Positions 1 to 28,875 of a stretch of DNA of 28,875 nt are shown one piece after another. The position numbers and the translations under genes were made by a program. Source of the DNA: a virus (lineage: Duplodnaviria; Caudoviricetes). Positions within the stretch are counted from its first letter, which is position 1. The number at the start of each line of letters is the position of its first letter. Under the pieces are notes generated by a model. That model had not been told where the DNA came from. It worked only from the letters and a program-made list of their open reading frames with translations, and searched no databases. The DNA lies in the IMG/VR virus record IMGVR_UViG_3300005573_000237, positions 1 through 28,875 of that record. One strand, 5' to 3'.

Positions 1-1231
1 GGCTACTATAGCCTGTTGCTTGGTCAAGCCAAGCATATGGGTAGATCCATATCTCGGCTGTAAGGCTGGAGGGCTTCCAGCTAGATGAATCAGGAACCGC
101 CACGTAATCATCCACGCCGTCAAATGAGAGGTATGTTGCGGCTGGCCTCATCCTTAGCCAGTAATTCGTTCCTCTAGCGATCGACCGCATGACATCTAGC
201 GCGGTCTGGTTCTCTATCTCCCAGTTGCTCAGGAGGCTTGGGCCATCGTCCACGCCCAATGTATTGACGTCCTGCTCAAGCGCCGCGAGGTCTCGAATAA
301 TGTCGCCGGCTTTTGTCCCGGTCTGGTATAGGCGGTAGACGACCTGCCGGTCATAGAGTATCAGCGGGCTGTATGCCGTGGCCTCCACGCCCACGTAATT
401 CCCATCATGTCTCTTCCGCCTCTCATAGACGATGCCCTCGAAAAATACCTTACCATCCCGCCTGACCCTAACCTTCTGGCCGACCCTTAGATCCGCGTTC
501 GCGAGGGTGAACTCCACCCGCTCAAGCTCACGGCTAGTCAGGCCATGGCGCAGTGATACTAGCCGCGAGGTCTGGTCGAAAAATTCTCTATTCCATGCCG
601 CGCCGTAGATCGTCCCATGATTCCCATAGCCCGAATAATCGTAAACCGTGGTGCCGGAGCCCTCATCCATCTTGAGCCATAAGACTAAGCCGGAAGTGAT
701 TGGTGAATCCGGGTTCTGGTAATTATATTGTATCTCGCTACCACTTAGTGCGCGATTATAGATTAGAACTTGATATATTCTTCCTTGAGAGCGGTAGGCG
801 TTTGTATAGGTTTGACCAATGTAGAGATTGACGGTGTTACCAGTTGTCGCCGGGACATCGTTTCGAGAGGATTTTAACACACCATTCAGGTAGCCGCCTA
901 GCCACGAGCCGTTGAGAACCATTGCATAGTAGTTTAACGTGTTCAGCGAATGTGGAACAGAAACGATGTAAAGAGTATTATTCGCATGAATCCTATATTG
1001 CATGGTTGAAGCGGTAAATTCCCAGTTATAGTTTGCCGTCGTCTCGGTCCTTTTATCAATTAATACGCCAACTGAATAATCGGACTGCCACCCCGTCAAA
1101 TAAGCCCACATGATGATAGTTATCAGGTTACCCGATGCGACGTTCAGCAAATCATTATGAGGCACTACAACATAGTCATCTATACCGTCGAAGCTTAGGT
1201 ATGGCCTCTCGACCTCGAGCGTTATCGTCAC
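1..1231 (-). CDS. Tail tip/baseplate hub-like protein with LamG (concanavalin A-like) domains; runs off the left edge
   Basis: Not in the ORF track. GTG at 1231 overlaps the upstream stop (GTGA) and the frame is open to the window edge: MTITLEVERPYLSFDGIDDYVVVPH...YLNGVL...IYNRALSGSEI...SGLVLWLKMDEGSGTTVYDYSGYGNHGTIYGAAW...VRVRRDGKVFFEGIV...YLSFDGVDDYVAVP. Confidence 0.85.
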   Translation of the reverse strand, partial: MTITLEVERPYLSFDGIDDYVVVPHNDLLNVASGNLITIIMWAYLTGWQSDYSVGVLIDKRTETTANYNWEFTASTMQYRIHANNTLYIVSVPHSLNTLNYYAMVLNGSWLGGYLNGVLKSSRNDVPATTGNTVNLYIGQTYTNAYRSQGRIYQVLIYNRALSGSEIQYNYQNPDSPITSGLVLWLKMDEGSGTTVYDYSGYGNHGTIYGAAWNREFFDQTSRLVSLRHGLTSRELERVEFTLANADLRVGQKVRVRRDGKVFFEGIVYERRKRHDGNYVGVEATAYSPLILYDRQVVYRLYQTGTKAGDIIRDLAALEQDVNTLGVDDGPSLLSNWEIENQTALDVMRSIARGTNYWLRMRPAATYLSFDGVDDYVAVPDSSSWKPSSLTAEIWIYPYAWLDQATGYSS

Positions 1232-1446
1232 TTCTCAACCACCTCCAAGACCTCGATCTCGCACGGCTTCTTCGAGTCCTCATCATGATGGCAGCAGTGC
1301 CTCTGGATTATGTATGGCGGGGCCATGAGGCTCTTGATCAGGCTTATGGCCTCGTCCTCGGGCATGTCGTCAAGGTCTATCCTGATGAAGTCCGGCTCCT
1401 CATCCTCCCTAGCCGCGACCCCCATGGCCTCGACGTATGTCTTCAT
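1228..1446 (-). CDS. Small acidic hypothetical protein with HCCHH...C motif
   Basis: GGAGGTGG RBS; start/stop overlaps with both neighbours. Confidence 0.7.
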   Translation of the reverse strand: MKTYVEAMGVAAREDEEPDFIRIDLDDMPEDEAISLIKSLMAPPYIIQRHCCHHDEDSKKPCEIEVLEVVEK

Positions 1447-1613
1447 GATTCCACCTCCTTCAGCTTGTCAAGCAGCTTCTTGGGGATCTTGTCGAGGATC
1501 TTCTCCCTGCCGCGGCCCTTCCCGGGGTCGAGCCTCAGGCGTATCTCCGTGGGCCAGACATCATGCTTGCCCGACCTGTTCTCGCCGATGAGGTGAAGCC
1601 TCTTCGCGCTCAT
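1443..1613 (-). CDS. Small basic hypothetical protein (56 aa, MSAKRLHLIGENR...)
   Basis: Below the ORF-track cutoff; fills the gap exactly with ATGA overlaps at both ends. Confidence 0.65.
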   Translation of the reverse strand: MSAKRLHLIGENRSGKHDVWPTEIRLRLDPGKGRGREKILDKIPKKLLDKLKEVES

Positions 1614-1822
1614 GCTCTCGCCCCCAACATTAGGCCCGCGATTAAGAAGATCAGAAACAACTGCTCATGCGTGAGCGGCGCGGCCCACAGGTCGCTTAGC
1701 TTCACCACGTATCCCTCCTTCACCGCCTCATCCACCAAAACGAGGAAGGCCATGAATATCATTCCGAGGCCCAGCCTGAGCCGCCAATTCTTCCTAAGCT
1801 CTTCCAACCATTTCATTTTCAC
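1610..1822 (-). CDS. Small two-TM membrane protein (holin-like candidate)
   Basis: Two hydrophobic stretches; start overlaps the tape measure stop. Confidence 0.65.
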   Translation of the reverse strand: MKMKWLEELRKNWRLRLGLGMIFMAFLVLVDEAVKEGYVVKLSDLWAAPLTHEQLFLIFLIAGLMLGARA

Positions 1823-4719
1823 ATCGCCCTCAGCCTCTGGACCAGCTTGCGCGAGACTATCTCGGCCAAGACGTTGGGGTCGGCCACGCCTCCCGCGTTC
1901 ACGCTAATGTTTACCTGGATGTTCTTCTGCGCGGCCACGGGGCCATAATTCCGGAACCACTCCGCCACGTTTCTCGGCAAGACCATCTCGCCGCGGTGAA
2001 GGTAGTATAGGCCCTCGCGCGCATACCACTCGCCGAGCTGGGCCGGCTTGGCCCCGACATTTCTCGACTCGGGCGCCGTCCCGAATCCTCCCCCGCCTCC
2101 TCCACCGCCTTCCTTTACGGTTATCTCGTGATGATAGTGATACGTGTGAACCGTCATGCCATCTAGCTTGGCGAGCTCGCTCCTGAAGCCCTGCACCTTC
2201 TCGATGTTGGCCTGCACCTCGTCCTTGAATTTTTGCAGTATGCCCGTGAAGTTCATCACGGGCCTTCCGCTCTCGTCGAACTGGACGCCAAGGAGCTGCA
2301 GGATATTCTTGAACTCTTCCTCGGTCACTATCCCGTCGCTCTGCGCATTGGTCAAGGCCATGATCACGCTCATGAACGTGTTGGCGGTATCGCCCGCGCC
2401 CATCATCGCTAGCTGGAGCGCGGTCTGCATAAGCGACAACTGCTGCGTGGTGAAGCTTAGGACATCTTGAACCGCCTTGAGCCTCTCCTGCGTCGCTATC
2501 TGCTCCGCCGTCAGACTTATCGAGTCAAGCAATGTCTGCTTCCGGTTCTCCCACTCGGCTATCTCCTGCTTAAGCTGGTTAATCGCGCCCGCCAAGAGCT
2601 CGCGCTCCCTCTGAGATTGTTGGGCCTGTAATTCATATGCCTCAAGCTGCTCCTTCCGCTTCTGGATCTCGGCGTCTATGGCCTGAAGCTCATCGATTAT
2701 CAGGGCCCGGTTCACGCTCAGCATCGTGTTGTAGTAGCTTATACCGTATCCGGCTATCTCGCTCGCGACACTTAATCCCTTCATCTTTTTCTCGGCGCCC
2801 ATGACCTGCTCGTTCAGCCTGCTGAAGTAGTTGAACGCCTCCTCGAGAGCCTTCGGTATCTCGCCGCCCTTCTCGATCACCTTCCCCATCGCCTCCCTCA
2901 GCTTGTCGAGGTTGCTTGTGAGGGGCCCGGTGATTGCGCCATAGTTCACAACCGAGCTAGCCGCATCATACATGGCCTTGACGAGATCCTCGAGACTTTC
3001 TGCATGCTCCTTCGTCTTGTCTTTGGCGTTTTCCTGGGCTTGGGCCTCCTGCTCCAAGGCCATGATCAACTGCTTGGCCTGATCCTCCGTCAAGCCAAGC
3101 GCATCCTTAAGCTTCTTAACGATGTCCGCGTGCTCGTCATAGGTTATGTTCAGGCCGAACATCTTGTTGATCAGCTCGGCCACCGTCTCGCCTTGTAGCC
3201 CGAAGCTTCGGGCCACCTGCTGGATGATCGAGGCCGCCTTCTCATAGTCTATCGTGGCCCTGTTAAGCCCTTCCTGCTCCTCTTTCGTTTTCTTGATCTG
3301 CTCGGCGATCCCCTTGAACGCGTCCGGCACCTCAACGCCCGCATCAACAGCTCTCTCGACCAAGTCCATGATGTATTCGCCGGATAGCGCGACCGCGTCC
3401 GCGATCTTAAGCGCCTCGGCGGCGGTTATGTCTCCCGCCTGAACCCATCCCCTCAGCCACTGGGCCGCCGCCTCCTCCGACACGTCGCCCAAGATCCTCA
3501 GGTGCGTCTCGATGTATGCGAGATACTGGTCAAATTTTGAGCCCATCACCGCGCCCAGTATCCCCTGCCACGAGGTTACCACCGCGTCGGCCACCTTGAA
3601 GAATCCCAGCTTAAGCTCCTCCAAGACGCCGGCCTGCGCGCCGAACCTCCTCATCAGCCGGTCGTTCTCGGCCTCGACCCTCGCGATCTTGCCCGCCGTT
3701 GTTTCGAGATAGTTGGCGTAGGCCTCCCATGAGGTGCCGCTTCTCGAGATCTCGGCGTTGAGCTCCTGGATGTTCTCGGTCATCTGCGCGAAGGTCATTA
3801 GCGCCTTGAGCGCCCTAACATCAACGCCCTGAAGCCTCTCCTGCATGTCGGCGAAGCTCATGCCGCTGCTCCTGACCGTGTTGATCACGTCTAGCATGAT
3901 GTCGTTCACGTTCCTCAGGTTTCCCTCCACATCTCTTATCGGGACACCGAGCTTCCCGGCGATCTCATAGAGATCCAGCAGGAAGCGATTGAACATGGTG
4001 CCGGCCTCCTGCGCCGAGCCAACACGCCTTTCCAAGACCACCAACCATGAAGTGGCCTCCTCAAGATCCATGCCCATGGCCCGCGCGGTCGCGCCCACGT
4101 TAGCCAAGCCCTGCGCGAAATCATTAGCAGAACCAATACCAAGACGCGACGCATTGACAAGAGTATCAACAACCCGGCGGGCCTGGTCGCCGGTTATGCC
4201 GAACTGGGCCATGACCTGGACCATGTTATTCGCGGCTGTCGAGAAATCCACGCCCTCTAGCTTCGCCAAGACTATCGCGTCCTTGAGCGCCATCATCGCG
4301 TCCCTCCCGCTCAGGCCCGCCTTGACCAAGGACTCGAGAGCGGCTATCGCCTGCTCGCCCGTCACGGCCAACTGATACGCCGCCGAGGAGGCCATGACGC
4401 GGTAGGCCAGCGAGAGCCCCTCTATGCTCTGCCCCGCCTGGGCCGATAGGCTCGCCAGTCTCACGGCGGCGGCCTCAAATCTTGTAAAAGCCTTAACGCT
4501 ATCCTCAACCCAATCCTTGACATCTCGCAAAATGCTGAAGCCTATGAGGCCGCCTATCACGCCAGTCGCAATTTTCCCAAGCTCGCCTAGGACTGATGAG
4601 GCCTTGCCGCTTGCCTTCCCGAGATCGTTCAAGCTCTCGGAAGCTTTCCTGACCGCGTTCGATATCTCCTCCTGAGCCCTCAGGACTATCGTGACGAGAT
4701 AGGTGCCAAGCTCCGGCAT
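1819..4719 (-). CDS. Tail tape measure protein
   Basis: 966 aa, Ala/Gly-rich and helical; TP901-like core (GLANVGATARAMGMDLEEA...SAQEAGT); C-terminal LHRGEMVLP motif; follows the tail chaperone. Confidence 0.93.
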   Translation of the reverse strand: MPELGTYLVTIVLRAQEEISNAVRKASESLNDLGKASGKASSVLGELGKIATGVIGGLIGFSILRDVKDWVEDSVKAFTRFEAAAVRLASLSAQAGQSIEGLSLAYRVMASSAAYQLAVTGEQAIAALESLVKAGLSGRDAMMALKDAIVLAKLEGVDFSTAANNMVQVMAQFGITGDQARRVVDTLVNASRLGIGSANDFAQGLANVGATARAMGMDLEEATSWLVVLERRVGSAQEAGTMFNRFLLDLYEIAGKLGVPIRDVEGNLRNVNDIMLDVINTVRSSGMSFADMQERLQGVDVRALKALMTFAQMTENIQELNAEISRSGTSWEAYANYLETTAGKIARVEAENDRLMRRFGAQAGVLEELKLGFFKVADAVVTSWQGILGAVMGSKFDQYLAYIETHLRILGDVSEEAAAQWLRGWVQAGDITAAEALKIADAVALSGEYIMDLVERAVDAGVEVPDAFKGIAEQIKKTKEEQEGLNRATIDYEKAASIIQQVARSFGLQGETVAELINKMFGLNITYDEHADIVKKLKDALGLTEDQAKQLIMALEQEAQAQENAKDKTKEHAESLEDLVKAMYDAASSVVNYGAITGPLTSNLDKLREAMGKVIEKGGEIPKALEEAFNYFSRLNEQVMGAEKKMKGLSVASEIAGYGISYYNTMLSVNRALIIDELQAIDAEIQKRKEQLEAYELQAQQSQRERELLAGAINQLKQEIAEWENRKQTLLDSISLTAEQIATQERLKAVQDVLSFTTQQLSLMQTALQLAMMGAGDTANTFMSVIMALTNAQSDGIVTEEEFKNILQLLGVQFDESGRPVMNFTGILQKFKDEVQANIEKVQGFRSELAKLDGMTVHTYHYHHEITVKEGGGGGGGGFGTAPESRNVGAKPAQLGEWYAREGLYYLHRGEMVLPRNVAEWFRNYGPVAAQKNIQVNISVNAGGVADPNVLAEIVSRKLVQRLRAM

Positions 4720-4760
4720 GCCGATCCCCCACTCGATCTAATGTTTTTAAGTCTGAATTT

Positions 4761-4997
4761 CTAGCGCCACCTAAATTTTCTCGCTTTTCTCTCGCCCCTC
4801 TTACTCATAGCCTTCTGCGGCTCGATGTCATGGATGATCAGTGTCGCGAGATAATATGCGATCTCCGCCTCGGTCATGTTCATGATGTCCTCATGAGACC
4901 AGTGGTAGTGCTCGGCTAGGAGGTGCTCTACGAAATACCCGGGATCAAGCCTTCTCTGGATTCTCGCCGCGCCGATAACCCGGCTCGCGTTAAAAAA
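4761..4997 (-). CDS. gpT-like -1 frame extension of the tail chaperone
   Basis: The -1 frame is open from the heptamer to TAG at 4763-4761: FNASRVIGAARIQRRLDPGYFVEHLLAEHYHWSHEDIMNMTEAEIAYYL... Confidence 0.8.
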   Translation of the reverse strand, partial: FFNASRVIGAARIQRRLDPGYFVEHLLAEHYHWSHEDIMNMTEAEIAYYLATLIIHDIEPQKAMSKRGERKARKFRWR

Positions 4998-5356
4998 TTA
5001 TACTCCACGACCGCGCTCAACAGCTCGCGCCAAGTGTTGATGTCTAGCTCGTCAAGCTTCTCCTCGGTCATTCCCTCCACGCTCATGAGTAATAGCTTTT
5101 TCTCGAACTCGTATTGCGTCTTCTCGCTCTCCTCGATGATCCTCTTCTTTTTCTCAAGATCGCTCTCGCGCTCTAGCTCGCGGCCAAGGCTCATCAAGTA
5201 AGATGAGAGATAAGAAAGCCCGGATTCAAACATCTCCTTGCGTGTTAATCGTCTTATCATATATTCTTGGTCTAGGATCTTGATCATCTTTTTCCGCTCG
5301 AAGAGGTTGGATTTGGCCGCGGATTGAGCAAGCTCCTTGACACGTTCAACCGACAT
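4928..5356 (-). CDS. Tail assembly chaperone (gpG-like)
   Basis: Lies between tail tube region and tape measure; carries slippery T TTT TTA near its 3' end. Confidence 0.8.
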   Translation of the reverse strand: MSVERVKELAQSAAKSNLFERKKMIKILDQEYMIRRLTRKEMFESGLSYLSSYLMSLGRELERESDLEKKKRIIEESEKTQYEFEKKLLLMSVEGMTEEKLDELDINTWRELLSAVVEYNFLTRAGLSARRESREGLIPGIS

Positions 5357-5424
5357 GCTTGATTAGTCTAGCTAAAGGCTAAAAATCCTGAGAAAAAATT
5401 TGAAACCGCGTTATAGCCTAGGCT

Positions 5425-5769
5425 TTATAGCTTTTCTTTCAAGACCATGATCGCCTTCTCGGCCGCGGGCTTCATGTATGGCCTCGGGGCCATCTTCCTT
5501 GTTCCAAACTCAACAAACGGCGCGTAATATGGTTTTCCCTTCTCCTTTGTCGGCCAACCGGCTGAGACCACGTGCTCGAACGGGCTTTTCTTCTCGAGCT
5601 TGATAGAGCGATATAGCAAGCCGGTTCTGATTGGCACGACTTGCTTCGCGGTCACGTATGCCTCTATCGCGGCCTCGGCCAGCGCGTCGATAACCTTTTT
5701 CTTGAATTTCTCGATGGCGTCATCTATGAACTTGATGGGCTCGCCTTGAATTACTATCTCAATCTTCAT
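5425..5769 (-). CDS. HK97 gp10-like tail completion/neck protein
   Basis: VPIRTGLLYRSI and YAPFVEFGTRKMAPRPYMKPA motifs. Confidence 0.9.
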   Translation of the reverse strand: MKIEIVIQGEPIKFIDDAIEKFKKKVIDALAEAAIEAYVTAKQVVPIRTGLLYRSIKLEKKSPFEHVVSAGWPTKEKGKPYYAPFVEFGTRKMAPRPYMKPAAEKAIMVLKEKL

Positions 5770-5772
5770 TTT

Positions 5773-6669
5773 TTAGTATGCTGCTATGTCGTCCTTGACC
5801 TCGACCGTTATCGTCTTAGGCTTGAGCCTCACGGTCTGCGTTAATACGTCTCCGGCGAAATCGACCTCGCCCTCCCATTCCACGAGGCAATCATCTAGCG
5901 TGAACTTGATGTAATCACTTGTGCTTCTCTGGAAGTTGATCACCGCATCGACGGTTGATTTGTTGAGCATCATGTCCATGAACGTGTAGTCCTCGAACAA
6001 TAGGTCTAGCTCGGCCTCGTATTCCGCGCCGGTCAGGGCGAATCCAGAGATGTAGTCGCCGCTTCTCGGCCTCTCCTCAAGATTGTTGTTCACGGTTATG
6101 CTCGCGGACGTGACTATCGCGTATGCGGTGCCGCCCACGCTGAACGTCATGTCGGTAAACTTGTATGGCGTCTTGCTCGGGATCGCGATGTTCGGGTCAG
6201 TGTATGGCGAGACCTTGGTCACCTGCTTAGCCCTGCAATCTAGGCTGACGGTCGCGATTCCATCCGCATCTACCGAGAACTTCATGCTGTCTACCAACAC
6301 GCCGACGGCCCTCTCGGCCACGCCTGATGCGCCTATCCTCGCACATTCAACTGTTATGCTTTTTAGCGATGTCCCGATCTCGATTGTGTGAGTGTATGGC
6401 GGGGCCGTGCCGGAGTTCGTCACCTTGCCGAACACGTATTTCAGGAACTTTCCCGTGAGCGGGTAAAACTCGATTGAGGGGGAGAAGTTCAGGCCTATCG
6501 GGAGCCTCGCCTGATAGACCCTGTCGCCTGCTCTTATGTCCTCTGCGACCAACTCGGGGCCGGCGTTGAACGTGGTGGCCAGCCCGAACACGTCGCTCAT
6601 GGTGGCGGCCGAGCCGTATGTTGTCTCCTCGCCGTAGTAGAGCTTCCTTACCTGAAACGTGCTGCTCAT
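5773..6669 (-). CDS. Major tail tube protein
   Basis: N-terminal YGEETTYG, YTHTI, SITVNNNLE; beta-rich; position in the tail operon. Confidence 0.82.
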   Translation of the reverse strand: MSSTFQVRKLYYGEETTYGSAATMSDVFGLATTFNAGPELVAEDIRAGDRVYQARLPIGLNFSPSIEFYPLTGKFLKYVFGKVTNSGTAPPYTHTIEIGTSLKSITVECARIGASGVAERAVGVLVDSMKFSVDADGIATVSLDCRAKQVTKVSPYTDPNIAIPSKTPYKFTDMTFSVGGTAYAIVTSASITVNNNLEERPRSGDYISGFALTGAEYEAELDLLFEDYTFMDMMLNKSTVDAVINFQRSTSDYIKFTLDDCLVEWEGEVDFAGDVLTQTVRLKPKTITVEVKDDIAAY

Positions 6670-7916
6670 GGCCTTTCAGCCTCGCCCCCGGTTTTTATTT
6701 CTGAAATGCTGTTGAACAATTCTAGCGTGAGGTCGTATGCGCTCTTGGCGTCAAGCAGCCCGGCGCCCGCGATGTTGCGCGAGTCGTAGACTATGGGCCA
6801 CGCCTCGCCGAATAGCTTGACCAGGCGCTCCAGCACGCTCGGCCTCTTCACGGCTTTTCTCTTGTAGACTATCTTCTTGTCGGCCTCGTAGACGATGGGG
6901 ATCGGCTTGGCCGAGAGGTGGAGCAATCTCCTGACCGCGACCGGCGACCTGAGAATGCTGTTCATTATCGCGGCTATGGACGTGGCCCATGGCGTGGCGA
7001 AGCTCGTGCCCTCAAGTAGCTCGTTGTCGAAGATGAAGACGCCGGGGGCCACGAGGTCTGGCTTGAACCTGCCGTCAAGTGTTGGGCCGCGCGAGGAGTA
7101 TTTCCAAATCCGGCCATAGGCGTCGGTCGCGCCGACCGTTATCGCGTTCTTGCTCGCGCCCGGCGACCCTATGGTGCAGAATGATGGGCCGCCGTTCCCC
7201 GCGGCGATGCATGTCGCGATCTTCTTTTCCTGAGCAAGATAGTTTACGTAAAGCGATAGGGGGTCTTCGCCGTCGCTCCAATACTCGCTCTGGATGCTCA
7301 TATTAACCGCGTGAACCCCCAGCTCTATGCATTTCTCGAGCGCCGAGATTAGCAGGTAGTCTGGGACGTCCTCGCCGATGAGCTGGATCACGCCTATCTC
7401 GGCCTTCGGCGCGAGGCGAAAAATAATCTCGTGAATGTAGCTGCCATGCTCCTCGCGATCCACGACGCTCATGTTGTGCATGCTGATCTTGAACGATGAT
7501 GGCGCGTCAGGCGATACGCCGGTGTCGATTATCGCGATCTTGGCGCCCTCGCCTTTCACGCCCTCGATCTGCAAGTCTATGAAGCGAGTGGTCTTCATCG
7601 CGTCATCAAACGTGCCGTATTTCTTGACCCCCTTGGCCACAGGCCTTACCTTGCCGGACATGAAGCGGAAGCTCATGCTCTTGCATATGTAATCGCCCTC
7701 GCCCTCCTTGACCTTCTTGAACGCCTCCTCGAGATCCTCGGTTTTCTCGATTTTCCCGGTCTTCCGGCATACCCAGAAGTATTTACCTTGCCTCTCGTCC
7801 TTCTTGACCAGGTATTCCCACTTCTCGCCGAACGGGCAGACCTCGCGGGAGCAGGCTAGTGGCACGCGCTTTCCGCAGAAGTATCGGCCATTAGACTTTA
7901 TGCGGTAGATGCACAT
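6666..7916 (-). CDS. S8 (subtilisin-family) serine protease with Cys-rich N-terminus
   Basis: IAIIDTG, EHGS, AAGNGG, SSRGPT..GRFKPDLVAPG, GTSFATP. Start moved to ATG 7916, which follows GGAGGTGG and the upstream stop. Confidence 0.9.
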   Translation of the reverse strand: MCIYRIKSNGRYFCGKRVPLACSREVCPFGEKWEYLVKKDERQGKYFWVCRKTGKIEKTEDLEEAFKKVKEGEGDYICKSMSFRFMSGKVRPVAKGVKKYGTFDDAMKTTRFIDLQIEGVKGEGAKIAIIDTGVSPDAPSSFKISMHNMSVVDREEHGSYIHEIIFRLAPKAEIGVIQLIGEDVPDYLLISALEKCIELGVHAVNMSIQSEYWSDGEDPLSLYVNYLAQEKKIATCIAAGNGGPSFCTIGSPGASKNAITVGATDAYGRIWKYSSRGPTLDGRFKPDLVAPGVFIFDNELLEGTSFATPWATSIAAIMNSILRSPVAVRRLLHLSAKPIPIVYEADKKIVYKRKAVKRPSVLERLVKLFGEAWPIVYDSRNIAGAGLLDAKSAYDLTLELFNSISEIKTGGEAERP

Positions 7917-7918
7917 CC

Positions 7919-8296
7919 CTATACCACCTCCTTGAGCACCAGAAGCATGGTCTTCCGGTAGACCCCCTCCTCCTCGATGTCTAGGGTGCGGTATATCGTG
8001 GCCGCCCACCAGCCATAATTCCTATAATGTTCTTGCCAATTCCCGAGAAGAGACTCAACTATCTTCTCATAGGCCTCATCCCTAGCCTTCGCGGATCTAT
8101 GCCAGATGTCTATCTGGAACTCGTATGCGCGGAGCGTCCTCTCGGTCTTAGCTATGACCTCGGCGCCACCGCCTTGATGCATTATCGTGATTAGCGGGAT
8201 GCTGTCGTTCGGCCCCATCCACCCCACCTTGACCGGGAGGCCGGTCGCGGCCTTGATCACGGCGCTCAGGTTCTCCACCACGCTTACCAATGTCAT
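7919..8296 (-). CDS. Putative tail terminator/completion protein
   Basis: 125 aa; P-x-I-T-I and YEFQIDIW pattern; synteny. Confidence 0.7.
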   Translation of the reverse strand: MTLVSVVENLSAVIKAATGLPVKVGWMGPNDSIPLITIMHQGGGAEVIAKTERTLRAYEFQIDIWHRSAKARDEAYEKIVESLLGNWQEHYRNYGWWAATIYRTLDIEEEGVYRKTMLLVLKEVV

Positions 8297-9132
8297 ATCA
8301 TCACCACCCTATGCGGGAGTTTGCGCTTGAGATCCTCGATCTCGGCCTTGAGGTATTCAAGGCGCTTCGTGATTTCCTCGGGCTTCCTGAAGGCTAGCGC
8401 CACCTTGCCTTGGTATTCGGGCTCGGTTGCCATGAGGCTAGAGATCTTTAGCAGCAAGTGGTAGGCAGCTATGAGCGTGGTCGCGTGAGATACTATCGCG
8501 GGTATCGGGTCATATCCACCCATATACTTGACCTCGATTAGTATCTGCAAGGGGAGATACCAGGGCTTGACCGGCGCGCCCGCGTAATACTTCCTCAACT
8601 CGATTATGCCGTTAGGGCTGAAGATGTAGTCGCTCGGGAGGAGCTCCTCGATGAATTCTAGGCTAGGCGTGTAGATCCTGATGTATGAGACTGAGATCAA
8701 CGGCGTGTTCGTGACCGCGAGCTTGTTGCCTCGCGTCAATAGAAACCTCTCGACATGCTCCTTCTTCTCGAAGCTTCTACCGCACTCGTTGTCTATTTCT
8801 ACCTCAGCCGCCTCTATCGCGGCCTGAAGCTCCCTGTCGCCGAACGGGTGCCAGTAATAATCCGCGGCCACTTGAGCATCTTGCGGCGGGGCCTCCGCAA
8901 GCGTTATCCTTCCGGTAAGCTCATCTATGGCCTCAACCTCAGCCGGCGAGTCATTAACCTTAACCACAACGTCGTCGATGATCTGGCCGTCATAATCAAA
9001 ATCCACGAGCGGCTTATATTGCGTGTAGAACGCGCGCGTAGAGCCGTCTCCCCGCCCCAATAGCTCGCCCTCAACCTTGATCGGGTAGAATCCGAGATAG
9101 CTTCTCAGGTCTTTAACCGATGCGTATTTCAT
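8293..9132 (-). CDS. Head-tail adaptor (gp6/gp15-like) with inserted beta domain
   Basis: YASVKDLRSYLG, IEAAEVEIDNECGRSF, VKYMGGYDPIPAIV; insertion beginning GRGDGSTRAF. Confidence 0.78.
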   Translation of the reverse strand: MKYASVKDLRSYLGFYPIKVEGELLGRGDGSTRAFYTQYKPLVDFDYDGQIIDDVVVKVNDSPAEVEAIDELTGRITLAEAPPQDAQVAADYYWHPFGDRELQAAIEAAEVEIDNECGRSFEKKEHVERFLLTRGNKLAVTNTPLISVSYIRIYTPSLEFIEELLPSDYIFSPNGIIELRKYYAGAPVKPWYLPLQILIEVKYMGGYDPIPAIVSHATTLIAAYHLLLKISSLMATEPEYQGKVALAFRKPEEITKRLEYLKAEIEDLKRKLPHRVVMI

Positions 9133-9215
9133 GGCCGAGATAACCCGCGAAAATGTTAAAGATTTGAGAGGTTAAGCATCTCAGGCTTTTAGATTTTGCG
9201 TCCTACACGCCACAT

Positions 9216-9497
9216 ATGCGTTATTCTCATCTCGGGAGCGATTACGCGGAATGCGATATTTGCGGATCCACGCGGCACCTATGCATAGTTGTGCCGATAC
9301 CACGTGAAGGCGAAGACCATATCTCGGTTTGCATCATGTGTGCGAAAAGAATCGCTAAGGCATACACGCGTTTCGTGGCCACCGCGAAGAGCCGGAGCTA
9401 CCAGTATTGGTATAATGAGCGGCAGGCCATGAGGAAGGCCGGATTGGGAAGCGGCCTAGAGGCAAGTGACCTGAGAATAAAAACTAGGAAGGAATAA
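9216..9497 (+). CDS. Small Zn-finger protein
   Basis: CDIC...CIMC; own TCTCAG-TATA promoter; opposite strand to its neighbours. Confidence 0.65.
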   Translation: MRYSHLGSDYAECDICGSTRHLCIVVPIPREGEDHISVCIMCAKRIAKAYTRFVATAKSRSYQYWYNERQAMRKAGLGSGLEASDLRIKTRKE

Positions 9498-9544
9498 AAA
9501 ATAGGCTAGGATTATGCGATTGTCAAGCGGCTAGGCTAGTCGGC

Positions 9545-10516
9545 TTACTGGCTTAGTGCGTTCTGGAGAATGTAAACTGCTTCTGGTCTTAGCACCTTCC
9601 ACGCGAACCTCTCGGATGCGGCTATGATCGTCAACCCCCTCTTGATGTCCCTATCCCTCTCGATGGTGATTCTCCTCCTATCCCCGCCGACCGCGGCTAT
9701 TGATGGTGCGGTTATCACTACGTCGCTGACCTTTGTCTGGTCGGTATCAGAGAAGTTTCTCCTCGGTAGGTATGGGGTCTCGACTATCTTCACGCCGTAG
9801 ATTGTTGGCAGCTCGCCGGTTGTTATGACCCTGGCCGAGAGCGTGTCTAATCCCTTGGCCGATAGATCTTTTCGCAGGTAGTAGGCGGCATATGGGTTCA
9901 CGAACATTACCAGCCCATCGGTCTGGAAGCCCTGATCCTCGAAGTAGCTTATCGCGGCATCAATATGGTCTATTGTCAATTGCGCCTTGTCTAGATTGAC
10001 GACTTGAGCGCCCTCAGCCGCGGTCAATTTCGATAAGCCCTTGAACAGGTTGCCGGCATCCGAGCCATCGCCCGCGCCCGTAAGCGCGTTTTTCTCCTCG
10101 ATCTCGGCGAACGCCTTTCCAAGGTGCATGACGCTTCTCGCTATCAAGTCGATCTTGGCCTCCTCCGAGGCCACGTCCGTTATGCTCGTCCAAGCCCTGA
10201 CCTCCTTCGCCACCAATTCAACCGGCGTGCCAAATGTTATCTTGCCCTCAGTCACCTCGGCCCCCTCGGCCGGGGCGTAGACCGCTATCGTGCCGGCCTC
10301 CTTATACCACTTCACGACATCGCTATCCATCGTGACCCATGGGAATAATTGTCTCACGACCGTCTTCTTCCAGATATATTCTATGATGTCTCTCGAGATC
10401 TCCGGCGGTATCTCGGGGAAGTTCGTGTCGCCGCTCGTTAATGCCTTGTAGAACTCCAGGTATGCTTCAGCCGATTTTGAGAAGCTTACTTTCGGCATGC
10501 TCATGATCATGCTCAC
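9545..10516 (-). CDS. Major capsid protein, HK97 fold
   Basis: IPPEISRDII, PAEGAEV, AFAEIEEKNALTGAG, TIYGVKIVETPYLP, ERFAWKVLRPEAV; exact start uncertain. Confidence 0.93.
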   Translation of the reverse strand: MSMIMSMPKVSFSKSAEAYLEFYKALTSGDTNFPEIPPEISRDIIEYIWKKTVVRQLFPWVTMDSDVVKWYKEAGTIAVYAPAEGAEVTEGKITFGTPVELVAKEVRAWTSITDVASEEAKIDLIARSVMHLGKAFAEIEEKNALTGAGDGSDAGNLFKGLSKLTAAEGAQVVNLDKAQLTIDHIDAAISYFEDQGFQTDGLVMFVNPYAAYYLRKDLSAKGLDTLSARVITTGELPTIYGVKIVETPYLPRRNFSDTDQTKVSDVVITAPSIAAVGGDRRRITIERDRDIKRGLTIIAASERFAWKVLRPEAVYILQNALSQ

Positions 10517-10530
10517 CCCGGGATTATTTT

Positions 10531-11754
10531 TTAGTCTGAAACCTCCCCATAGAGCTCCCTGTAAAGCTTGTAGAGTAGCGGCGCGCTTGATGGAGACCAG
10601 ATATGCTTAACCTCATCCGGCTTCTTGACGACCTCATCAGGCACGGCCATGCCCTTCTCGGCCCTCGGCTTAGCCTCCTGAGGCCTTGCTTCCTCGACCT
10701 TCACCTCCTCCCTTGCCTCGGATTTCTCAACCTTGGCCTTGTTCTCGATTTTCTCGAGAGATCTAGCATCAGCAATCATCGGGTAAAGCGCCTCAACCAT
10801 GGCCTTCTCACGCTCCCATGGAACCTCGTAATCCTCTGGGAGATGGCCTTCTCTCTTGAGCCTCGCCACAAGCCTCTCGAGCGCATTCTTTACCTCCGGC
10901 GGGGCCTTGACGCCCCGGGCGCCTGCAGCATACTTGATGGCCGTGATTATCCCGGACGTGACTAGCACCGGCTTCCCATCCACGATGTCGCCGACGGGCC
11001 ACGAGTAATCTCCCCTCTTCGTGCCGTCGCCCTCAACTCTCAAGAACAGCTTTGAGGCCTTTGACTTGTCTATCGTGCCATCCTCCTTCTCGGCCCACTT
11101 GAAGATCCGGGCGGCCGCGGCGTCGCCATCCCATTCTTCGCGCTTGACTATTGGCAGGTCGTAATCTACTTTCTCGAATGTTTTTTCCTGAGCTTCCGCG
11201 CTCATGGCCTTCTCGGGCTCAACCTTGATTATTTCCTTGAGAAGGCCGTCATCATCCACCACGAATGACTTTCCGAAGACGTTGATGATCCGCGCGAACG
11301 GGTTCATGCCCCGGGGCGTGAGGCTCACCTCCCGGATCTCCGCGTCCTCGATTATGTTGATGTTTCCCTCGCGCCTCATCTTTTTGATTACGCCGCCGAT
11401 CGAGAGCGCCTTGAGTATCCCGGCCTTGATCTTATCCCAGAGCCAGTTGAACGCCTTATAGATCCCCGCCTTAATCTTCAAGGCGCCATTTTCAAATTTG
11501 GCCTCGATGATTTCGCCGACTGGCTGGTCGCCCACCTCCTTGTTGCGGCCATGGAGTAGGAGGATTGGCTTACCCTTCAGGCTCTCGGCATTCCGAGCCA
11601 AGACCTCTGGGAGAAACTTATCGCCCTCGAGATCGATGTCGGGGGTGGAGGCCACGCCCTCTATGAAGCCGATGAACTTCTCATGTTCGCCCGCCTTTAT
11701 AACCTCGGGCTGGAACAAGACCACGAGGCTGAAGTTTTTATTTTCCTCGCTCAT
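10531..11754 (-). CDS. HK97-type prohead protease with additional C-terminal domain
   Basis: IEGVASTPDIDLEGD, ILLLHG, ALSIGG, IREVSLTPRGMNP. ATG 11754 preferred from promoter spacing. Confidence 0.9.
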   Translation of the reverse strand: MSEENKNFSLVVLFQPEVIKAGEHEKFIGFIEGVASTPDIDLEGDKFLPEVLARNAESLKGKPILLLHGRNKEVGDQPVGEIIEAKFENGALKIKAGIYKAFNWLWDKIKAGILKALSIGGVIKKMRREGNINIIEDAEIREVSLTPRGMNPFARIINVFGKSFVVDDDGLLKEIIKVEPEKAMSAEAQEKTFEKVDYDLPIVKREEWDGDAAAARIFKWAEKEDGTIDKSKASKLFLRVEGDGTKRGDYSWPVGDIVDGKPVLVTSGIITAIKYAAGARGVKAPPEVKNALERLVARLKREGHLPEDYEVPWEREKAMVEALYPMIADARSLEKIENKAKVEKSEAREEVKVEEARPQEAKPRAEKGMAVPDEVVKKPDEVKHIWSPSSAPLLYKLYRELYGEVSD

Positions 11755-11807
11755 GGCCCTCAAGCCGCCCTAAGGTCTTAATTATTTGAAATTCTCAGTT
11801 ATCTAGC

Positions 11808-12056
11808 TCAATCGAGGTTACTTTTCTTTTCTAGATCCTCGCTCCTCTTGATCAAGCCGGCCAGTAGCACGGCCTTGCCGAGAACTGTTAAATCCTCCAC
11901 GGCCCCATCCATTATCAGCTCAACATCAAAAACAAAGCCATGATCACGATAGCTCTTCAAAACACTCATGAGATCCTCAATTAAGTCTATAACCTTACCC
12001 TTCCCCTCACCTAAGCCGGAGTAGCTGATTTTCACCGCGACCACTAGGGAGCCCAT
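11808..12056 (-). CDS. Hypothetical protein
   Basis: ORF co-oriented with the head module; no recognised motif. Confidence 0.5.
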   Translation of the reverse strand: MGSLVVAVKISYSGLGEGKGKVIDLIEDLMSVLKSYRDHGFVFDVELIMDGAVEDLTVLGKAVLLAGLIKRSEDLEKKSNLD

Positions 12057-12175
12057 AAGCGTAAGCCCAGCCTCGTGACCGGCCTATCATAATACATGGC
12101 TATACTACATGGTCTCATGATGCTGGCGCATACTAAGCCGAGGGGCTTATCCTCGATCTGAATTGTCCTCTGCAT
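12044..12175 (-). CDS. Small hypothetical protein (43 aa, MQRTIQIEDKPLG...)
   Basis: ATG lies exactly 35 nt from a TTTCAG promoter motif. Confidence 0.4.
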   Translation of the reverse strand: MQRTIQIEDKPLGLVCASIMRPCSIAMYYDRPVTRLGLRLWAP

Positions 12176-12215
12176 GGCCACATCTCATCCTCATCCGGTA
12201 AAAAATCTGAAAATC

Positions 12216-13514
12216 TTACCACTTCCAGACCGGGGTAATCATGACCCGGTCAAATGGCCTCGAGGCCGCCCATGCCGCGAGGGCTAGGCTTACCACGTAG
12301 TCGTCATGCGAGCCAGATGGCGCCTCATATTTTACGCGCCCACCCTTCTCCTGAACCCTTTGGAACTGCCTGAGTTGATTGATAAGCTCGGCGGCGTCCA
12401 CGGGGATGGTCACGCGCTTGGCCCGCATGTGATTATAGAGGTTTAGGATCATGGCCTCCTTGCTCGTGGCAGTGAACGTTACGCCCTCCACCTCAGGGTA
12501 TTCGCAGCTTAGAAAATCATGCATGGGGATTCCCAGCCCGGTCTTGTCTATCAAGACCTTTGCCGGCTTGAGCGCCTTGATGAGCATCTTGATGTATTCG
12601 AGTTGCTCGACCATGTCCACGCCCAGAAATTCCTTTAGAAAGATCACCTTCATCCCTTGATCAATTTTCTCGAGAACGGTTATGACCGTTGAATCACGAT
12701 AGCGGCCAAAATCTATGCCGATGAAAACCGGGTTATTGGTCTTATACTCATCAGGGATTACCAGCGAGTAATCCTCGGCACATGCCAAAATCATCTCATA
12801 CGGGAACAGCGCGTTCAGCTCATCCAGAAACTCCATTTCCATCTCCTGCGCCCACTCTAGCGGCGTCATGCTCGCCTTCATGCCTTCGAGATCACTTTCC
12901 GTGATGTGTGGGGCCATGCTATAATGAACTTTATGCTTGCTAAATGTCTCGCTCATCCACGCCTCATAAAACCACCCGCGCTTACCTTTCGGGGTTGAGA
13001 TGAGCGATAGGCGGCCCTCGCGGCCCGCTATCGTCGGGATGATCGCGGCCTTGATCTCGAAGTCGTTCTTGAACATGGCGGCCTCATCCACGTAGACGTG
13101 ATCCGCGCGGAATCCCCTGATCGCGTCCGGGTTGTTCGGCAGGCTGACTATACGGCTCCCGTTCTCGAACTCGACCTGGGTCTTCGTCTCGCTCAATGTC
13201 GCGTTAAAGGTATAGACATCGTCGCCGACCCTTATCCTGATGCCCTTCCACCTGTTAATATGCTCCTTAACTTTTCGGAAGAGCTCTAGCGACTGGCGCA
13301 TCGAGAAGCTCACGAGGAGTATCGTGAAATTCGGGTTGAGAAGCGAATCCAAAAAGCTCTCAAGCGCGATTAGGAATGAGCCTCCCACTGCCCTGGACTT
13401 GAGCATTATCCTGAACCGGCTATTATCGTCAAGCCATTTCTTCTGCCAATCGTATAGCTTGATATTTGTTTCAGCGGCCTCTACCACGAGCTGAGCCAGA
13501 AGACTCTTCCGCAT
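12216..13514 (-). CDS. terL: Terminase large subunit
   Basis: LYDWQ, KSRAVGGS (Walker A variant), VYVDEAA, ISTPKG, GIDFGRYRD, IDKTGLG, HDDYVVSLALA. Confidence 0.95.
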   Translation of the reverse strand: MRKSLLAQLVVEAAETNIKLYDWQKKWLDDNSRFRIMLKSRAVGGSFLIALESFLDSLLNPNFTILLVSFSMRQSLELFRKVKEHINRWKGIRIRVGDDVYTFNATLSETKTQVEFENGSRIVSLPNNPDAIRGFRADHVYVDEAAMFKNDFEIKAAIIPTIAGREGRLSLISTPKGKRGWFYEAWMSETFSKHKVHYSMAPHITESDLEGMKASMTPLEWAQEMEMEFLDELNALFPYEMILACAEDYSLVIPDEYKTNNPVFIGIDFGRYRDSTVITVLEKIDQGMKVIFLKEFLGVDMVEQLEYIKMLIKALKPAKVLIDKTGLGIPMHDFLSCEYPEVEGVTFTATSKEAMILNLYNHMRAKRVTIPVDAAELINQLRQFQRVQEKGGRVKYEAPSGSHDDYVVSLALAAWAASRPFDRVMITPVWKW

Positions 13515-13689
13515 ACTCGGTCAGCCGCTCGTTCAAGATCGCGATTAGATATTTAATCTCAGAGCGCTTGGCCCTAGCCCGCACGATAATCTCATCTCCA
13601 GCCTCCTCTATCATGATCGAGAGGCCTCCAAGCAATTGGCCTACCGGCTCTTTTGGCCCGCCGAAAACCGCCTTATGCTTGCCCGGCAT
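13471..13689 (-). CDS. Hypothetical protein
   Basis: Promoter motif 34 nt upstream; overlaps the terL start. Confidence 0.55.
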   Translation of the reverse strand: MPGKHKAVFGGPKEPVGQLLGGLSIMIEEAGDEIIVRARAKRSEIKYLIAILNERLTEYAEESSGSARGRGR

Positions 13690-13731
13690 GGCTCATCACT
13701 CTTTAGCGTCATAAAAAATCTGAGAGGTCGC

Positions 13732-14025
13732 TTATTTTCTCGCGGGCTTCTTTCTACGCCTCGGCTTCTCATCCTCGGTGATCTTCTTAATTGGTGCCTG
13801 AACCTCAATTGGCGATGGAGCTTGGGTCGGGGCCTCCTCGGCTTCTTCAACTATGTCTTGAAAGGCCACGGCAATAATTCTAGCAACCGAGACGGTTTCA
13901 TCGGGATTCACGACCTCGGCGTTCCAGATGGTCATGCCGCCTTGATCCATGCCGCCGACCTCGCCTTTCACCTTTCTGCCATCCTTCAGCTTGATTTCAA
14001 CCACTTGGCCTACCTGAAACTTCAT
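13732..14025 (-). CDS. Sm/LSm-fold-like protein with Pro/Lys-rich tail
   Basis: VVEIKLKDGRKVKGEVGGMDQGGMTIWNAEV resembles the Sm1 motif. Confidence 0.6.
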   Translation of the reverse strand: MKFQVGQVVEIKLKDGRKVKGEVGGMDQGGMTIWNAEVVNPDETVSVARIIAVAFQDIVEEAEEAPTQAPSPIEVQAPIKKITEDEKPRRRKKPARK

Positions 14026-14075
14026 GGCCACGCCTTTGTTTTGATGTTTTAAAGTCTTGAAACTCCCCTCAGGCC

Positions 14076-15950
14076 ATGAGCTTTTTCAAAGGCCTCGTGA
14101 GGTTGTTCACGAAGCAGGAGGAGAAGGGGCTCGCCGACATAATTTATGGCTGGAGGTGGGGCGAGCCGAAGCCGCTTGACCAAAAGCAACTACTCGACTT
14201 GGTTGAAGGAAATGATTATCTTAGGGCCGCCATCGAGGCCACGGTGAACGCTGCGCTCGTGAACGGCTGGATCATTGTCGGCGATAACGAGGCCGAGAAG
14301 AACAAGGTTGAGAGCTGGATAAGCGAGAACGAGGATGATTTCTATCTTTTCTTGCGTAACTTGCTTTACACAGCCAGGATTTTTGGCGAGGCCTACATCG
14401 AGGTTTACGCCGAGCCGGTTTTCAAGGTTCTCGACACATGGAGCATGCAAGTCATCCGTGATGAATACGGTCGTATCACAGGTTACGTTCAGAGGATCGC
14501 GGGCCGCGAGGTAAGATTTGAGCCGAATGAGGTCGTGAGAATCGTTCTTCATCCGCTTGGCACCCGGGCCTATGGGTCGCCGATAACCGCCACGCTCAGG
14601 AGAACCTTAGAGGGCCAGATGTATGCTGAGTTGTTCATTAGGGATGCATTCATGCGGAAAGGCGTCTTGAGCAAGGCATTCGTGATGAAATCCGGCGGCG
14701 AGGAGGACTTCAAGCGCCTCATGGAGGTGATTAATAGCTCGAGCCCGGGATCGAGCCTAATAATCAAGGGCGACATTGAAATACAGGATCTCGGCCATCC
14801 ATTCCGTGAATTGGAAATTCTTGAGTTGTTGCGCGAGTATAGGCAGAAGATCATAAGCGTCTCCGGGGTGCCGCCGATATTGCTTGGCCTTGAGGGCGGC
14901 ACCAATCTCGAGACATCGCGAAACCAGATTAATAGCTTCGTGATGATGGTTGAGAGCCTGCAGAGGATCATTAGCGCGGGGGTAACCGAGGCCATAAGGA
15001 GAAGGTTAGGCGTTAAGAGCATCAGGTTCATGCTTCAGGCTTGGACGAACCCGGAGCAGGAGACTCGGCTCCATGTCATGAGGGTTCAGGCCGGCATCGA
15101 GACGATTAACGAGGCGAGGAGGGCGCTCGGCCTAGAGGAGCTTGACCACCCGATAGCCAACATACCGATTCCATTCCTGCAGATTGCGGCGCGCGGCGGC
15201 TTCACGGAGCTCGACATCGAGACCGCGATAGGCCAATTACTAGCCCAGAGCGGCCAAGCCGTGCCGGAGAAGTCTCTAGTCAAGCAGGCGGATTATGATG
15301 AGTATGACCAAGAGGTCTTGAAAATTGAGAAGCGGTTGAAGAGGGAGCTGAGGAGCTTTTTTCGTAAAATAGTGAATGATGATTCGCCTAATTACCGCGC
15401 CAAGTGGGAGCCGCAGGTCAAGGATGTCTTGAGGCGATACTTGCTCTACTCGGCCCTGCAAGGAATCTTTTACGTTGATGGCCTCTCGACCGCGCCGCCG
15501 AATATCTCGCTCGCCGAGAGGGCTGTGAACAAGATCCTGCCGGTCTTTCTCGATGATTTCTTCATGGTGGTTGCGGATAAGAAGGCTGGATTAGTTAAGC
15601 CATCAAAGCCGGCGCGCAATTATCGGACCTTATTCAAGGCGGGCTATGATGAGGAGGAGGGCGAGGTTACGGAGGAGGATCTTTATCCGGCGCAGCGCCT
15701 CGATTATGAGGGGAGGGTAGATGCTATTGCGCAGGTCTCGGTCTGGGGCATCTTTAACATGCTCATCGCGTGGTCTGCCCGCGACGCGGGCTTTCAAAAG
15801 GTCGTCTGGGTCACTAGAATGGATGAGAAGACATGTTCAGAATGCGCCTCGCTTGACGGCATGGAGTGGAGCGTGGGCGAGCTTGACTCCGCCGGGTTCA
15901 TGTCTCCTCCAATCCATCCCAATTGCCGATGCCGCCTAATCGTGGCGTAA
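14076..15950 (+). CDS. Portal protein fused to a MuF (SPP1 gp7-like) domain
   Basis: FGEAYIE, GRITGYVQ, FEPNEVV, YGSPI, GVPPILLG, TINEARRALGL; C-terminal WVTRMDEKTCSECASLDG...PPIHPNCRC. Confidence 0.93.
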   Translation: MSFFKGLVRLFTKQEEKGLADIIYGWRWGEPKPLDQKQLLDLVEGNDYLRAAIEATVNAALVNGWIIVGDNEAEKNKVESWISENEDDFYLFLRNLLYTARIFGEAYIEVYAEPVFKVLDTWSMQVIRDEYGRITGYVQRIAGREVRFEPNEVVRIVLHPLGTRAYGSPITATLRRTLEGQMYAELFIRDAFMRKGVLSKAFVMKSGGEEDFKRLMEVINSSSPGSSLIIKGDIEIQDLGHPFRELEILELLREYRQKIISVSGVPPILLGLEGGTNLETSRNQINSFVMMVESLQRIISAGVTEAIRRRLGVKSIRFMLQAWTNPEQETRLHVMRVQAGIETINEARRALGLEELDHPIANIPIPFLQIAARGGFTELDIETAIGQLLAQSGQAVPEKSLVKQADYDEYDQEVLKIEKRLKRELRSFFRKIVNDDSPNYRAKWEPQVKDVLRRYLLYSALQGIFYVDGLSTAPPNISLAERAVNKILPVFLDDFFMVVADKKAGLVKPSKPARNYRTLFKAGYDEEEGEVTEEDLYPAQRLDYEGRVDAIAQVSVWGIFNMLIAWSARDAGFQKVVWVTRMDEKTCSECASLDGMEWSVGELDSAGFMSPPIHPNCRCRLIVA

Positions 15951-15952
15951 AA

Positions 15953-16117
15953 ATGATGGAGCTTGGTCTCGAGCTTTTTCTCTGGTTTTTCGTCATCTTC
16001 TCGGCGGATTTATGCGCGGCCTTAGTAGAAGACATTATCAACCGGAAAAAGAAAAGCGTCAAGAGATACAAGAGACGATACCCGAGCTTCATTTTGAGAA
16101 GAGTTCTCAGGGGTTAG
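15953..16117 (+). CDS. Small single-TM protein with basic tail
   Basis: MMELGLELFLWFFVIFSA...; starts just after the portal stop. Confidence 0.5.
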   Translation: MMELGLELFLWFFVIFSADLCAALVEDIINRKKKSVKRYKRRYPSFILRRVLRG

Positions 16118-16186
16118 CCGGAGGCCCCGCCATCCGGCCCGATACCATCAAGTTGATGGTGGAGCCCGCCATTGCGGGGCGCCTCT

Positions 16187-16408
16187 TTATGCGGCTAACC
16201 CCATTTTCTTTTTGGCGCTTTCTTTTAAAAGCCTTAGACGGCCTTGGATCTCCTTGCGCCTCCTGGCGCCATAGATCATGCTGAACAGGATTGAGAGGAT
16301 TGAGAGGATGAGGCTTGAAATGCTTTGATCTAGGTAGCCGATTATGTTGGCTATGGCGACTATGAGGGATAAAAGTATTAGCAGGATCTCTAGCAGTTGT
16401 GAGCGCAT
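16187..16408 (-). CDS. Two-TM membrane protein with basic C-terminus (holin-like candidate)
   Basis: Two hydrophobic helices followed by RRRKE...KKK; TTTCAAG promoter motif upstream. Confidence 0.65.
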   Translation of the reverse strand: MRSQLLEILLILLSLIVAIANIIGYLDQSISSLILSILSILFSMIYGARRRKEIQGRLRLLKESAKKKMGLAA

Positions 16409-16499
16409 GCCATTAACGCGATTGCTTCATTTGCTTAAGGTCTTGAAAAGATACCTTGGCGGGGAGGTTTATTTAGTCAAGACCGTCAAGGGCGAGAAG

Positions 16500-16967
16500 G
16501 TGGTGATCAGTAGAAAATGTGTAGTATGTAAGCACCCGCAACGCGCCGAGATCGAGAAAATGCTCCTAGAAGGCCACACGTATAAGGAGATTTGCGAGAA
16601 GTTCGGGCTTGATGACTCCTCGCTCCAGAGGCATTTCAAGAATCACATGCCGCGCCTTATCTTGGACCAGGAGCAGATTGAGAGGCTCTATGAGGAACAT
16701 CGGGTTAAGCAGATAGACTTGGCCGAGGAATTATTTAAGTTGATAGCGCGGCTTGAGCAACTGTATCAAAAACTCGAGAAATTGGACGAGAGGTTTTTCG
16801 GGGAGGGGAAAAAAATCTCGCCGCATGCTTTCGTCGAGAGCATCGGGGAGAGGAGGCAGATAATTCAGCAAATTCGGGAGACATTATTGACCATAAACGA
16901 GCTAAAGAGCGAGATCAAGACCGAGAAAGACTTAACCGAGCTATTGCAGCGGCTCAAGCAGCTTTAA
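16500..16967 (+). CDS. Zn-binding HTH protein, possible terminase small subunit
   Basis: CVVCKHPQRAEIEKMLLEGHTYKEICEKFGL...LQRHFKNH followed by coiled coils; start (GTG near 16500-16503) uncertain. Confidence 0.6.
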   Translation: MVISRKCVVCKHPQRAEIEKMLLEGHTYKEICEKFGLDDSSLQRHFKNHMPRLILDQEQIERLYEEHRVKQIDLAEELFKLIARLEQLYQKLEKLDERFFGEGKKISPHAFVESIGERRQIIQQIRETLLTINELKSEIKTEKDLTELLQRLKQL

Positions 16968-16977
16968 AAAAGAAGTA

Positions 16978-17059
16978 TATAAAGTTTTTCATTCACTAAT
17001 CCCGTGCAAACGGGATTGGGTAGAGGATGTAGAGGATGTAGAGGTTTCCTCGAGGCTAT
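16978..17059 (+). repeat. Left copy of about 80-bp inverted repeat (hairpin plus three 9-bp-period AGAGG units)
   Basis: 17012-17047 is the exact reverse complement of 19882-19917 (36 bp). Confidence 0.9.
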
Positions 17060-18536
17060 CTATATTCACGCCATATGCCTCCGCCAACTCCTTGAGCCTA
17101 TTAAGGTCTATGTAATAATATGTCCGGCCCCTCTGCCTACTCCTCTTGAAGCCCATCGAGGAGAGCTGCCGCCCGATGCGCTCCGGCGTCCAGTATCTAC
17201 TCATGTTCTTATAATCTAGGTCGTTTTCGCGGTATTCGTCGAGGATGAAGTCCCTGATGGTCTGCAATGTCAAGAATCCGCTCTCATGAACATTGCTTAA
17301 TAGGCAATAGATTATCGTGATTAAGTCGCTATCTATTCTGAGTGATTGCTTGAGCATCACGTCTTGCTCCAGCATCTCCATAATGGCCTCCTCCAGCTCC
17401 TTGGCCCTATCAGGCATGTAGCCCTTCAACCAATACATGATTACGAGAAGCGGCCTCCATAGCTCATGCTCGCGCCCCACGAGATACTGCTGCTTAGGCA
17501 GCTCTGTGAAATCCATATCTTTCATTTGATATAGCTCGTCAAATTTATTGAATGCCATAAGGTATATCTTATCACGCATATTCACTAGCTCATCCGATAC
17601 GGTTCTATTCAGCTTTTCAATGTTTGTTCCTCTTCTCATATTCACGATGATGCATCTTGATAGTAGGACGTCATGCGGGTAATTTATGCTAGCCATAATT
17701 TTGGGCGAGTAGACGCGGAAGACCCTTACGTTTTTCACCTTGTCGCCCTCAACCCTCAAGACGCTCCCGGAATCCTTCTTGTAGCCCGAGAACAATAATG
17801 ACTGGAGCTCGCTCCTCTTCTCGCTATCACGTAGATACTCGCTCTCATCAATGCATAATGTGGCCCCGAAAACCTCTATCAGCCTAAACAATGCCGAGAC
17901 TGAGAGATTGACACTTGCGATGCCGTTAAAGCATAGCTTCTCGAATATGCTGAGCGTCTTCGTCTTTCCCGACTCCATGGCTCCGAATAAATAAAGGTAG
18001 GGGAATGTTGGGAAGAGTTTGTAGAAGTAGGTGCCTATCGTGTAGATCGTGAATAGTATCAGCTTCTCCTTCTCGGCATCAAGATAATAGTCGAAGATCC
18101 CGTAAATCAGGTCAAAGACCTCTGCGGGCGACACGTTGCTATTGCTGTTGAACCTGAAGACGCGGCTACTAGTCTGCTCAAAGTTCTTGAAAAACCTCTC
18201 GCTAAAATGCTTGTATGGGTATTTCGCCGCCTTCCACTTCACGTCATCTAGCGGCGTGATCCTCAACTCATGGAAGTCGAGCTCGTTGCCGCGGTAGGCC
18301 TTTCTAACTGTAAGTAGAAAGTTGTCGAGGTCTCTCCTGATCTTCATGCCTTTCTTGGTCTTTTTCCGCCTCTCCATCGGTAGCGTCACGATCATCTCTA
18401 GGTCATAGTAATATGCGCCCGGCAATCCCGACTCCTTCCGCGAGAAGCTTATGCCGCCTGCCAGCTCAAACTCCCGCCAAGCCTCCTCATCCAAAAGCAA
18501 AATCGTCTCAACACTTTCTTCTAGGGGTTCAGACAT
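16989..18536 (-). CDS. P-loop ATPase, putative replication protein/helicase (DUF3631-like)
   Basis: FPYLYLFGAMESGKT, TLCIDESE, SGYKK, LLSRCII, GREHELWRPLL; possible C-terminal wHTH. Confidence 0.75.
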   Translation of the reverse strand: MSEPLEESVETILLLDEEAWREFELAGGISFSRKESGLPGAYYYDLEMIVTLPMERRKKTKKGMKIRRDLDNFLLTVRKAYRGNELDFHELRITPLDDVKWKAAKYPYKHFSERFFKNFEQTSSRVFRFNSNSNVSPAEVFDLIYGIFDYYLDAEKEKLILFTIYTIGTYFYKLFPTFPYLYLFGAMESGKTKTLSIFEKLCFNGIASVNLSVSALFRLIEVFGATLCIDESEYLRDSEKRSELQSLLFSGYKKDSGSVLRVEGDKVKNVRVFRVYSPKIMASINYPHDVLLSRCIIVNMRRGTNIEKLNRTVSDELVNMRDKIYLMAFNKFDELYQMKDMDFTELPKQQYLVGREHELWRPLLVIMYWLKGYMPDRAKELEEAIMEMLEQDVMLKQSLRIDSDLITIIYCLLSNVHESGFLTLQTIRDFILDEYRENDLDYKNMSRYWTPERIGRQLSSMGFKRSRQRGRTYYYIDLNRLKELAEAYGVNIDSLEETSTSSTSSTQSRLHGISE

Positions 18537-18564
18537 GGCCCATCACCATTTCCCTCTTTTCTCG

Positions 18565-19305
18565 CTACTTCAGCAGGAGATTGGTTAAGTCGCTTAAATC
18601 CACGATAATCTCCTTTCCCTGGTCCTCGCCCCTAAACTTCGTTATCTTGATGCGCCTATTGGTTAGGCCCGTGAACTTGTAGATCTCCTTGCTAATGAAT
18701 CCAAGCGTGTTCCCGCCTATCCACTCATATTCTAGCTCTTGGCCTTGTTCCTGCTCTTGTTCCTGCCTTTGCTTTAGCATCTTTCCCACTTGCGATTTCG
18801 CCTGCGCGATGTAGATTATCGGGCATCCAAATTGGAATAGATATCTGCTCCACATCTCGACCTTTCCTTGGAATTCTTGCGTTATCATCGACTTGTATTC
18901 TGGCTTTGCTCTCTTGACCTCGCCGGCGTAATGCCATGTTATGCTATCAACCACAACTATGCAAGGGTCTTTGACCAATTTCGCCAACCCCATTATCGTG
19001 GCCTCCTCGCCCTTGCTTCTCCCACCAAGTAGATTATTTAGGTCGGCGTTCGTTCTAGCCGCTATGAAAACAACATTGGAAATGTCGCCGAAAATTGACG
19101 CCGTCTTCTTTGATAGGCTACAATCGGGCTCGCCAGTCTCCGTGTTTATGTAAACCGCCTTTTTCTTGAGCCTGTTGCTCAGCTGGACGCATATCGCGAG
19201 GGCCGTCAATGTTTTACCGCTAGCATAGTTGCCATAGAATAACGTTACTTCCCCGGGCCATAGGCCCCCACCAAGCCGATCTATCACAGTTCCCGTCTCG
19301 ATCAT
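18565..19305 (-). CDS. RadB/RecA-family ATPase
   Basis: ETGTVIDRLGGGLWPGEVTLFYGNYASGKT, VYINTE, IVVVDSIT. Confidence 0.88.
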   Translation of the reverse strand: MIETGTVIDRLGGGLWPGEVTLFYGNYASGKTLTALAICVQLSNRLKKKAVYINTETGEPDCSLSKKTASIFGDISNVVFIAARTNADLNNLLGGRSKGEEATIMGLAKLVKDPCIVVVDSITWHYAGEVKRAKPEYKSMITQEFQGKVEMWSRYLFQFGCPIIYIAQAKSQVGKMLKQRQEQEQEQGQELEYEWIGGNTLGFISKEIYKFTGLTNRRIKITKFRGEDQGKEIIVDLSDLTNLLLK

Positions 19306-19334
19306 GTAATATAATCAAAAACCCCGGTTTTTCT

Positions 19335-19577
19335 TTATAAGAAAACATCCAACTCGGTCATCTCCTCATCGCTTAGGGAAGATCTGATGAGCGCTATGTT
19401 CCTCTTCTGGATCGTGATCAATTCCTGTTTCTCGCGATCATATATCTTTATCTCGCTGCGGCCATCCATCACACATAAGCCCTCCACTTGATTTATGAAT
19501 TCCACCTTATCATCATTTTTCTCGATTGCCGGATGCCTTAGAAAGATTATGACGTGCCTCCCCACTAGATTATTCAC
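19335..19577 (-). CDS. Small beta-barrel protein, weakly Sm-like
   Basis: LVGRHVIIFL...VEGLC...ITIQKRNIALIR; start overlaps the upstream gene. Confidence 0.55.
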   Translation of the reverse strand: MNNLVGRHVIIFLRHPAIEKNDDKVEFINQVEGLCVMDGRSEIKIYDREKQELITIQKRNIALIRSSLSDEEMTELDVFL

Positions 19578-19800
19578 GCTTCAGCCACCGGGCAATTTTC
19601 TTCTTGCAAACGTTATAAATGTAAGACCCTATCGTGTTCCAGAAGACATAGAGCGCGAAGATGAGCCCGGTTATTATCATGATCAGGCCGCCCATGACAT
19701 TCGGCATCCAGTTCGCGGGCGTGGCGCTAAGTAGCATTAAAAAGCCGAATGCGATAATGGCCCCGCCTATGATCACGCCGATGGCGAAAAGCTTCTTCAC
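19570..19800 (-). CDS. Two-TM membrane protein
   Basis: Two hydrophobic helices and a basic tail. Confidence 0.7.
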   Translation of the reverse strand: MKKLFAIGVIIGGAIIAFGFLMLLSATPANWMPNVMGGLIMIITGLIFALYVFWNTIGSYIYNVCKKKIARWLKRE

Positions 19801-19869
19801 GGCAACATGAGCCTATCGGGTATTTATACCCCTCAAACAATCACCATAAATGATAATGTTGATGATATT

Positions 19870-19952
19870 ATAGCTCGGGGAAAACCTCTACATCCTCTAC
19901 ATCCTCTACCCAATCCCATACAAACGGGATTAATGATGGAAAAAGACTTATA
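19870..19952 (-). repeat. Right copy of about 80-bp inverted repeat
   Basis: aaacctctacatcctctacatcctctacccaatccc at 19882-19917; similarity to the left copy continues on both sides. Confidence 0.9.
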
Positions 19953-19955
19953 AAC
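19939..19955 (+). promoter_or_regulatory. BRE-TATA promoter
   Basis: GAAAAAGAC-TTATAAA about 30 nt upstream of ATG 19980. Confidence 0.65.
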
Positions 19956-19979
19956 CATAATGCGGCCCATAAGGCCATC

Positions 19980-20603
19980 ATGAAGCAAAGCACCTTACTA
20001 GTGGTTATAATGCTCGTGATAGGTCTAATAGCCGGAGCAGGCCTCGGCACAATACTATCCGCGAATACGGTAACCATTACCGAGACCAAATACTCGACCA
20101 TCCTCTCAACCTTAACCGAGAAGACCGTTGAGAGGATAACGGAGACAAAGGCCATCCCCACAACCCTATACTCCACGGCAACCCTCACAGTCAAGGAGAC
20201 ATCAACCTCAACCGTAACCAAGACCGCGACCTCGGTATCCACCATAACGCTCGCCACAACATTAACTAGAAGAGTCTACCCGAGCGAGAGCGAAACCGTG
20301 CTCCTAGCCGACTCGGGAAGCGGATACAAGGACACCAGGCCATTCACCTTAAACGAGACCGCGGACCTGAAGATAACCATAAAGGTGTATCCAACGGCTG
20401 ACCTCAAATACGTCCTCCTCGGATGGTATCTCTACATCCCCGGAACAGAAAAATGGGTAAAGCAGGGAACAATAAACCAAGACGCCGGGTCATTCGAGTT
20501 CTACGCCGCGCGAATCCCGCCCGGAGACTACTACGTGAAAATACTCGCCGCAAACTGCAAATGGGAGGTAACCGTGGAAAAAGTAGTAGAAAAAACCGCT
20601 TAA
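19980..20603 (+). CDS. Membrane-anchored Thr-rich surface protein
   Basis: N-terminal hydrophobic helix, long Thr/Ser stalk, C-terminal beta-sandwich-like region (PPGDYYVKI...WEVTV). Confidence 0.85.
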   Translation: MKQSTLLVVIMLVIGLIAGAGLGTILSANTVTITETKYSTILSTLTEKTVERITETKAIPTTLYSTATLTVKETSTSTVTKTATSVSTITLATTLTRRVYPSESETVLLADSGSGYKDTRPFTLNETADLKITIKVYPTADLKYVLLGWYLYIPGTEKWVKQGTINQDAGSFEFYAARIPPGDYYVKILAANCKWEVTVEKVVEKTA

Positions 20604-20971
20604 AACTCGTCAATGAATATCTCCTTCTTCTCTATTTTTCTCTTTACCTCCGGTATTTGCGTGGCGGCATAAATGTGGCCGCATCGCGTGGTTTTACACC
20701 TCATGCAGAAGAGCGTTTTATCATCCGGCTTGTAAACCAAATCAACCGTCTCGTTTAGAAGCTCATCCCAGATCGTAATCGTATCGTTACGGAAATTAAT
20801 ATGTAGTATCTTATTGTAACCATTCCGATAACACCATTCGATTATTATTGATTCCACCAAATCCGTCTTTGAGATGCCCCTCTTCTTCGCCTCCCGCTCT
20901 AGCAGATCATCTATCTCAGGCCTCATCGTTATGTTCCATCTTCTTGTCCGGCCTTTCGGCTCCCTAACCAT
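20600..20971 (-). CDS. RHH transcriptional regulator with C-terminal Zn-binding motif (putative repressor)
   Basis: WNITMRPEIDDLLEREAKKRGISKTDLVESII; CMRC...CGH; divergent from the early operon. Confidence 0.78.
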   Translation of the reverse strand: MVREPKGRTRRWNITMRPEIDDLLEREAKKRGISKTDLVESIIIEWCYRNGYNKILHINFRNDTITIWDELLNETVDLVYKPDDKTLFCMRCKTTRCGHIYAATQIPEVKRKIEKKEIFIDEF

Positions 20972-21000
20972 ACACCACCACTTACGCAAAAATGATAAAC

Positions 21001-21043
21001 AAAATATTTATATAAGGCTTTTGTACAATATTATTGTACAAAA
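21001..21043. promoter_or_regulatory. Divergent TATA region with palindromic operator
   Basis: TTTATATAA at 21007-21015; perfect inverted repeat TTTTGTACAATA-T-TATTGTACAAAA at 21019-21043. Confidence 0.8.
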
Positions 21044-21057
21044 TTGAGGTGGGGAGA

Positions 21058-21327
21058 ATGAGTAGGGAAAACATGTGCGAATCATTTGAGGCTGTGGATG
21101 CCCGCAAGAAGCTGAGTGAATGGGTTGAGGCGATTGACTACCTTAGGATGCTGCAGCATGTCAAGGTCGCTCACGCGGATTTATTTGAGCGCGTGCGGAA
21201 AGGAGGCCAAATATACGGGGTAACCGAAAGGGCCCTCTACCAATGCCGCAAATGCGGCGCCGTTGAGGATGGTGTTATCGAGATAATCTCGCATTATGTC
21301 GCAGAACACATGGAGGTGGATGAGTGA
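21058..21327 (+). CDS. C2H2-like Zn-finger protein
   Basis: YQCRKCG...ISHYVAEH; GAGGTGGGG RBS before ATG 21058. Confidence 0.7.
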   Translation: MSRENMCESFEAVDARKKLSEWVEAIDYLRMLQHVKVAHADLFERVRKGGQIYGVTERALYQCRKCGAVEDGVIEIISHYVAEHMEVDE

Positions 21328-21647
21328 TGGAGGTTAAGACCGAGCGGAGGTTCCGCGGGACGGGGAAGGTCGCGCAATTCATGGATTTCCTAGATAGCCT
21401 GAAGGAGCCAATAGTGTCTGATAGCGAGCTCCGGGAGGTCTTCAAGAAGGCGCTATCATTTGTTGAGCCGGGCGCGTTGATCGTAGTCCCCCGAATATTT
21501 GACGAGATCATCATGGCGGCAACATATGAGGACTCGATAGTGTTCATCACTAGGGGCGGCCTACGGATACAGTTCTACGTCTATTGGTCGGCGAATAGTG
21601 TCCTCGTCAGCGTAACGCGGGTCGAGGAAGATCATTACGAAGACTAG
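21324..21647 (+). CDS. Hypothetical protein
   Basis: GGAGGTGG RBS; start overlaps the upstream stop. Confidence 0.7.
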   Translation: MMEVKTERRFRGTGKVAQFMDFLDSLKEPIVSDSELREVFKKALSFVEPGALIVVPRIFDEIIMAATYEDSIVFITRGGLRIQFYVYWSANSVLVSVTRVEEDHYED

Positions 21648-21690
21648 GAGGTCGGGAGACATGGCTCTGAAACCCCCATTTTTATTTTTT

Positions 21691-21765
21691 GAGGTGTTTA
21701 GAACACCTCTCCACACCTTTCCACACCTCACATGTGAGGTGCTCTCCACACCTCTGCACACCTCT
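21691..21765. repeat. ACACCT iteron-like array with 18-bp palindrome
   Basis: ACACCT at 21703, 21713, 21723, 21748, 21758; inverted copies at 21692 and 21737; CACCTCACATGTGAGGTG at 21724-21741. Confidence 0.85.
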
Positions 21766-21800
21766 CATGCTCTAAACCCTTCAGGAAGGAGGGTAAAACA

Positions 21801-21971
21801 ATGGGCGATAAAGCCAAGGTAAAGGTTTACTTCTATCTAGACGCGGATGATTACCTTATCCTTAAAAAGCTAGCGGAAGAAAAGCGCATTCCATTCTCAA
21901 TCATGTGCCGCATAATCATATCCGATTATCTTTCTCAGCTTAAAAATGGAAATCGGGCCGTCATTGGTTAG
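21801..21971 (+). CDS. CopG-like RHH protein (56 aa)
   Basis: Below the ORF-track cutoff: MGDKAKVKVYFYLDADDYLILKKLAEEKRIPFSIMCRIIISDYL...; GGAGGG RBS. Confidence 0.78.
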   Translation: MGDKAKVKVYFYLDADDYLILKKLAEEKRIPFSIMCRIIISDYLSQLKNGNRAVIG

Positions 21972-21973
21972 AG

Positions 21974-22627
21974 ATGATAAGCGAGAGCGAGGTTGAGAGA
22001 TTGTTTATAGCGAGGGTTAGGGGCTATTTAGATGAGCCTAATCGGAGAAACGAGTTGCATTTGACCGATCTTTGCTCGCCATGCTTTAGGAGGGTTTGGT
22101 TTGATAAGAAAGACCCATGGCCTAGGGATACCGAGGCGATTTTGAGATTGTGGCGCGGGAAGGCGCTCCATGAGCTCCCGCTTTTGGAGATGCATGAGTT
22201 GGAGCTAGAGTATGATGGGGTGAAAACGCGGATTGATGAATACTCGCCCGAGTTCAAAATCTTAATAGAAAAGAAGACCGCCGATTTCATCCCCCGCGAC
22301 ATCGCGGAGCTGAAGCGATATTACCAGCATTATCTCGACCAAGTTGCCTTTGAATGGCTCCTCCTCGTAAAAAACGGACATGATTGCAGGCAAATATTTT
22401 TGTTGTTCATCAAGGATGGGCAGCAAACCGAGAGCGGGCGAAAGCCCCTCAAGGCGTTCGACGTCACAGAGCTCATTGACTTCGACAACGTGGAGACGAT
22501 GTTCATAGAGCGCAAGACGCTTTTAGCCGCGCTTCTGGAGAGGGGCCAGCCGCCAGACGTCCCCGAGAACTTCACGGCATTCGATTACCCATGCTCATAT
22601 TGTGAATACCGGGGGAGGTGCTGGTGA
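21974..22627 (+). CDS. Solo Cas4-like PD-(D/E)xK nuclease
   Basis: SPCFRR, GKALHE, TRIDE, IEKKT, DQV, C-terminal CSYCEYRGRC (1+3 Cys pattern typical of Fe-S binding). Confidence 0.85.
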   Translation: MISESEVERLFIARVRGYLDEPNRRNELHLTDLCSPCFRRVWFDKKDPWPRDTEAILRLWRGKALHELPLLEMHELELEYDGVKTRIDEYSPEFKILIEKKTADFIPRDIAELKRYYQHYLDQVAFEWLLLVKNGHDCRQIFLLFIKDGQQTESGRKPLKAFDVTELIDFDNVETMFIERKTLLAALLERGQPPDVPENFTAFDYPCSYCEYRGRCW

Positions 22628-22926
22628 TGCCGAAGATGAAGGATAAGGGGGAGGCAATCCGGCAAATGCTTTACGCCGCCACCATCATCGCGCATTCTCT
22701 CGAGAAAAAGGGCGTGTTCAAGAATGTTGATGAGACGGTCGTGGGCCGGGGAGAACTAAGGCACATCTTGGACAAGGATCGAGATGGCAAGGGATTATTA
22801 TCGCTCGCGTCTATGGCCGCAAAGCGCTTTGACGTGCGGCGGGTCAAAACAATTGATGGCAAATATTTGGTCGAGGTCATTGACGTGGATAAGCCGTTAC
22901 TAAAAGTAAGGAGGCTGAGGAAATGA
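22627..22926 (+). CDS. Hypothetical protein
   Basis: GGAGGTG RBS; translationally coupled on both sides. Confidence 0.65.
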   Translation: MPKMKDKGEAIRQMLYAATIIAHSLEKKGVFKNVDETVVGRGELRHILDKDRDGKGLLSLASMAAKRFDVRRVKTIDGKYLVEVIDVDKPLLKVRRLRK

Positions 22927-23756
22927 GCGAGATAGTCTTGATAGAGAAGGAAAAATTAATTATAGCAGACTATAACCCGAGGATCGCGCGGAATCAGGAG
23001 AAGATTAGGGCATTGGCCGAGAACATTAAGCATGCGGGCATGGCGGTGCCGTTGGTCGTGAGGCCGACCGATGACGGGAAGTTCGAGATCATAGACGGCG
23101 GCGAGAGGTTTCTGGCGGGCCAGATCGTGGGCATGGATAAGTATCCATGCATAATCAAGAACATCCCATTATCCGAGGCGAAAAAATTGGCATTGGCGGT
23201 CAATGTCGAGCGGGAGGAATTGACTGATGAGGAAATAGCGATGTGTATTAGGGACTTGATCGAGGAGGGCGTCTTCAAGTCGAAGAAGGAGGCCGCGATA
23301 TTCTTGGGCTGGAGCGAGAGCTATCTGAACGAGAAGCTCAAGGAGCTTGACGAGATAAAGGATAAGACGATCGCCAAGCAATTAGTTACCGAATACCCCG
23401 GCCTAAACATCAAGGTCGCCGAGACGCTTGCATCTCTAGGCATCAAGCCGAGCAAGGAGGACATCGAGATAATTAAGATGATCCCCAAGGCCGAGCAGAA
23501 GACAATACTCGACAAATTACAAGAAACCGGCGACATCAAGAAGGCCATAGCCAAGTATCAGAAGGAGCGAGAAGAGGAGATAGCCAAGCCGGTAAAGATA
23601 CGGGCGCCGAGCGGCCATAGTTACGAGATCTCGAAAAGCGACAACAAGCTGATCATCTTCAAGCTTGAGCGCGGCACAATAATCGAGCAGCTAACCTTGC
23701 CGTTAAGCGACCTCAAGCAGGTCATCGAGTCCATGAGAAAGTTCCTCGATTTTTAG
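22923..23756 (+). CDS. ParB/Srx-domain protein with HTH
   Basis: YNPR, PLVVRP, FEIIDGGERFLA, VNVEREELT. Confidence 0.88.
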   Translation: MSEIVLIEKEKLIIADYNPRIARNQEKIRALAENIKHAGMAVPLVVRPTDDGKFEIIDGGERFLAGQIVGMDKYPCIIKNIPLSEAKKLALAVNVEREELTDEEIAMCIRDLIEEGVFKSKKEAAIFLGWSESYLNEKLKELDEIKDKTIAKQLVTEYPGLNIKVAETLASLGIKPSKEDIEIIKMIPKAEQKTILDKLQETGDIKKAIAKYQKEREEEIAKPVKIRAPSGHSYEISKSDNKLIIFKLERGTIIEQLTLPLSDLKQVIESMRKFLDF

Positions 23757-23799
23757 GATTTTAACCCGTTTCCTCCACTCGTTTTTCAAGGGTGGATAA

Positions 23800-24606
23800 A
23801 TGGGAGAGGTAGTGGTGATAGGAGACGTTCATGTCGGCAGCAATTATGCGGTTTTTCCCGAGAAGTTCGTGAACCCGGAGAGCGGAAACGTGATAGAGGC
23901 CAATGAGTGGCAGCTGAAGCTCCTTGACTATTGGAAGCGGTTTGCCGAGGAGATCAAGCCCGAGATCATAGTTCTATTAGGCGATTTGGTTGAGGGGCCG
24001 CAGAGCCGGGAGAAGTTCGGCACATTAACGCTGCAAAACGTCCAGCACCAGGCCATGGCCTTCCTAGAGCTTATGAAGTATTGGACATGGAAGAAGATCT
24101 ATGTCGTGAGGGGAACGCAATATCATGTCGAGACAACCGGGGTTCACGTCGAGGAGTGGATCGCCCAGCAATTGAACGCGGAGCCGGCGTCAAAATGGGA
24201 GAAGACGAGGAAAAGCGTCTATGACCTCGGCTTGGAATACAATGGCGTGGCGATGCACTTCGCCCACCACCTAAGCAGCTCGTTCGTCCCACACTACCGC
24301 TTTACCCCGATGGTGCGGGAGGCATGGCTCAGCAAGATGTATGACCGCTACTACGGCCATTATGACATAATCGTGCGGGGCCACGTCCACTACTGCAACA
24401 TCGCCCAGATCTCTGACGACTTCGCGGTGATGACGATACCGTGCTGGCAGCTCCCCACGCCCTACCAGAAGAAGCGCTCGAGCTTCAGCTACCCCGACTT
24501 GGGCCTTGCGGCCATAGACGTCTATGACCCCGGAAAATACTTGATCGAGCTGCGAATCATTCACGAGATCAAGCCGCATAGGGTAAAGGCCGAGGTGGAG
24601 AAGTGA
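23800..24606 (+). CDS. Calcineurin-like metallophosphoesterase
   Basis: GDVHVG, GDLVEG, RGTQYH, FAHH, RGHVH. Confidence 0.88.
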   Translation: MGEVVVIGDVHVGSNYAVFPEKFVNPESGNVIEANEWQLKLLDYWKRFAEEIKPEIIVLLGDLVEGPQSREKFGTLTLQNVQHQAMAFLELMKYWTWKKIYVVRGTQYHVETTGVHVEEWIAQQLNAEPASKWEKTRKSVYDLGLEYNGVAMHFAHHLSSSFVPHYRFTPMVREAWLSKMYDRYYGHYDIIVRGHVHYCNIAQISDDFAVMTIPCWQLPTPYQKKRSSFSYPDLGLAAIDVYDPGKYLIELRIIHEIKPHRVKAEVEK

Positions 24607-24800
24607 TGCCCAAGATGATAGGCGTCAAGGTCATCAGGCTCGAGGCCGACTTCCCGAGCATCGAGAGACTTGACGAGCTATGCGAAAGACAGGCCAAGGA
24701 AGAAGCAAGGCAAGAAGATCTTGGTAAAAGCGCCCGAGACATCGCCAAGATTGAAAATATAGTTCGGGAGGTGATCCGGGGATGGCGAGCTTCAAGGTAA
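24603..24800 (+). CDS. Hypothetical protein
   Basis: GAGGTGG RBS; start overlaps the upstream stop. Confidence 0.6.
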   Translation: MMPKMIGVKVIRLEADFPSIERLDELCERQAKEEARQEDLGKSARDIAKIENIVREVIRGWRASR

Positions 24801-25417
24801 AACTGTTCTTCAAGGCGCCGCTCAGGGCCACGAAACCGATTAGCGAGTCAATGCTTGTTGAGAGGCATCTAGAGGCCACGAAAGGCCGTATACTCCAATA
24901 TCTCAGGGCCGTGAAGGCAAGCGAGGACGAGGAAAAGCTCCGCCGGGAGATGGAGAAGTGGCTCGAGGGCTTGCTAAACGTATTCCCCCGCAAGATCCTG
25001 AAGAATGACGGCCACGAGATCGAGCAAATAGCATTTCCCGCATCATGGATCTACGGCGTCTTGGAGGAGCGGGCGGCGGCCCTGAAGATCAAGGGGATAA
25101 CCCGAGGGCTGATCAAGAACGCGGTCGAGGTGAGGCCATACCTGATAGGATTGCGGAAAAACGGGAGGCCCGCGACCATAGAGGACATAGTCTTCCAGGA
25201 TGACACGGTGGTGAGCGCGGACAAGTTCGGCAAGCGCACCGCGCTCAAGCGGTTCGAGGCCCTGCTCCCGCCACTCGAAACCCAGACATTCTACATAAAC
25301 GTGTATGCGCCCGCGATCAAGTTGGAAGACCTCGAGAAGCTGCTCGAGTTCGGGAGGCTTGGCGCGAGCCGAGGACAAGGATACGGCGCGTTTCACGCCC
25401 GGATCACGGAGGCATAA
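24782..25417 (+). CDS. Stand-alone RAMP (Cas7/Csm3-like) protein
   Basis: N-terminal strand FKVKLFFKAPLRAT, IAFPASWIYGVLEE (cf. IPGSSIKGxxR), RFEALLPP...FYINV, G-rich loop LGASRGQGYGAF; GGAGGTGA RBS. Confidence 0.82.
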   Translation: MASFKVKLFFKAPLRATKPISESMLVERHLEATKGRILQYLRAVKASEDEEKLRREMEKWLEGLLNVFPRKILKNDGHEIEQIAFPASWIYGVLEERAAALKIKGITRGLIKNAVEVRPYLIGLRKNGRPATIEDIVFQDDTVVSADKFGKRTALKRFEALLPPLETQTFYINVYAPAIKLEDLEKLLEFGRLGASRGQGYGAFHARITEA

Positions 25418-25427
25418 AAATGATTCG

Positions 25428-25569
25428 ATCCCTCCCAGCGGCGGGAAAATCCTTTCATTTCTTTATATTTTATTTTCTTACTTTCGCTTATATTCCGTTC
25501 TCGTTCCTTTCATTATTTTGTATTTGGATTGCGTTCTATTCATTTTCTTCCCGATACCGCTGGAGGGAT
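25428..25569 (+). ncRNA. Putative structured RNA: GC-rich closing stem around 20 pentamer units (NN + U-rich triplet)
   Basis: ATCCCT-C-CCAGCGG-CGGGAA pairs with TTCCCG-ATA-CCGCTGG-AGGGAT; T at every fifth position from 25454 to 25549 (20 of 20). Strand assumed from operon direction. Confidence 0.7.
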
Positions 25570-25574
25570 GAGGC

Positions 25575-26018
25575 CTGCCAAGCAAGACAAGAAAGTGCCT
25601 AATCATCTACAACTCTCTTGATGATGACTTGGGCGAGATCACGCGCGAAAGAATCTTAGAGGCCCGGAGGCGCGTTTACGCCTGCTTTTACATCGCCTCC
25701 CTCCCGTTCATTATCCAAGCGCTCGTGCTCGCGAGGAAGAAAGAATGTGAGGTCAAGGCAATTCTAAGTAATGACCCGATGAACGCCTCAACCGCGACAT
25801 ATCTAGAGTCTCATGGCATCCCAGTCAAGATCTGGAGGCAGGATAGGGGCATAATGCACATCAAGATGCTCATCTGCGATGACGTGGCCCTGCTCGGCTC
25901 TTATAACCCGACGTATTACGCCTCGAGCTTCAACGTGGAGCTCCTAATCGAGATACGCGATAAGGTGGTTGTAGATGATCTAGCAGCCTTCTTCATGCGA
26001 CTCTGGAGAATGTGCTAG
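25575..26018 (+). CDS. Single-HKD phospholipase D-family nuclease
   Basis: MHIKMLICD (HxKx4D) and GSYN. Frame is open from 25572; CTG 25575 is well spaced from GGAGG; TTG 25629 is the alternative start. Confidence 0.85.
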   Translation: MPSKTRKCLIIYNSLDDDLGEITRERILEARRRVYACFYIASLPFIIQALVLARKKECEVKAILSNDPMNASTATYLESHGIPVKIWRQDRGIMHIKMLICDDVALLGSYNPTYYASSFNVELLIEIRDKVVVDDLAAFFMRLWRMC

Positions 26019-26056
26019 TTTTCAGCCGGATAAATCTAGGCGCCCCTCATTGGGCC

Positions 26057-26161
26057 ATGAAGGGGTGGAGATGCCCTAGATGCGGGCGCCTGATAACCGC
26101 CCAAAGCAGTGAGGATCTCTACATGAAGATCGAGATCCACGTGAGGGGGTGCATTGGATGA
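26057..26161 (+). CDS. Tiny Zn-finger protein (34 aa)
   Basis: MKGWRCPRCGRLITAQSSEDLYMKIEIHVRGCIG; TTTCAG motif 35 nt upstream; ATGA overlap with the next gene. Confidence 0.65.
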   Translation: MKGWRCPRCGRLITAQSSEDLYMKIEIHVRGCIG

Positions 26162-26577
26162 CGACAATGTTAGCGGCTAGATCTAAGCTCGTGCCAGTCG
26201 TGGCCCACCTACCGAAAAAATACGTCGAGGAGCTTGACAGCATGGTAAGGAAAGGCGTCTTCCCAAGCCGGAGCGAGCTGATCCGCGCGGCCGTGAAAAA
26301 CCTGCTCCTCGACCCTAGCCGCGATGATGAGACGATGCTAATCAAGGTTCGGCGCGGGATCGGAATAGACGGCTATGCCAAGAATCAGGGCTATTGCGGG
26401 CGCTGCAGGGTGGCCTTCGAGCCTGTTAGGCCGGTGAACGCGATCCTGATACGCTGCCCGCTCTGCGGCGGGCAATTGCGCCGCAAGCCCAGGAGGGCCG
26501 ATAAAAAGCCGGAGCTACCGCGAGTCCAAGCCCCCGCCGACATCATGGAGGAGCTTGAGATGGAGGTGACGGTATGA
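26158..26577 (+). CDS. RHH regulator with Zn ribbon
   Basis: VAHLPKKYVEELDSMVRKGVFPSRSELIRAAV; CGRC...CPLCG. Confidence 0.85.
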   Translation: MTTMLAARSKLVPVVAHLPKKYVEELDSMVRKGVFPSRSELIRAAVKNLLLDPSRDDETMLIKVRRGIGIDGYAKNQGYCGRCRVAFEPVRPVNAILIRCPLCGGQLRRKPRRADKKPELPRVQAPADIMEELEMEVTV

Positions 26578-26852
26578 GCGAGAACAACAACAGGCCGAGG
26601 ATTAGCCCGGGCGAGTTCTTCGCCGACTGCGCCATGCTATTCCGCTCGCGCAACGACACCTACAAGGACGCTTGGCGGCTCATGAGCCTGGAGGAGCTGG
26701 CCGCGGGAATCAGGCTCAAGGCCGGCAGGATAAACGCGCTCCTCAAGGCCGACGGCGACAAGTCAAAACTTCTTGATGACCTCAAGGATCTCGCGAATTA
26801 TTGCTACTTCCTCTACGCGAAACTCATGGAAGGTGAGGAGGCGTGGCCGTGA
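26574..26852 (+). CDS. DUF1599/nucleotide-modification-associated domain protein
   Basis: LFRSRNDTYKDAW...IRLKAGRI...DDLKDLANY. Confidence 0.75.
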   Translation: MSENNNRPRISPGEFFADCAMLFRSRNDTYKDAWRLMSLEELAAGIRLKAGRINALLKADGDKSKLLDDLKDLANYCYFLYAKLMEGEEAWP

Positions 26853-27064
26853 AATGCCCGTATTGCGGGAAGGAGCTGGATCACCTTGAAATGATAACGG
26901 AGGAGGAGTGGGCTAGGGATTTCAGGGTCACGGGCGTCGGAGTTGAGAGAAGATACCTTAGAACCCGGGATTGGTATTTTTGTTGCCCATACTGCCACGC
27001 CGTCCTTACGGATTGTGAGAACGTCGCCAGAGACATCCTCCGGGGTATTCGGAAATGGGATTGA
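26843..27064 (+). CDS. Zn-ribbon protein
   Basis: CPYCG...CPYCH. Confidence 0.75.
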   Translation: MAVKCPYCGKELDHLEMITEEEWARDFRVTGVGVERRYLRTRDWYFCCPYCHAVLTDCENVARDILRGIRKWD

Positions 27065-27204
27065 GGAAAATGATGGCGTTGGAGGGGCTGAAGATCAGGC
27101 TACTGGTCTGGATGATGATAGCATTCAGGCTTAGGCCTAGGGCCCTGCCCGGCTTTGACGCAGTTAAATTCGTTCAAGAAGAGAGGGATGATGATTATGG
27201 ATGA
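27055..27204 (+). CDS. Small hypothetical protein (MGLRKMMALEGLK...)
   Basis: Fills the gap between two co-oriented genes with short overlaps. Confidence 0.4.
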   Translation: MGLRKMMALEGLKIRLLVWMMIAFRLRPRALPGFDAVKFVQEERDDDYG

Positions 27205-27523
27205 ATTAATAGCTTCGCGGATCGCGGATTGGGCCATGAGGATCTGGCGCGGCGATAGAACTGTTATCGATGAGTTGAAGAAAATCAATAAGAATATCGA
27301 GGCTAGTGATAATGGGATCATGGGCTCCGCGCCGGATGGCATGAGAGTGGGAATACCGTTCGGCCTAGAGCCTTCGCTTGCGGTGGTTCAGCTTGGCTTT
27401 TTGCTGTTCGGGCAGTTGTGGCCCCTGATGCCGGGTTTTAGCAAGGCCATGAAAGAAGCCAATAGGATGTGGCGGCAGGAGATCAAGGCGAGGAAAGTCA
27501 AGGCGGAGGCCATGAGCCCATGA
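27188..27523 (+). CDS. Hypothetical protein
   Basis: GAGGG RBS before clustered ATGs; exact start uncertain. Confidence 0.6.
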   Translation: MMIMDELIASRIADWAMRIWRGDRTVIDELKKINKNIEASDNGIMGSAPDGMRVGIPFGLEPSLAVVQLGFLLFGQLWPLMPGFSKAMKEANRMWRQEIKARKVKAEAMSP

Positions 27524-27648
27524 GGAAAATTTGGCTTGAGTGCTTGTCTTGCGGGCATAGGTGGATTCCGCGCAAGCCGGTTCATACGGGCTTGGTGATG
27601 TGCCCGAGGTGCCTTAGCTCTGACGTTTATCTCCGCGTCGAAAGATGA
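27520..27648 (+). CDS. Small Zn-ribbon protein (42 aa)
   Basis: MRKIWLECLSCGHRWIPRKPVHTGLVMCPRCLS...; ATGA overlap. Confidence 0.7.
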   Translation: MRKIWLECLSCGHRWIPRKPVHTGLVMCPRCLSSDVYLRVER

Positions 27649-27677
27649 TGGCGATATGTGCGAGCTATGCGAAGTTG

Positions 27678-28700
27678 TTAGAGACCTGATGAGGCGCCTA
27701 GCCTATTGTGAGACTCTCTTAGTCGAGTTAAGAGGTGGCTTAGAGCCCTCTTCATCTCGGCGATCTCGGCCTCAAGCTCCTCAATCCGCCTAACGTTCTC
27801 AATCGCCTTATCCTCGTCCTCCTCCGCGAATATCGTTAGAGCCCTCTCGGCCTTCTCCCACTCCTCCAAGATCATCTTCCGCGACGGCCTGAAGTATGCG
27901 CCCGACACGTTCAGGTCGTGGCCCATCCACGTCTCGATGATCAGGCTGTTCACGCCCGCCTCTTCTAATCTCGTTTTAAAGAATTTCCGTAAGCTATATG
28001 GGTGGAGCATCCAGCCCCTCCCGCTCGGGTCGCGCTGGTTGATGCCGAGCTTGAGCGTCAATCTCTTGAACGCCGTTACAAGATAGTTCTTCAGCATCGG
28101 CTTCCCGGCCCTAGTCGGGAATAGTAGGCCCTCGCTTCTACCGTTAAGATACTTCCTGATCCTCTCCACGATCTCCCGGGTCAATGGAATCTCCCTGATC
28201 TTCCCGGTCTTAGCCGAGACAATTCTCACAACCGGCGGGTCGCAAGTGAAATCGAGATTCTCCACCTTGAGGTTCAACAGCTCATGAACCCGCAATCCCG
28301 TAACGGCCATGAGGTGGATCATGAGGCCGATTCTCGGCGGCGCGGCTAATATCATTCGCCTAAGCTCCGAGACCGAGGGCGCCCTATCAACCTTCAGGGC
28401 GCGCGTCCTAGGGATCTCGCACCTAGCCCGAATAATGTCCCAATCCGGCTTAAGCCCATAGAACCTGAGAAACCTCTTCAGAAACGCGAGATAGAAGCCC
28501 GTGATCGTCTTCGGCGCCAACCCCTCCATCTTAAGCCTCTCCACTAGATCTACAACGCTCTCGTTCAAGAACTCTTGATCCCGCCTGCATCTCTCCAGAA
28601 ACGCGTTAATGTCCATGCCATCGCACCATGTCCTGAGAAGCCTGATGAACGGCCTGCGCCTGATCGACGGAAGCCTCTCCAAAAATTTCTCAACACCCAT
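27678..28700 (-). CDS. int: Tyrosine integrase
   Basis: TGLRVHE, AKTG, HPYSLRKFF, MGH, GAYF. Start placed at ATG 28700 because the longer ORF runs through a promoter-like motif and the sRNA. Confidence 0.93.
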   Translation of the reverse strand: MGVEKFLERLPSIRRRPFIRLLRTWCDGMDINAFLERCRRDQEFLNESVVDLVERLKMEGLAPKTITGFYLAFLKRFLRFYGLKPDWDIIRARCEIPRTRALKVDRAPSVSELRRMILAAPPRIGLMIHLMAVTGLRVHELLNLKVENLDFTCDPPVVRIVSAKTGKIREIPLTREIVERIRKYLNGRSEGLLFPTRAGKPMLKNYLVTAFKRLTLKLGINQRDPSGRGWMLHPYSLRKFFKTRLEEAGVNSLIIETWMGHDLNVSGAYFRPSRKMILEEWEKAERALTIFAEEDEDKAIENVRRIEELEAEIAEMKRALSHLLTRLRESHNRLGASSGL

Positions 28701-28753
28701 CGAAAACGAAAGATTCTTATCGGTTAAAGTGTCTGAGTGAACAAAAAATCGTG

Positions 28754-28807
28754 AATCAGGGTGAGCTGAGGTCATCATCATGTCAGATACTGCAGCTCTC
28801 ATCATGC
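28754..28807 (-). ncRNA. Archaeal box C/D sRNA
   Basis: ATGATGA-gagctgcagtat-CTGA-catg-ATGATGA-cctcagctcacc-CTGA: four consensus boxes and two 12-nt guides. Confidence 0.88.
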
Positions 28808-28875
28808 TCAAGGTTAATCTTGTATCCGGCTTCGGAAAAACCTTGCGCACCTATTCCTTCGGGCTTCTCGGCAGT

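Follow-up and report, generated by a model that had tools for sequence, protein, structure and literature searches.

A T-rich pentamer array beside a predicted RAMP-fold gene of an archaeal virus: a candidate VIPR-type guide RNA within a bulge-helix-bulge-shaped stem

The window analysed here, a stretch of viral DNA of 28,875 nucleotides, contains an array of twenty in-phase pentamers. With a probability of about 0.6, this array specifies a VIPR-type guide that has UU where known VIPR guides have GG, acts together with the RAMP-fold protein of the gene upstream, and is cut at its closing stem by the host EndA. The VIPR systems, composed of Vipr and vrRNA, consist of a lone RAMP gene in a virus, accompanied by a pentamer array of the GGY/NN type (10.64898/2026.04.26.720920). 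The interpretation draws on the period of the array, its adjacency to the gene, the variability of its NN dinucleotides, the replacement of arrays among relatives, the geometry of the stem in five arrays, and the endonuclease genes of the likely host, all of which were observed. Its parts are not equally firm. That the element is a VIPR-like guide is very probable. Provided that it is one, we favour processing by EndA, and provided that it is cut, closure into a circle would be the expected, if not the assured, outcome. More tentatively, the VIPR guides of archaeal viruses might pose as tRNA-type introns, which EndA and a ligase would turn into circular, heat-stable guides of ~100 nt, with a G-free UU scaffold and a free third base that may also read the target. 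The link to a RAMP gene and the splice geometry go beyond the initial annotation of this DNA, and a bulge-helix-bulge-shaped stem around what appears to be a VIPR-type guide is new here.

The features of the locus are the following:

24782-25417, + strand: lone Vipr-like gene, whose protein (211 aa) is predicted to have a RAMP fold and carries a glycine-rich loop at its C-terminal end, from the ORF, a profile and an AF2 model
25428-25441, + strand: outer closing stem, 5' arm (6 bp, one bulged C, 7 bp)
25442-25448, + strand: 5' half of the motif, a 4-nt helix strand followed by AAA; AAA in 5/5 complete arrays
25451-25550, + strand: twenty pentamers of a variable NN and a TT-containing triplet (predicted guide region), from the period-5 test; replaced in relatives
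25550-25556, + strand: 3' half of the motif, a 4-nt helix strand followed by the 3-nt bulge ATA; only a 3-nt bulge fits, in 5/5 arrays
25557-25569, + strand: outer closing stem, 3' arm
25629-26018, + strand: PLD-like gene 3' of the array (PF13091, E 1e-16)

The pentamer array

The twenty pentamers occupy 25451-25550 with exactly the letters that the initial annotation had given, and a recount of T by pentamer position returned its values of 8, 4, 16, 20 and 11 of 20, so that position 4 is T in all 20 pentamers. TT lies within every triplet (TTT 7, TTA 4, TTC 4, GTT 2, ATT 2, TTG 1), again as described. A comparison with shuffled sequences had been proposed as a check. The period-5 base-by-phase chi-square of the array is 46.9, a value that none of 20,000 mononucleotide shuffles reaches, nor any of 20,000 dinucleotide shuffles. 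By the same statistic, no other period between 2 and 12 is significant in the window array except period 10 (p about 0.0002), which is a harmonic of period 5. The array is also the sole one in the window with a run of at least 8 in-phase identical bases. Searches of the window against Rfam matched 0 families and a tRNA search found 0 genes, while a sigma-70 and terminator scan stayed at chance level with models that are ill-suited to archaea.

Within the arrays, some units recur. A 9-base stretch is present twice in the window array (at 25451 and 25506) and an 11-base stretch twice in the array of a related locus (L002:510-630). Such recurrence may hint at copying or recombination within arrays.

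The adjacent RAMP-fold gene

The array starts 34 nt past the end of the 211-aa ORF. This ORF has no match in Pfam, and a phmmer search of the protein against the PDB returned 0 hits. The AlphaFold (AF2) model of the protein has a pLDDT of 86.8, and in a Foldseek search against the PDB all of the matches listed are CRISPR effector complexes or their subunits, of types III, IV and VII (best E 1.4e-6, TM about 0.5). The model also matches lone viral proteins (viral solo RAMPs), one of which is named RAMP, and the protein has an Atlas score of 0.96 to viral clusters. When a profile of the family (A2, 26 members) was compared with the PDB at E up to 10, 12 sequences were found, all of them Csm3, Csm4, Cas7, Cmr6 or Cas6 (E 0.016-2), and both displayed alignments fall within the glycine-rich loop. 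Judged by its model, the protein is predicted to have a RAMP fold with an RRM core, a thumb and a glycine-rich loop.

The protein has 5 close homologues; with E up to 0.001, the family extends to 23 representatives. Homologue loci were absent from viral_contigs and genome_contigs. The profile search of genomes found 2 of 76 in the class of G001 (one a fragment, the other with the G-loop only) and a single one among the 401 genomes of the G004 class; there was no homologue in the 5 single genomes searched, and no Vipr-like homologue in the related proviruses searched. Among the 26 ORFs of the window that were scanned, no cas family was detected at E below 0.1, and the window holds no CRISPR array, which makes this a minimal viral locus. 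The PLD-like gene downstream of the array is a possible accessory gene; at the corresponding place in L002, L003 and L004 there are other genes, and no conserved accessory gene was seen in these loci.

Two observations concern family members elsewhere. Residues 207-254 of P0016 form a Phe/Leu-rich tail, which looks like read-through of the gene into a T-rich array. In locus L080 (G061:C26), a contig of 522 nt, the start of a close homologue leads directly into CRISPR repeats, a junction that was probably created by assembly through a spacer.

Arrays in related loci

Six homologue loci were available. L001 corresponds to the window and L005 breaks off within the gene, so that L002, L003, L004 and L006 are the informative ones. 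Clear TT-anchored arrays lie directly beside the gene in three of these four, namely L002, L003 and L004, with two arrays upstream of the gene in L003 and one on each side of it in L004. At L006, where the homologue stands at 41%, there is only a weak pyrimidine-rich run, without a motif of the bulge-helix-bulge type.

Base usage was determined on a pool of 116 units from eight segments, with registers and array ends set by hand; L002 entered as two parts divided at a break within it, the second L003 array entered without its phase-slipped rest, and an orphan array at L238 was counted as well. At positions 1 and 2, each of the four bases occurs (T in 29 and 31 of 116 units, respectively). T occupies position 4 in 111 units, with G there in 2, and it is found at position 3 in 66 units and at position 5 in 87. 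On the other strand of the arrays, the fixed base is accordingly A.

In close relatives, the array is replaced wholesale. One contig of sequencing run X5 keeps both flanks (39 differences in 773 nt and 37 in 376 nt, or 90-95% identity), and in its array 147 different letters take the place of 98 in the window, a gain of 49 nt. Runs X6 and X7 diverge from the window at or within the array and continue with other T-rich letters, and in none of four runs does a contig cover window positions 25486-25537. The initial annotation had proposed a comparison with relatives, and its outcome is the one expected of a non-coding RNA: phase and stem are kept, and NN is changed. Replacement of whole arrays between fixed stems in close relatives offers a handle on guide acquisition.

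More distant family members extend the picture. At L082:500-1250 (G191:C50), a distant homologue is followed by several long G-containing pentamer arrays, and at L260 a distant family member lies beside another such array; none was seen at L261, which also encodes a distant member. The G-containing arrays beside distant members link the clade to ordinary VIPR. The putative tie of the protein itself to the Vipr clade is an indirect one, which passes through these homologues.

An orphan TT-anchored array of 21-26 units was found at L238:4375-4505 (G059:C24), inside a GC stem that is imperfect. It lies about 700 nt from the integrase of an integrated element, in which no Vipr-like gene was found. 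In a recent report, orphan vrRNAs are described for SUSP1 satellites of E. coli (10.64898/2026.10.15.759431), and the parallel suggests that the L238 array belongs to the same kind of virus-satellite conflict.

The closing stem

The stem of 6+7+6 bp that had been noted around the array is present. Folding recovered the stem, whereas the energy of the 161-nt piece as a whole turned out to be ordinary (z = -1.29 for the + strand and -1.85 for the - strand). The stem was compared in the five complete arrays, those of the window, L002, L003 and L004 (two), which belong to four contigs of a single clade and do not count as independent cases. In all five, the arms have the same order: outer stem, 4-base strand, AAA, array, complementary 4 bases, ANA bulge, outer stem. 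The 3' bulge reads ATA, AGA or AAA. The 4-bp helix has three different sequences over the five arrays, all of them Watson-Crick paired, and the outer stems (7-11 pairs) are unrelated in sequence and pair throughout. Bulge sizes of 0-6 were tried on the 3' side, and only 3 fits, in each of the five arrays. Folds of bulge-helix-bulge shape occur 49 times in the window by chance; two of these have ANA bulges, one of them being that of the array. The flank shuffle (0-1 of 3000) indicates the existence of a stem only. The closing stem of the five complete arrays appears to have the geometry of the archaeal bulge-helix-bulge. A kink-turn was also weighed, but inspection by eye spoke against it, as canonical pairs flank the bulge on both sides.

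Since this geometry is combined with EndA in the likely host, the guide is probably excised by EndA. The EndA cut falls after the second base of a bulge. With cuts at these places, the freed piece would extend from 25448 to 25555 and measure 108 nt, and the other four arrays would yield pieces of 132, 121, 95 and 114 nt. The mature product is therefore predicted to be nearer to 108 nt than to the ~140 nt that had been suggested initially.

The alternative that survives best also assumes a VIPR-type guide on a U scaffold, but takes the stem for a mere protective clamp or loading handle, or for a structure cut once at the 3' bulge, so that the RNA would stay linear and unspliced. When AAA pairs with UU, a helix of 6 bp is formed at -27.5 kcal/mol, as against -21.2 kcal/mol for the two-bulge form, a difference of 6.3 kcal/mol in the nearest-neighbour model. 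The inner helix next to AAA has a length of 1-2 bp only. For both reasons, perhaps only the 3' site is real. The vrRNAs described so far are linear molecules that carry a structured tail at the 3' end, and L006 is without the motif, which also agrees with a clamp. However, a plain clamp needs no 3' bulge of exactly three nucleotides and the form ANA, four pairs away from an invariant AAA, and yet this arrangement recurs in 5/5 arrays with otherwise unrelated stems. We consider the clamp unlikely and prefer excision of the guide by EndA.

Repeat scaffold and targets

The fixed part of the pentamer is most aptly written as TT with a single free base, which may precede or follow it. A unit that lacks T at position 3 as well as at position 5 is rare, with only 2 cases in 95 units (Fisher p 2e-5) and 2 in the larger pool of 116. 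The free base of the triplet takes all four letters, unlike the Y of GGY. Both properties could be taken to support a guide with another code, in which UU would be a two-base spacer and the three other bases would read the target without gaps, or in which the target would be RNA. Against this speaks that the decoded arrays are no more coding-like than shuffles of the third base (p 0.43), in a test of low power with hand-chosen registers and ends, and we regard the other code as rather improbable. Protein-like readings of decoded arrays, which had been noticed by eye, were dropped on the same result. This result likewise gives no support to the idea that the free base copies the skipped base of the target, although the test is too weak to dismiss it: a shuffle of whole units gave p 0.45.

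For the VIPR-type guide that we favour, targets were sought with a one-base skip in 282 sequences (2.22 Mb), which comprise related proviruses, elements that carry an integrase, one IMG/VR virus, and 0.38 Mb of G066, a genome of about 1.3 Mb. The best site for the window guide agrees at 25 of 40 NN positions, and shuffled guides reach 25-27; the other five guides behave alike. No target was detected under skips of 0-2 in 2.2 Mb or a skip of 3 in 0.8 Mb, and alternative registers gave none. There was likewise none in the window itself (best 23/40 with a one-base skip), in the homologue loci, in 73 CRISPR loci, or in sets of 0.81 Mb and 1.87 Mb, and exact half-patterns of 10 units, with no mismatch allowed, had 0 occurrences in viral_contigs. 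The failure to find a target counts against the favoured reading. The DNA searched in this way is small in amount and stems from outside the community of the virus.

It is highly improbable that the element is something other than a guide, be it a U-rich terminator region of low complexity, a gene for a short peptide or a structural element of the DNA. Such readings could appeal to the T-rich tracts that often follow genes in archaea and to a 60-aa ORF (25420-25602) that spans the array. Against them stand the strict 5-base phase and the occurrence of arrays both upstream and downstream of the gene. Conservation of the peptide had been set against an RNA by the initial annotation, but a stop-free + frame exists in just 2/5 elements, and the array swap of +49 nt breaks the frame.

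The virus and its likely host

The window is a temperate tailed archaeal virus, with genes for capsid, portal, terminase, tail tube, tape measure and a tyrosine integrase. A subtilase-family gene is present among the tail genes, and the terminase and portal genes are divergently transcribed (window 6666-8009, 12216-15950).

The last 121 bases of the window (28755-28875) are identical to part of G066:C91 (locus L174), where they run across the end of a 169-aa gene into the gap that follows; this gene sits behind an acetolactate synthase-like gene, so labelled from its translation. With its called start at 28850, the integrase ORF begins within this host-derived segment. G066 belongs to the same genus as G003 (locus L026, Ca. 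Wolframiiraptor sinensis), a group whose order we take to be Caldarchaeales. The capsid protein has matches in 20 of 76 genomes of the class of the likely host, 17 of them strong, and 9 of the 10 sequencing runs that contain parts of the locus are labelled as hot-spring metagenomes. CRISPR spacers that match the virus are present in the six runs compared. None of 532 spacers from named genomes matches the window beyond 16 nt, so that the CRISPR repeat alone leaves the host unfixed. The tRNA-splicing endonuclease family PF01974 was found in all five genomes searched, with two copies in G066, and the host of the virus is likely to encode this enzyme.

One host CRISPR spacer, from run X5, covers window positions 25561-25593 and thus the 3' stem arm and flank. 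Further spacers match the RAMP-fold gene and the PLD gene.

Comparison with known systems and possible mode of action

The locus resembles VIPR in having a lone viral RAMP-fold gene of ~210 aa without a CRISPR array, next to pentamers with a fixed triplet and a variable NN. As in VIPR, array copies occur upstream and downstream of the gene, and orphan copies in integrated elements. The differences concern the fixed bases, which are UU and one free base here, as opposed to GGY or the further vrRNA motifs NNNGG, YNNNG and NNNNG (10.64898/2026.04.26.720920), and the number of units, which is 17-24 here and 9-16 in VIPR. Moreover, the array is enclosed by a two-armed stem, whereas the vrRNA of VIPR is capped by a 3' tail or pseudoknot, and no conserved accessory (vap) gene was seen. 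The locus may work in a VIPR-like manner, but lacks the VIPR features GGY and a 3' tail with 9-16 units, and is therefore better viewed as a variant than as a plain member. Non-canonical VIPR-like arrays of the GAC/NN, CAC/NN, WGT/NN and TGH/NN types are described in the accessible text of another report (10.64898/2026.10.21.760802). As here, the fixed triplet varies in these arrays and a Vipr-like fold stays adjacent. That text names neither a G-free, U-only scaffold nor a bulge-helix-bulge; the figure that collects all motifs of the same report (Fig. S10) may hold a U-only form.

With the archaeal EndA introns, the element shares a 4-bp helix, a 3-nt bulge on the 3' strand and a flanking outer helix, and possibly the second 3-nt bulge with its inner helix (PMC4090602, PMC12558985). 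The insert of 95-132 nt compares with 11-129 nt for archaeal tRNA introns, which are circularised once excised, and one of which, that of tRNA-Trp, contains a nested C/D box RNA (PMC4090602, PMC12558985). The first report states that the two-subunit EndA accepts relaxed bulge-helix-bulge forms (PMC4090602), and the second that tRNA introns and pre-rRNA are cut by EndA and then ligated into circles, and that circular omega-RNAs of archaea have no bulge-helix-bulge motif (PMC12558985). Here, unlike in the EndA introns, an intergenic RNA of a virus carries the motif, the product is predicted to be the insert itself, and the inner helix has only 1-2 bp. The arrangement is also reminiscent of the vrRNA arrays of VIPR types I and V, which are interspersed with hammerheads, in that a dedicated RNA structure releases each guide from a longer transcript. 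Types I and V use self-cleaving ribozymes for this step, whereas a site for a host enzyme is predicted here. In the literature covered, largely main texts of openly available papers, we found no viral guide RNA with a bulge-helix-bulge motif, and the texts of the VIPR papers contain no bulge terms.

We propose that the array RNA would be transcribed from the + strand, with the RAMP-fold gene or behind it. Host EndA would cut at both bulges and release the 108-nt piece, which a host ligase may seal into a heat-stable circle, as happens with tRNA introns. One protomer would then bind each pentamer, gripping the U-rich triplet and exposing the NN dinucleotide. By analogy with the SUSP1 VIPR, for which silencing by a guide whose NN read DNA with a one-base skip is reported (10.64898/2026.04.26.720927), the exposed dinucleotides may read double-stranded DNA in the same manner and silence a rival virus or satellite.

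VIPR is a proposed ancestor of the CRISPR effectors, and the locus may bear on how its guides are matured and rewritten. A U-only scaffold, as predicted for the guide, would provide a repeat code without any need for the guanine contacts of the SUSP1 structure. If a splice motif does surround the guide, a maturation route would have been borrowed from host tRNA splicing, and a thermophile would contain naturally circular guides. The proposal makes sharp predictions, which are the cut sites, the 108-nt product and a read across the junction. If it is correct, the protein could also serve as a programmable DNA binder that is small, probably stable to heat, and equipped with a long guide.

Another repeat is present elsewhere in the window. 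The top period-5 signal of the whole-window scan comes from positions 21706-21770, in an intergenic gap before the ORF at 21801, where a period-10 repeat (CCACACCTCT-like) has an inverted copy mid-way. This repeat is possibly an origin or operator. In L004, the gap that matches this one contains a short and different pentamer run (at about 2456).
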